From a virus (lineage: Duplodnaviria; Caudoviricetes): a stretch of DNA of 49,613 nucleotides. A program made the position numbers and the translations under genes. Under the pieces are notes generated by a model. That model saw nothing but the letters and a program-made list of their open reading frames with translations, searched no databases and was not told where the DNA came from. Below, piece by piece: positions 1-49,613 of this stretch; position 1 is the stretch's first letter, and every line of letters begins with the position of its first letter. The stretch is taken from IMG/VR virus record IMGVR_UViG_3300022307_000003, positions 1 to 49,613 of that record; one strand, written 5' to 3'.

Positions 1-120
1 GTTTTGATTGCGGACCGCGGGCAAAGTAGACATTTTGATTCCTGGTTTGTTGTTAAGTTGCGGCACGGCTGTACCCCATCATTCACGCACATAATCGGGG
101 GCCAAACACGAAGGCGCCTA

Positions 121-759
121 GTGGCCAAGAGTCAAAATCTAGTCAGTAAAGCAGAGGTTGCGCGGCGCAGGGGAACATCTCGCGCGGCGGTCACCTTGGC
201 TTGCAAGGGCGCATTGGGCGAAGCGCTCGACGGCGACAGGATCGACCTAAATCACCCCGCGGCCCAAGCCTATTTGGCAAAACCAAAGTCTGGCCCCAAA
301 CCTTCGCCGGGCCGACCGCCTGCATCGTCCAGCCCCGCGGTAGACGACGCGGGCGACGGCAGCGACCTTCTTGAAATGGACGGCATTGACGGGTTCGAGG
401 CCGTCAAGCACTTGACACTTCTGGAGATTCGCGAGCGCTTCGGGACCGAGCGCCGCTTCAAAGATTTCCTGGATGCCTGCAAAAAGTTGGAGGACATCCG
501 ACGCGTTGAACTAGAGAACGCAAAACTTGAGGGTACCCTTGTTTCCCGCGAGCTGGTGCGGGCGCACGTATTCGGCGCGCTTGAAGCAGGCAACTTGCGG
601 CTGCTGCAAGACTTTCCCAAGGCGGTAGCACGACGCCTGTACACGGCGGCCCGCGCCGATGCTCCCATCGAAGAGGCTGAGCGCGTGGTGCGTAACCTAA
701 TCGAAGGGCAGCTGAACCCCATCAAGGTGCAAGCCGCGAAGGGGCTGCGCAATGCTTAG
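121..759 (+). CDS. Terminase small subunit (Nu1-like, N-terminal HTH)
   Basis: GTG at 121 is preferred over the track start at 4. N-terminal HTH-like VSKAEVARRRGTSRAAV; C-terminal ELENAKLEGTLVSRE is typical of Nu1-like TerS; overlaps the TerL start. Confidence 0.8.
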   Translation: MAKSQNLVSKAEVARRRGTSRAAVTLACKGALGEALDGDRIDLNHPAAQAYLAKPKSGPKPSPGRPPASSSPAVDDAGDGSDLLEMDGIDGFEAVKHLTLLEIRERFGTERRFKDFLDACKKLEDIRRVELENAKLEGTLVSRELVRAHVFGALEAGNLRLLQDFPKAVARRLYTAARADAPIEEAERVVRNLIEGQLNPIKVQAAKGLRNA

Positions 760-2728
760 TTCGGAGTTCGATTCCGACCAGCGAGCTTGGTTGGCCGAAC
801 AGTTTGGCGCCCTAACGGACACGATGAATATCATCAGTCCAAGTCAATGGGCCGAAAGCAGGCGGTATCTAGCATCAACGGCGAGCCCAATACCGGGCCT
901 GTACAACTATGAGGTGACCCCGTTTCTTCGCGAGATAGTTGATTGTCTCGCAGTGGACTCGCCTATCCGCGAAGTGGCTTTGATGAAGGGCGCGCAGATT
1001 GGTGCCACTACAGGCATCATCGAGAACGGCGTAGGATACAATATCGAGCACGTAAAGACGGCATCGATGATGCTGGTCACTGCTGACGCTGACCTGGCAA
1101 AGCTCAGGCTTGAATCCAACATCATACCGATGCTCCACAGCTCGGACATGATGCACCTGATTGCTAGCGCAGACGAAGGCAACAACCGCAAGGCCGGACG
1201 CACAGAGAAGAAGCTCGAATGGATCGGCGGCGGATTCATCTTGCCAATAGGGGCGCAGAACCCAAACAAGTTTCGCCAGACATCTGTACATGTGCTACTT
1301 GGCGACGAAGTTGACGGCTGGCCAGACGTGGTTGGCAAGGACGGCGACCCAGTCAAGGTAGTCCGTGACAGAACCAATGCGTTTCTCACATCAAGGAAAA
1401 TCTTTTGGGGGTCTACTCCTCTACTGAAGGGTACCTCGAAAATAGAGCGCTTGTATCTCAAGGGTGACCAGCGCAAATACCATATATCCTGTCTACGATG
1501 TTCGGCCGCACAAGTTCTGAAGTGGCGTAGAACAAATAATGAAACCGGCGAAGTGACAGGTTTCATATGGGATGTTGACGACGGGCGTCTTGTTCCTGGG
1601 TCTACAAGATACCTGTGCAAGGAGTGCGGACACGAACATTACGAGTCCGACAAGACCCGCCTGTTCAAATCTGACAACGCGGAATGGGTACCCACCGCAG
1701 TGTCTGTATCGCGCGACTTACGTAGCTACCATCTACCGGCGCTATACTCACCTGTGGGGATGCAGTCGTGGGATGAATGCGCACTCAAGTGGCGTGAGGC
1801 TTGGGACGATTCAGCAAATAAGCCGCGCGACGTTGCGGTTATGCAGGTCGTGTACAACAACATCTTTGGCGAGACGTTCAAGCCATACGGCGAGGCCATC
1901 TTGATGAAGGCAGTCTCCTCGCACCGCCGTCACGAGTACCGCTTCGGGGAGATACCCAACAAGTTCGCAGACAAGTTCTGCGGCGGCCCGATCGCGCTTC
2001 TTACATGCGCGGTCGATGTGCACAAAGATAACTTGAAGGTCGCGGTATTTGGGTGGACGCGTGATCGCAGGGCGTTCCTGATCGACTACCACACGTTGGA
2101 AGGAAGCACGCAGGACCTCGAAAGTCCGGAGACGTGGGGCAAGCTACGCGAGATTATAGAGGGTGCTGAGTACACCGCTGACGACGGTAAGAAGTACCGC
2201 GTAGTCTTGACGCTGCCCGACTCGGGATATCTAACAGATCACGTCTACCAGTTTTGCGCCGAGTATCAATCTGGCGTATTCGCCATCAAGGGCATGCCAC
2301 AGTCGCAGAAGAGTGCCCGAATTCCTCAGTTCAACGACTTCAAGACCAAAGCCGGTAACACAGTATTTGGAATTACCGTTGACCTGTACAAGGATCGATG
2401 GGGGGCCGCGCTTCGTCGCAGCTGGGATGGCGTAAGCGTTCAACCGTACGGTCATTTCAACGCACCGTCTGACATTACCAAGAAGCAGCTGGCTGAACTC
2501 ACAGCAGAGACTAAGGTCGAGAAAATCGAATCGTCCTCCAAGCGCGTTATTGGCTGGGAATGGTACCGCCCATCAGGCGCAGCTAATGAGCTGTGGGATT
2601 TGCTGGTCTACAACAGTGCCGCGGTAGACATGCTTGCTTGGGACTTTAGCAAGCAGCGCGACGAAGAGACCACGAACTGGCCAGCGTTCTGGGACGCCTG
2701 CGAAAACGGCCTATACTTCAGTGAGTAA
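752..2728 (+). CDS. Terminase large subunit, lambda GpA family
   Basis: Walker A MKGAQIGAT, Walker B LLGDEVD, GSTP motif, CxxC...CxxC zinc site, nuclease AVDVH and NELWDLLVY motifs. Confidence 0.95.
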   Translation: MLSSEFDSDQRAWLAEQFGALTDTMNIISPSQWAESRRYLASTASPIPGLYNYEVTPFLREIVDCLAVDSPIREVALMKGAQIGATTGIIENGVGYNIEHVKTASMMLVTADADLAKLRLESNIIPMLHSSDMMHLIASADEGNNRKAGRTEKKLEWIGGGFILPIGAQNPNKFRQTSVHVLLGDEVDGWPDVVGKDGDPVKVVRDRTNAFLTSRKIFWGSTPLLKGTSKIERLYLKGDQRKYHISCLRCSAAQVLKWRRTNNETGEVTGFIWDVDDGRLVPGSTRYLCKECGHEHYESDKTRLFKSDNAEWVPTAVSVSRDLRSYHLPALYSPVGMQSWDECALKWREAWDDSANKPRDVAVMQVVYNNIFGETFKPYGEAILMKAVSSHRRHEYRFGEIPNKFADKFCGGPIALLTCAVDVHKDNLKVAVFGWTRDRRAFLIDYHTLEGSTQDLESPETWGKLREIIEGAEYTADDGKKYRVVLTLPDSGYLTDHVYQFCAEYQSGVFAIKGMPQSQKSARIPQFNDFKTKAGNTVFGITVDLYKDRWGAALRRSWDGVSVQPYGHFNAPSDITKKQLAELTAETKVEKIESSSKRVIGWEWYRPSGAANELWDLLVYNSAAVDMLAWDFSKQRDEETTNWPAFWDACENGLYFSE

Positions 2729-2733
2729 CGTCT

Positions 2734-2994
2734 ATGCCTACTGCCGCAGAAATCACATGGATTCAGTCGCGCATCACGGCACTAGAGACGGCCATCGTTG
2801 CATATGAAACCGCGATGATTGCGCTTGCGTCGGGAGCGCAAAGCTATTCACTGGACACCGGGCAAACTCGGCAGTCGGTAACTAAGACAGACGTGGGATC
2901 GATGAGACTTGCCATGAAAGCAGCTGTAAGCATGCGCGAAGCGTACCAAGCTCAGCTCGGCGGGTCGTCCTTCATTGGGATACCTGGGTACTGA
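2734..2994 (+). CDS. Head-tail joining protein, gpW-like
   Basis: 86 aa between TerL and portal; GAQSYSLDTGQTRQSVT matches the gpW-like pattern. Confidence 0.75.
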   Translation: MPTAAEITWIQSRITALETAIVAYETAMIALASGAQSYSLDTGQTRQSVTKTDVGSMRLAMKAAVSMREAYQAQLGGSSFIGIPGY

Positions 2995-4631
2995 TGGGCT
3001 GGTTGCAATCAATATTCGGCAAGGCACCTGCGTTGCCAGGACCAGGGCCGTCGCATGACGGCATACCCACGTTCACAATTGAAGACATGCAAGCATCTTC
3101 TGGAGGGCGACTGCGCTTCCATGATGGGGAGAAGTTCCCAGGGGGACTTGGTCCGGTTGATGTGCTGGTTACTGACTACTGGGCGTTGCGTGCGCGGTCG
3201 GCAGCTCTGTTCAAGAGCAACGTATACGCGCGTGGGCTTATCCGCAGGCTGGTAGACAACGAAATCAATACAGGGCTACACCTAGAGGCTATCCCGGAAG
3301 AGGGGCTACTCGGTTACGAGGAAGACGGACTGGCCGACTGGACAGAGACCACGGAGAGCTTGTTCGGCCTGTGGGCTAATGGCCCAAGTCTTTGCGACGA
3401 TACAGAGCAAAGTACGTTCGGGGCGCTACAGGCATCGGCACGCCGCGAAGCTCTAGTTGCTGGCGACGTGCTAACCGTACTTGTCCAGGACCCCATCACA
3501 AAGCTTCCTCGGGTGCGCTTGATCAATGGCGCCGCTGTGCGCACGCCGATGAACGCTCCATCGGACAAGAACATCCAACATGGAGTCGAACTAGACGACG
3601 CTGGCCGCCACGTCGCGTATTGGATTGCCAAGAGCGCCAGCGGACTATTAGGGCTGGAATCGGAGCGACTGCCTGCCTACGGGCCGAAGACCGGGCGCCG
3701 CATGGCATGGCTAGTGTACGGCAGCGACAAGCGTCTTGGCGAAGTGCGCGGCGAGCCGCTTCTGTCGCTTGTTCTGCAGTCGCTCAAGGAGATCGACCGC
3801 TACCGCGAAAGCGTCCAGCGCAAGGCAGTACTAACCAGCCACGTGGCGCTGTTTGTGACCAAGTCGGAGGACGGCCCGTCAACTCGACCGCTGACGGGCG
3901 GCGGCGCGGTGCGAGTAGGCACAGATAAGGCTGTCGACACGACGGGCGTTGAGCGCACCTACAACGTTACGGAGAGCATCCCTGGGTATTGCGTTGATAC
4001 ATTGGCCACGGGCGAGACGATAAACGCTTTCCCGTCCACAGGAACAGACGAAAAGTTTGGCGACTTCGAGGCGGCCATCGTGTCGGCCATCGCGTGGGGC
4101 AACGGCGTTCCCCCGGAGATTCTCACGCTCTCATTCAACAAGAGCTATTCCGCAAGCCAGGCGGGCATCAACGAGTTCAAGCAGGTAGTTGACTGCATCC
4201 GCATGATGTTTGGGCAAAGCTTTTGCGACCCTATTTACCGTGAATGGCTGCTTTCTCAAGCCCTGTCGCGTCGCCTGGAAATGCCAGGATTTGTCGACGC
4301 ATGGCGCGACAAGTCGAAGTACGAAACCTATTGGGCGTGGGCTACGGCCGACTGGTCTGGCCACGTCAAGCCTGCAGTGGATGTTGCGAAGAACGCTCGC
4401 GGGATGGGCATGCTTATCGAGATGGGCCTCATCACCCGCGACCGCGCTGCTCGGCAGCTCACGGGGATGAAGTTTTCCAAGGTTGCTAAACAACTACGAC
4501 GCGAGAACAAGCAACTGCGGGAAGCGAACGCAGAGCTTGAACCAGAGGAGCCAGCGGTCACGCCGGGGCAGCCATCCACGCCAAAGAGCGTGCTCGCCAA
4601 GACGGCGCGCGGCCCGTTGACCGCTGTCTAG
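2994..4631 (+). CDS. Portal protein, lambda family
   Basis: LRARSAALFKSN, GVELD..GRHVAYW, RGEPLL and SYSASQA motifs; position in the head module. Confidence 0.93.
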   Translation: MGWLQSIFGKAPALPGPGPSHDGIPTFTIEDMQASSGGRLRFHDGEKFPGGLGPVDVLVTDYWALRARSAALFKSNVYARGLIRRLVDNEINTGLHLEAIPEEGLLGYEEDGLADWTETTESLFGLWANGPSLCDDTEQSTFGALQASARREALVAGDVLTVLVQDPITKLPRVRLINGAAVRTPMNAPSDKNIQHGVELDDAGRHVAYWIAKSASGLLGLESERLPAYGPKTGRRMAWLVYGSDKRLGEVRGEPLLSLVLQSLKEIDRYRESVQRKAVLTSHVALFVTKSEDGPSTRPLTGGGAVRVGTDKAVDTTGVERTYNVTESIPGYCVDTLATGETINAFPSTGTDEKFGDFEAAIVSAIAWGNGVPPEILTLSFNKSYSASQAGINEFKQVVDCIRMMFGQSFCDPIYREWLLSQALSRRLEMPGFVDAWRDKSKYETYWAWATADWSGHVKPAVDVAKNARGMGMLIEMGLITRDRAARQLTGMKFSKVAKQLRRENKQLREANAELEPEEPAVTPGQPSTPKSVLAKTARGPLTAV

Positions 4632-4646
4632 CACGAAGGATTCACC

Positions 4647-6002
4647 ATGTGGTTACTGAAGCAAGACGTCGCTGCGGAGTTGATGCAGGCTCGTAGGGTA
4701 GCGTTTTCTCCACCACCCGACGCGCTCGCAGCGTTCACCGCGATGTCAAATCGATCAGCGTCGGCGGCGATGCCCGATATCATGAGGGTGGCAGGCGGCA
4801 CCGCAGAGATACGCGTCGAGGGAGTTCTCACCCCAGGCCCCAGCTTTATCGCGTGGCTGTTCGGCGGCGGCAACACAAGTTACGACGACATCAGAGAAGC
4901 CCTCGCGGTAGCGAGCGCAGACCCGTCGATCAAACGGGCCGCGTTTTACATCGACAGCCCCGGTGGGCGCGTCGACGGCTTGTTTGAAACGCTCGAAGCC
5001 ATCAAGTCATTCTCGAAGCCGGTGACCGTTCGCGCAGCCTGCGCATGCTCCGCAGCGTACGCAATCGCAGCGGCGGCTGGAAAAATTGAAGCGGTTGGCC
5101 CCGCATCCGAGTTCGGCAGCATAGGCGTCGCGGTGACACTGATGCAAGACGACTCGCTGATTGACATCACATCGACAGAGGCCCCGGACAAGCGTCCTGA
5201 CATCAGCACTCCAGAGGGGCAAGCGGTCGTACGGCGTCATCTCGACGCCATCCATGAGCTGTTTGTAGAGGCCATCGCAGACGGGCGCGGCGTCAAGCCC
5301 AAGGATGTCAACGCCGACTACGGCCGTGGTGGCGTGATGCTTGCCCGCGAAGCCAAGCGGGCGGGGCTTATCGACAAGCTTCCTGCGCAATCGAAGCCAC
5401 GGGGGCGAGCGTCTACCGACGCTGACATGGGTGACGACGTTTCCGCCCATTCAGCCATCATCACCCAATCAGATACATCGGCTGCGTCATCCGTAGAGGG
5501 AGCGCAGCCCACTGGGCCCAGCAATGGGCCTGTCGTTACCAGCGGCATGCCGTCGCTGACACCAACATCAATGAACGCTCCGCATACGGCGGCTGCTAAC
5601 CAAAGGAAAGTCATGAATCAAGAAGAACTACGGGCACAACACCCCGAGCTTTTCGCCGCCGTATTCAACGCGGGCAAGGCGGAAGGCATGGCAAGCGGCG
5701 CAACGGAAGCGTTGGCAAAAGAGCAGGACCGCGTGAAAGCGCACCTTGTGATGGGTGAACAATCTGGCGACATGAAGCTGGCACTGAGCGCAATCCGCGA
5801 AGGCGCACCCATGACGCAAGAGCTTACGGCGAAGTACATGACGGCCGGAATGGCGCGAGCTGACCAGTCGGCGCGACAGGCTGAAACCAAGGACGCTGCG
5901 GCTGTGGTGGCTGGCGCTGAGACGGTGGAGCCAGATGCCAAGGATGAAGTTGACCAGGTGGCGGACGCCTTGGACGCGATGCACGGAAAGTCGGTGAAGT
6001 AA
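4647..6002 (+). CDS. S49-family prohead protease with C-terminal scaffold (gpC/Nu3-like)
   Basis: IDSPGG, CSAAYAIA and GSIGV S49 motifs, then a low-complexity linker and a helical C-terminal domain. Confidence 0.92.
   Translation: MWLLKQDVAAELMQARRVAFSPPPDALAAFTAMSNRSASAAMPDIMRVAGGTAEIRVEGVLTPGPSFIAWLFGGGNTSYDDIREALAVASADPSIKRAAFYIDSPGGRVDGLFETLEAIKSFSKPVTVRAACACSAAYAIAAAAGKIEAVGPASEFGSIGVAVTLMQDDSLIDITSTEAPDKRPDISTPEGQAVVRRHLDAIHELFVEAIADGRGVKPKDVNADYGRGGVMLAREAKRAGLIDKLPAQSKPRGRASTDADMGDDVSAHSAIITQSDTSAASSVEGAQPTGPSNGPVVTSGMPSLTPTSMNAPHTAAANQRKVMNQEELRAQHPELFAAVFNAGKAEGMASGATEALAKEQDRVKAHLVMGEQSGDMKLALSAIREGAPMTQELTAKYMTAGMARADQSARQAETKDAAAVVAGAETVEPDAKDEVDQVADALDAMHGKSVK
5613..6002 (+). 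CDS. Putative internally initiated scaffolding protein
   Basis: In-frame ATG at 5613 (MNQEELRAQHPEL) preceded by AAGGAAAG; analogous to lambda Nu3 inside gene C. Confidence 0.6.
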   Translation: MNQEELRAQHPELFAAVFNAGKAEGMASGATEALAKEQDRVKAHLVMGEQSGDMKLALSAIREGAPMTQELTAKYMTAGMARADQSARQAETKDAAAVVAGAETVEPDAKDEVDQVADALDAMHGKSVK

Positions 6003-6003
6003 C

Positions 6004-6708
6004 ATGGCCACTTCTACGATTACAAACATCGACAATGGATCCGCGCTTATTGGAGACGGCAGGTTCCGTGACGAGCTATTGGTATTCGCCGGGGCTGACA
6101 CCTTTGTGGACGGAACCATCCTTGCTCGACGCGCTGTAGCGACTGCGGTTACGGCCTCCGCTGTCGCTGGCACAGGCGATGGTACTGTGACCGCGGCCAC
6201 GGTGGTTGCGGGCCCAGTGGTGCCGCTGGTGGGTGCATACGTGCTCAACTGCATCACCGCTGTTACTAACGGTGGTGTGTGGGAGCTAGTTGACCCTAAC
6301 GGCGCGCTGGTGGCTAGCAACCTCATCATGACTGTTGGCGCTGCGGCAGCGACCGTATTTGAGGCTGGCGGTTTGCAGTTTACTATTACGGACGGGTCCG
6401 CAGACTTTGCGGTTGATGACACTGCGACTTTGACGGTTGCGGCGGATGGGAAGCTGGTTCCCTATGCTATTGCTGGCGCAGGCGGCGCGCAGCGTCCAAT
6501 GGCAATGCTCACCTACGACGTGACTAGGACTGGCGCGGGCAACGAGCCAGTGAACGCGCTTGTGTCCGGAACCGTGAACGCCACTCGGCTAGTTGTTGAT
6601 GCTGACGGTGACGCCAGCAACATCACGGCAGCCATCCTCGATGAACTGCGAAGCGCAGGCATCGTGGCCACTAACGTTACTCAGCTAGCCAACCTCGACA
6701 ATCAGTAG
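6004..6708 (+). CDS. Head decoration protein with inserted beta-rich domain
   Basis: Lies between protease and capsid; DGTILAR...GKLVPY...ALVSGTVNATRLV decoration-protein core; ~100-aa insert. Confidence 0.8.
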   Translation: MATSTITNIDNGSALIGDGRFRDELLVFAGADTFVDGTILARRAVATAVTASAVAGTGDGTVTAATVVAGPVVPLVGAYVLNCITAVTNGGVWELVDPNGALVASNLIMTVGAAAATVFEAGGLQFTITDGSADFAVDDTATLTVAADGKLVPYAIAGAGGAQRPMAMLTYDVTRTGAGNEPVNALVSGTVNATRLVVDADGDASNITAAILDELRSAGIVATNVTQLANLDNQ

Positions 6709-6718
6709 CAGCAAGGCC

Positions 6719-6837
6719 GGGCCCAGCGACCGCTGTATCCATTGGGCGGCGCTGGGCTCAGCGACATAGGGCGCAAGCCCAAAGACCAACGAGGGTCGCC
6801 ACGTACCTGAGCGCACTTATGCGCCGTTTCGGGTGCG
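6719..6837 (+). other. Structured intergenic leader upstream of the capsid gene (three stem-loops)
   Basis: Stems 6719-6733/6746-6759; GCGAC 6761-6765/GTCGC 6795-6799 enclosing GGGC-GCAA-GCCC; 6802-6810/6829-6837 with G-U pairs. Confidence 0.45.
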
Positions 6838-6874
6838 CACGGGTGCGTCCTCATCAACATCAAGGAATCGAACA

Positions 6875-7954
6875 ATGAGTGACAACGGCACCCGGCGCAT
6901 GATTGAGCGGTACACGGATGACGCGCCAGCATCCCTATACTTGGCAAGCAAGTTCCGCACACCTCCTGAAAATTTCCACGACTCGGAATTTGTAGAAATC
7001 GACATCGAGCGCGACAGTGAAGATGTCGCCGTCGTGGTGAAAGACCTATCGGTAGAGGGGCGCGGCAACGAAAGCTCTATCTACACTAACAAGGAGTGGA
7101 CGCCTCCCATTTACAAAGAGAAGGCGACTGTCAACGCGTTCAAGCTGCTCAAGCGCATGCCAGGTAGCACCGCGTACGACTCGCCAGTATACAAGGCGAA
7201 CGCGCTAAACGCCGTAATGGGCGAGGTCCGCAAGATTGAGAAGAAAATTCAGCGGGCCATCGAACTGCAGGCATCCCAGACATTGCAGACCGGGACGCTC
7301 ACGCTCAAGAACTCTGACGGCGTCAACATGTATTCGCTAGACTTCCAGCCGAAGTCTAGCCATATCGTCACAGTCGGCAACGATTGGGGCGGTGGGTCTG
7401 AGACGCCGCTCGCTGACATCGAAGCCCTATCCGTAGTTGTCAAGCGCGACGGGAAGCAGCGGCCTAACGAGCTGACCTTTGGGCGGCTCGCATGGCAGGA
7501 CTTCCTTGCAGACAGCGATGTGCAGACGCGTCTCAACTTCCGGCGCGCGGACCTGGCGGTTGTTTCCCCAAGCCGCAGCGAGAGGAACGCCATGTTTCAG
7601 GGGCGCATCACTGTCGGCAACTACGAGTTCGAGATGTTCACGTATGATGCAACGTACGACGACGTTGAGACGGGCACCAGCACGCCGTACGTAACCGACG
7701 ACCTTGTCATCATGACATCAAGCGAGTCTCGGTTTGATCTCACCTACGGTGGCATTCCTTTGATTGGCGACCCCGACCCGATGGCGATGCAGTTCGTTCC
7801 TCGGAGAATTTCCAACGGCGGCAACGGTATCGATTTGTTCGTGAATGCTTGGACCGCCAAGGATCGGTCCTCGATCACTGTCGAGGTGTCGGCTCGCCCA
7901 CTCACTATCCCAACCGCAATTGACACCATTGGTGTCCTGAACACGAGGGCCTAG
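6875..7954 (+). CDS. Major capsid protein, lambda gpE family
   Basis: ATG at 6875 after AAGGA; 359 aa; VEIDIER, IQRAIELQASQTLQTG and SARPLTIP gpE-like motifs. Confidence 0.92.
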   Translation: MSDNGTRRMIERYTDDAPASLYLASKFRTPPENFHDSEFVEIDIERDSEDVAVVVKDLSVEGRGNESSIYTNKEWTPPIYKEKATVNAFKLLKRMPGSTAYDSPVYKANALNAVMGEVRKIEKKIQRAIELQASQTLQTGTLTLKNSDGVNMYSLDFQPKSSHIVTVGNDWGGGSETPLADIEALSVVVKRDGKQRPNELTFGRLAWQDFLADSDVQTRLNFRRADLAVVSPSRSERNAMFQGRITVGNYEFEMFTYDATYDDVETGTSTPYVTDDLVIMTSSESRFDLTYGGIPLIGDPDPMAMQFVPRRISNGGNGIDLFVNAWTAKDRSSITVEVSARPLTIPTAIDTIGVLNTRA

Positions 7955-7956
7955 AA

Positions 7957-8256
7957 ATGAGTAACGACAAAGACCGCAGCGACAAAGAGTCGGAATCACA
8001 GAAGCGCGCGTCCGCTGCCAAGCATGCACGCGCTGCCGACGAGGCCGCAGCATCTGCAACTAAGAAGGCTGCTGAGGAAAAGGCTCCGCTGATATTCGCG
8101 GTCATGCCGGGCAAATCCCTGGCGACGTGCCGCGGCATCGTGGATTCCGGTAACGCCGTAACCGCGCTGGATTTCTGCAAGTTCCCTAGCCAGCGCGAAG
8201 AGGGCCAGAAGCGCCTCGATGAACTGGTGACCAAGGGATACGTGCAGAAGCGATAA
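7957..8256 (+). CDS. Hypothetical head-associated protein (paralog 1)
   Basis: Follows the capsid gene; C-terminal domain similar to that of 8341-8685. Confidence 0.7.
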   Translation: MSNDKDRSDKESESQKRASAAKHARAADEAAASATKKAAEEKAPLIFAVMPGKSLATCRGIVDSGNAVTALDFCKFPSQREEGQKRLDELVTKGYVQKR

Positions 8257-8269
8257 GCCTCGCACCCAT

Positions 8270-8310
8270 GTTGCGGCGCCCTTCCATAGTGCACTGGAGG
8301 GCGCCGCGGC
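8270..8310 (+). other. Strong intergenic hairpin without U-tract
   Basis: GTTGCGGCGCCCTTCCA-TAGTGCAC-TGGAGGGCGCCGCGGC. Confidence 0.55.
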
Positions 8311-8340
8311 CATCAACGACCGGGCCTATCGGAGACACCA

Positions 8341-8685
8341 ATGTCAAATCGCAACAAGAGCCAAAGCGCAGGAAACTATCGAGTCGACAGCGACCCCGCA
8401 AGCGATGCGTCTGATGCCCCAGAGGACGTACCGGCAGTCGCCGATGCAGGCGCGGCAACGCGTGATTCGGCCATAACAGGCCGCGCGAAGGTTGACGTGT
8501 TTCGCGTGGCCCCAGGATGCGCGCTGTTCTGCCACCGCGGCGCGCTGCCCCCTGGCGAAGTGGTCACATGGCGTGACTTTTGTCGCCATTCTGGCGAGCA
8601 GCAGGCGGGCGAGGGTAACCTCAAACAGCATCTTGAGTCTGGCAGCGTAGTCCGAGGCAAGATCAACCCACCCGTCAAGCAGTAG
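8341..8685 (+). CDS. Hypothetical head-associated protein (paralog 2)
   Basis: GGAGA RBS; C-terminal domain similar to that of 7957-8256. Confidence 0.7.
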   Translation: MSNRNKSQSAGNYRVDSDPASDASDAPEDVPAVADAGAATRDSAITGRAKVDVFRVAPGCALFCHRGALPPGEVVTWRDFCRHSGEQQAGEGNLKQHLESGSVVRGKINPPVKQ

Positions 8686-8691
8686 CCCACG

Positions 8692-9072
8692 ATGGGACTA
8701 CGCGCGCAGGCCGCAGCTGACCTATCAACGATAGTGACCGATCAAGATGGGTTTGGCTGGCCTATCACAGTGACCGACCCAGACGGCGCATCCGCGGCGC
8801 TGGTAGGGTTATCAACTGACCACTCGACGACCATAGACCCGGAAACGGGTGCGCCCATCGCTGGGCGAGAGTGCTCGGTCGCGCTGGCCATCGCGTCGCT
8901 GACGGCAGCTGGGATGGCGTTGCCAAAAGGAAGCTCCGAGCTATCTGGGATGCCTTGGCGGGTGTCGTTCGATGACACCGCGGGCAATGCGCAACTCTAC
9001 AAAGTTGTAGAGAGCGTTCCTGATCGTGCGGTGGGAATCGTTGTGCTGAAGCTTGAATTCTTTGGGGCTTGA
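8692..9072 (+). CDS. Head-tail joining/closure protein
   Basis: Position; GFGWPITVTDP...IDPETG...PDRAVGIV pattern seen in neck proteins. Confidence 0.65.
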   Translation: MGLRAQAAADLSTIVTDQDGFGWPITVTDPDGASAALVGLSTDHSTTIDPETGAPIAGRECSVALAIASLTAAGMALPKGSSELSGMPWRVSFDDTAGNAQLYKVVESVPDRAVGIVVLKLEFFGA

Positions 9073-9075
9073 TTG

Positions 9076-9753
9076 ATGGCTGCGCTGATCACCACATTGA
9101 TTGATAAGGTCGACGTTTCGGAGTCTGTTTGCGACCAAATCGCCGCAATCCTCGCACTCGAATCCCGCAATCAAGAGACCCTTGCCGCCGCTGACTCGCA
9201 GGACCCGCGCCTTTGGGCTTTGAAGGTCTTCACGGACCATGAACAGCCCTGGGAGTACTTCCAGGACCCACCCGCGACCCAGGAGGACTCGCCTATACTG
9301 GTCAACGTGGGGTGGGACCGAGAGACTTTCGATCGCGCCCGTAGCAACGTGGTCAAGTTGCAGCACGCCACGGCGGTCTACAACGTGGACGTGGTTGCGT
9401 GCGGGCTTGCTCACCCTGACAATTCAGGCGGCCACATCCCATCAGATAGGGCCGCAGCCATCGCGGCAAAGCGCGGTCTGCGGTGGGTACGCAATATCCT
9501 GATGTCCGCCCAGTACATTCACCTGGGCCTGGCTGGCGTGGTTCGCGATCGATGGCCCGTTGAGGCTTCGCAGATGCGTGTCAAGGGCGCGGCGCAGCAC
9601 ATCGCAGTGGCCCGCCTGGTGCTTGAAGTGACGTTCAGCGAGCACAGTCCGCAGATAGTGACAGACACGATTGAGACGTTGGCGATCAAGTTCATTCGCG
9701 CCTCGGACGATTCGATTTTGACTGAGCATGGCGTCTTCGAGGAAGACCCCTAG
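9076..9753 (+). CDS. Tail completion/terminator protein (putative)
   Basis: Immediately upstream of the sheath gene; size and alpha/beta pattern fit. Confidence 0.55.
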   Translation: MAALITTLIDKVDVSESVCDQIAAILALESRNQETLAAADSQDPRLWALKVFTDHEQPWEYFQDPPATQEDSPILVNVGWDRETFDRARSNVVKLQHATAVYNVDVVACGLAHPDNSGGHIPSDRAAAIAAKRGLRWVRNILMSAQYIHLGLAGVVRDRWPVEASQMRVKGAAQHIAVARLVLEVTFSEHSPQIVTDTIETLAIKFIRASDDSILTEHGVFEEDP

Positions 9754-9791
9754 CCGCTCGCCTAGATTCCACCTGAAAGGTATTCAACACG

Positions 9792-11540
9792 ATGACGATC
9801 CCAACTAGCGACATTGCCAGCGGCGTTGCGCAGACTTCCACATTCGCCAACGACACGAGCGGCGCATCTGTCAATGCGCCTCAACATATCGCCGTGTTTG
9901 CCCAAGGCGCGACCGCCAACACCTACGCGACCACCAAGCGGCGTGTGACGTCCCACCAAGACGTGGGCGCGATTGAGGGATGGGGCTCGCCCGCTCATTC
10001 GAGCATCCGCGAGCTGTTCCCTGATTTCGGCGGCGGCGTGGGGTCCATCATCGTCACGCTCTACCCGTTGCCCAATGACACCGCGGGCGCGGCTGCCGCA
10101 GCGGGATCCATTGTCCCCAGCGGCACGCAGTCAGTTGCCGCTGCCTACCGCCTGCGGTTTGGTGGCGTTGCGTCCAACGAGTTCACTATCCCAGTAGGCG
10201 CCATCGCCGTCAACGATGTGTTGCGTGCCGCAGGCAACGCGACCAACGCTGTTTTGGAAATGCCAGTCATTGCCACGTACACCATTGGCACGGTGACGGC
10301 GACGCCAGACGGCGGCAACACTGGTGATGGCACTTGCGCGACACTATCAGCCACTGCTAGCACCTCACCAGGCACCTGGAACCTTGAGTGCACCGCAGCG
10401 GCCACGGATGCTGGCACGTTCAAGCTGGTAGACCCAGACGGCACGGTGATCAGCACCACAGTAGCAGTTTCCGGATCTCCGCAGACCGTGGGTGGAATCA
10501 CCTTCACGTTGACCGATGGCGCGGCTGACTTCATCGTGGGCGACACCTTCGCCGTGGTGGTGCCCGCTACCGCCTTGGTCACCACCACGAAGTGGAAGGG
10601 CCTGTCGGCCAACCGCGTTGTTTCCGAGGTTATTGGCGACACCACGCTAGGCACCTCGTTTGCTATCACTCAGGTGAGCGGCGGACTGGTTGATCCAACC
10701 CTAGATGCTGCTATCGCCCAGATAGCTGAGTCCGACTGGGAGACGATGGCCATCAACGCGCTGGACCCATACAACACCACCGCGCTCGATACCCTGGCGA
10801 CATGGGGAGAGGGTCAGTGGGGCCAGTTCGTCCACAAGCCATGCCTCGTGTTCCGCGGCAATGGCGAAGCCGACCAGCCCACTGCGTGTGCAACCACTGC
10901 GACGCGCACCACGGACCGCACCAACTTCCAGTTGGTTTCACCAGGTGACCCGAACATGCCTCACGTGATCGCCGCTGCCCAGGTGGCCAAGATCGCAGTG
11001 ATGGCCAACGCTACCCCACCGCACGGGTATGGCGGTCTGCGGTGCGATTCGCTATTGCCGGGCCTGCCCTCTCAGCAATGGAGCCGCACCGTTCGTGAGG
11101 CTGCGCTCGCTGCAGGTTCATCTACCGTCGAAATCCAAGACGGCAAGGTGATAATCGGCGACGTAATCTCAAGTTATGCCCCGGTTGGGCAGCCCAATCC
11201 AGCCTACAGGTTCGCGGTCGATATCGTGAAGTTGCAGAATGTACACCACAACGTGTCGATCAAATTCAGCACGGGATACCGATCGGCGCCTTTGATCGCC
11301 GACGCAGACGCGACCATCGAAGCGACCGCGAAGAAGCCGCGAATGCTCAAGATGGACCTCAACGCTGTGCTTGAGGCACTGGGGCAGCGAGCCATTCTGG
11401 CCAACGTTGCAGCCACGAAGAAGACAACCGCTGCCACCATCCTAGGCCCGCGCTCTGTGCAGCTTACCAGCAAGGTCACGCTGTCGGGCAACGTCGATCA
11501 AATCAGCGTGGACTTGGTCTGGGGCTTCCTGTTCGGTTGA
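9792..11540 (+). CDS. Contractile tail sheath protein (Mu gpL-like)
   Basis: PQHIAVFAQG, GWGSPAH, KWKGLSAN, ALAAGSSTVE and YRFAVDIVKL motifs. Confidence 0.88.
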   Translation: MTIPTSDIASGVAQTSTFANDTSGASVNAPQHIAVFAQGATANTYATTKRRVTSHQDVGAIEGWGSPAHSSIRELFPDFGGGVGSIIVTLYPLPNDTAGAAAAAGSIVPSGTQSVAAAYRLRFGGVASNEFTIPVGAIAVNDVLRAAGNATNAVLEMPVIATYTIGTVTATPDGGNTGDGTCATLSATASTSPGTWNLECTAAATDAGTFKLVDPDGTVISTTVAVSGSPQTVGGITFTLTDGAADFIVGDTFAVVVPATALVTTTKWKGLSANRVVSEVIGDTTLGTSFAITQVSGGLVDPTLDAAIAQIAESDWETMAINALDPYNTTALDTLATWGEGQWGQFVHKPCLVFRGNGEADQPTACATTATRTTDRTNFQLVSPGDPNMPHVIAAAQVAKIAVMANATPPHGYGGLRCDSLLPGLPSQQWSRTVREAALAAGSSTVEIQDGKVIIGDVISSYAPVGQPNPAYRFAVDIVKLQNVHHNVSIKFSTGYRSAPLIADADATIEATAKKPRMLKMDLNAVLEALGQRAILANVAATKKTTAATILGPRSVQLTSKVTLSGNVDQISVDLVWGFLFG

Positions 11541-11623
11541 TATCCATCCGTACTAACTCGACCCACACGCCACAACAATCCCGCCGCAGACATCGCGTGC
11601 GATAGTTTGAAAGGAATTCAATC

Positions 11624-12007
11624 ATGTCAGACGGCGGAAGCCTCAAAGAAGTGACCGTTGGCGGTCGCATTTTCCCAGCAACCTCGGACGCAGACGCACA
11701 GATCGACATTGGCGGCTACACGGTGGAACTGTCGCCCAACGGCGATGGCAAGACCGTGCGGAAGATCAAGACAATCAAGCCGTGGTCGTTCGATGGTGTA
11801 GTGGTGCAGGTTGATCCAGACCGCGACGATCAGCAGTTCTTGCAAGGCACTATTGACGGCAAGGACGATGTCGAACTCTCCCTGACGATGGTAGATGACA
11901 CTACCTACGTGGGGACGGGGACTATCACTGGAGACCTGAAGGTATCCACCATGAACGCCACCGCCCCACTGGCCTTTGGTGGTGGAGGCAAGGCAGAGAA
12001 GCAGTAG
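11624..12007 (+). CDS. Tail tube protein
   Basis: 127-aa beta-rich protein directly after the sheath; AAGGA RBS. Confidence 0.8.
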   Translation: MSDGGSLKEVTVGGRIFPATSDADAQIDIGGYTVELSPNGDGKTVRKIKTIKPWSFDGVVVQVDPDRDDQQFLQGTIDGKDDVELSLTMVDDTTYVGTGTITGDLKVSTMNATAPLAFGGGGKAEKQ

Positions 12008-12054
12008 AGCCACGTGGCTCTACCTAATGATAAACAGACCGAGGATAGACGGCT

Positions 12055-12516
12055 ATGGCAAACGAACAAAGAGAAGGGGCGACTCCCGCCACCAACCCCA
12101 AGCAGGCTGCCGTTGACGGCATCAAAGTGTCCAAAGAGATGTGCGAGGTTGAACTCGCACGTTTTGCGGAAGCGATGGCGCTGGACCTAAGCGAGGACAA
12201 GCTCGACGCAGAAGACAAGCTCACTCTCGCGGCTGCGCGCGACACGGTCATCAGGGCCATGATGTCGCGCAAGCTGGTGATTTCTGAAGATGAGGGCGAA
12301 CCAATATTCACCACGAGTGAGGGGGTAGAAGTCCGATTCCATGAAGTTCGTGGTGCGACACTTATGGCTATGGACACGAAGAAGGAAGGCCAGAAAATGG
12401 CTAAGGTATTCGCGATGCTTGCGCAACAGACGCGCAAATCTGTCGCCATGTACTCGAACATGCGAAAGCGCGACCTTGATGTGTGCATGGCTGTGCAGGC
12501 GCTTTTTATGGCTTGA
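12055..12516 (+). CDS. Tail assembly chaperone
   Basis: Between tube and tape measure genes; ends at CTTTTTA near its stop. Confidence 0.75.
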   Translation: MANEQREGATPATNPKQAAVDGIKVSKEMCEVELARFAEAMALDLSEDKLDAEDKLTLAAARDTVIRAMMSRKLVISEDEGEPIFTTSEGVEVRFHEVRGATLMAMDTKKEGQKMAKVFAMLAQQTRKSVAMYSNMRKRDLDVCMAVQALFMA

Positions 12517-12755
12517 GGACTAGCACAACTCTAGTCCGCGGAGGCGCTGACGTATACCTACAGCCCATCCATGACATGGAATCTGGTGCCATGGTCAAAC
12601 GTCACACTTTGATAGGCGTACACACGGAGATGCTGTTCCAGATTTGCCAGGACTACGCATCATTACCTGACATCCGCACCATGACGCTGTCCGAGATTCG
12701 CTTCTTTTACGACGGTCTACGCGGGTCACTCAAGCGAGCGACAAAACCCAGGTAG
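12502..12755 (+). CDS. Tail assembly chaperone -1 frameshift extension (gpGT-like)
   Basis: The -1 frame is open from before the T5 run at 12503-12507 to TAG at 12755; LPDIRTMTLSEIRFFY resembles gpT-type extensions. Confidence 0.65.
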
Positions 12756-12763
12756 AAGGCACT

Positions 12764-14794
12764 ATGGCTGGTAAATTCTCAATCGAAGGGGTGCTCAGGC
12801 TAACCGATAGACTCACGCGCCCACTCACGCGCGTTGAGTCAAGGGTTGGTAGGTTTGCCAGGCGTTCCAGCGCGAACATGCGCAAGCTCGACAAAAGCTT
12901 CATGCAGTCCCACCGCACTATATCGCGGGTAGGGCTAGGACTAGCCGCGTTTGGGGTGAGCGCTGCCCTTGCGCTAGGGCACGTTGGCAAGGCGGGCGCG
13001 GACTTCGAGCAAGCCATCACGGACGTTGGCGCGGTAGGTCTGCAGACGCGCGCCCAGATAAAACCGCTCGAAGATCTCGCTCTGCAACTGGGCGCGACTA
13101 CCAAATTCACCGCAACACAGTCCGCCGCGGCGATGGAGCTCATGGCGCGGTCTGGGTTCAGTAATGCCCAGATTATCGCTGGCGTGGGTGGCGTGCTCGA
13201 TGCTGCTGCCGCCTCTGGCCTGGAAATGGCAGAGGTGGCCGGGTACGTCTCGGACGCGCTCAAGGGCTTTCAGCTCGACGCCTCCCAAGCGACGCGCGTG
13301 GCGGATGTACTGGCGCTTGCTTCGAGCAAGACGAACTCCACGATCGGATCGCTGGGCGAGTCGCTGTCGAACGTCGCGTCGACCGCTCGCGAGCTAAAGG
13401 TACCCTTCGAGCAGACGGTGGCCGCTGTTGCGCTGTTACAGGACGTGGGCCTCGACGCCAGCGTTGCGGGGTCAGCACTCAACACGATGATGACGAAACT
13501 CGCGAAGCCCCCCGCGGCTATCGCGAAGCAGATGAAGAAATTCGGGGTGTCGTTCAAGGATGCGAAGGGCAACATGTTGCCCTTCCAGGACGTGCTCGCG
13601 AACATCTCGAAGGCTGCGGAAAAGTCGGGTGGCAACATGGACCGCGTGGCATTCCTAGCCGACTTGGTGGGCCTCCGCGGCCAGAAGGCCGCGTCCAACC
13701 TGGCCACACTGTTCGAGAGCGGCAAAGTCACAGAGCTGACCGCGCAGCTAGACAAAGCTGGCGGATCTGCCCGCAAGATGGCAGATCTCAAAATGGACAC
13801 CCTAACGGGTGACATCACGTTGCTAGAGAGCGCTGTGGACGGCGTCAAAGTGTCCCTGTTTGACCTCAACGGCGGCCCGCTGCGTGGTGTAGTTCAGGGG
13901 ATGACCGAGTGGGTCACCAAGAACAATGAACTCATCACCAGTGGTGTGGGCGACTTCATCACCGACTTCAAGGACGCGTTGCCCACCATCATCAAGTGGT
14001 TGCGCGCCATCGGAGCGAGTCTGGCGGTGTTCTACGCCTACGCTGCGGCGATCAAGGCCGCGACCGTGCTCACGGCCGTTTTTAATGCGGTGCTTGCACT
14101 TAATCCACTTGGCATGATCGCCCTTGCAGTCGCCGCGCTTGCCGTGCTGATGTACACGTTCTGGCCTGAGATCACAGAACTCGCAAAAGATGCGTGGTCC
14201 TGGATTGAATACGGGTGGCACAGGCTGACGATTAGCATTGGCGCAGGCTTGTTCAAAATCAAGCAATGGTGGGGTGCTGCCAGCGATTTCATTTCTGATG
14301 TATGGACATCGGCCATCGATTCAATCAAGGGATACTGGACCGGGTTTGCTTCCTGGATAGGGGAGCTGTGGGGCTCCATCACCACGAAGGCGTCCGAGGG
14401 GGCGACTGCTGTCGGAACGGCGATCGCTCCCATCGGCCGGTTCTTCTCTGACCTCTGGCAGGGGATCGCAGACACATTCCACAACACAATCGGGTGGCTG
14501 TTTGAGGCTATCTCGAAGGCGGTGGGCGACGTCCAGAAGCTTGGCGGCATCTCGATTGGCAATGCCAGCGAAGCGGCCAGTGCGGGCAGTTCCAGCAGCT
14601 CGGCCAGTGACGCGCAGGCCATCGGCCCACATGAGCGTGCCGCGGCCATTACCTCGCAATCATTCTCCGAAACCATGAGCACTGAAAAGAACTTCTCCGA
14701 GGTCGTGATTCGCGACGAATCTGGCAAGGCCTCGATGCCCCGCCGCCCGAAGCGCGGCAGCGGCATCAGCTTCGAGCCCACGGGCGCCTACTAG
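12764..14794 (+). CDS. Tail tape measure protein (TP901-type core)
   Basis: TKFTATQSAAAMELMARSG and ADVLALASSKTNS motifs, hydrophobic segment, Trp-spaced repeats. Confidence 0.93.
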   Translation: MAGKFSIEGVLRLTDRLTRPLTRVESRVGRFARRSSANMRKLDKSFMQSHRTISRVGLGLAAFGVSAALALGHVGKAGADFEQAITDVGAVGLQTRAQIKPLEDLALQLGATTKFTATQSAAAMELMARSGFSNAQIIAGVGGVLDAAAASGLEMAEVAGYVSDALKGFQLDASQATRVADVLALASSKTNSTIGSLGESLSNVASTARELKVPFEQTVAAVALLQDVGLDASVAGSALNTMMTKLAKPPAAIAKQMKKFGVSFKDAKGNMLPFQDVLANISKAAEKSGGNMDRVAFLADLVGLRGQKAASNLATLFESGKVTELTAQLDKAGGSARKMADLKMDTLTGDITLLESAVDGVKVSLFDLNGGPLRGVVQGMTEWVTKNNELITSGVGDFITDFKDALPTIIKWLRAIGASLAVFYAYAAAIKAATVLTAVFNAVLALNPLGMIALAVAALAVLMYTFWPEITELAKDAWSWIEYGWHRLTISIGAGLFKIKQWWGAASDFISDVWTSAIDSIKGYWTGFASWIGELWGSITTKASEGATAVGTAIAPIGRFFSDLWQGIADTFHNTIGWLFEAISKAVGDVQKLGGISIGNASEAASAGSSSSSASDAQAIGPHERAAAITSQSFSETMSTEKNFSEVVIRDESGKASMPRRPKRGSGISFEPTGAY

Positions 14795-16107
14795 TGTCGA
14801 TACTCGGCACGATTGGGTCCGTAGCCTACCCAGGGCAGAACAACGGCGCCCAGGAGCGCATACGGGAAGCTGCATACACCACCCCATCTGGGACGCGCAT
14901 TGAGTTTGAGTACGAGCGCGCCACGCGCACCACGCCAAAGAAGGGCACGGTGTTTGGTTTCGCTGGGCTCAACGAGGATTACGTCCAGCAGCACGGGTTT
15001 GGGTCGCGGCAGTATCCGATACTCGCCTACTTCACTGGCGACAACCACGACTTGGAAGCCACCGCCTTCGAGGCCGGGTGTCTCGAAGATGGTTTTGGCC
15101 TCCTGGAAAGCCCACGCTTCGGTCAGGTACCTGTGCTGTGCTGGGGCGACGTCAACCGCCGCGATGACCTGGTGTACGAGGTCAACCAGTCCGTGGTTGA
15201 GGTGACGTTCAGTACGTCACTGAAAGACCTGTACCCATCCGCACTGACCAACCCCCGATCGGAAGTTCTCAGTGCCTTGGACGGCTTCGACGTCCAGGCA
15301 TCGCAAGAGTTCACTGCCCAGACGAACCTATTGACCGCCGCGTCACGTGCTACCACGAAGGGCACGATCAAGGGGGTACTGAAGGACATCTCGTCAGCAT
15401 TGCGGGCGGTCTCAGAGGTCACCGCTGACGCCCGTCGCGAGTTTGCCGACAACTTCGCGGTGGTCAACCTCGGGATCGATGTGCTCATTGGTCAGCCGCT
15501 GTTGTTGGTGCGGCAAATCAACAACTTGATTCTCGCCCCGTCGAGGGCTCTGGCCGGTATCGTCTCGCGCCTCGAAGGCTACCGCGACCTACTGGACCGG
15601 ATGCGCGCCTCACCCGCAGGCGACCCCGCCGCCAACTACGTTGGACTAGGGCTGCTACTGCGCCAGCAGAACGACTTCCAGGTCACCCAACTGGTGGCCA
15701 TGAGCGCGGTGGCGGGCACGGTCAGCAGTGTGGTCAACACCACCTTCACCACCAAGCCCCAGGCGCTGGCGGCGGTCCAAACGCTGCTAACCCAGTTCGA
15801 TGACCTTGTCGCCTGGCGCGACGATGGCTTCGTCGCGGTCGGGGTAGACGACCCAGGTGGCGCCTACCAGGCGTTGTATTCCGCGGTCGCGCTCGCGGCT
15901 GGGTACTTGATTCAAATTAGCTTTCAACTGGTGCCAGAGCGCCGTATTACGCTGGGCCGGGCGCGGACGATAATTGACCTGTGCGCTGAACTATACGGCA
16001 GTGTGGATGACAAACTCGACCTGCTCATCAACTCCAATAACCTCACGGGCTCGGAAATCTTAGAGCTACCCAAGGGCCGTACCATTGCCTACTATCCCGC
16101 CAGATAA
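14794..16107 (+). CDS. DNA circularization N-terminal domain protein (Mu gpN-like)
   Basis: RIREAAYTTPSGTRIEF, YVQQHG, GLLESPRFG motifs; LysM-like C-terminus; follows the TMP. Confidence 0.8.
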   Translation: MSILGTIGSVAYPGQNNGAQERIREAAYTTPSGTRIEFEYERATRTTPKKGTVFGFAGLNEDYVQQHGFGSRQYPILAYFTGDNHDLEATAFEAGCLEDGFGLLESPRFGQVPVLCWGDVNRRDDLVYEVNQSVVEVTFSTSLKDLYPSALTNPRSEVLSALDGFDVQASQEFTAQTNLLTAASRATTKGTIKGVLKDISSALRAVSEVTADARREFADNFAVVNLGIDVLIGQPLLLVRQINNLILAPSRALAGIVSRLEGYRDLLDRMRASPAGDPAANYVGLGLLLRQQNDFQVTQLVAMSAVAGTVSSVVNTTFTTKPQALAAVQTLLTQFDDLVAWRDDGFVAVGVDDPGGAYQALYSAVALAAGYLIQISFQLVPERRITLGRARTIIDLCAELYGSVDDKLDLLINSNNLTGSEILELPKGRTIAYYPAR

Positions 16108-17158
16108 AGACGAGGTGATCGTCCTAATCGACGGGAAGGAATTCGGCGGCTGGACCGAGTTTGAGGACACGCACCACATAGACAGCTTCAGCACGGTGAC
16201 CTTTGGCGCACCATTCGAGGCCGATCGCCGCGCCTTCCGCGACGCCTTCAGACCGTACAGCTTCGCACCGCTCGAAGTGGGCATCGACGGTGAATCCATT
16301 TTCAAAGGGACCCTGGTGGGTCCCAGCCCCAACAGCGATCCCACCGCGTCCAGCGTCTACGCCTCGGCCTACAGCTTGCCGGGCGTGCTCGCCACAGCGT
16401 GCGTTCCCGCGGAGAATCTGCCGCTGGAGTTCAGGGGCCTGACGCTGCATGCGATGGCCCTGGCGCTATGTCGCCCGCTGGGCATCGAAGTGCAGCTCGA
16501 TGTTAGCGACGGCAGTCCCTTCGCGAAGTCCAAGCTGGAGGTTGACCAGTTCATTCTGGACTTCCTGGCAGAAGCCGCGCGCCAACGTGGCGTGGTGCTG
16601 AGCAACACTACTGACGGCGCGCTGCTGATTCAGCGGTCGACGGGAGAGGGTCGCCCCGTGGCGCGATTGGAGGGTGGCATCTCGCCCGTTGTGGGCGTGA
16701 TCGCAAGCCCACCCTCAGAAGAATACTACTCCCACATCACGGGATTCTCGACGACCAAGAAAGGCAAGCTGGGCAGCCACTACACCGTACGCAACCCTAA
16801 GCTACCCGCTTCAGTTGTGCGCCCGTCGAACTTCACTTTGAGCGATACTGAATCGGGGGACGTTCCCGCCGCAGCCACCGCCAAACTGGCGCGAATGTTT
16901 GGCGCGTCCTGCGCGTACGATGTGGACCTGTGCACCTGGCGCGACCCGCGTGGCAAGTTGTACATCCCCAACACCACCACCACGCTCAAGGCGCCCAATG
17001 CTATGGTCTACTCTGACTACGAGTTTTTGATTCGCACAGTGACCCGTCGTCGTGACGCGGTCTCGAAAACCGCTAGCTTGCGCCTGGTGCTTCCGGGTGC
17101 GTACAGCGGGCAAATCCCCAAGGCCATGCCTTGGGACGAACCTGGACTGCTGTCGTGA
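16085..17158 (+). CDS. Baseplate hub protein (Mu gp44/gpP-like)
   Basis: IDGKEFGGW, ARQRGVVLSNTTDGALLI and WRDPRGKLYIPN motifs. Confidence 0.85.
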   Translation: MPTIPPDKDEVIVLIDGKEFGGWTEFEDTHHIDSFSTVTFGAPFEADRRAFRDAFRPYSFAPLEVGIDGESIFKGTLVGPSPNSDPTASSVYASAYSLPGVLATACVPAENLPLEFRGLTLHAMALALCRPLGIEVQLDVSDGSPFAKSKLEVDQFILDFLAEAARQRGVVLSNTTDGALLIQRSTGEGRPVARLEGGISPVVGVIASPPSEEYYSHITGFSTTKKGKLGSHYTVRNPKLPASVVRPSNFTLSDTESGDVPAAATAKLARMFGASCAYDVDLCTWRDPRGKLYIPNTTTTLKAPNAMVYSDYEFLIRTVTRRRDAVSKTASLRLVLPGAYSGQIPKAMPWDEPGLLS

Positions 17159-17730
17159 AGGACCCATCGCCCATGCCCACCGTCGCTCAAGTTGTCGAAG
17201 TCGAGTCGGGCGGTAAGATCAAGGTTAACGCGGGCGGCAAAAACAATACGCTTACGGTCGAACAATGGCAGGATCCAGGCACGGACGCTCCGCCATTGCC
17301 TGGCGACTACGTAGCACTAACTGATGGCCCAGGCACTGGCGAGCGTCAGGCTGTGGGCTCCGACGACGGGACACAGAAGAAGGCCGCGGGCGGGGAAAAT
17401 CGCATCTATGGCCGCGACGCGAACGGCGCCCTCGTCTCCGAGGTGTGGCTCAAGGGCGATGGGTCGATTGAAATCACGAGCCTAAAGTCGGGCGCCAAGG
17501 TGACCATCACCACGGGCGGCGTCATTGAGATCAACGGCGCGTCAGACTTCGTGGCGCTCGCGCAGCTGGTACTTGCTCAATTGAACGACATTCGGACGAA
17601 GCACGACTCGCACACGCACATCACTACCGCAACGGTTGGCGCCAGCCCCACCCCTGGCGTCATTGCACCGCCAACGACCCCGATGGGTCCTGCGTCCTCT
17701 GTGGCGGCGGTGAATCTGAAAACCGACTAA
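17131..17730 (+). CDS. Baseplate spike protein (Mu gp45-like)
   Basis: PPLPGD, GENRIYGRD and HDSHTH metal-binding tip motif; the true start may be 17155 or 17173. Confidence 0.82.
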   Translation: MGRTWTAVVKDPSPMPTVAQVVEVESGGKIKVNAGGKNNTLTVEQWQDPGTDAPPLPGDYVALTDGPGTGERQAVGSDDGTQKKAAGGENRIYGRDANGALVSEVWLKGDGSIEITSLKSGAKVTITTGGVIEINGASDFVALAQLVLAQLNDIRTKHDSHTHITTATVGASPTPGVIAPPTTPMGPASSVAAVNLKTD

Positions 17731-18481
17731 TAGACGAGTCCGAAGGCGCGAAAATAGATGCCAGTCGTTCCGTTGCTAAACGAGCTCACTTCCGCCCGTA
17801 ACCGATACACCTTGAAGTTTTGGCTGGTCTGCGTGAGGTCGAGTATTGCGTCAACTGGGAACTCAACAGGAACCCCGTCAGCAGTCGCGGAAGGCGTCCA
17901 GGTAGTGGGCGCGCCCAGCAACGCATGAAGCCCGTCGGTATCGTCGACCAGCACCATCATCGTCCAGGAGCCAGGGGTGTCCACCCTTTCTTCGAGTATC
18001 CCTTCGGCGTCAAAGGTCAAACTCTGGGCAGCTCCTGTAGTGCGGGAGATGACCAACCGCAGCCCCATCGAGCTGGGAGGTGAGTTCAGTGTCACGGAAA
18101 AGTGGATGCCGAATATCACCTGGTCGCATGCGTCTTGAAAACCATCGCCATCGCTAAACGTGTCGTAGCAATCTGCGCAAAGTTTGCTCTGACACTTCCC
18201 GCCGATCGCCGCATCTGGTGCTCCCGCGTCCGCGGGCACCATCACATCCACTTCTGGAGCGTCTGCAACTGATGAGTCCATCACCCCACCTGTCCCACTG
18301 ACACCACCGCCCGTGTAGTTTGTGGGCTGCAGTACGTCTGCGTCTAGCTGGGGTGTTCGTGCGGCTCGCCCGTCGAGGCGTCGCTGTCGCCCGTCATGTC
18401 TGCGTCTGGGTAGACGAGCCATGTGGTGTCGCCGCACGCACAAGCCAGAATCCACAAAAAACCAATGGTTACATATTTCAT
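17727..18481 (-). pseudogene. Frameshifted lipoprotein gene inserted antisense in the baseplate module
   Basis: ATG at 18481 gives MKYVTIGFLWILACAC-G (lipobox) ending at TAG 18344; the body (DAGAPDA linker, Cys-rich, beta domain) continues in the -1 frame to 17727. Confidence 0.6.
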
Positions 18482-18588
18482 TGCGATGTGTGGCGGTCGC
18501 TGCGCGTTCACTTCGAGCGCCAGGCCGTCCCTCCATCTTACCAGTGTAGTCGATGAGCACCACATCGGCAATCCGCTCTGCATATCCC

Positions 18589-19029
18589 ATGACTGACGCG
18601 CTGCTAACGATTGGCCCTGACGGCGGCAACATCTCTGTAGTCAACGGCCGTACGGCCATGACCGACAGCCTCGAAACGTTGGTGTCGCTCTGTCTATGGG
18701 GCGGCAACGTGGCAGACACAGGTGGCGATTCCACCAAGGCGCTACAGTGGTGGGGTAACTTCCTAGAAGACGACTCAAAGTTCCACCTCAGGAGCAGGAC
18801 GCAGGCGTTGATCAACTCGCTGCCACTGATTCCCATAAACCTCCTGCGCATTGAAGACGCGGCGGTTCTCGACCTTTCAGTCATCACAGACCTAGGAATA
18901 GCGAAGTCTATTGCGACCATCGCGACCATCCCGGCGATCAACTCAGTACTGCTGGGCGTCCAAATCCTGGGCGATAATGAGCTGGAATTCTCCACCCAAT
19001 ACTTGCGGAAGCGAGCTGTGAATACATGA
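18589..19029 (+). CDS. Baseplate wedge protein (Mu gp46-like)
   Basis: LETLVSLCLWGGN...WWGN pattern; lies before baseplate J. Confidence 0.8.
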   Translation: MTDALLTIGPDGGNISVVNGRTAMTDSLETLVSLCLWGGNVADTGGDSTKALQWWGNFLEDDSKFHLRSRTQALINSLPLIPINLLRIEDAAVLDLSVITDLGIAKSIATIATIPAINSVLLGVQILGDNELEFSTQYLRKRAVNT

Positions 19030-20222
19030 GCACGACCGCACCCACGACTGCCGAGCTGAGCACCAGCATCGTGGCGCAGCTCGAAGCGCAGCTTGATCAG
19101 ACGGTGCCACTATTGCCAAAGGCCTTCCTGCGCGTGGTGGCGAAGGTTCTAGGCGCTGCAGTCGTCATACTCTACCGATACGCCGCCTTTACCCACCTAC
19201 AGATTTACACGCGCTATGCGACGCTGAGCGAGACCGAGGTCAACGGCAAGGCGATTCGCCCGCTTCTGGAGCGCGGCCGCGAGGTGGGCGTCCCAGACCC
19301 AGACGTCGCAGTCCGCGCAGAGCTGGTGGTGTCCGTCACAGTGACCACGCTCACGGGCTCACTAACCGCGGGCACCCAGCTACTCTATTCCGACACGGGC
19401 GTCGTTTACACCGTGGTAGCTGACACCGCGCTCGACGCATCCACCATATCGACCACCATTCGCGCCGCGTCGCAGCAGGGCGGCGGCGATGGTTCGGGAG
19501 AGATCGGAAACCTCGAAATCGGCGATACGCTCGACTTCGCAAGCCCTCTGCCCAACGTCTCGCGTACGGTCACTGTGACCAGCGTGGCGGTTGTCGGAGC
19601 TGAGGCGGAGAGCGAGGAATCCTATCGCGCCCGCACGCTGCGCAGGACCCAGGCGCGGCCCCAGGGAGGCGCGTACGCGGACTACCAGGTGTGGGCAGAG
19701 TACGCGAACGGTGTCGCCGCGGCCTACCCTTACAAGGGCGCGCCTGGGGAAATTGACGTGTACATCGAGTCCACCGCAGCGGTGGACCCAGACGGCATCC
19801 CCACCGCGGGAGTGCTGACGGCGGCGGCGGCGGCCATCAACTTCGACGCGGATGGGCTCGCGCGGCGGCGGCCCGCAAACGACAAGCTCAACGTTCTAGC
19901 CATCGCTCGCACGTTCTACACCGTCGAGGCCACTGGGCTCACTGCGGACGTTCCGCTTGGTCCCATTCAGGATGCCATCAACGCGGGCGTGGATGAGTTC
20001 CTACGTACACGCAAGCCGTACATCGAAGGGCTGTCTGTGTTCAGCCGTGAGGATCTAATCACCCAGGGCGCGGTTGCGGGCGTGGTGGTAGCGATTGCGG
20101 GCAGCTACGGGGCCTCGATTTCAGCGATTGCGATCAAGCTGGCGGGCTCACCTATCACTGTAGCGGCCTTGGCCCCTGGCGAGTTGGCCGCACTCAGTGG
20201 GGCAAGTGTCACGTGGCTGTAG
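19026..20222 (+). CDS. Baseplate J / Mu gp47-like protein
   Basis: GAEAESEESYRAR..PQGGAYADYQVWA motif; GEIGNL. Confidence 0.9.
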   Translation: MSTTAPTTAELSTSIVAQLEAQLDQTVPLLPKAFLRVVAKVLGAAVVILYRYAAFTHLQIYTRYATLSETEVNGKAIRPLLERGREVGVPDPDVAVRAELVVSVTVTTLTGSLTAGTQLLYSDTGVVYTVVADTALDASTISTTIRAASQQGGGDGSGEIGNLEIGDTLDFASPLPNVSRTVTVTSVAVVGAEAESEESYRARTLRRTQARPQGGAYADYQVWAEYANGVAAAYPYKGAPGEIDVYIESTAAVDPDGIPTAGVLTAAAAAINFDADGLARRRPANDKLNVLAIARTFYTVEATGLTADVPLGPIQDAINAGVDEFLRTRKPYIEGLSVFSREDLITQGAVAGVVVAIAGSYGASISAIAIKLAGSPITVAALAPGELAALSGASVTWL

Positions 20223-20241
20223 CCGCGTTTGAAGGAACTTC

Positions 20242-21441
20242 ATGGCAATAGAGCTATCCACGGAATACCCGGCCCAGGTCGACACATCAAACCCGTCAGG
20301 GTACCCGCATGGAGCCGCGCGCGATGATGCTATCCCAGGAGACGGCCAGGGAACGCCACTCCAGAAGACGTGGGTCAATGACCTGTATGGGTTCTTCGCG
20401 GCCATCCTGAAGCGTGGTTCAGTTGCACCAAGCGGCGCACCCGACAGCGCGATCACCTCGCAGTACTGGGACGCTTTGAAGTGGGGGCTGCTGGGCGAGT
20501 TGCAGGTCGCCAACTACACGGACTACAACATTGGCACCGCTTCGGCCACGGTCTACACAGGCAACCTGAATAGCATTTGTTACGCGCATGAGTTGGACCG
20601 CTATGTCGCAGTTGGCGACTACTCCGCGGGCGACACCGCGGTTTTCTACTCCAGCGACCTCATCACATGGACTCGCACGGCCACGGTCTCGGGTATCTCC
20701 AATCTGTACGATGTGTGCTGGAGTGGTTTGAAGTTCTATGCGGTGGGGACGGGGGGCAAGATTATCGGATCGTCCGACGGCATCACGTGGGCCATCGAGC
20801 CCGCGGGATCTGGCTATGTGGGCGACTTCTATGGGGTGGCCGCGGTGAGTGCCACCAAGATCATCGCCGCTGGCTTCAGCGTGATCACTGGTGGTGAGCT
20901 GCAGATATCGAGCGGTGGAGGCAGCTGGACGCAAGCGACGTTGCCTGGGACTGACCGCCTGTACTGCTGTTGCGCGAGCCCGAAGTACAACAAGTTCTAC
21001 TTGGCTGGGCAGAACGGGAAGATCATCTCGGGCCTCTACGGCCTGACCGGCTGGGCGTACGAGAGTGCTGCGGATGGATTCACAGGTGACTGGCTATCAA
21101 TCGACGCTAGCCCATTCAGCGGAGAGGTGTTGATTGGTGGCGCCAGTGCCACGATTCAGCACAGCTTTGGCGCTGGTAGCTGGGTGACTCGCACCCCTGA
21201 AACGGTGGGCGCCACTGCCTTCGCTGGCAACTACACCCTGGTCAAGCGTATGGACGCTGTCGGCAAGTGGCTGGTTGGCGGGAACACGGGCGGGGAGCTG
21301 CAGGCGTCTTCGGACGGGATCGCCTTTCGCCGCGTGCGCCAGAATGCAGCTTGGCCGTACCTTAGTGCGGGTGCTGCGGGTGGCGGTGGCCTTGCCCTGG
21401 TGGGCAACGGTGGCGGCGTTCACGTCGGGCTGCGCGGTTGA
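20242..21441 (+). CDS. Tail fibre-like protein with C-terminal beta-propeller (receptor-binding candidate)
   Basis: N-terminal GDGQGTP..WVND...SQYWDAL fibre anchor; repeated SSDGITW/SSDLITW Asp-box-like motifs. Confidence 0.75.
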   Translation: MAIELSTEYPAQVDTSNPSGYPHGAARDDAIPGDGQGTPLQKTWVNDLYGFFAAILKRGSVAPSGAPDSAITSQYWDALKWGLLGELQVANYTDYNIGTASATVYTGNLNSICYAHELDRYVAVGDYSAGDTAVFYSSDLITWTRTATVSGISNLYDVCWSGLKFYAVGTGGKIIGSSDGITWAIEPAGSGYVGDFYGVAAVSATKIIAAGFSVITGGELQISSGGGSWTQATLPGTDRLYCCCASPKYNKFYLAGQNGKIISGLYGLTGWAYESAADGFTGDWLSIDASPFSGEVLIGGASATIQHSFGAGSWVTRTPETVGATAFAGNYTLVKRMDAVGKWLVGGNTGGELQASSDGIAFRRVRQNAAWPYLSAGAAGGGGLALVGNGGGVHVGLRG

Positions 21442-21465
21442 CGATCGTTCAAAGGGCCTGACCCC

Positions 21466-22221
21466 GTGGAGCTATTTTTCCGCATACTGAGCCACCTGCT
21501 ACCTGACTCGCTGGCGTTGCGTATCCGCCAGGCATCGACGGCCTGGCGTTTCGACGAAGGCCACAGCTTTGATGACGATGGCTTGCGATGGGATGGCCAA
21601 TCAGGCGGGCGCACCATTGACCGCTTCTGGCAGGGCATCGCGTCCTTTTTTGGCATCACGCGAACCTACGTTGATCTGTTCCTGCTCGACGCGTTCACTT
21701 CTAGCACGCGCGACCTAGACGAGTGGGAGTTTCAGTATGGATTGATTCCGGCTGCTACGGATGCTAATCGCCGCGCCAACATCGCCGCGGCGAAGCTGTC
21801 CACGGGTGGCCAGGGCCCTGGGTACCTGCAGGACACCGTGCAGGCCGCTGGGTTCGATCTGTACATCCATGAGTGGTTTGACCTACCTGGTGCCCCCCTG
21901 GACCCGCGCACGGTCACCGTGGCGCCACTGCTTGGTCTCACGCGGTGCGGCAGTCCTGACGCGAACTGCGGAAACCTCGACGCGCGTTGCAACGCGTTCT
22001 TGCTCAATGACCCGCTGTACTTCGCGAACAAGCGCCTAGTTAGGGCCGCCCCGCCGCCCATCCCCGCTGATTCTGCGTCCTGGCCCTATTTCCTCTACTG
22101 GGGAGCAGAAACCTTCCCAGACCACGCAGAAGTACCCTCGGAGAGGCGGCAAGAACTTGAGCGGCTACTGCTCAGGATATGCGGCGCTGACTGGCTTGTG
22201 GTGCTGGTCGACTACGTTTAG
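21466..22221 (+). CDS. Baseplate protein, Mu gp48/YmfQ-like
   Basis: LDEWEFQYGL and TGGQGPGYLQ motifs. Confidence 0.75.
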   Translation: MELFFRILSHLLPDSLALRIRQASTAWRFDEGHSFDDDGLRWDGQSGGRTIDRFWQGIASFFGITRTYVDLFLLDAFTSSTRDLDEWEFQYGLIPAATDANRRANIAAAKLSTGGQGPGYLQDTVQAAGFDLYIHEWFDLPGAPLDPRTVTVAPLLGLTRCGSPDANCGNLDARCNAFLLNDPLYFANKRLVRAAPPPIPADSASWPYFLYWGAETFPDHAEVPSERRQELERLLLRICGADWLVVLVDYV

Positions 22222-22252
22222 TCGATAGTCAAATTGACCCCCGGACTGCTCA

Positions 22253-24727
22253 ATGACCCAACCTGTAACACCTGCTTCTTCTGACGCGGCAACGCCTCTC
22301 ACGCTCTCGCCCAATGAGAAGGCGAGTAGCGCGACGATGCGCGCCATCCACCAAATTATCTGGGACCACATACAGTGGTGCAAAGACAACCTTGGCGGGG
22401 GGGTGTCACTGGCGGCCAATCAGATATTCGCACGCGCATCATCGGGTGTAGCAGAAGGCAAGCCCAGCTCGGATCTTACCCTTTCGCTTGCGGCCCTCTC
22501 TACAGCTGTCAGCAAGCTCGACGCGCAGACAGCGAAGGGCGCGGCGATTGCCTCAGCTACCACCACCAACTTGGCGGGCGCCACGGGTGGCTACGTGGAA
22601 ATCACGGGCACCGCGACCATCGCCAGCATGGGCACGGCCGCAGCGGGCGTTGTACGCGTGGTCTACTTCGCGGGCGCGTTGACGCTTACCAACTCTGTGA
22701 ATTTGATTTGCCTGGGCGGCGGAGACGTCAAGACGTCCGCTGGCGACACCGCGGTATTCCTGTCGGATGGCAGTGGCGTGTGGCGGATGGTGGCCTACCA
22801 CAGGGCAAGCGGGCAAGCGCTTAGCGAAAGCAACGCCACCACAGGCATACTAGCTGGCGGCGTAATCACCGCTGGCACTGGCGGCGACGATGTCACTGTG
22901 TCCGATGGTTCCGGCACGATTTCGGACTACAGCAACCCGCTCGTGCCAGTGCACACGTCAGTGTCCTGGTCTTCGATTACTGACGTCGTAATCACCGACA
23001 TTGCCACCACGCAAATCACCTACCTGTTCATCAACTCGTCGGCAGCGCTCGTGCAAATCAGTGGATCGTTGCCAACGGAGGCTGACTACGTCAACAATAT
23101 CTTCCTCGGTTTCGTAACGCACCTAGACAACGCTACGGTCGGACACGTCGCGAACATGCCCGCGCTCGGGTATCGTGCTGGGCAAGATTTCCGCGAGTTC
23201 ATTCGGCCGATTGCCCCGGTGATTACATCGGGCATTGAGCTTAGATCAGATGAGGGTGGGTACCTAGTATTATCTGGGACGTACTACCTTCCAGGGTCTA
23301 GCCATTCGTCGACACCGAACACGCCAAACCTAGGTGTTTTTGCAGGAGTAGGTTCAGCGTCGTTTGAGTTCGATGTGGTGCTAAGTGACGGAACTGAGAA
23401 CGGTGATGCTGTACTTTACTCCTCCGGGTCATCCGACATAGCTCCTCTTATCTGGGAATTCCCCGCAGGGTCCACCGATATACTCAACGGGAATAACACT
23501 GCTATCCATAGGCTATACTTCACGCCATGGGGTGGGTTTCTATTGGCGATTGGGCAAGTTACATACGCTAACATGGACGCTGCCACACAAGCGTGCGGAA
23601 GTGAAGCTTTTGTAGAGTCTGCGCTGATTCGTTCATGCACGATGATCGCAAAAATCATAGTTAGCGCGAATGGACCACAATCGCGCATTGTTGATATGCG
23701 GCTGGGAGAAGGCGGAAACACGGCGCTTGGATTACACGCATCGACGCACGCTCCGGGCGGTATTGACCCGGTATCCATGACGTTCACCGATGTTCCGCTA
23801 GGCAGCGCGGCCGTTCCTGGCCTGAAGTTCACAGGCTACAATACTGGCGTCTATGCGAGCGCTACTACTGTCGGATTGAGTGTTCTTGGCACGTCGGTTC
23901 TTGAGTCTACTGCGAGCGGCGTTCACGTACCTGGGTTTGTTAGCTCGGGCGCTATACCAGCGACCGCGGGTAACTTTAGGTCTACACACCAGTTTTTGAC
24001 AACATATCGTAACCCGACAAATACGGGTAACATAGACGCCCTCACTGGCGATTCAGCTGGCGGGCTATATGTAGGGTCGGACGCAAACATGCCAACCTTG
24101 CAGTTCCGGGCTGCCAGTACTTCATACTGGAGAATAGGGGGCGTGTCGCTAGTCACACTGAACAGCACTGGGCTCTACGTCACTCCAGTGCTGGGGCTGT
24201 CTTCATACCTGCGATTTGATCCCGAGATAAACATACGCCGCGCCAATGTTACGTACCTCTCCAGCGACGCAACCGACCTGATACTTAACAAGCCAGTGTC
24301 TTTGCTGGGGGCTACCGTTTTATTCGGTGAGAACGTCGCGTCACCCGTCTTTGCGCAGGAAGACCAAACGGGCGCGGCGCATGGGCAAGACCTATTGATC
24401 CACGCTCAAGACGCCATGGCTTCCGGATACCGTGGTGGCGATTTGATACTTCGCGCTGGATTCAGCTTGGATGACGAAATCGGCGAGCTGAGAATCCAAG
24501 ACGGATACGACGCTGACATGATTCGCGTAGGGGATGGGGCCATAGCGTTCTTCGGAGCGACCCCAGTGGCAACATCCACGGAGACCAACACAACGACGGG
24601 GTTTACGGCAAATTCAGGAACCGCCGTGTTGCACGACTCCACGTTCACGGGTGACACGGGCGCGACCGCATACACGACTGGAGCCATCGTTCGTAGGCTC
24701 AAGTTTTTAGGACTTCTGCCAGCATAG
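22253..24727 (+). CDS. Long tail fibre/spike protein
   Basis: 824 aa, Gly/Thr/Ser-rich; KGAAIASATT..ITGTATI..DGSGVWR fibre module, HASTHAPGG and GSAAVPGL motifs. Confidence 0.75.
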   Translation: MTQPVTPASSDAATPLTLSPNEKASSATMRAIHQIIWDHIQWCKDNLGGGVSLAANQIFARASSGVAEGKPSSDLTLSLAALSTAVSKLDAQTAKGAAIASATTTNLAGATGGYVEITGTATIASMGTAAAGVVRVVYFAGALTLTNSVNLICLGGGDVKTSAGDTAVFLSDGSGVWRMVAYHRASGQALSESNATTGILAGGVITAGTGGDDVTVSDGSGTISDYSNPLVPVHTSVSWSSITDVVITDIATTQITYLFINSSAALVQISGSLPTEADYVNNIFLGFVTHLDNATVGHVANMPALGYRAGQDFREFIRPIAPVITSGIELRSDEGGYLVLSGTYYLPGSSHSSTPNTPNLGVFAGVGSASFEFDVVLSDGTENGDAVLYSSGSSDIAPLIWEFPAGSTDILNGNNTAIHRLYFTPWGGFLLAIGQVTYANMDAATQACGSEAFVESALIRSCTMIAKIIVSANGPQSRIVDMRLGEGGNTALGLHASTHAPGGIDPVSMTFTDVPLGSAAVPGLKFTGYNTGVYASATTVGLSVLGTSVLESTASGVHVPGFVSSGAIPATAGNFRSTHQFLTTYRNPTNTGNIDALTGDSAGGLYVGSDANMPTLQFRAASTSYWRIGGVSLVTLNSTGLYVTPVLGLSSYLRFDPEINIRRANVTYLSSDATDLILNKPVSLLGATVLFGENVASPVFAQEDQTGAAHGQDLLIHAQDAMASGYRGGDLILRAGFSLDDEIGELRIQDGYDADMIRVGDGAIAFFGATPVATSTETNTTTGFTANSGTAVLHDSTFTGDTGATAYTTGAIVRRLKFLGLLPA

Positions 24728-24734
24728 GGTTTCA

Positions 24735-25274
24735 ATGTCTGAATCAACACTAGGTTTTGTACAGTTCGACTTGCCAGATTCCATTTGGCTTACGCAAAGA
24801 TTGGAAGTTATCAGCGACGAGCAAAACGCCGCTGCAACTTTGGAGGCGGATAAGCTGGACGCGGTCGCGCTAGCCAAGCACATGGCGGACGGTGGAGAAG
24901 CTGAGGAGTCCCCGAAAGTGGGTCGGCCTTTTTGCATCGACTTCAGATTTTGGATGTCGCATTTTCTAGCGCATCCGAATCTGCGAGCGTCCTTAGGTAC
25001 GCAAGCCATGGCACGCGACTTTGACGTGGCCATTGTGGCTGCGATGCGCGAAGGCGGCCCAGTGGTGGTGCCGTACGCGGCGTGGAAGTTCATCGTGGGA
25101 GAGCGAGACGACGAGGGCCTTGTTGGCGACCCCGGCAAGCACGGTTACCCATGGATCCCCAACAACCGCGGAGAGCGCGTTGATTTACCGTTTGAACTAA
25201 ATCTAAAGTTCGCGGAGGCTGCGCGAGACATTAGCCCGTACATTCGCGCGAAGAAAAAGGATGGTGAACTGTGA
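24735..25274 (+). CDS. Hypothetical protein
   Basis: Operon-packed ORF after the fibre gene. Confidence 0.6.
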   Translation: MSESTLGFVQFDLPDSIWLTQRLEVISDEQNAAATLEADKLDAVALAKHMADGGEAEESPKVGRPFCIDFRFWMSHFLAHPNLRASLGTQAMARDFDVAIVAAMREGGPVVVPYAAWKFIVGERDDEGLVGDPGKHGYPWIPNNRGERVDLPFELNLKFAEAARDISPYIRAKKKDGEL

Positions 25275-25663
25275 GCAAACTACGCATAGCATTGGCCGAC
25301 GATGGGTCGCCACACGCTGGAAAGCTCGTGGCGACGGGCCTCATGGCAGAGGGCCCCAACGGGGAACGTGTCGAGCATACTATCATGTTAGATGACATCG
25401 ATCCGGCTGCAATAATGGAGCGCATCATCGCGGACTTTGAAGACCCCGACGCTGAGCCGGTGTCTGCATCTGAGACGAAAGCGGACCTTGAGGACAAGCG
25501 CATACTCGCTGCAACGCTGCAACCGCTGAAGGACGCGAAGGACGCGCGAAAAGCAGCGCTGCAAGCAGAGCGCGATCAAGAGGCGGCAAATAGGTTGGCT
25601 GAAAAGGCAGCGCGCGATGCTGCCAAAGACGCGGTAAGAGCCACGAAGAAGGCTGCCAAATGA
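25271..25663 (+). CDS. Hypothetical protein, C-terminal coiled coil
   Basis: GTGA overlap with the upstream gene. Confidence 0.6.
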   Translation: MSKLRIALADDGSPHAGKLVATGLMAEGPNGERVEHTIMLDDIDPAAIMERIIADFEDPDAEPVSASETKADLEDKRILAATLQPLKDAKDARKAALQAERDQEAANRLAEKAARDAAKDAVRATKKAAK

Positions 25664-25797
25664 CTCGTGTCGTAGTCGCCGTCACCACGCTCCTGCTGTG
25701 TAGCTGCGTAGACTCGCACGCGGTATCCTGCGAGTACGACCCAGGCCGCGAGTGTGAAGACGCTGGTGTTGATGCGGTGACAGATGGTGGTGGGTGA
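25660..25797 (+). CDS. 45-aa lipoprotein (absent from ORF track)
   Basis: MTRVVVAVTTLLLCSC-VDSHAVSCEYDPGRECEDAGVDAVTDGGG; stop/start overlaps at both ends. Confidence 0.65.
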   Translation: MTRVVVAVTTLLLCSCVDSHAVSCEYDPGRECEDAGVDAVTDGGG

Positions 25798-26150
25798 TGA
25801 AGTCCATACCGCCAACCGCAGAAGACCGCTTCATTAGAGACGTTGAAGCGGGAGTGAAGATCGGAAAGTGGCTACTACCTATGGTAGGGGCGCTCGTTGT
25901 TGGGGCATTCACACTAGCTGGCTTTTTCTACTCGATGGTCAGCGCTCAGAACGAACTTTCGCGGCGCGTAAGCTCTGTAGAGTCCGCAAGGGCAACGGAA
26001 GCGAGCGAGCGCAAACAAACTACTAAGGAGCGAACAGACAGACTCGAACAGCAGTCAAGGGACATAGCCGTGCTTATGGCGATGGTTGCTGATATTCGAG
26101 ACGCTGTGAGGGATATGCGAGATTTTGGGGAAAAGAAGCGAAGGAGATAG
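25797..26150 (+). CDS. Single-TM membrane protein with coiled coil (holin/spanin-like candidate)
   Basis: One hydrophobic helix (WLLPMVGALVVGAFTLAGFFY), then heptads and a basic tail. Confidence 0.6.
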   Translation: MKSIPPTAEDRFIRDVEAGVKIGKWLLPMVGALVVGAFTLAGFFYSMVSAQNELSRRVSSVESARATEASERKQTTKERTDRLEQQSRDIAVLMAMVADIRDAVRDMRDFGEKKRRR

Positions 26151-26151
26151 C

Positions 26152-26379
26152 ATGGATACTCTAACGATCGTGGCCGTCCACATACCGCAGGCGATCGGCT
26201 ATGCCGTCGTAGTATCAACCTCAATCGACGCTGTGCGACTCTGGCTCGCTGGTGAGTTTGCAGAAAGCGACGTGTTCCCGGAGGACACAGAGCGAGAAAT
26301 TCTCACGTGGTTTGATCGCGTATCATTCGTCGCCAGGGCTGTAGCGTCTGGGTTGTCTGGGCTACGCGGAAAGAGATAA
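26152..26379 (+). CDS. Small membrane protein (holin candidate)
   Basis: AAGGAG RBS; hydrophobic N-terminus; basic C-terminus. Confidence 0.55.
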   Translation: MDTLTIVAVHIPQAIGYAVVVSTSIDAVRLWLAGEFAESDVFPEDTEREILTWFDRVSFVARAVASGLSGLRGKR

Positions 26380-26407
26380 CGCGCCGATGGCGCAGAAGGA
26401 AATTCAA

Positions 26408-26785
26408 ATGAAGAAGCTATCCGCAATCCTACTTGTCGCGCTAATGTGCGGCGGGTGCGGCCTGTTCTCGGAAGGCGGCCCGCTATCAGTTGACAAAATC
26501 GTCCAGTGTGGGCCGACAACCAATGAGCTTGTGCCTATCGTTAGCCGCATCATTTCGGGTGACGGTACCGCGAAGAACTTGAGTCAACGCGCGCTGAATG
26601 AGCTTGACGGCCTAGCGCATGACAACGGCGCGGAGGCCATAGCCTGCATAGTCAAGTCGCTTGCTGACTCCTGGCTCGGCCGGTCAGCTGCGCCTGACCC
26701 CGTGCGCGTAGCTGGGGCTCAGCGTGGCAATGCGTGGATAGCCGATCAAGGCATCGAGGAAGTTCGCGGAGCCATTCCACAGTGA
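26408..26785 (+). CDS. Lipoprotein
   Basis: MKKLSAILLVALMCGGC signal peptide and lipobox; AAGGA RBS. Confidence 0.75.
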   Translation: MKKLSAILLVALMCGGCGLFSEGGPLSVDKIVQCGPTTNELVPIVSRIISGDGTAKNLSQRALNELDGLAHDNGAEAIACIVKSLADSWLGRSAAPDPVRVAGAQRGNAWIADQGIEEVRGAIPQ

Positions 26786-27525
26786 TGCGATTCGCGCTCA
26801 TATCGGCGAGCCCTTCTGTGACAGGCAGCGACCTGATGCGGATGGCTGAGCCGATGGAGGCGAGCATGGGCCACGTGTGGGAAGCCTGGAAGGGCTACAT
26901 GCCGTCGTGGTCTTCTGGTTCGCGCCCATCGGTCATGCCGTGGGACGATACCCCGCTGCCCACGTGGGAGGGCGGCAACGTTGACTACCTGTGCCCGGTA
27001 TACTTCACTGACGATCTAAGCAATTCTAACACTCTCGCCGTACACTACAATCAAGGGGACCGGCCCGCGGCGCGCGTGTACGTGCAAGCCGCTAGCGGAC
27101 TGAACACGGGCGCCACGAGTGTGTTCGAGAGCCTGTGCCACGAAGGCGCGGAGATGATGGCCGACCCGTGGGCCAACATGTGGTCGCCGCTGCCAGGTCG
27201 GCCGGGAGTCAGCGTAGCCGATGAGAATGCAGACCCCGTGCAGGACTGGTACGCAGTCACTGTGCGAGGCACCACGTGGCGCGCGGCCAACTTCGTCACA
27301 CCCGCATGGTTCGGACGCTGCCCCGGCCCCGTCGACCACAAGGGCACGCTCCAGACTCCCGGACAAGTCGGCCCCGAGGGATACTTGATAGTACGCAACG
27401 ACGCGACAGGCGCAGTGAGCTACGAGTTCGGGCCGCGGCGAGATGGGTTCAGCTCGCGGCAAATGAACGCCCTTGCCCATCCGCTGTCACGCACTGGGCG
27501 GCGCTTCGCAGGGGTGCGGGCATGA
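26785..27525 (+). CDS. HExxE putative metallopeptidase (PHI-1/EXORDIUM-like motif set)
   Basis: LCHEGAEMMADP...ENADPV...ANFVTPAWF. Confidence 0.6.
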   Translation: MRFALISASPSVTGSDLMRMAEPMEASMGHVWEAWKGYMPSWSSGSRPSVMPWDDTPLPTWEGGNVDYLCPVYFTDDLSNSNTLAVHYNQGDRPAARVYVQAASGLNTGATSVFESLCHEGAEMMADPWANMWSPLPGRPGVSVADENADPVQDWYAVTVRGTTWRAANFVTPAWFGRCPGPVDHKGTLQTPGQVGPEGYLIVRNDATGAVSYEFGPRRDGFSSRQMNALAHPLSRTGRRFAGVRA

Positions 27526-27830
27526 GGGCCGCCGCCATGCTAGCGCTGGCACTGTGCGCCTGCGTAACCGCCCCGCTCCCCCCAGTCGAGCCGACGTACG
27601 ACCCGGCAACGCCAGGCGCCTGCGGGACGTTCTGCGGGCGCGCGCGGGTGCTTGGGTGTTCGTTCGCTGCCCCCTCCCCTGGGCCCGACCTCGTGCTGGG
27701 CACTGATGACGACTCGACATGTGAGCGAGTGTGCGCCACCTCCTTCAGCGCGGGCCTATACGAGCTCGATGACGCGTGCTTATCCGACTCTGGGAGCTGT
27801 ACCGCGCTCGACGAATGCGCCGCCCGCTAG
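27522..27830 (+). CDS. Cys-rich lipoprotein
   Basis: ATG at 27522 overlaps the upstream stop; MRAAAMLALALCAC lipobox; CxxxC pairs. Confidence 0.7.
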   Translation: MRAAAMLALALCACVTAPLPPVEPTYDPATPGACGTFCGRARVLGCSFAAPSPGPDLVLGTDDDSTCERVCATSFSAGLYELDDACLSDSGSCTALDECAAR

Positions 27831-27879
27831 CCCCTGAGGCACCCCCGCACCAGATTTACCACCCGGACTCTCCTTGGTA

Positions 27880-27915
27880 CCCCCTCCAGCCTTGCCAGAT
27901 GGAGGGGGCTTTTTT
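27880..27915 (+). terminator. Intrinsic terminator ending the late operon
   Basis: CCCCCTCCA-loop-TGGAGGGGG followed by CTTTTTT. Confidence 0.8.
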
Positions 27916-28238
27916 GTGGGTGGGGTGGGTGGTAGGGTCGCACCCGCTAGCCGATCGGAAGGCGCCCAGGTAGGTCGGCCACCCCACCTACGAATCTGAC
28001 CCAGGCGGCCCACCATCGGGTGGGCGCTGCGAGTGGCCGACACAGGCGGGTGACGATCGATGCTGTGCTATCAGGGATGTTTGCAGGCAACTGTCTAAAG
28101 TATTGATATCACAAACAAATTCAGCAAGATAGGGACGAAAGCGTTGCTTACAACAGGGATGGCGTGGTAGCGCGCAGTTGCGATCGGACCCATAGATAAG
28201 CTAGCCTTACTACACGGGAGGTTCGCTAAAGGAGCGAA

Positions 28239-28607
28239 ATGTTTATGCCAACGGTAAAAAAGTCGTGGATTTTCGATAAGTTGCAGATTCTCCTCCTAAA
28301 GGAGGAAGATCTCTGGGTCGCTCAATGCTTGGATCATGATGTTGCTTCCCAGGGCCCTGACATCCGCGGCGTTCTCCGTGCGTGGGAACATGCCTTTTTC
28401 GCGCAAGCCATGGCCAATATTGATGCTGGGATGGATCCCATGGAAAACGCGAGCGCGGCTCCAGAATTCTACTGGAAGAAATTCGATAGCGGACTGCGCC
28501 TCAGTGAGACTATAGCTGTCACAGGTGCTGCCGCCGACGAGCTTTCGCCGCCGCCAGTGCGGCTCAACCAACGTGACGGGTCGGCCTTTCGGCCTAAGTT
28601 TAAATAA
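28239..28607 (+). CDS. HicB-like (RNase H-fold) protein, orphan
   Basis: WVAQCLDHDVASQG..AAPEFYW; AAGGAG RBS; more AT-rich than its flanks. Confidence 0.7.
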   Translation: MFMPTVKKSWIFDKLQILLLKEEDLWVAQCLDHDVASQGPDIRGVLRAWEHAFFAQAMANIDAGMDPMENASAAPEFYWKKFDSGLRLSETIAVTGAAADELSPPPVRLNQRDGSAFRPKFK

Positions 28608-28801
28608 TATCAGCTAGTTAGCTGTTATTATGAAGCTTTTGATGACATGGACCACCCACCTCTCTGCTTGATGATCGATCGGTAGAGAGGTAGGCTGCGC
28701 CTGCGTAACTGCGGCGGTTTATGCCTTTCTCTGGGCGGAGATCGTCAAGCGGATTATCCGCCGCGCCCACGAGTGATTGCCTCACTCGTGGGCGCGAAAC
28801 A

Positions 28802-29060
28802 TTAATGGGTCGCATTGTCGCCCCCGAGCATTGCCTTGGCGGCACCTAGCGCGCCAGAGCTAAGGCGCCAGCCGCGTCCCGTTCCTACGCGCGTTTGGAT
28901 TAGCACCGCGTTGTCGTCATTGTCGGCGAGCCCGACGCGCACCGCCCACTTCTTCACGGCCACGGGAACACCGCGCCCACGGGCGCCACCAAGTAAGTTG
29001 GCTCAGTCCCGGCGGTTATCCCGGTTTCTCCTGCCGTGACTAGCTCGCGCAGCAGGATCA
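28802..29060 (-). pseudogene. Frameshifted gene fragment
   Basis: LILLRELVTAGETGITAG continues in another frame as ANLLGGARGRGVPVAVKKWAVRVGL...GRGWRLS...NATH-stop. Confidence 0.4.
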
Positions 29061-29264
29061 ATTAGGGTATTCCACGTCAGCAGCGGCCTTGTGAAGCGTC
29101 TCGCGGCGGCAATGCAGTAGCCTGGCAAACTCTGACCAGCCGCCAACCTCAGAGCTTATCTCCCACATGGCGCGCCTCACGTTGGCTTGCTCGCGGGCTG
29201 TGAGGCTGTAGGCGCGACGGGCCTTTGCTCGACGCCAAGTCTCGGTTTCCTTGAGGATGGTCAT
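29058..29264 (-). CDS. HTH-like protein, probably truncated
   Basis: GGAGGG RBS; LTAREQANVRRAM..GGWSEFARLL helix-turn-helix pattern. Confidence 0.5.
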   Translation of the reverse strand: MTILKETETWRRAKARRAYSLTAREQANVRRAMWEISSEVGGWSEFARLLHCRRETLHKAAADVEYPN

Positions 29265-29317
29265 CCCTCCAGCTTGGTCATCCTTGAGCGGTCAAGCAAG
29301 CGTGCAGGGTGGGCAAA

Positions 29318-29336
29318 TTCAAAGTGACCCACTGCC
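29318..29336. mobile_element. Possible IS1-like terminal inverted repeat (single end)
   Basis: TTCAAAGTGACCCACTGCC resembles the TTCAAACTGACCCACTACC-type ends I recall for IS1-related cargo elements; no transposase or partner end found. Confidence 0.4.
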
Positions 29337-29451
29337 AAGCTTTCCGATTTGCTCAATTTCTTTTTCCGTGTACATCAGGCCACCTCTTGTCTTTCTAGCA
29401 CGATTCAACGACGCCTCGGGCTTCCGCCCAGCGTCACCTGGGCGCCCGCTG

Positions 29452-29682
29452 CTAGCGCTTCATGTCCCTGACCATCGCAGCTGTCAGCAGCTCCCGCACC
29501 AGCGCGGCGGCTGGCTTGCCATGCGTAGCTGCCCACGCGCCTATCGCGGCCCGCAGATCCGCCGTCATTGGCACGACCAGGCGGGCGGTCATGTTGTTCG
29601 TGCCCGGCTTGCGACCAGCGCCATCACGGCGCCCGCCTGAGTTAGCGCGGGCGCCGCCGTGGGTGGATTGCTTAGCGACCAT
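29452..29682 (-). CDS. RHH-like DNA-binding protein with GGARxxAGRK N-terminus
   Basis: MVAKQSTHGGARANSGGRRDGAGRKP, then a beta strand and two helices (AAALVRELL). Confidence 0.65.
   Translation of the reverse strand: MVAKQSTHGGARANSGGRRDGAGRKPGTNNMTARLVVPMTADLRAAIGAWAATHGKPAAALVRELLTAAMVRDMKR
29625..29666. repeat. 42-bp direct repeat, copy 1 (palindromic core)
   Basis: 41/42 identical to 32737-32778. Confidence 0.9.
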
Positions 29683-30067
29683 CGAAGTGCACGCCCGCAG
29701 CTGGGAACTGAGCTTTCGCTTCCGCGATCGCTTCCGCGCCGGAAGCCTCATCTGAGACATCCAGCGTGTCTCCGTGGTCAAATTCACCATTGGACCACGC
29801 CGAGTAACACCACGCGCAGTCGCGGCGGAACACATTTACCCTGTCTACGACAGGATCATCCTCCAGCGATGGCGCCCCCAACACATGCACACGCCACAGC
29901 ATGTCATTCTCGCTATCGGAATCGTTGCCCCAGAATTCGTGCACGCCGTTGGCCTTGACGCTGCCGTCACACTCAGACTCCAGCGCTACCAGCACCTCGG
30001 CGTCATAGTCGATCGTCACGATTTCGTCGTGGCTGCGGCTGCGGTCGATTGCTTCTTTCGCGGTCAT
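29672..30067 (-). CDS. Acidic hypothetical protein
   Basis: 131 aa, D/E-rich; ATGA overlap. Confidence 0.7.
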   Translation of the reverse strand: MTAKEAIDRSRSHDEIVTIDYDAEVLVALESECDGSVKANGVHEFWGNDSDSENDMLWRVHVLGAPSLEDDPVVDRVNVFRRDCAWCYSAWSNGEFDHGDTLDVSDEASGAEAIAEAKAQFPAAGVHFDGR

Positions 30068-30279
30068 GACGCCACCTCGAAGCCGATGTCCGCGGGGTCT
30101 ACCTCTGTGATGGTGCCATCAGTATCGACCTGGTAGAGCACGTCGTCGTCCTCCAGTATCACGCTCTCCTCGCGGTCCGCAGCCATGCGGCGTGCACACT
30201 GGATAGCCTCGTCGCACACTACCGATCCCTGGAGTCCACACGTCAGTTCCATTGCGTCCATGTCGTATATCGTTGCCAT
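30064..30279 (-). CDS. Small acidic hypothetical protein
   Basis: ATG at 30279 after AAGGAG; 71 aa, D/E-rich. Confidence 0.75.
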   Translation of the reverse strand: MATIYDMDAMELTCGLQGSVVCDEAIQCARRMAADREESVILEDDDVLYQVDTDGTITEVDPADIGFEVAS

Positions 30280-30351
30280 CGTCTCTCTCCTTGTTTCGGT
30301 GGCCGTCCCTGGCCACACAAAGACAATGACACTTGCTGGCTGGGGTGTCAA
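30280..30351 (-). promoter_or_regulatory. Early promoter/leader, copy 1
   Basis: TTGACA-17-CATTGT, then GTGGCC-AGGGAC-GGCCAC hairpin and RBS; overlapping inverted repeat TGACAC-N12-GTGTCA. Confidence 0.8.
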
Positions 30352-30382
30352 CAGAAATCAGCAAGGCGCTGTTGTTTTTTCG

Positions 30383-30422
30383 CCCGCCTCTACTGCCTCA
30401 CGGCGCAGGGGCGGGTCTTTTT
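30383..30422 (+). terminator. Intrinsic terminator, plus-strand orientation
   Basis: CCCGCCTCT...AGGGGCGGG followed by TCTTTTT. Confidence 0.6.
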
Positions 30423-30426
30423 GCGT

Positions 30427-30984
30427 TTAATTCGGCTCTGCAATCTTGCGCCCAGCAGTGAGTTCGCGGGTGAAGTGCTCGCGCATCATGGCTTTCAGCC
30501 CGTCCAGGGCTTTCCTGGGGCAGCCGGTATCGATATACGAGCCCATTCCGAGGTCGCGAAACTCGTCAACGATAGCAAGCCACCCACCCGCGCCCCACGG
30601 CATAATCGAGTAACCCCACTGCAGCGCCATCAGCCGCTCCACCTCTGCCTCAATCTCAGCAGGCGACGGGCCTTTGTGGGGCTCGATGCGATGCGCCTTC
30701 AAAGAGATGGGGTCACAGAGCGCGACAAGCTTTTCCAGCATCCCCCACACAGTAGATATTCTTGGCCCGTTCCAGTGGGCGCGCTGAATGACCAGGACGC
30801 GGCCAATCTCCCGCAAACACGCGTCAATCTCTACCTGCTTCGGGTCGGGTATCGGCACGATGTGATGGCCGTGGGCGGCGATTTTATCACGAATGGCTGC
30901 GCCGTCCACTCTGCTAGGCGTGCCGGTGTCCATCGTCGCAAGGTATGCAATTTTACCCAATGTGTGGTTATCTAGCTCATCCAT
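30427..30984 (-). CDS. Hypothetical protein
   Basis: GGAGG RBS before ATG at 30984. Confidence 0.65.
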   Translation of the reverse strand: MDELDNHTLGKIAYLATMDTGTPSRVDGAAIRDKIAAHGHHIVPIPDPKQVEIDACLREIGRVLVIQRAHWNGPRISTVWGMLEKLVALCDPISLKAHRIEPHKGPSPAEIEAEVERLMALQWGYSIMPWGAGGWLAIVDEFRDLGMGSYIDTGCPRKALDGLKAMMREHFTRELTAGRKIAEPN

Positions 30985-31030
30985 CTCAACCTCCATCACT
31001 TCCGTTGTCTACTGTTTCCGCCCGCGGCCC

Positions 31031-31059
31031 TTGACGCTGCCTGCCAGGTCCGCTATTGT
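31031..31059 (+). promoter_or_regulatory. Sigma70-type promoter antisense to the early arm
   Basis: TTGACG-17 bp-TATTGT. Confidence 0.7.
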
Positions 31060-31064
31060 GCCTT

Positions 31065-31166
31065 GAGTAAGGCTACCGCTGTTTGTTCAACCTGGCTCCC
31101 TCCTCCATCGTTCTATCATCCCTTGCATCGGCCCGTCAGCGTCTTCGGACTCTGGCGGGCCTTTTT
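31065..31166 (+). ncRNA. Putative ~100-nt small regulatory RNA
   Basis: Intergenic, with its own promoter, a C/U-rich core and a terminal terminator hairpin. Confidence 0.6.
31130..31166 (+). terminator. Intrinsic terminator of the putative sRNA
   Basis: GGCCCGTCAG-CGTC-TTCG-GACT-CTGGCGGGCC-TTTTT. Confidence 0.8.
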
Positions 31167-31175
31167 GCAATTGTG

Positions 31176-31394
31176 CTACTGACTCGATTCGCGTTCAGCC
31201 TCTACCAAAAAAGCGGCGGCCCTGTGCCAAGCACACGCAAACCCACCTATCACGGATTGACCGCTCGGTACGCATTCCACGCACGCATGGTCTGTCACGC
31301 GGTCATACCTGGTAAGGCGATGGGCCATCACCAGGGCCAGCTCATGCAACCTATCCGATTCCGTCTCACCGCGGTACCAATCTTTCATATTCAC
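31176..31394 (-). CDS. Small Cys/His-containing hypothetical protein
   Basis: GGAGGTG RBS; CVEC...CAWH; start at 31394 or 31388. Confidence 0.65.
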   Translation of the reverse strand: MNMKDWYRGETESDRLHELALVMAHRLTRYDRVTDHACVECVPSGQSVIGGFACAWHRAAAFLVEAERESSQ

Positions 31395-31406
31395 ACCTCC
31401 TATCAG

Positions 31407-31480
31407 TGCTACCGGCTGGGATTGAACCAGCGACCACCGCCTTATAAGAGCGGCGCTCTAACCAACTGAGCTACGGTAGC
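31407..31480 (-). tRNA. tRNA-Ile(UAU)
   Basis: Acceptor stem GCTACCG/CGGTAGC plus discriminator A; D-arm AGCTCAGTTGGTTAGAGC; anticodon arm CCGCT-CTTATAA-GGCGG; T-loop GGTTCAATCC; CCA not encoded. Confidence 0.92.
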
Positions 31481-31487
31481 GGGTACG

Positions 31488-31799
31488 TCACTCCACCGAC
31501 TTTCCCAGCACACCACGCACAATGCCATCGTCATCAATGTCAAGAAATGTGATGGCTCCATCTGGCACAGGCTCTACATGCAGCCCGCTTAGCAGCTCAG
31601 GGGCCAGGTGTACGCACAGCACGCTGCGGACAAATCCAGGCACCGTTTGCCCGCCCACTGCCGCCTTCGCTTTCAGCTCCGCATCCATCGCTCGCGTGAT
31701 GAACGTCGTCATCCGCACTGACAGCGGGTCCGCAGACGGCTTGCGCCCAGCGCCAACTCGCGGGCCACCGCGTTTGCTTTTGGGTTTCTTGGGGGGCAT
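31488..31799 (-). CDS. RHH-like DNA-binding protein with GGPRVGAGRK N-terminus
   Basis: VRMTTFIT strand, then helices (VPGFVRSVL); AGGAGG RBS. Confidence 0.7.
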   Translation of the reverse strand: MPPKKPKSKRGGPRVGAGRKPSADPLSVRMTTFITRAMDAELKAKAAVGGQTVPGFVRSVLCVHLAPELLSGLHVEPVPDGAITFLDIDDDGIVRGVLGKSVE

Positions 31800-31811
31800 T
31801 AGAATAACCTC

Positions 31812-32195
31812 CTAGTCTTCGTCCTTTGCGCGCCATTCACACTCCGGACAGTAGCTGGTATCCGTAGTGCATGCCCCGCACGGCGGGTGCCCCGTGTGAC
31901 AGGTGCATCCCTCCACATCGCGGAATGCAACGACGCCGCTGCACACGGCTCCATCCACGATCCTGTTACACGGCTCGTCCTCACTCCTCCCGATAGCCAG
32001 AAACGAAGCTGTACCCACGTTGCGTGATGGATGCGCCGATATCATCGGCCTGTCAACCACAGAAAACTTCCGGCCGGAGCGACGCTCACTGTCTGACATG
32101 ACGTACTTGCCGCAACCCCGGTTGTCGCATACGGGAATGGTTATCCCGAGCCCTACATACATGTGTTGCCCGCAAGCTTTGCAGATTGGTGTCAT
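31812..32195 (-). CDS. Cys-rich zinc-finger-like protein
   Basis: CKACG, CDNRGC, GCTCHTGHPPCGAC, CPEC. Confidence 0.65.
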   Translation of the reverse strand: MTPICKACGQHMYVGLGITIPVCDNRGCGKYVMSDSERRSGRKFSVVDRPMISAHPSRNVGTASFLAIGRSEDEPCNRIVDGAVCSGVVAFRDVEGCTCHTGHPPCGACTTDTSYCPECEWRAKDED

Positions 32196-32196
32196 G

Positions 32197-32511
32197 TTAC
32201 CCCTCATCGCCCAGGTAGAAGTCGCCACCCATGCGCGCCTGAGCCAGCGCCCGCTCGGCCGAACCTTCTCCGTTGTCGCGGTCATACAGCGCCACAAGCA
32301 CGTCATCTGAACCGATGTCACACTTGATTACACGGCCATTCACGTAGTCGAATGACATTCGAGGATCCTGCTTGATGAGCGCCTTCGCTGAGTGTTCAGA
32401 GAGGTCTCCCGGCATTTCATGAAAAACCCCGAGCCCCTGAACGCGTGCCCCACGATATAGTGCGCGCAATACTGCAACCTTGCTCAACCCTGCAATGCTC
32501 ACTGTTCCCAT
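32197..32511 (-). CDS. Conserved phage hypothetical protein
   Basis: ISIAGLSK-like start, FDYVNGRVIK, LYDRDNGEG. Confidence 0.7.
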   Translation of the reverse strand: MGTVSIAGLSKVAVLRALYRGARVQGLGVFHEMPGDLSEHSAKALIKQDPRMSFDYVNGRVIKCDIGSDDVLVALYDRDNGEGSAERALAQARMGGDFYLGDEG

Positions 32512-32523
32512 CGCTCCATCCTC

Positions 32524-32709
32524 CTATTGGCTGTCACTCACGCGGACAAGCACCGCATGCCCAGTATCTGCATCTCGCCACTCTCCACCTGAACTTGGGA
32601 TCAGGTGTGGGCGCTCAAACTCTAGCACGTCGCACATGTCAAAGAATTCTTCTACACTGTCAAATTCTTCGCACACATTGTCATACAAATCGCTGATACA
32701 CTTGAGCAT
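32524..32709 (-). CDS. Small acidic hypothetical protein
   Basis: AGGAGG RBS; EEFDSVEEFFD. Confidence 0.7.
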   Translation of the reverse strand: MLKCISDLYDNVCEEFDSVEEFFDMCDVLEFERPHLIPSSGGEWRDADTGHAVLVRVSDSQ

Positions 32710-32736
32710 CTGATCCTCCTATTGGTTGTACTTAAC

Positions 32737-32778
32737 CACGGCGCCCGCCTGAGTTAGCGCGGGGGCCGCCGTGGGTGG
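32737..32778. repeat. 42-bp direct repeat, copy 2 (intergenic)
   Basis: 41/42 identical to 29625-29666. Confidence 0.9.
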
Positions 32779-32783
32779 GTGGG

Positions 32784-32996
32784 CTATTCACCGTCCTCGC
32801 CATCCTCGTTCTCTAGCAGCGCGGCGCGCACTTGCGCAGGCTTTAGTTCTGACATAACGGTACTGAAGAAGACCCACGCGTCGCCCCGTCTTTGAAAAAC
32901 TTTGACTGCCTGCACAGTCGACGCGCTCGCGACTAGATAGTCGCCTTCCGCTCGATAAGAATATTCGCCGTGCCTGAATTCGATGTCGTTGCTCAT
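32784..32996 (-). CDS. Small hypothetical protein with acidic tail
   Basis: ATG at 32996 after GAGGAG. Confidence 0.7.
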   Translation of the reverse strand: MSNDIEFRHGEYSYRAEGDYLVASASTVQAVKVFQRRGDAWVFFSTVMSELKPAQVRAALLENEDGEDGE

Positions 32997-33069
32997 TGTC
33001 GGTTCTCCTCTTAGTGGCGGCCTTCCCTGACCACACAAAGACAATGCACCATCCTTTGATTGGGTGCAA
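32997..33069 (-). promoter_or_regulatory. Early promoter/leader, copy 2
   Basis: TTGCAC-17-CATTGT, then GTGGTC-AGGGAA-GGCCGC hairpin and RBS; inverted repeat TGCACC-N12-GGTGCA. Confidence 0.78.
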
Positions 33070-33075
33070 GCGAAA

Positions 33076-33909
33076 TCAAACATCGATGGTCGATTTCCTG
33101 CCGATTGTCGAAAAGCGCAATGGTTGTGCGATGGAATCCGCCACGCGTTGGGCGGCATACCTGCCCGCGTTGTTCAGGCGCCGTTGCCAGGCGCCCTCGC
33201 TTGGCGCCCATCGGAAGCCGTTCCGCTTGAGAATGTCGCGGGCATCCTTGCTTGGCTTGCCCTCAAACACGAGCTGGACCCGGTTGGCTTCAACGTTCTC
33301 CACCACCGTGAATCCGGAGAATGACTGGGGCTCGGCCGGCTGCTGGGCCGCGCTTGCCTTCAATTCATCGATGCGCTTCGCGGTGGCGCGGATGTTCGCC
33401 CCCAGATTGGTAAGCTCATAGGAAGCGAATATGCTCGATGCCGTGAATCCCGTCCTGATGGCGCTCTCGCGCATCCGGGTTACCGCGGCATCATTTAGCC
33501 CAAGGGCAACCCCGACTGCTGGCCATCCGCCTTTGCGGTAGGCTTTGTTCGTGGCCTTCATCATGTCGCGCTTGGCCTCCAGTTTCGCGAGCTTCTCGGA
33601 CAGCTTCTCGACGGCCCCGGGGTCGTCACTGCTCACGCCTGCAGTCCCGATGGCGTCTGCCTTGCGTTGCAGGCGCCGCGCTTTCTGCTCCAGCTCTATG
33701 GCCTTCCTGGTGCCGGCAATAATGCGGTCTTGGTAGCGTCGCGCTCGCTGCTCACTGTGGTGCCCGACAAGAATAGGCTGGCCGAGTGGAATGCTGTCAG
33801 CGAGCGCGCGAGCCGAGCCGGCCACCCGGCTTGATTCAGCGCTTGCCCTCGCCGAAGCAGCCTCGACGCGCTCGCGCTTGGCTTTTTGCTTTGCCTCGTA
33901 GGGATTCAC
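33076..33909 (-). CDS. DUF3560 domain protein
   Basis: IPLGQPILVGHHSE, VSSDDP, LTNLGANIR and GFRWAPS.GAWQR motifs; GTG start at 33909. Confidence 0.88.
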   Translation of the reverse strand: MNPYEAKQKAKRERVEAASARASAESSRVAGSARALADSIPLGQPILVGHHSEQRARRYQDRIIAGTRKAIELEQKARRLQRKADAIGTAGVSSDDPGAVEKLSEKLAKLEAKRDMMKATNKAYRKGGWPAVGVALGLNDAAVTRMRESAIRTGFTASSIFASYELTNLGANIRATAKRIDELKASAAQQPAEPQSFSGFTVVENVEANRVQLVFEGKPSKDARDILKRNGFRWAPSEGAWQRRLNNAGRYAAQRVADSIAQPLRFSTIGRKSTIDV

Positions 33910-34106
33910 AGCGCTACCCCTTCGATGGCGACAATAGCCTCCTCGCGAAGCCCGTTGCGAAGGAACACAAGGCGCCCGCTGCGCGTGTTGCGAATCAAGG
34001 AGTGCATCCCGCCACGCTTGCCGTTGAGCCAAACAGCTGCGCCGGGATTGCTCATGTCGACGGTCTTCGTGGTCGTGAACTTGCTGCCGTTGATGCTGAT
34101 TTCCAT
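33906..34106 (-). CDS. Small hypothetical protein
   Basis: ATG at 34106 after AGGGAG. Confidence 0.7.
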   Translation of the reverse strand: MEISINGSKFTTTKTVDMSNPGAAVWLNGKRGGMHSLIRNTRSGRLVFLRNGLREEAIVAIEGVAL

Positions 34107-34181
34107 CGCCTTGCTCCCTGTTTCCCGCCGGTCATCCCTGCCGACAAGAGAAACTATGCCACCATCTTTGATTGGGTGCAA
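34107..34181 (-). promoter_or_regulatory. Early promoter/leader, copy 3
   Basis: TTGCAC-17-CATAGT, then GTCGG-CAGGGATGA-CCGGC hairpin and RBS. Confidence 0.78.
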
Positions 34182-34238
34182 GCAAAATCAACCCACCCAT
34201 GTCGTTTTTCCACGGCTAGCGCAGAAAACCCAACGATT

Positions 34239-34490
34239 TCAAGCGTCTGCCCTATGGAAATACGTCCGCACTCGCCATGGCTTGTCGCCCTCCTCGCCTG
34301 TGTACTCGTAGCCGCTCATCGGGCAACCCTCCACTGCGCTGACCCAGCTGAGGCATGCTCCGTGGCTGACGACGTACAGCGCCCTGTGGGCTCCCTCGCT
34401 GTGCGCAATCTCAGCGGTGGCGCCATGGTCAAGGCTCCAGTCTATCGCATCCATCGCCGCGGTGAGCGCAGTGCGATTTGCGTCAGGCAC
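34239..34490 (-). CDS. Hypothetical protein
   Basis: Operon-packed; GGAGAGG upstream. Confidence 0.5.
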   Translation of the reverse strand: MPDANRTALTAAMDAIDWSLDHGATAEIAHSEGAHRALYVVSHGACLSWVSAVEGCPMSGYEYTGEEGDKPWRVRTYFHRADA

Positions 34491-34830
34491 CTGTTAGCCT
34501 CTCCAACTTTTCTTCGATAGCATCACGCAGGAATTGCGCGACGGTTCCGCCTGCCACGGCTGCAGTCACTAGCGCGGCGGTGTCGTCGTCTACGTACGTG
34601 ACTAGCTGGACTGGACGAGGTGGCTTATCGATCGGACCGTGCGTCGCGTAGACATCCGCGGGCAGCTTCCGTTGCTCCGTGCGGTGACTGCAACTGTAGC
34701 GGAGCACCACAGCGTGGGCATCGATAGCGCACAACTCTTTTGTGGTCCGCCACTTCGCAGACGCGAGCACAGTCCCAGGCCCCCACCCGCGCGCTCGGCA
34801 TGTATCAGCGGCGTGGATCATGGTGCTCAT
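34483..34830 (-). CDS. Hypothetical protein with C-terminal RHH-like segment
   Basis: VQLVTYVDDD..TVAQFLRDAIEEKL. Confidence 0.6.
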   Translation of the reverse strand: MSTMIHAADTCRARGWGPGTVLASAKWRTTKELCAIDAHAVVLRYSCSHRTEQRKLPADVYATHGPIDKPPRPVQLVTYVDDDTAALVTAAVAGGTVAQFLRDAIEEKLERLTGA

Positions 34831-35003
34831 AGCGTTACCTTCACAATCTTATAGCCCGCGCGCGCAAGATATGCCGACAGCTTGCCTACCCGTGTTGTCG
34901 GGCTGTCCTTGGGCATCACGATGTGCCCAGATTCTGAATAGTAGAAATCGTCAACCCAGTCATCTAACTCTAGCGCTAGCTCCCTCGCTTCATTTTCGGT
35001 CAT
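34827..35003 (-). CDS. Hypothetical protein
   Basis: ATG at 35003; overlaps both neighbours. Confidence 0.55.
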   Translation of the reverse strand: MTENEARELALELDDWVDDFYYSESGHIVMPKDSPTTRVGKLSAYLARAGYKIVKVTL

Positions 35004-35487
35004 GATGACGCCACCTTCCTGCCCGGTAGTGCCACCCGCCAAACGCCCGCACAGCTCGCCAGATTAGCCAAGCTCGGGCGCGGTCGGCTGCCCACCTGGC
35101 CCGAGGTGGGTTGTCAATGCGCATCAGTAGCCCACGGAATCCGAATGCGTGCACGGTCTTGCGCGCACTGTGCCACTCATCAAACCTGTAGCAAATCATC
35201 CGATACAGATTCCAGTCCGCATCCTTCTGCGGTATGAGCCCCCATCGATACTCCCAATCGTGAAGCATCGCCGCTTCCGCAAGCCGCGAATCCATCGGGC
35301 TGCCGATAAGCCACCACAGCCAGCGCGGGATAGACGCGCCGTCTGTCGTCGTGCCTTTCGGGATGATGCCACGCGGGGTGTGCCAGTCTTCTGCGAGCGC
35401 CCATAGCCTTTTCCCAGGCACAGGCACAAATCGGATTGTAGGCCGCCCGTCGTCGCCGTTCATCCACGAGTGGTCGTATTCAGTCAC
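34990..35487 (-). CDS. DUF1353 domain protein
   Basis: IPKGTTTDGASIPRWLW...AAMLHDWEY...AVRAFGG. Confidence 0.85.
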   Translation of the reverse strand: MTEYDHSWMNGDDGRPTIRFVPVPGKRLWALAEDWHTPRGIIPKGTTTDGASIPRWLWWLIGSPMDSRLAEAAMLHDWEYRWGLIPQKDADWNLYRMICYRFDEWHSARKTVHAFGFRGLLMRIDNPPRARWAADRARAWLIWRAVRAFGGWHYRAGRWRHHDRK

Positions 35488-35684
35488 TTGGAAACCTTCG
35501 CCCTTTCCTCCGGCGTGATCGCCCACATTGATTCGAGTCGCTTGCGGAAATCTTCGACGATTTGGCGCGATTCGTTAATCATAGCGTGCAGCACCGTGTT
35601 ATGAACCGACTCGTCTTGAAGCGCCTTGTGTCCGGTCGCCGGGTCACGCATGTAGAGGGATTGGATCTTGTGGTAAAGCATCAC
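35484..35684 (-). CDS. Small protein whose N-terminus resembles phage RNA-ligase-family proteins (possible remnant)
   Basis: YHKIQSLYMRDP. Confidence 0.45.
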   Translation of the reverse strand: MMLYHKIQSLYMRDPATGHKALQDESVHNTVLHAMINESRQIVEDFRKRLESMWAITPEERAKVSK

Positions 35685-35740
35685 TCTGTTCCTTTCAGCT
35701 CGCGCATCCGCTTGGCTATCATCGGGATGTTGTCACTCAT
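35681..35740 (-). CDS. 19-aa translationally coupled micro-ORF
   Basis: MSDNIPMIAKRMRELKGTE; stop/start overlaps on both sides. Confidence 0.4.
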   Translation of the reverse strand: MSDNIPMIAKRMRELKGTE

Positions 35741-36147
35741 TCGCCACCCGCCTTCCTTGCCATCCGCAGAATCTTGCCCGCTAGCTCCGAAAACCCATCG
35801 CGCCTAGCTATCTGCCTAACGTCACCGCCTCGCAGTATCGCGCGGAACAACTCACCCATCAGCTCGGACTCAGCGCCAGAGTAAGACATTGACGACCTCT
35901 TGTAATGCTTGCCCTGGTAGAAACCGCTGGACGTTTCGCCGTCCTTGCAAACGAACTCGCCAGCATCGTTGCGGCCGTGGCTGCGTTGCCCGAGTAGACA
36001 TGTCTTGCGCCTGCACTTGAGCATTGGTCTTGCGGGCGCGATAAGAGCACTACTGCCAACAGCCAATGGTGCGCCGTACATAGCTTCTACGAAGTGAACT
36101 ATTTCTTCAGCACGGGTATGCGCCCTGCCATTCATGTGGACCTCCAT
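35737..36147 (-). CDS. Hypothetical protein
   Basis: AAGGA/GGAGG RBS; Cys/His cluster. Confidence 0.6.
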   Translation of the reverse strand: MEVHMNGRAHTRAEEIVHFVEAMYGAPLAVGSSALIAPARPMLKCRRKTCLLGQRSHGRNDAGEFVCKDGETSSGFYQGKHYKRSSMSYSGAESELMGELFRAILRGGDVRQIARRDGFSELAGKILRMARKAGGE

Positions 36148-36177
36148 CCTTGTTTAATATCGGCTGTCGCGCGCGGG

Positions 36178-36486
36178 TTACATGAACGCGTGGACGCACC
36201 AGCCTACAGCTAGTGATACAAACGGTTTTCCTAAACCTAAAATGACCAACGTCGTCATGCTCTTGTTTTTGACATCTAGTTGCGCGCCCCCAGCTATGCC
36301 GTTTACCAACACCCCAATGCCGATAGCATGCACAAGCCCTATCGGGCTAGCACCAGTTGGCACGATGAACCATGACCACATGACTGAAATGGACCACGCG
36401 TTTAATGCTACAATGGCGGGCACGGATAAAATCCCTGCCATAGCTTCTGCGAATGACACTGTTTTCTTCATCGTACTCTCCTTCAC
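36178..36486 (-). CDS. Membrane protein (about 3 TM)
   Basis: Hydrophobic; MWSWFIVP motif common in phage membrane proteins. Confidence 0.7.
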   Translation of the reverse strand: MKESTMKKTVSFAEAMAGILSVPAIVALNAWSISVMWSWFIVPTGASPIGLVHAIGIGVLVNGIAGGAQLDVKNKSMTTLVILGLGKPFVSLAVGWCVHAFM

Positions 36487-36794
36487 TTGTTTGCAAGCTC
36501 AATCAGCACATCAACATGACACGCTTCATCTAGCTTGCACGTGCATCCTAGGTCGTGGCCGCGGAGTGCTAAAAGCCAGCACTCCCATTTTGAGTCAGCG
36601 TCAAGGACTATCTCAGATATCCGGAACAGAATCACCGCATCTTCGCGTGTTATCGCCCTAGACTGGATTGGGTGCGGGTCCCCTATCCTGTACGGGTTCC
36701 CATAGTGGCTTGTGCGGTCGCAAATAATCCCGCCCTCTGGCTTGCGCCAGCCTTTCGTGCGAAGGCGTTGGAAGCGTTTGGGTTTGCTCGCCAT
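36483..36794 (-). CDS. DUF4326 domain protein
   Basis: RTKGWRKP...YGNPY...LRGHDLGCTC...CHVDVL. Confidence 0.85.
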   Translation of the reverse strand: MASKPKRFQRLRTKGWRKPEGGIICDRTSHYGNPYRIGDPHPIQSRAITREDAVILFRISEIVLDADSKWECWLLALRGHDLGCTCKLDEACHVDVLIELANK

Positions 36795-37051
36795 CACTCC
36801 ACTCCTTCCGGGCTCTCCGGCTCTGACGCAAACTCAAAAACACCAGCCTCGCGGATGGCTGCTACTGCGGCGCGCATGGCGTCAGGGATGGTGGTGGTGT
36901 CACCTTGGCGCTCCACGGACCAATCGCTGGACCATGTAAACCAGCAGTTTTCATCTACAGTAGCTGAGCACAGGTCATCGCACTCAAGTGACCACACGCC
37001 GTTACTGTTTAGCGTCCACCGCGGGTTCTCCAATCGGATGGGGGCGGTCAT
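36794..37051 (-). CDS. Hypothetical protein
   Basis: ATG at 37051 overlaps the upstream stop. Confidence 0.55.
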   Translation of the reverse strand: MTAPIRLENPRWTLNSNGVWSLECDDLCSATVDENCWFTWSSDWSVERQGDTTTIPDAMRAAVAAIREAGVFEFASEPESPEGVE

Positions 37052-37260
37052 TTCTGCCCCTTGGCGAATAGCGCGCTGATGAAAGCAGCTATGCCAGAGC
37101 ATGCCATGTAGAGCCCTATCGACCAACACAGAAATGGCATGGCGTACGGTACCCAAGGTCGCCACCAAATCCACATGACTGCCCCGCCCGCGATCGTGAG
37201 CGCTGTTGACAATGTCAACAGCAGCACGCGAGAGGGGGAAAGGTACTTGGGGGCGGTCAC
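37048..37260 (-). CDS. Small 2-TM membrane protein
   Basis: GTG at 37260; two hydrophobic helices. Confidence 0.6.
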   Translation of the reverse strand: MTAPKYLSPSRVLLLTLSTALTIAGGAVMWIWWRPWVPYAMPFLCWSIGLYMACSGIAAFISALFAKGQK

Positions 37261-37616
37261 GGGTTCCCCCAGTCGACATCGAACATCCCCAGCTTTCCCT
37301 TGATGGGCACACTCTCGATGATCAGCGGTGCATCGAATACCCAACACCATTGGCCGGTAGGGTCCACTCCTCCGGTCTGCACCATATGCGAGCGGTTGCC
37401 TTCGACACAACTGATCACGTCGACGATGCAGAGCGCTCGCCCTAGGTCGGCCGCGTCGTAGCTGTGCTGAGCTGCTGCAGGATGTCTACTCGGTCGAAGC
37501 GACGCGCATATCAACAACGGCCCGCGGAAGTGTGTGCGGCGCGATCGTACCTCCATCGTCTTGGCACCGCTAGCAATGAGCCCAGCCCAAGGCTGGCGCA
37601 CAGATAGGGCTTTCAC
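37257..37616 (-). CDS. ASCH domain protein
   Basis: KALSVRQPWA..IASGAKTMEVRS..RGPLLICAS...KGKLGMF. Confidence 0.9.
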   Translation of the reverse strand: MKALSVRQPWAGLIASGAKTMEVRSRRTHFRGPLLICASLRPSRHPAAAQHSYDAADLGRALCIVDVISCVEGNRSHMVQTGGVDPTGQWCWVFDAPLIIESVPIKGKLGMFDVDWGNP

Positions 37617-38080
37617 GGCCCCACCTCGCCGCAGGAAGCCTCGCCGCTGGCTGCAATGTCGTCGGCAGTGGCAAGCGAGTACAGGCCGCTCTCGTCGATG
37701 ATTTTGCCAGCATTCACAAGTCGCGCAATCGTCGCCTTGACTTGCGGGGCAGTGAACTCTCCGCCGATCATAAGTTCCTCGATGCACCATGAAACCGCGC
37801 CTCTGCTGCGTGATAACCTCTCAAGCACAAACGCCTCACACGCCCCCCGCTTCGCACGTGGCCTGTCGCTAGGCTGGCGTGGCTTGCGGCCTTCGAGGTT
37901 GCGCACAACCTTTCCAAACTCTTTCACTTTGTCACGCCAGTAGCCGACGCTTTGGCAGGCATCTTCGTGCTTCATCTGCGCGTCGTATAGAGCAGTTTGC
38001 GCGACGTTCAGGGCATCTACCCTCTCCACTTCAATCGCCTTTTCCAACTCTGCCTTCAATTCTTCAACCGTTGCCATCAC
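37613..38080 (-). CDS. Coiled-coil plus winged-helix-like protein
   Basis: QVKATIARLVNAGKI..GLY pattern. Confidence 0.6.
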   Translation of the reverse strand: MMATVEELKAELEKAIEVERVDALNVAQTALYDAQMKHEDACQSVGYWRDKVKEFGKVVRNLEGRKPRQPSDRPRAKRGACEAFVLERLSRSRGAVSWCIEELMIGGEFTAPQVKATIARLVNAGKIIDESGLYSLATADDIAASGEASCGEVGP

Positions 38081-38107
38081 TCGCCGTCCTTTGTGTCTTG
38101 TTACAAT

Positions 38108-38362
38108 CTAGCAGCCGGAGCCGTCGCCGTAGCCGTTGCCGTAGCCGTTGCCGTTGCCGTCGCCGTTGCCGTTGCCGGAGCCGTCGCCGGAGCCGTTGCC
38201 GTTGCCGTCGCCGTAGCCGTTGCCGTAGCCGTTGCCGTCGCCGTTGCCGTCGCCGGAGCCGTTGCCGTTGCCGTTGCCGTCGCCGTTGCCGTCGCCGGAG
38301 CCGTTGCCGTTGCCGTCGCCGGAGCCGTTGCCGTCGCCGTTGCCGGAGCCGCGTCTACCCAT
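38108..38362 (-). CDS. (Gly-X)40 repeat protein
   Basis: ATG at 38362 overlaps the upstream gene end; MGRR then 40 GX dipeptides. Confidence 0.65.
   Translation of the reverse strand: MGRRGSGNGDGNGSGDGNGNGSGDGNGDGNGNGNGSGDGNGDGNGYGNGYGDGNGNGSGDGSGNGNGDGNGNGYGNGYGDGSGC
38111..38350 (-). repeat. 6-bp tandem repeat GGC(AAC/GAC/TCC/TAC) x40
   Basis: Read directly from the sequence. Confidence 0.95.
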
Positions 38363-38738
38363 TGCCCTGCTCCCGCATTGTCTGCTCTGCGGCATCATTG
38401 CAGGCGAACACTTCGCAGATATCTGACGCTGCCAGGTGGTGGGATGGAACAGATGGTGACAACTTGCTGTCTGCGGCGATGCCGAGACTCGCAACGCTGC
38501 TCAGCGTGAACCCGTTGTAGCTCTGATACTGCATGCGTCGCGCGTCCTCTACCTCGAAATAGAATTCACGCCCGACGCGCACAACACCTGTAAGCTTGCC
38601 ACAATACACTCCGGTTTTGTACCCGCGGAACACGCAGTACTGACCAACGAATGGATGCGGCGGGCTATGCGCCTCGGCACCAGTAAACAGTTGCGCGATT
38701 TCCCGCGCTTGCTCAATTGTCAATCCGTCGATATTCAT
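38355..38738 (-). CDS. DUF6948-like (Sm/SH3-like barrel) protein
   Basis: HPFVGQYCVFRGYKTGVYCGKL...DARR...TLSSVASLG. Confidence 0.75.
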   Translation of the reverse strand: MNIDGLTIEQAREIAQLFTGAEAHSPPHPFVGQYCVFRGYKTGVYCGKLTGVVRVGREFYFEVEDARRMQYQSYNGFTLSSVASLGIAADSKLSPSVPSHHLAASDICEVFACNDAAEQTMREQGNG

Positions 38739-39301
38739 AATGTCTCCTTCTGCGCATCCCGCGCGTCAACTCCTACCATTTCATTCTCGTCTAGATCAAG
38801 CCGCTTGCACAGCTTGATAGCCTCATCACGCCGCATTGATAACGCGCGTTGTACTGCAGCGAACCGTGGGCCTTGCACGTCGTTGGCGCCAGCACGTTCA
38901 ACCGCGTTACGCAGCGTCGCTATCATGTCGTGTACGTCGGACCACTCAGGGGCAGGCCCATGCGCGAAGGGTCCGCCTGACGAATCCGGGTGATAGCGTG
39001 GGCTAGACTGAGCATTATCAATCGCGGTGATGTTCAATCTTCCCGATTTCGCGATGGGATACGTTCCGCCACGTCTCAGATCGAAGTCCGCGGGGCCCCG
39101 CCCCGTCCAGTGCATCTCAGTGGCAGCGCGCCCGCTGGTAGATGGCGCGATGAACTCGGCGCTGCCAACTGTCGACGTGGGCGCGTCACTACGCAACGCC
39201 TTTGCTACGCGCTCGGCATCCTTGCAGGCATCTCGAAATCCGCGCGCAAGCTTCCGTAGGTCATCACGGATGGCGAGTTGTAGTATCTTCAATGTGCTCA
39301 C
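38735..39301 (-). CDS. Hypothetical protein
   Basis: Operon-packed with overlaps. Confidence 0.55.
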   Translation of the reverse strand: MSTLKILQLAIRDDLRKLARGFRDACKDAERVAKALRSDAPTSTVGSAEFIAPSTSGRAATEMHWTGRGPADFDLRRGGTYPIAKSGRLNITAIDNAQSSPRYHPDSSGGPFAHGPAPEWSDVHDMIATLRNAVERAGANDVQGPRFAAVQRALSMRRDEAIKLCKRLDLDENEMVGVDARDAQKETL

Positions 39302-40374
39302 GATGTCACCTCTGGGAACTCACGGACGCGCAGGTCCTCGGGCCACTCTGACATGTCACCGCCTTTGCGGTCTTTGAGGTTCCGTATCGATACGCCGAGG
39401 TCGGCTGGGGCTCGCGCACTGAAGCCGCCAATGCCGTTCAATGCGTCAATATAAGTTGCCCCAAGCTGCTTCACGAACGCTGGCACGCCCGCTTCCTTGC
39501 ACTGCGCTACGATGTCGCGAATCCATTCGACGTTGCACGGCCGCGCGCCTGGCCCGCTTTCGCCACCCACGACGATCCATTTCACGACCAGCTTGTGGCC
39601 GACGATTCCGGTTGCTTCCACTGGGCCGGCCGTCAAGTGCGACATCAGAGAGTCAAGCGAGCGTGGGTCAAATTTACCGCCACCAGTTTCTGCGAACGGG
39701 TCAAACCCTGGCGGGTCCGGGATCCATGGCGCCAAGTTGATAGGCCCCAGCAACGGCTCCGCACTCACCCAATGCACCGCCGCCGGGCACCGAAGCAACA
39801 GCGGGATGCGCTCGTCTGCCGTCTCCTGGTTCTCAGCGCTGACGCCAAGCCATATCAATGAGTGGACTGGCCCATGCGTTTCGATGTGGTGGCACAGGGC
39901 ATCAGACCAACCATCACCATCCTCCATCATGCGGCCACCAGCGCGCGCGACCATCTCTGCGAATCTAGCGTCTCTGAGCACCTCAAGCATTCGCTGTGGG
40001 CGCTTAGTCAGAATTTGGTACGTGTGCCCCCCTCGCGTTTCGTGTAGCGACGTGATGAGCATCACGGCCCACACTTTAGCGATGAACTCGAACGGCACCT
40101 CGGGATGGAACAGGTCGCTCATGCTGTTGACGAACACACGGCACGGCTTGCGCCATTTCAGCGGGTCGCCAAGACGGTCGTGCATCAAGCGCAATGTGCC
40201 ATTCCAGCGCGGGCCTTTTTTGCCCGCCACCGTCAGCCCCTGGTGGGCTGGAGTCATGCCGCGATGTGCGACGCGTTCGGCGTAGCAGTTCTCACAGCCC
40301 GCGGAGACGCGCGAGCAGCCTAGCGTCGGATTCCACGTCTTGTCAGTCCATGCGATCGAAGTTGTAGTACTCAT
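39298..40374 (-). CDS. DUF5131 / phage Gp37Gp68 radical-SAM-like protein
   Basis: IAWTDKTWNP..GCSRVSAGCENCYA, VNSMSDLFH, LTKRP, SAEPLLGP, VGGESG motifs. Confidence 0.93.
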   Translation of the reverse strand: MSTTTSIAWTDKTWNPTLGCSRVSAGCENCYAERVAHRGMTPAHQGLTVAGKKGPRWNGTLRLMHDRLGDPLKWRKPCRVFVNSMSDLFHPEVPFEFIAKVWAVMLITSLHETRGGHTYQILTKRPQRMLEVLRDARFAEMVARAGGRMMEDGDGWSDALCHHIETHGPVHSLIWLGVSAENQETADERIPLLLRCPAAVHWVSAEPLLGPINLAPWIPDPPGFDPFAETGGGKFDPRSLDSLMSHLTAGPVEATGIVGHKLVVKWIVVGGESGPGARPCNVEWIRDIVAQCKEAGVPAFVKQLGATYIDALNGIGGFSARAPADLGVSIRNLKDRKGGDMSEWPEDLRVREFPEVTS

Positions 40375-40562
40375 CCCGTCACTCTCCATTCTTCTCGCTG
40401 TTTGTCGTGCGCCACCGCCCCGCGGCTGCGCAGCCGTTGAAGCAAATTTGCAACGTCCCTGCGCGCCAACCCCGACACCCGCGTGATAGTGCTCAAGAAT
40501 GCAGCTCCGTCACGCACGGCGGATAGGACGGTAGCGTCAATGGTGGCGTTTGGTGTGGTCAT
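40371..40562 (-). CDS. Small winged-helix-like protein
   Basis: RRDVANLLQRLRSRGAV...W. Confidence 0.6.
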   Translation of the reverse strand: MTTPNATIDATVLSAVRDGAAFLSTITRVSGLARRDVANLLQRLRSRGAVAHDKQREEWRVTG

Positions 40563-40936
40563 AGGGTTACCGCGTCGGGATTTGCAGCGTCCAGACGAGC
40601 GCGCCCTTCGTCGCTGATGCCAAATCGCCAAAGGTTTTCAATCGAGTGGGACAGCCACTTCTGGCCGCCAGACTGACAGTCCCACCCCGTGTAGTCGCAC
40701 CACGCATCGACGAACGCCCACCGCCCGTCATCAAGCTGGACGATGGCTACCCAACTCTGATCATCGTTCACGCCCTCGTCGTAGGCCAATATCATCGAGA
40801 CGTTATCGACTGTCACGGGACTGACTGCGCACGTGGCTCCTTCACACAGCATTTCATCGCTTGCCATGAACGCCTGTTGCCAGTCGTAGTCTTCTTTCAT
40901 TTCATCTGGCGTCATTGATTTGTTTGATTCCATCAT
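40559..40936 (-). CDS. Acidic hypothetical protein
   Basis: LDDGRWAFVDAWCDYTGWDC conserved-looking motif. Confidence 0.7.
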   Translation of the reverse strand: MMESNKSMTPDEMKEDYDWQQAFMASDEMLCEGATCAVSPVTVDNVSMILAYDEGVNDDQSWVAIVQLDDGRWAFVDAWCDYTGWDCQSGGQKWLSHSIENLWRFGISDEGRARLDAANPDAVTL

Positions 40937-40938
40937 AG

Positions 40939-42156
40939 TTACCCTTTCACACAAACGACCTGCTTTAACGTGTGCACAATGTCAACCAAGTCGCGCTGCG
41001 CATCCATCACGGCGTCGATGTCTTTATAGGCCATCGGAGTTTCATCGATCACGCCATCATCTTTCCGACATTCAACACCGGCCGTCGCCGCTTCGTGGTC
41101 CGCTACAGTAAATCGCTTCTTGGCTTCCGTGCGTGACATGGCACGGCCAGCCCCATGGCTGCAGCTGCAGAAGCTTTCATGGTTTCCTTTGCCGCGCACG
41201 ATGAATGAACGGGCGCCCATGCTGCCTGGTATGATGCCAAGCTCACCAGCCTTTGCGCTAACTGCACCCTTGCGGGTCAAAAAAACGTCCTTGCCATAGT
41301 GGTGCTCTAAAGACACGTAGTTGTGATGGCAGTTCACTGCGGTGTTGACGGTTGTGAATGGCCTAACCTTTCGCGTTCCCATGATGGCCAGCAGCGTTGA
41401 TTCCATCATGATGTCGCGGTTCACCTTGGCAAAATTCTGCGCCCACCCAACGGCAGACACGTAGTCACGAAAAGTATCACTCCCCTCATCTAGGTAGGAT
41501 AGGTTCTTGTCTGGTAGCTGTACCTGGTTCCGCCCCATGTCCTTTTTTGCCAGCGCGATGAAGTGGCTCCCAATGCGGTTCCCAACTCCGCGCGACCCGC
41601 TGTGCAACATCACCCACACGTGGCCGCGCTCATCTATGCAGACCTCGATGAAGTGGTTCCCGGTCCCGAGCGTTCCGAGGTGGGCTGCGTTGTTGCATTT
41701 CGACACGCCGGGGTGGCTTTCCGTGAGCAGCTCAAAACTTGGCAACATGGCTGCCCACTCACGTTGAACCCGCAGTGGCAAATCAGACCACGCGCCGCGG
41801 TCACCGCTCCCGCCGTTGTTCGTTCTGCCATGCGGCACTGCTTCCTCAATGTTGGAGCGCATGTCGTGAAGGTTGTCAGGCAAGTCGCTGGCCATCAGAG
41901 TGGTCTCGTGGGCTATCATGCCACAGCCAATGTCCACCCCGACCGCGGCGGGGATGATGGCGCCTACCGCTGGTATGACGCTGCCGACAGTGGCGCCCAT
42001 GCCCCAGTGCACATCAGGCATCGCCGCTACCCACTTGTGAATGAATGGCATTGACGCGATGTTTACGAGCTGTTGTTTCGCGGCGTCCTCCACTGGGACG
42101 CCCACGGTCCATGACTTGATGGGGACACCAGCGGATTCTATTGTTTCATAGTTCAC
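40939..42156 (-). CDS. rtcB: RtcB RNA ligase (3'-phosphate/5'-OH)
   Basis: MPDVH, GVDIGCG, GTLGTGNHFIE, HSGSRG, HHNY, RKGA, PGSMG, SHGAGR and AYKDID motifs. Confidence 0.96.
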   Translation of the reverse strand: MNYETIESAGVPIKSWTVGVPVEDAAKQQLVNIASMPFIHKWVAAMPDVHWGMGATVGSVIPAVGAIIPAAVGVDIGCGMIAHETTLMASDLPDNLHDMRSNIEEAVPHGRTNNGGSGDRGAWSDLPLRVQREWAAMLPSFELLTESHPGVSKCNNAAHLGTLGTGNHFIEVCIDERGHVWVMLHSGSRGVGNRIGSHFIALAKKDMGRNQVQLPDKNLSYLDEGSDTFRDYVSAVGWAQNFAKVNRDIMMESTLLAIMGTRKVRPFTTVNTAVNCHHNYVSLEHHYGKDVFLTRKGAVSAKAGELGIIPGSMGARSFIVRGKGNHESFCSCSHGAGRAMSRTEAKKRFTVADHEAATAGVECRKDDGVIDETPMAYKDIDAVMDAQRDLVDIVHTLKQVVCVKG

Positions 42157-42497
42157 GACTTCCCCCCCAGCTCAACGCCAAACTGGGCGCATAGTTTCTC
42201 TGCCTCGGACTCCGTGACCTCTAGCGCAAGCGACACCGCGTGCAACCTTGCCCGCCTGCGCTCCTCCAAGGCCGCCTGTTGGTCCCGCAGCACTCGCGCC
42301 CGCTCCTCAGCTATGCGCCAACCTAGCGCGGTGAGGTAGTAGCGGCCATCGCGCATTTCCGCAAACCTGCGCCCGGCCAGAGCGCGCAACGTGCGCCCCC
42401 ATTCGTTGGACGGTCCGCGTGGCTGGCGGTTAGCGAGGTGGTCGCCTGCTAGCTCGCAAATTGCTGCTAACCCGTCGGGTGATAGCTGGTCGCTCAC
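42153..42497 (-). CDS. Hypothetical protein (winged-helix-like)
   Basis: TLRALAGRRF..GRYYLTALG. Confidence 0.55.
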   Translation of the reverse strand: MSDQLSPDGLAAICELAGDHLANRQPRGPSNEWGRTLRALAGRRFAEMRDGRYYLTALGWRIAEERARVLRDQQAALEERRRARLHAVSLALEVTESEAEKLCAQFGVELGGKS

Positions 42498-42668
42498 ATC
42501 ATTGCCCTAACGTAAGGCGCTGGCTGAAACCGCTTCTTGCTTGGCGGCATCGAATAGAAAACCCGCGCGCATTTCAGCCGTCGTTTCCATGCGAGGTTGA
42601 GCATGCGCTTCGTGTGGCGGTCCATGTCTTTGGTGATTGGTGGTGGTACCGGGTTTAGGTGGGCTGGT

Positions 42669-43043
42669 TCAATCATTGTCATTGGGTTCCTCATTTGCAG
42701 AATACACGCCGACACCAACGCGGCTGATGAGTCCGCGCGCAGTCAAGCGCGCAGCCGCCAAACTGGCGTTTTGCTTTGTGGTTTTGAGACATTCTGCAAT
42801 GCGCGAGGCGTTGAATGTGTCCCCGCGGTGCGCCTGAATAAGAGTTAATACCCTGCCGGGCACGCTGCTTGGTCCAGGTGGTTTGTTCCCGTTCGGGATT
42901 ACACAACTGCCCATGCGTAGCTGCTTCAATTTTTCTATGATTGCAAATCGCTGCTCTTTTAGGTCTGTTAGTTGCTTACTTAGTTCCGCGATAGCTTCAT
43001 CGCGCGCTGCGATATACCTAGCCATTACATCTAATTCAGTCAT
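42669..43043 (-). CDS. Coiled-coil plus winged-HTH protein
   Basis: ASRIAECLKTT..AARLTARGLISRVGVGVY; AGGAG RBS. Confidence 0.7.
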   Translation of the reverse strand: MTELDVMARYIAARDEAIAELSKQLTDLKEQRFAIIEKLKQLRMGSCVIPNGNKPPGPSSVPGRVLTLIQAHRGDTFNASRIAECLKTTKQNASLAAARLTARGLISRVGVGVYSANEEPNDND

Positions 43044-43055
43044 GTCTTCATCTCC

Positions 43056-43493
43056 TCAGAACGGAATATCATCGTCCCCAAACCCATCGTCGCCACCCTC
43101 TTCGTGCGGGCCGTCGAAGCCGCCGCCACCACTGTCAGATCGCTTTCCGCCGTCACCCTTGCCGCCCAGCAGGATGATGTTGGTGGCTACCACTTCCGTG
43201 CTGTACCGCTTGCCGCCGTCTTTGGCCTCCCAGCTGCGTGTCTGCAGGCGCCCTTCAACAGCGATGCGGCTGCCCTTGGAGAGGAACTTGGCTAAGGCTT
43301 CGCCCCTTGCGCCCCACATTGTGGCGGTATGCCACTCGGTCTTTTCCTTGCGCTCTTTTGATTCCTTGTCAAAGTAGCTTTCGGTTGTGGCGATACGGAG
43401 ATTCAGCACCGCGCCGCCGTTGTTCGTGTGTCGGAGCTCTGGGTCTTGACCCAGGTTGCCGATCAGGGTTACTCGGTTTAGACCTTCAGACAT
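43056..43493 (-). CDS. ssb: Single-stranded DNA-binding protein
   Basis: LNRVTLIGNLGQDPE, TEWH, VEGRLQTR and acidic DDDIPF tail. Confidence 0.97.
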   Translation of the reverse strand: MSEGLNRVTLIGNLGQDPELRHTNNGGAVLNLRIATTESYFDKESKERKEKTEWHTATMWGARGEALAKFLSKGSRIAVEGRLQTRSWEAKDGGKRYSTEVVATNIILLGGKGDGGKRSDSGGGGFDGPHEEGGDDGFGDDDIPF

Positions 43494-43770
43494 TTGCGCA
43501 TCCCTCCATCATACCAGCTACGCTGTCCACGATACTAGCCTTTGCGGACTCAAAAGCCGCAACCGCTTCATGTATCGACACCGTGCCAGCTTCATCGCAA
43601 TGATCAAGCGCTGCCGTCAACGCGCCTTGATACGTCGCGTAATATCCAAGCGTGATGTCGCGCTCCGACTTCTTGGCGCGTGGCCCTGACGTTGCACGCC
43701 TCACTACAAGCACGATATTCTTATCGTCGCTTCGCTCAACCCATAGCGTTGGCATTATCTTGATTCGCAT
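43486..43770 (-). CDS. Hypothetical protein
   Basis: Operon-packed; LGYYAT motif. Confidence 0.6.
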   Translation of the reverse strand: MRIKIMPTLWVERSDDKNIVLVVRRATSGPRAKKSERDITLGYYATYQGALTAALDHCDEAGTVSIHEAVAAFESAKASIVDSVAGMMEGCANV

Positions 43771-44633
43771 TACTTGCCGCCTTTCACAAACCCATGCAAG
43801 TCAATGACGGCGCGTTCAATGCAAACGATCGCGTTGTGCAAAGCGTCAGAAGCTTCTTTTGACTTCACGTCTGGCGCAGCGATTGCTGATAGCTGCTCAG
43901 CAAACTTCGCCACCTTCTCCAAGTCAGGCGCCATCTCTTCGCGCAACTCGCGCTCGCGCTTCTCACGTTCTAGCTTAGCGATTCGGCGCTCCTCAGATTC
44001 TGCCTTCTCACGTTCAGTGCGAGCACGTTCCTCTTGCTCCGCTTGGATCTTGGCCAGCCGTTCGCGCTCCTCCATTTCCGCCTTGCGTACCGCATCATCG
44101 ACAGCGCGTTGCTTGGCCGCCAGCTCGTCACGTTCCGCATTCATCTTGGCGCGTTCTTCTTCCAGCGCCTCGCGTTCCGCACGTTGGCGCTCGCGTTCCT
44201 CAGCTAGCCGCGACTCCTCTGCCTCACGTTCCTTGCGCAGCCGTTCGTCTTCTTCTTCACGCTTGGCACGTAGCGCATCTTCGATTACTTTTCGCGCGGC
44301 CTCTTCACGTTCGCGTTTCTCGCGCGCCTTTTCGTCGTCGACCGCCTGCTTACTTAGCTTGAGCGGTTCCTCGATTTCTTCAAGCAGTCCGATCAACTGC
44401 TTTGCGGCCGAGTCGATACGCCTACCTTCCTCAAGGTGCACCGCCTTCTATTCTTTGCGTCGCCCCTCGATGCGCACGCGATGGTTGCGCAAGTCGGCAA
44501 TCGCCAATCGCGTTGGATCGTAGGCTTTTCTCGCATCCAGAAACGCGTACTTGTCGCGCATCTTATCGATTGCCTCAAGCGTCATGCTGTAAGGCGTTAG
44601 TGCATCACTGCTCACTGTTGCGGCATTTCCCAT
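43770..44633 (-). pseudogene. Coiled-coil protein interrupted by an in-frame TAG at 44448-44450
   Basis: RRKE*KAVHLEEGRRIDSAAK reads continuously in one frame. Confidence 0.7.
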
Positions 44634-45322
44634 CACCCACCGTCCTTCCCCGCCATCGGCGGCTTGATTGTCAACACGTTGCCGTCGATTGCGGCGATGG
44701 TTCCGAGTAGTACGATTGGCTTCGCGCGGCCGGTTCCTCTCCAGTACAATCGTTGACCATCTGACCAAACATTGTCGCCGATTACCCACCCGCCGGCGCT
44801 GACCGTTGAATCAACCCTCATCCACCCCACCGGCAGCTCGACGCTTGCGGGTGCCGCGATGGGCGGGAGGATACCATCCTTGCCCAGTGACCAGTACGCA
44901 GCTAACCACAGCTCCCGCTCCTCATCCGTGTACGGCGCGTCAGGGGGAGGTGGGTTGGCTTCACGCTCCCGCAGCGCTTCATTCTCACGCCTAACCGCAA
45001 GCTCGTTGGCGCGTGCTTTGTCAAGCTCCGATCGCAATTCGGCCGTACCTCGCTTCAGTCCACTGATTGTGCCGCGCATCACCTCGCGCCGCGACGCGGC
45101 TTCCTTGGCTTCTGCGCGCACCTCCGCAGTCTCACCAGCCGCGTACGCCTCCACCGCTTCCATCAGAGCGCCCATCTCACTTTGGACGCAGCGCTCCGCA
45201 TGCTCACTGACTGACATCGTCATGAGACACCTTTCCTCAGAGTTCTGCGCTGCCAGATACACAGGCCCATAGTGCCGCAGCAGTTCCAGCGCCGCCCTAC
45301 GCACGTCGTCAAGTGTCGTCAT
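44633..45322 (-). CDS. Hypothetical protein
   Basis: Operon-packed; central coiled coil. Confidence 0.6.
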   Translation of the reverse strand: MTTLDDVRRAALELLRHYGPVYLAAQNSEERCLMTMSVSEHAERCVQSEMGALMEAVEAYAAGETAEVRAEAKEAASRREVMRGTISGLKRGTAELRSELDKARANELAVRRENEALREREANPPPPDAPYTDEERELWLAAYWSLGKDGILPPIAAPASVELPVGWMRVDSTVSAGGWVIGDNVWSDGQRLYWRGTGRAKPIVLLGTIAAIDGNVLTIKPPMAGKDGG

Positions 45323-45600
45323 CGTACACCTACTCCAGCATCATCGTCAGATGGTATCGCCGCGAGTCTGTCCATCATCTCCTGTACCCGGCACCATGCC
45401 AGCAATTGTGTGGCGGCCTCGGACATATCGCGGGCCGCTGACGTTAGCGCGATCGCAGCAGCACGCGCCGTGTCGATTTCCATATCACCGACTTTTGACC
45501 TTGCGACGCTGTCGGTCACGTCTACCGCAGCCGCTTGCACATCTTGCAGATCTCTAATCAGCGTTCCCAGCTCTTGAGTCATTATTTTCTTCGCCATCAC
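45319..45600 (-). CDS. Hypothetical protein
   Basis: Overlaps on both sides. Confidence 0.55.
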   Translation of the reverse strand: MMAKKIMTQELGTLIRDLQDVQAAAVDVTDSVARSKVGDMEIDTARAAAIALTSAARDMSEAATQLLAWCRVQEMMDRLAAIPSDDDAGVGVR

Positions 45601-46229
45601 TCCATCCCTTCCGGTCCATCGTAGTCGTCGTCAGCGGTGTTACGTGCACCCTCTGAATTTGTGCGGCTCACCATCTCAGCCTCGATAAGCGTCTTCACGT
45701 TGGCGTTGATCTTAGGGTTAGCGAGAAATGCCGTCAGCGTCGCAGCGTCCAACTCCTGCAACGTCTTGCCTTTGTGCGGGCCGACTGGGATGCGGTACAG
45801 ACCATCGCCAGCAACGGCCCGCCCAGACTTCACAGCATGCATAGTCATCCTTTTGATTCCCTTACGCGGGAGCTTCACCTCGACCTGCATGTCGGACCTG
45901 ATGTCCGGGCTGCCGTATACGCGAATGCAGTCGTCCCCGTTCCACTTGTCCCTGAACAGCGTCACATGCTTACCAACCCAGTCCTGGACGCTGCGACCAA
46001 ACATGGCCTTCATGCATATGCCGTTCGTTTTGTTCAGCGCAAGCTGTTGTTTGATTTCGGCAAACGATACTACCCCTTTGACCTTAGTTCCCGCCTTTTC
46101 ATCCGGCAACTCGTCGATTTCCACCGCCGTTATCGTCAACGTGGTGTTGCCGTTAATTTCCCCGGCTTTCATAAACCGACCGGGGTACATCTCGTCCCAA
46201 TCCGATGGTTTTTTCAATGTGTCATTCAT
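45597..46229 (-). CDS. Putative ssDNA-binding/annealing protein (LNKTN family)
   Basis: Follows the exonuclease; TLTITAV..LALNKTN..WVGKHVTL; C-terminal IPVGPHKGK motif and acidic tail. Confidence 0.6.
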   Translation of the reverse strand: MNDTLKKPSDWDEMYPGRFMKAGEINGNTTLTITAVEIDELPDEKAGTKVKGVVSFAEIKQQLALNKTNGICMKAMFGRSVQDWVGKHVTLFRDKWNGDDCIRVYGSPDIRSDMQVEVKLPRKGIKRMTMHAVKSGRAVAGDGLYRIPVGPHKGKTLQELDAATLTAFLANPKINANVKTLIEAEMVSRTNSEGARNTADDDYDGPEGME

Positions 46230-46250
46230 GGCGTTCCTCCAGGTGTGCCG

Positions 46251-47183
46251 TTATATAGTTAGCCCGATTTCTGACAGGTCGTCAAATCCAAAGCGGTACG
46301 ATTGCGCGCGTGAATACCAGTACGGCGTTTCAATTATCATAGGATCGGCAGTCGCGGCCGAGTCGTAGTCTGGCCACGCACCTGCATGCATGCACGCATC
46401 CCAGACATCGATGGCACGTTGCCACTGGGCGCGGGCGATGTCCATGTCTTGTTCGGACGGTCGCACCCTGGACACCGCGAAAGGCGGAGCTGACTCAAAG
46501 AACACCCACCGAAATTCAACGGTGCCTGCAAGCTCAGGGAACACCGCGCTCAGCCCTGACGTGTATGCGGCTGCCTGTACTGGGTAGCGATACCTCGCCA
46601 TTGCTGTTGAAATTTCTTCAGGAGCTGCTGACACACAGCTTTTTAGATCCGTTATCACGTGGCCCTGAACATAGTCAACCTTTGCTCTGCATTGCACCTT
46701 GCGCCCGCTACCAGCAACCTCCTCCCATATGATAACTTGCTCTGCCTTGCCATCCGAGAAGTGGACCCCTTTATACCCCATTCGCCTCTTGAGAGCCCGC
46801 ACGGTTGCGTCGTTGTCTTGCTCGTCAGTAAAAAGCACAGGTATTTTCCCGGCTGTCCGGATGGCGTCGCGCATCTCTTGGGCCACTTTGGTTTTGTAGT
46901 TTTCGACGCCCTCCGGGATGACCATGCGGTGATCGTTACCAGTGCCGAGCAGCCCAGCATGCATAACGGTGCCCCGCTCCATGGCGGCTGTCGGCTTGCT
47001 GCGCTCACCACCAAGGCGCGGGTGAAGAAGAAACGCATGCGCTGGGCTTTTAGCGTCCAGCACTTTCGCCATTGATGCCGACAGCGAAGGCACTCGGCAC
47101 GGGTCCGCGTGGTACTCGTCATCGCTCATGGGACCGACCCATGCTGTGCCGCTGAGCCCATTTTCTCTGATGGGGAGCTTCAT
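46251..47183 (-). CDS. Exonuclease VIII/RecE-like PD-(D/E)xK nuclease (DUF3799-like)
   Basis: DEYHAD..LSAS..SPAH, GTVMH, CRAKVD, DLKS and YPVQAAAY motifs. Confidence 0.9.
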   Translation of the reverse strand: MKLPIRENGLSGTAWVGPMSDDEYHADPCRVPSLSASMAKVLDAKSPAHAFLLHPRLGGERSKPTAAMERGTVMHAGLLGTGNDHRMVIPEGVENYKTKVAQEMRDAIRTAGKIPVLFTDEQDNDATVRALKRRMGYKGVHFSDGKAEQVIIWEEVAGSGRKVQCRAKVDYVQGHVITDLKSCVSAAPEEISTAMARYRYPVQAAAYTSGLSAVFPELAGTVEFRWVFFESAPPFAVSRVRPSEQDMDIARAQWQRAIDVWDACMHAGAWPDYDSAATADPMIIETPYWYSRAQSYRFGFDDLSEIGLTI

Positions 47184-47431
47184 TTGCGCAACCCCCCATC
47201 CATGTCGCGTAGCAAGGTGCACGCGCAGGAATACGCTCCTACACCAGACTCAAAAATTGCTGACGCTGACTGAAGTTCGCCAAGGCCGTTCAGTGGCCTA
47301 CCGTTTTCAAGGCACCTCTCCACGTCGGAAAGAATTGCCTCGATGTGCCCGATTGCAGTTCGTATTTGCCGCTCTGCCGCGGCCTTCCGTTGTTCGATCA
47401 GTCTCCTAGTTTCGTCAGCATCACTCACCAC
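47180..47431 (-). CDS. Hypothetical protein
   Basis: Overlapping neighbours. Confidence 0.55.
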   Translation of the reverse strand: MVSDADETRRLIEQRKAAAERQIRTAIGHIEAILSDVERCLENGRPLNGLGELQSASAIFESGVGAYSCACTLLRDMDGGLRK

Positions 47432-47696
47432 TCACCTCCATCTCATCCACAGCATCCGCAAACGCCTCCAACCCGTCATCCCAAAACGCGCGCAGCGCCT
47501 CACACTTGTCATCATGGCACAGGTCCTCGCGAAACACGCGCAACCGTTCGCCCCATGCGTCTGCCTGCTCACGGTGATTGCGTGTTCGCGTCCACACGGC
47601 AGACTGCAGGTCGTCCACTGCATCACCGTAGTGATCGTGCTCGTTGAATTCTACGTCATCGTGCGGAGTGAGGCATGGTTCAGTTGTGATTTTCAT
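47421..47696 (-). CDS. Acidic hypothetical protein
   Basis: ATG at 47696 overlaps the upstream stop. Confidence 0.6.
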   Translation of the reverse strand: MKITTEPCLTPHDDVEFNEHDHYGDAVDDLQSAVWTRTRNHREQADAWGERLRVFREDLCHDDKCEALRAFWDDGLEAFADAVDEMEVSGE

Positions 47697-47881
47697 ATCA
47701 CCCTCGCCGTCTGCGCCGTCGCGCGGTGTAGCGCCTCCCAATGTGCGTCAGCATCGTCCCGCGTGTCTGACTCGACGCGGGCAAAGCATCTCACACACAC
47801 GACAGCTAGCACAGGCTCGCTGTCAATATAGTCAGCGTCGCGGATAGGCGCGCGCCCACAACATTCGGCCAGTGCTCTCAC
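47693..47881 (-). CDS. Lar-like zinc-ribbon protein
   Basis: ECCG...VVCVRC.A....DDADAHW. Confidence 0.5.
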   Translation of the reverse strand: MRALAECCGRAPIRDADYIDSEPVLAVVCVRCFARVESDTRDDADAHWEALHRATAQTARVI

Positions 47882-48720
47882 TTCGCACCGCCTTCTTCTA
47901 CCATCGCAAAGCCAAGCTCGTTTGATCCTGTTGGGATGGCGATTGCGAGTCCGCTTGCGTAAGCTTCGCGTATTCCAGCGGTGAGGAGCATGGGGTCACC
48001 ATCCACCCACCCAGACAGTGCGGAAAACTGAAATGTCAGCGCATCACACGCATCCCGCGCAGCCCGCGCATCCCGCGCATCCCACGCAGGCCGCGCAGGC
48101 CACGCATCCCACGCAGGCCGCGCAGGCCGCGCAGGCCACGCATCCCACGCATCCCGCGAAGCCCACGCAGCCCACGCATCCCACGCATCCCACGCAGGCC
48201 GCGCAGCCCACGCAGCCCACGCATCCCACGCAGTATCGAATTGCCGCAATGACCATTGGAGTCCGCGTGTTTCTAGCGCGATGCACAGGCCATTTTTTAC
48301 CGCGCATTCCTCGCGCATTGGACGTGATAGCGCTCGCCTCCATGCCATTTGCGAGTCAGCCATATCTCCCGCGTGGATTCCGAACGCTCCCGATAACTCT
48401 GATACCCCGACGCGCACCTCGTTCTCCGACAGTATCTCGACGATATCCATCTCAGCACAGCGCACTTTGTCACCACGCAACAGCGCACCTGCGATCTCCA
48501 CTCGTGCCACGACAGACGGCCGCCCGCTGGGCCACAGTCCGCCGATGCGAAGCGCGTCACGCAGGTTATGGCAGGCATTCCATCCGGCGCCGCACGGTGA
48601 ATTGGTTGAGTCTACTTTAACTCGCGGAAGACTAAACGGAACGCTGCCGTCCCACACGGGATCGCCCCCTTGAATCGGTGAGCGAAAATCGTGAGTGAAT
48701 ACTTTATATGCCGTAGTCAT
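47878..48720 (-). CDS. Hypothetical protein with A-(W/R)-(D/A/P) repeats
   Basis: [14 protein letters not shown]-terminal domain plus 21 tripeptide repeats. Confidence 0.75.
48043..48231 (-). repeat. 9-bp tandem repeat GCG(T/C)GG(GAT/GCT/CCT) x21
   Basis: Read directly from the sequence. Confidence 0.93.
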
Positions 48721-48723
48721 GCT

Positions 48724-48912
48724 TTATACCTTCCCATCCGCCGCACGCTCGCGGCTGTTGTGGGATGCAATAGCTCCCATAGGATCCACTCGTACTAAAT
48801 CAGGCTTGCCGACGCAGGCGCATCGCATGGTCCACCCACGCACCCCATACGGGGACACGGGGCCCTTGTGCGTGCCGCACGCGCGGCATGGCTCGACTGT
48901 GAAGGTGGTCAT
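48724..48912 (-). CDS. Lar-like zinc-ribbon protein
   Basis: EPCRACG...MRCAC...AIASHN. Confidence 0.5.
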   Translation of the reverse strand: MTTFTVEPCRACGTHKGPVSPYGVRGWTMRCACVGKPDLVRVDPMGAIASHNSRERAADGKV

Positions 48913-49085
48913 TGCACGCCTGCATGATGCGCGGCATTACGCAGCGAATCAACTGCGGCGCCCATGCTGCCAACGTGGCCCCAGTTCACATGGGCGTCAC
49001 CCTCCAGCACTCTATCGCGGATAGCGTCCAGCAGCTCTAGCACTTCACACCGTTTTGCGTCGTATAATTCTGCGGCTGTTGCCAT
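48909..49085 (-). CDS. 58-aa hypothetical protein (absent from ORF track)
   Basis: MATAAELYDAKRCEVLELLDAIRDRVLEGDAHVNWGHVGSMGAAVDSLRNAAHHAGVQ; overlaps both neighbours. Confidence 0.65.
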   Translation of the reverse strand: MATAAELYDAKRCEVLELLDAIRDRVLEGDAHVNWGHVGSMGAAVDSLRNAAHHAGVQ

Positions 49086-49369
49086 CACTCACCACCGTCC
49101 TCGATGGCCTGCTCGATCGCGGCGCGGAATGCCTTGTTGTATTCAGCGCAGGCTGTCTCGAATTCTTCGGTCACGTTGTCGTCCGCATCAACGTACTCGA
49201 CGCCCAGAACGCGCGCCGCGTCATGGTAGCCGAGCGCATTGATGAGCAGCTCATCCGCGCCCATGGCTTCCCGCGCGGCGTCCTCCCAATAGCTGCGCGG
49301 GTTGTCAGCCATCCACTCCTGCGCGTCGTTGTAGCCCTCGATTTGTGCCTTGCTGGTTCGCGTTGTCAT
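49085..49369 (-). CDS. Acidic hypothetical protein, first gene of the leftward operon
   Basis: AGGAGG RBS; D/E-rich. Confidence 0.75.
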   Translation of the reverse strand: MTTRTSKAQIEGYNDAQEWMADNPRSYWEDAAREAMGADELLINALGYHDAARVLGVEYVDADDNVTEEFETACAEYNKAFRAAIEQAIEDGGE

Positions 49370-49439
49370 TCTGCCATCCTCCTGCGTCGGTCATCCCTGC
49401 CGACTCCCCAACTGTATGCCCTGGGCCGTGCAGTATCAA
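49370..49439 (-). promoter_or_regulatory. Early promoter/leader, copy 4 (main leftward promoter)
   Basis: TTGATA-17-TACAGT, then GTCGG-CAGGGATGA-CCGAC hairpin and AGGAGG. Confidence 0.8.
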
Positions 49440-49500
49440 GCTTTTTTGTTTGAAAAGAAAACCTGCAGGACGATTTCCTAGGAGACCGCACGTCGCCCCC

Positions 49501-49530
49501 TTGACACGCTAAACCGTCCCGCGTATCCAT
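49501..49530 (+). promoter_or_regulatory. Divergent rightward promoter
   Basis: TTGACA-17-TATCCA(T). Confidence 0.55.
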
Positions 49531-49536
49531 GGCATC

Positions 49537-49613
49537 ATGGACGCATACGACAGATTGGCGGAATGGGTGGCGTGGACGGGCGACAGCCAGCAGGTGGTCG
49601 CTGGCGTGCTCGA
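49537..49613 (+). CDS. Cro/XRE-like HTH protein, cut by the window edge, probably leaderless
   Basis: MDAYDRLAEWVAWTGDSQQVVAGVL; ATG lies about 7 nt after the -10; no SD. Confidence 0.55.
   Translation, partial: MDAYDRLAEWVAWTGDSQQVVAGVL

Follow-up and report, generated by a model that had tools for sequence, protein, structure and literature searches.

A segment of an uncultured phage genome has the anatomy of a stand-alone small-RNA gene, and we tentatively read its predicted product as an Hfq-independent trans-antisense RNA directed against some of the phage's own early gene starts (probability roughly 0.45). The phage record comes from sediment and is 96% complete; all 49,613 of its bases were analyzed, and this whole stretch is called the window. 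Terminase, capsid, and tail genes occupy the + strand to about 28.6 kb, and the - strand carries small early and replication genes from 49.4 down to 29 kb. The unit lies within this minus-strand arm and is oriented along the + strand. Its parts and its two flanking genes are as follows.

31031..31059, + strand: sigma70-type promoter of the early-promoter class, TTGACG-17-TATTGT, read from the sequence
31065..31166, + strand: predicted small RNA of about 102 nt, its start inferred from the -10 spacing
31091..31126, + strand: unpaired C/U-rich pairing core (MFE 0.0), containing the anti-SD CUCCCUCCUCC
31091-31106, + strand: core part CCTGGCTCCCTCCTCC (coordinates checked)
31103-31109, + strand: CUCCAUC at the core center, the mirror of GAUGGAG
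31116-31123, + strand: TCATCCCT (RNA UCAUCCCU), the mirror of the L3/L4 loop
31130..31166, + strand: intrinsic terminator, with a hairpin (31130-31161) that has a C(UUCG)G loop and a U.G wobble, and a U5 tail (T5 at 31162-31166)
30427..30984, - strand: flanking gene, 185 aa, homologous only to itself; GAUGGAGG is present at its start, also a predicted site (-15.6)
31176..31388, - strand: 70-aa flanking gene that converges on the terminator of the unit

The unit promoter shares its spacing and -10 type with four early promoters, those of the leaders L1-L4 described below. A strict promoter pattern, drawn up post hoc from these sites and missing L2 and L3, has four matches in the genome (L1, L4, the unit, and one within the RtcB gene), compared with 0.35 in 200 shuffles. 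The terminator is strand-specific, with -24.8 on the + strand versus -19.5 on the - strand and a U-tract on the + strand only. Ten units passed a promoter-plus-terminator screen of 1.87 Mb, comprising the window, relatives, and other phage loci; this unit had the strongest hairpin of the ten, and no other had a C/U-rich body (0.68 here). Its centroid fold consists of the terminator hairpin alone, and the core has no structure; exact mirror sequences of the leaders, in contrast, adopt folds of -3.7 to -10.4. The motif TCATCCCT occurs four times on the + strand of the genome (29261, 31116, 34132, and 49391) and not at all on the - strand.

A + strand ORF at 31083-31469 (128 codons) was considered as coding and rejected, with none of nine candidates homologous. 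The unit has the independent promoter, the intrinsic terminator, and the lack of an ORF that, at the sequence level, mark a trans-encoded anti-RBS sRNA. It is probably a real, uncatalogued small-RNA gene and is likely to be transcribed. Promoter, core, and terminator bear out the proposal of an earlier sequence-only reading that a separate + strand small-RNA unit lies here, and the positions it gave for the promoter, core parts, hairpin, U5, and L3/L4 motifs all check. In a DNA sequencing run, possibly of the source sample, the unit was covered with 0 differences and no variants.

Just behind early promoter L1 lies another + strand terminator (30381-30423, -24 kcal/mol, T5), with no + strand promoter found upstream; it could terminate a transcript antisense to L1 or serve as an insulator. 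Such hairpins thus exist here without a visible RNA gene, which counts against the preferred reading. A tRNA called as Ile (anticodon TAT) is found at 31406-31480 on the - strand. A Gly-Asp/Asn repeat ORF and an RtcB RNA ligase gene are found at 38108-38362 and 40939-42156 (-), respectively. On the + strand, a lone ORF at 28239-28607 has no Pfam or PHROG match and two CAGGGATG motifs upstream (28072 and 28154); we take it to resemble HicB antitoxins. Three small - strand ORFs near cassette ends (29452-29679, 31488-31799, and 34483-34830) resemble ribbon-helix-helix regulators, and a 59-nt remnant of ORF 29452-29679 at 32737-32795 is a sign of cassette shuffling.

The four leaders to which the core had been compared are laid out below.

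30277..30351, - strand: L1, early promoter (-35 at 30351), hairpin 30299-30316 with an AGGGAC hexaloop, SD, and ATG
32994..33069, - strand: L2, early promoter (-35 at 33069), hairpin 33017-33034 with an AGGGAA hexaloop, SD, and ATG
34104..34181, - strand: L3, early promoter (-35 at 34181), hairpin 34126-34146 with an AGGGAU loop, SD, and ATG; predicted two-part target (-17.6)
49367..49439, - strand: L4, early promoter (-35 at 49439), hairpin 49386-49404 with an AGGGAU loop, SD, and ATG; predicted two-part target (-20.4)

Each runs in the order promoter, 6-7 nt, C-AGGGAN-G hairpin, SD, and ATG. On the + strand, L3 reads CCTTGCTCCCT (34109-34119), 12 nt, and then TCATCCCT, and L4 reads TCCTCC, 8 nt, and then TCATCCCT. 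The genome contains exactly four hairpins of the form C-ANGGAN-G with at least five more pairs, each at a leader; at this threshold, which was chosen post hoc, 100 shuffles gave a mean of 0.64 hexaloop hairpins and a maximum of 3. The MFE structures of L3 and L4 close an extra A-U pair, so that GGGA is unpaired. By eye, the leader stems covary, the third pair being G-C versus C-G and the fifth C-G, U-G, or G-C. A second GGA overlaps the SD at a gap from the loop GGA of 15, 15, 17, and 11 nt in L1-L4. RsmE binds an ANGGAN hexaloop, and in glgC, as outlined in PMC7652899, CsrA bridges a hairpin site and an SD 10-63 nt apart. L1-L4 carry both of these sequence features of CsrA targets, the ANGGAN hexaloop and a second GGA at the SD within 10-63 nt, and are probably host CsrA operators. 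The AGGGA loops are thus likely CsrA-type hexaloops, a reason for their conservation that operates without any small RNA and that the sequence-only reading had not named. In the same DNA run, a second, lower-depth contig has a variant L4 promoter region (five differences over 49375-49613), and another contig extends past the window end at 49,613.

The phage itself encodes no CsrA gene. Among 120 listed capsid homologues, the sole taxon-named one is from a Myxococcota bacterium, and of 12 genome loci that contain capsid relatives, five bear Myxococcota or Deltaproteobacteria in their titles (best 52%). From these we infer a Myxococcota-like host, with the caveat that bins may contain stray phage contigs. 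Among five host-like Myxococcota genomes, which are incomplete and from which the true host may differ, CsrA was found in 4/5, FliW in 3/5, and Hfq in 0/5. CsrA and FliW form a single ORF in one of them (G032), adjoining what we take to be a flagellin-like gene.

Pairing energies were calculated with our own IntaRNA-like heuristic (ViennaRNA energies plus opening costs), not with IntaRNA itself. They were applied to an automatic set of 46 starts (55 minus nine judged false or duplicate) and to a hand-picked set of 45 early starts (46 listed, one dropped for a wrong coordinate). Outside the leaders, the leading predicted targets are these.

32487..32527, - strand: best predicted target, RBS region of gene 32197-32511 (gene 32511 below), -30.2 kcal/mol
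47409..47456, - strand: second predicted target, RBS region of gene 47180-47431, -24.2
44613..44653, - strand: fourth predicted target, RBS region of gene 44448-44633, -19.4

The predicted duplex at gene 32511 has 13 of 14 pairs over the SD and runs on across the AUG. This site is the top trans site among 1151 in the genome, and the unit is in turn the best non-self partner of the site among 1982 windows. As a best-of-all energy, it was reached by 0/300 core shuffles and 7/300 shuffles that kept the anti-SD. The gene encodes a widespread phage protein of unknown function (104 aa, 41 viral loci, invariant YDRDNGEG) with no Pfam or PHROG family. Its structural model (pLDDT 88) found no PDB match and only uncharacterized viral structural matches, and its Atlas matches were all under 0.9.

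The sequence-only reading had placed the four leaders at the top of the target list. This did not hold: an IntaRNA-type scan of starts with our heuristic gave the gene 32511 start, not a leader, as the best site. In the hand-picked set L4 ranked 3rd (-20.4), L3 5th (-17.6), L1 11th (-14.7), and L2 16th (-10.4) of 45, and in the automatic set L1-L4 ranked 12, 18, 6, and 3 of 46. Leaders-minus-mean energies were also reached by 31/300 core shuffles and 29/300 anti-SD-keeping shuffles. Two-part pairing, likewise proposed for all four leaders, survives for L3 and L4, where the predicted duplexes use both SD and loop; it is absent from gene 32511 and fails for L1 and L2, where 5 nt match the loop and the optimal duplex skips it, pairing only via the SD and start codon. 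When L4 was cut at its start site, another pairing register was preferred. The heptamer GATGGAG, mirrored at the core center, is the joint-commonest 7-mer of early start regions, present in 6/45 early, 1/20 late, and 6/414 host-like starts (Fisher p 4e-4, uncorrected). A further TCATCCCT with a near copy is seen at 29261-29290, at the start of a helix-turn-helix-like ORF (29058-29264), with weak predicted pairing (-9.5).

Shuffled and mirrored controls delimit what the core sequence contributes. The two-part match exceeds chance for L3 plus L4 only, where it was equaled by 5/300 core shuffles and 7/300 anti-SD-keeping shuffles, and the four-leader sum was reached by 10/300 and 14/300, respectively. 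Over the 45 early starts, mean pairing was beaten by 1/120 core and 2/120 anti-SD-keeping shuffles, and the mean of the top five by 0/120 and 11/120. The accessible core is therefore complementary to several RBSs beyond the level of shuffles, yet when real early starts were mirrored and given the terminator, 5-8/45 matched or beat the unit in mean, top-5, or best energy; any reversed ribosome site of this phage thus resembles a multi-target RNA. Of 41 mirrors of non-leader starts, none reached the unit's pairing with the four leaders, which upholds the view that the core resembles the leaders more closely than an ordinary ribosome site would. In a reverse scan of the whole genome, windowed differently, the mirrored start 38077, an ordinary one, beat the unit on the leaders (-78.6 vs -66.6 summed), and the unit was the second-best non-leader region for summed leaders among 1982 windows. 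Host-like starts had a mean energy of -6.9 vs -11.6 for early phage starts, and -7.9 vs -10.8 in a second comparison; this early-over-host preference is not special to the sequence, being reached by 36/120 core and 28/120 anti-SD-keeping shuffles. One of 411 host-like starts reached -30, which amounts to about a 10% chance among 45 genes and speaks against the preferred reading; three of 411 were at -20 or better, and 24/411 and 69/411 scored as well as L1 and L2, respectively.

Several other explanations account for parts of these data. The core may be what remains, after decay, of a fifth leader or of a ribosome site in a minus-strand read-through transcript, with the + strand RNA idle or limited to cis action on the intercistronic stretch from 31388 to 30984, where it would form a perfect duplex (-79); we regard this as somewhat unlikely. 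The minus-strand parts do stand in leader order (AGGGATGA, GGGAGCCAGG, TTG) and are 10/11 like L3, reversed real starts score like the unit, an orphan + strand terminator is present at 30381-30423, and promoter-stem-loop-SD cassettes are described as recombination joints in T4-type phages (PMC2839356). However, the hairpin arms have been lost while loop and SD are kept, no minus-strand promoter lies at the conserved leader spacing of 41-42 nt upstream, only ORFs of 5-13 codons follow, and the promoter and terminator both face the + direction and bracket the core exactly. The unit is accordingly not a working fifth leader, in keeping with the sequence-only reading, and the kept loop and SD, missing stem arms, and open core fit selection for an open antisense strand, although descent from a leader copy that has persisted neutrally may also account for them. 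That two-part binding, through loop plus SD, occurs at each of the four promoter-proximal leaders and silences four cassettes together is very unlikely in view of the leader ranks, the optimum L1 and L2 duplexes that omit the loop, the 24 and 69 host-like starts that equal the L1 and L2 scores, and a CsrA explanation for loop conservation. What speaks for it is a leader sum that just 10 and 14 of 300 shuffles reach, the failure of all 41 non-leader mirrors to do as well, the unit's second place among the 1982 windows, and the open L1 and L2 loops (0.0 and 0.3 kcal), which could form a 5-bp kiss.

An RNA whose anti-SD is aimed mainly at host mRNAs, for shut-off or re-tuning, would make the phage matches incidental. 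Expression at entry would suit a promoter of the early class, CUCCCUCCUCC is able to pair with every strong SD, and three host-like starts do reach -20; we nonetheless find this highly improbable, as host-like starts pair worse on average in both comparisons and GATGGAG and AGGGATGA are features of phage starts. The least probable possibility is that the working RNA is the minus strand, whose GGA-rich single-stranded stretch behind a hairpin would titrate CsrA and relieve the leaders. Here the three ANGGA motifs within about 30 nt lie outside hairpin loops, the GGA density is unexceptional (4 per 60 nt, common to many windows), and the strand has no promoter or U-tract, even though the leaders themselves are CsrA-type.

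In the preferred reading, of an antisense RNA against early starts, 31065-31166 would be a stand-alone gene read by the host sigma70-type polymerase, and the 5' two-thirds of its RNA would remain single-stranded. The RNA would pair in trans, without Hfq, across the SD and start codon of some early genes, gene 32511 most strongly, then 47431, L4, 44633, and L3, with L1 and L2 weak, and on L3 and L4 it would also invade the AGGGAU loop. Translation of the paired early cassettes would be dampened. Because the core mirrors the ribosome sites of several early genes, the RNA probably downregulates a group of those genes jointly, and because the leaders are probably host CsrA operators, their first genes would be under two brakes. 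The unit promoter is of the same class as those of its targets, so no obvious timing follows, a point against this reading. A distinctly unlikely extension would have the RNA read the CsrA operator loop plus SD, replace CsrA as the brake, and extend that brake to other early genes, with the host's CsrA-FliW flagellar switch gating the cassettes via the four glgC-type operators. If this were true, one RNA and one host protein would share a single operator to time early expression.

Searches for relatives returned no counterpart of the unit. No homologue was found in 224 loci at three mismatches; 50 genomes or records (of 78 first chosen) gave only chance matches of 21-24 nt, in 2/50; blastn against annotated phages gave only tRNA among the best 20 of 868 records; and blastn plus nhmmer over 183 loci gave a best unit match at E 0.25. 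The exact leader 23-mer had 0 matches in viral contigs, and the two-part core pattern had one match, in an unrelated context. The best capsid relative has 55% identity; the whole records of 16 capsid relatives contain neither a promoter-plus-AGGGA leader nor a C/U-rich unit, and no such unit was found in 41 loci around homologues of gene 32511. Elsewhere, the promoter-plus-leader pattern matched five viral sequences and 81 metagenome stretches. After removal of four loci of the phage's own record and one duplicate, 75 matches were folded; GGA was unpaired in 20, an SD plus start was present in 21, and both in 12. Leaders with the promoter plus CAGGGA in unrelated records (G028, L228, L243, and L303) have GGA in the loop and an SD, and in others the GGG is paired. 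No C/U-rich unit was seen in the 13 of these promoter-plus-leader contigs screened, most contigs being short. Rfam search of the genome found only tRNA, and six of the nine supplementary files of PMC10690425 gave 0 matches. Titles and abstract openings, with subscription journals largely outside this coverage, contain no description of the arrangement.

Two other leader repertoires were seen in the course of these searches. A 97-kb phage (G031, L125-L129) has >20 start-associated CCAAGGAGTGG motifs on one strand behind TTGACGAA promoters, with no reversed full copy of the motif among the matches listed. The AT-rich stretches G030:C1:13250-17943 and G029:C1:3619 carry repeated GTCGTCAGGGA...CCC-ATG leaders with no Rfam family.

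The weight of these results is limited by their coming from a single genome. If the preferred reading is true, one trans-acting RNA lowers a phage's own dispersed early genes, a role normally attributed to protein repressors; overlap with CsrA-type operators would then tie phage timing to the host flagellar state. It would also offer a specific way of testing why extended ribosome-site motifs are common to many phages and why a single reversed copy is retained, a question open since the report of the SAS of cluster K mycobacteriophages.

Among known systems, L1-L4 share with glgC-type CsrA/RsmE leaders the ANGGAN hexaloop hairpin and a downstream GGA in the SD 11-17 nt away (PMC7652899). They differ in that they sit on early mRNAs of a phage without CsrA, with CsrA binding predicted only, and, relative to the CsrA consensus outlined in the same source, their stems depart from the SELEX ACA/GU and their spacing falls below the >18 nt optimum. 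The PeSL cassettes of T4-type phages likewise repeat a sigma70 promoter, stem-loop, SD, and start before small orphan genes, but their hairpins are mostly located within or ahead of the promoter and function as terminators, whereas the L1-L4 hairpin begins at +1 and has an invariant loop; the words "antisense" and "CsrA" are absent from the main text of that paper (PMC2839356). A 2025 review of phage sRNAs covers VpdS, 24B_1, Sar, OOP, and aQ, and CsrA does not occur in it (PMC12197685). The nearest published hint is the SAS, an extended ribosome-site motif shared before non-structural genes, of which a single reversed copy is untied to a gene start (PMC3203893). The SAS is a 13-bp repeat with many copies, and the motifs here are shorter (GATGGAG at 6/45 starts, AGGGATGA in two leaders); the reversed SAS copy is not described as an RNA gene in the available text of that report.

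An unpaired pyrimidine-rich segment directed against the purine-rich ribosome sites of several mRNAs is shared with mycobacterial B11/6C (PMC10470900) and Campylobacter CJnc230 (PMC11187230), and B11 is a precedent for a chaperone-free C-rich anti-RBS RNA (PMC10470900). Those RNAs are chromosomal, conserved, and proven, and B11 uses two C-loops; the unit is a phage-borne singleton whose targets are, by prediction, the phage's own genes. Membership in the 6C/B11 family was rejected, with no Rfam match and no C-loop hairpins. C4 of phages P1 and P7 (RF01695) folds into a cloverleaf of three stems (about 77 nt) that RNase P releases from a longer transcript, with its pairing segments in loops a' and b' (PMC5320573; context in P1, PMC8198154). 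It is likewise a phage RNA with two pairing segments, one for the ribosome site and one upstream for specificity (PMC5320573), as predicted here for L3 and L4. The unit differs in having its own promoter and terminator, which make RNase P processing unnecessary, a single hairpin (the terminator), a linear unpaired core, and targets in distant operons. At E<=1 the RF01695 covariance model matched nothing in the genome, the cloverleaf is absent, and the unit was rejected as a C4 member, in agreement with the sequence-only reading. Belonging to neither family, the unit would act most like C4 on L3 and L4 and most like B11 overall.
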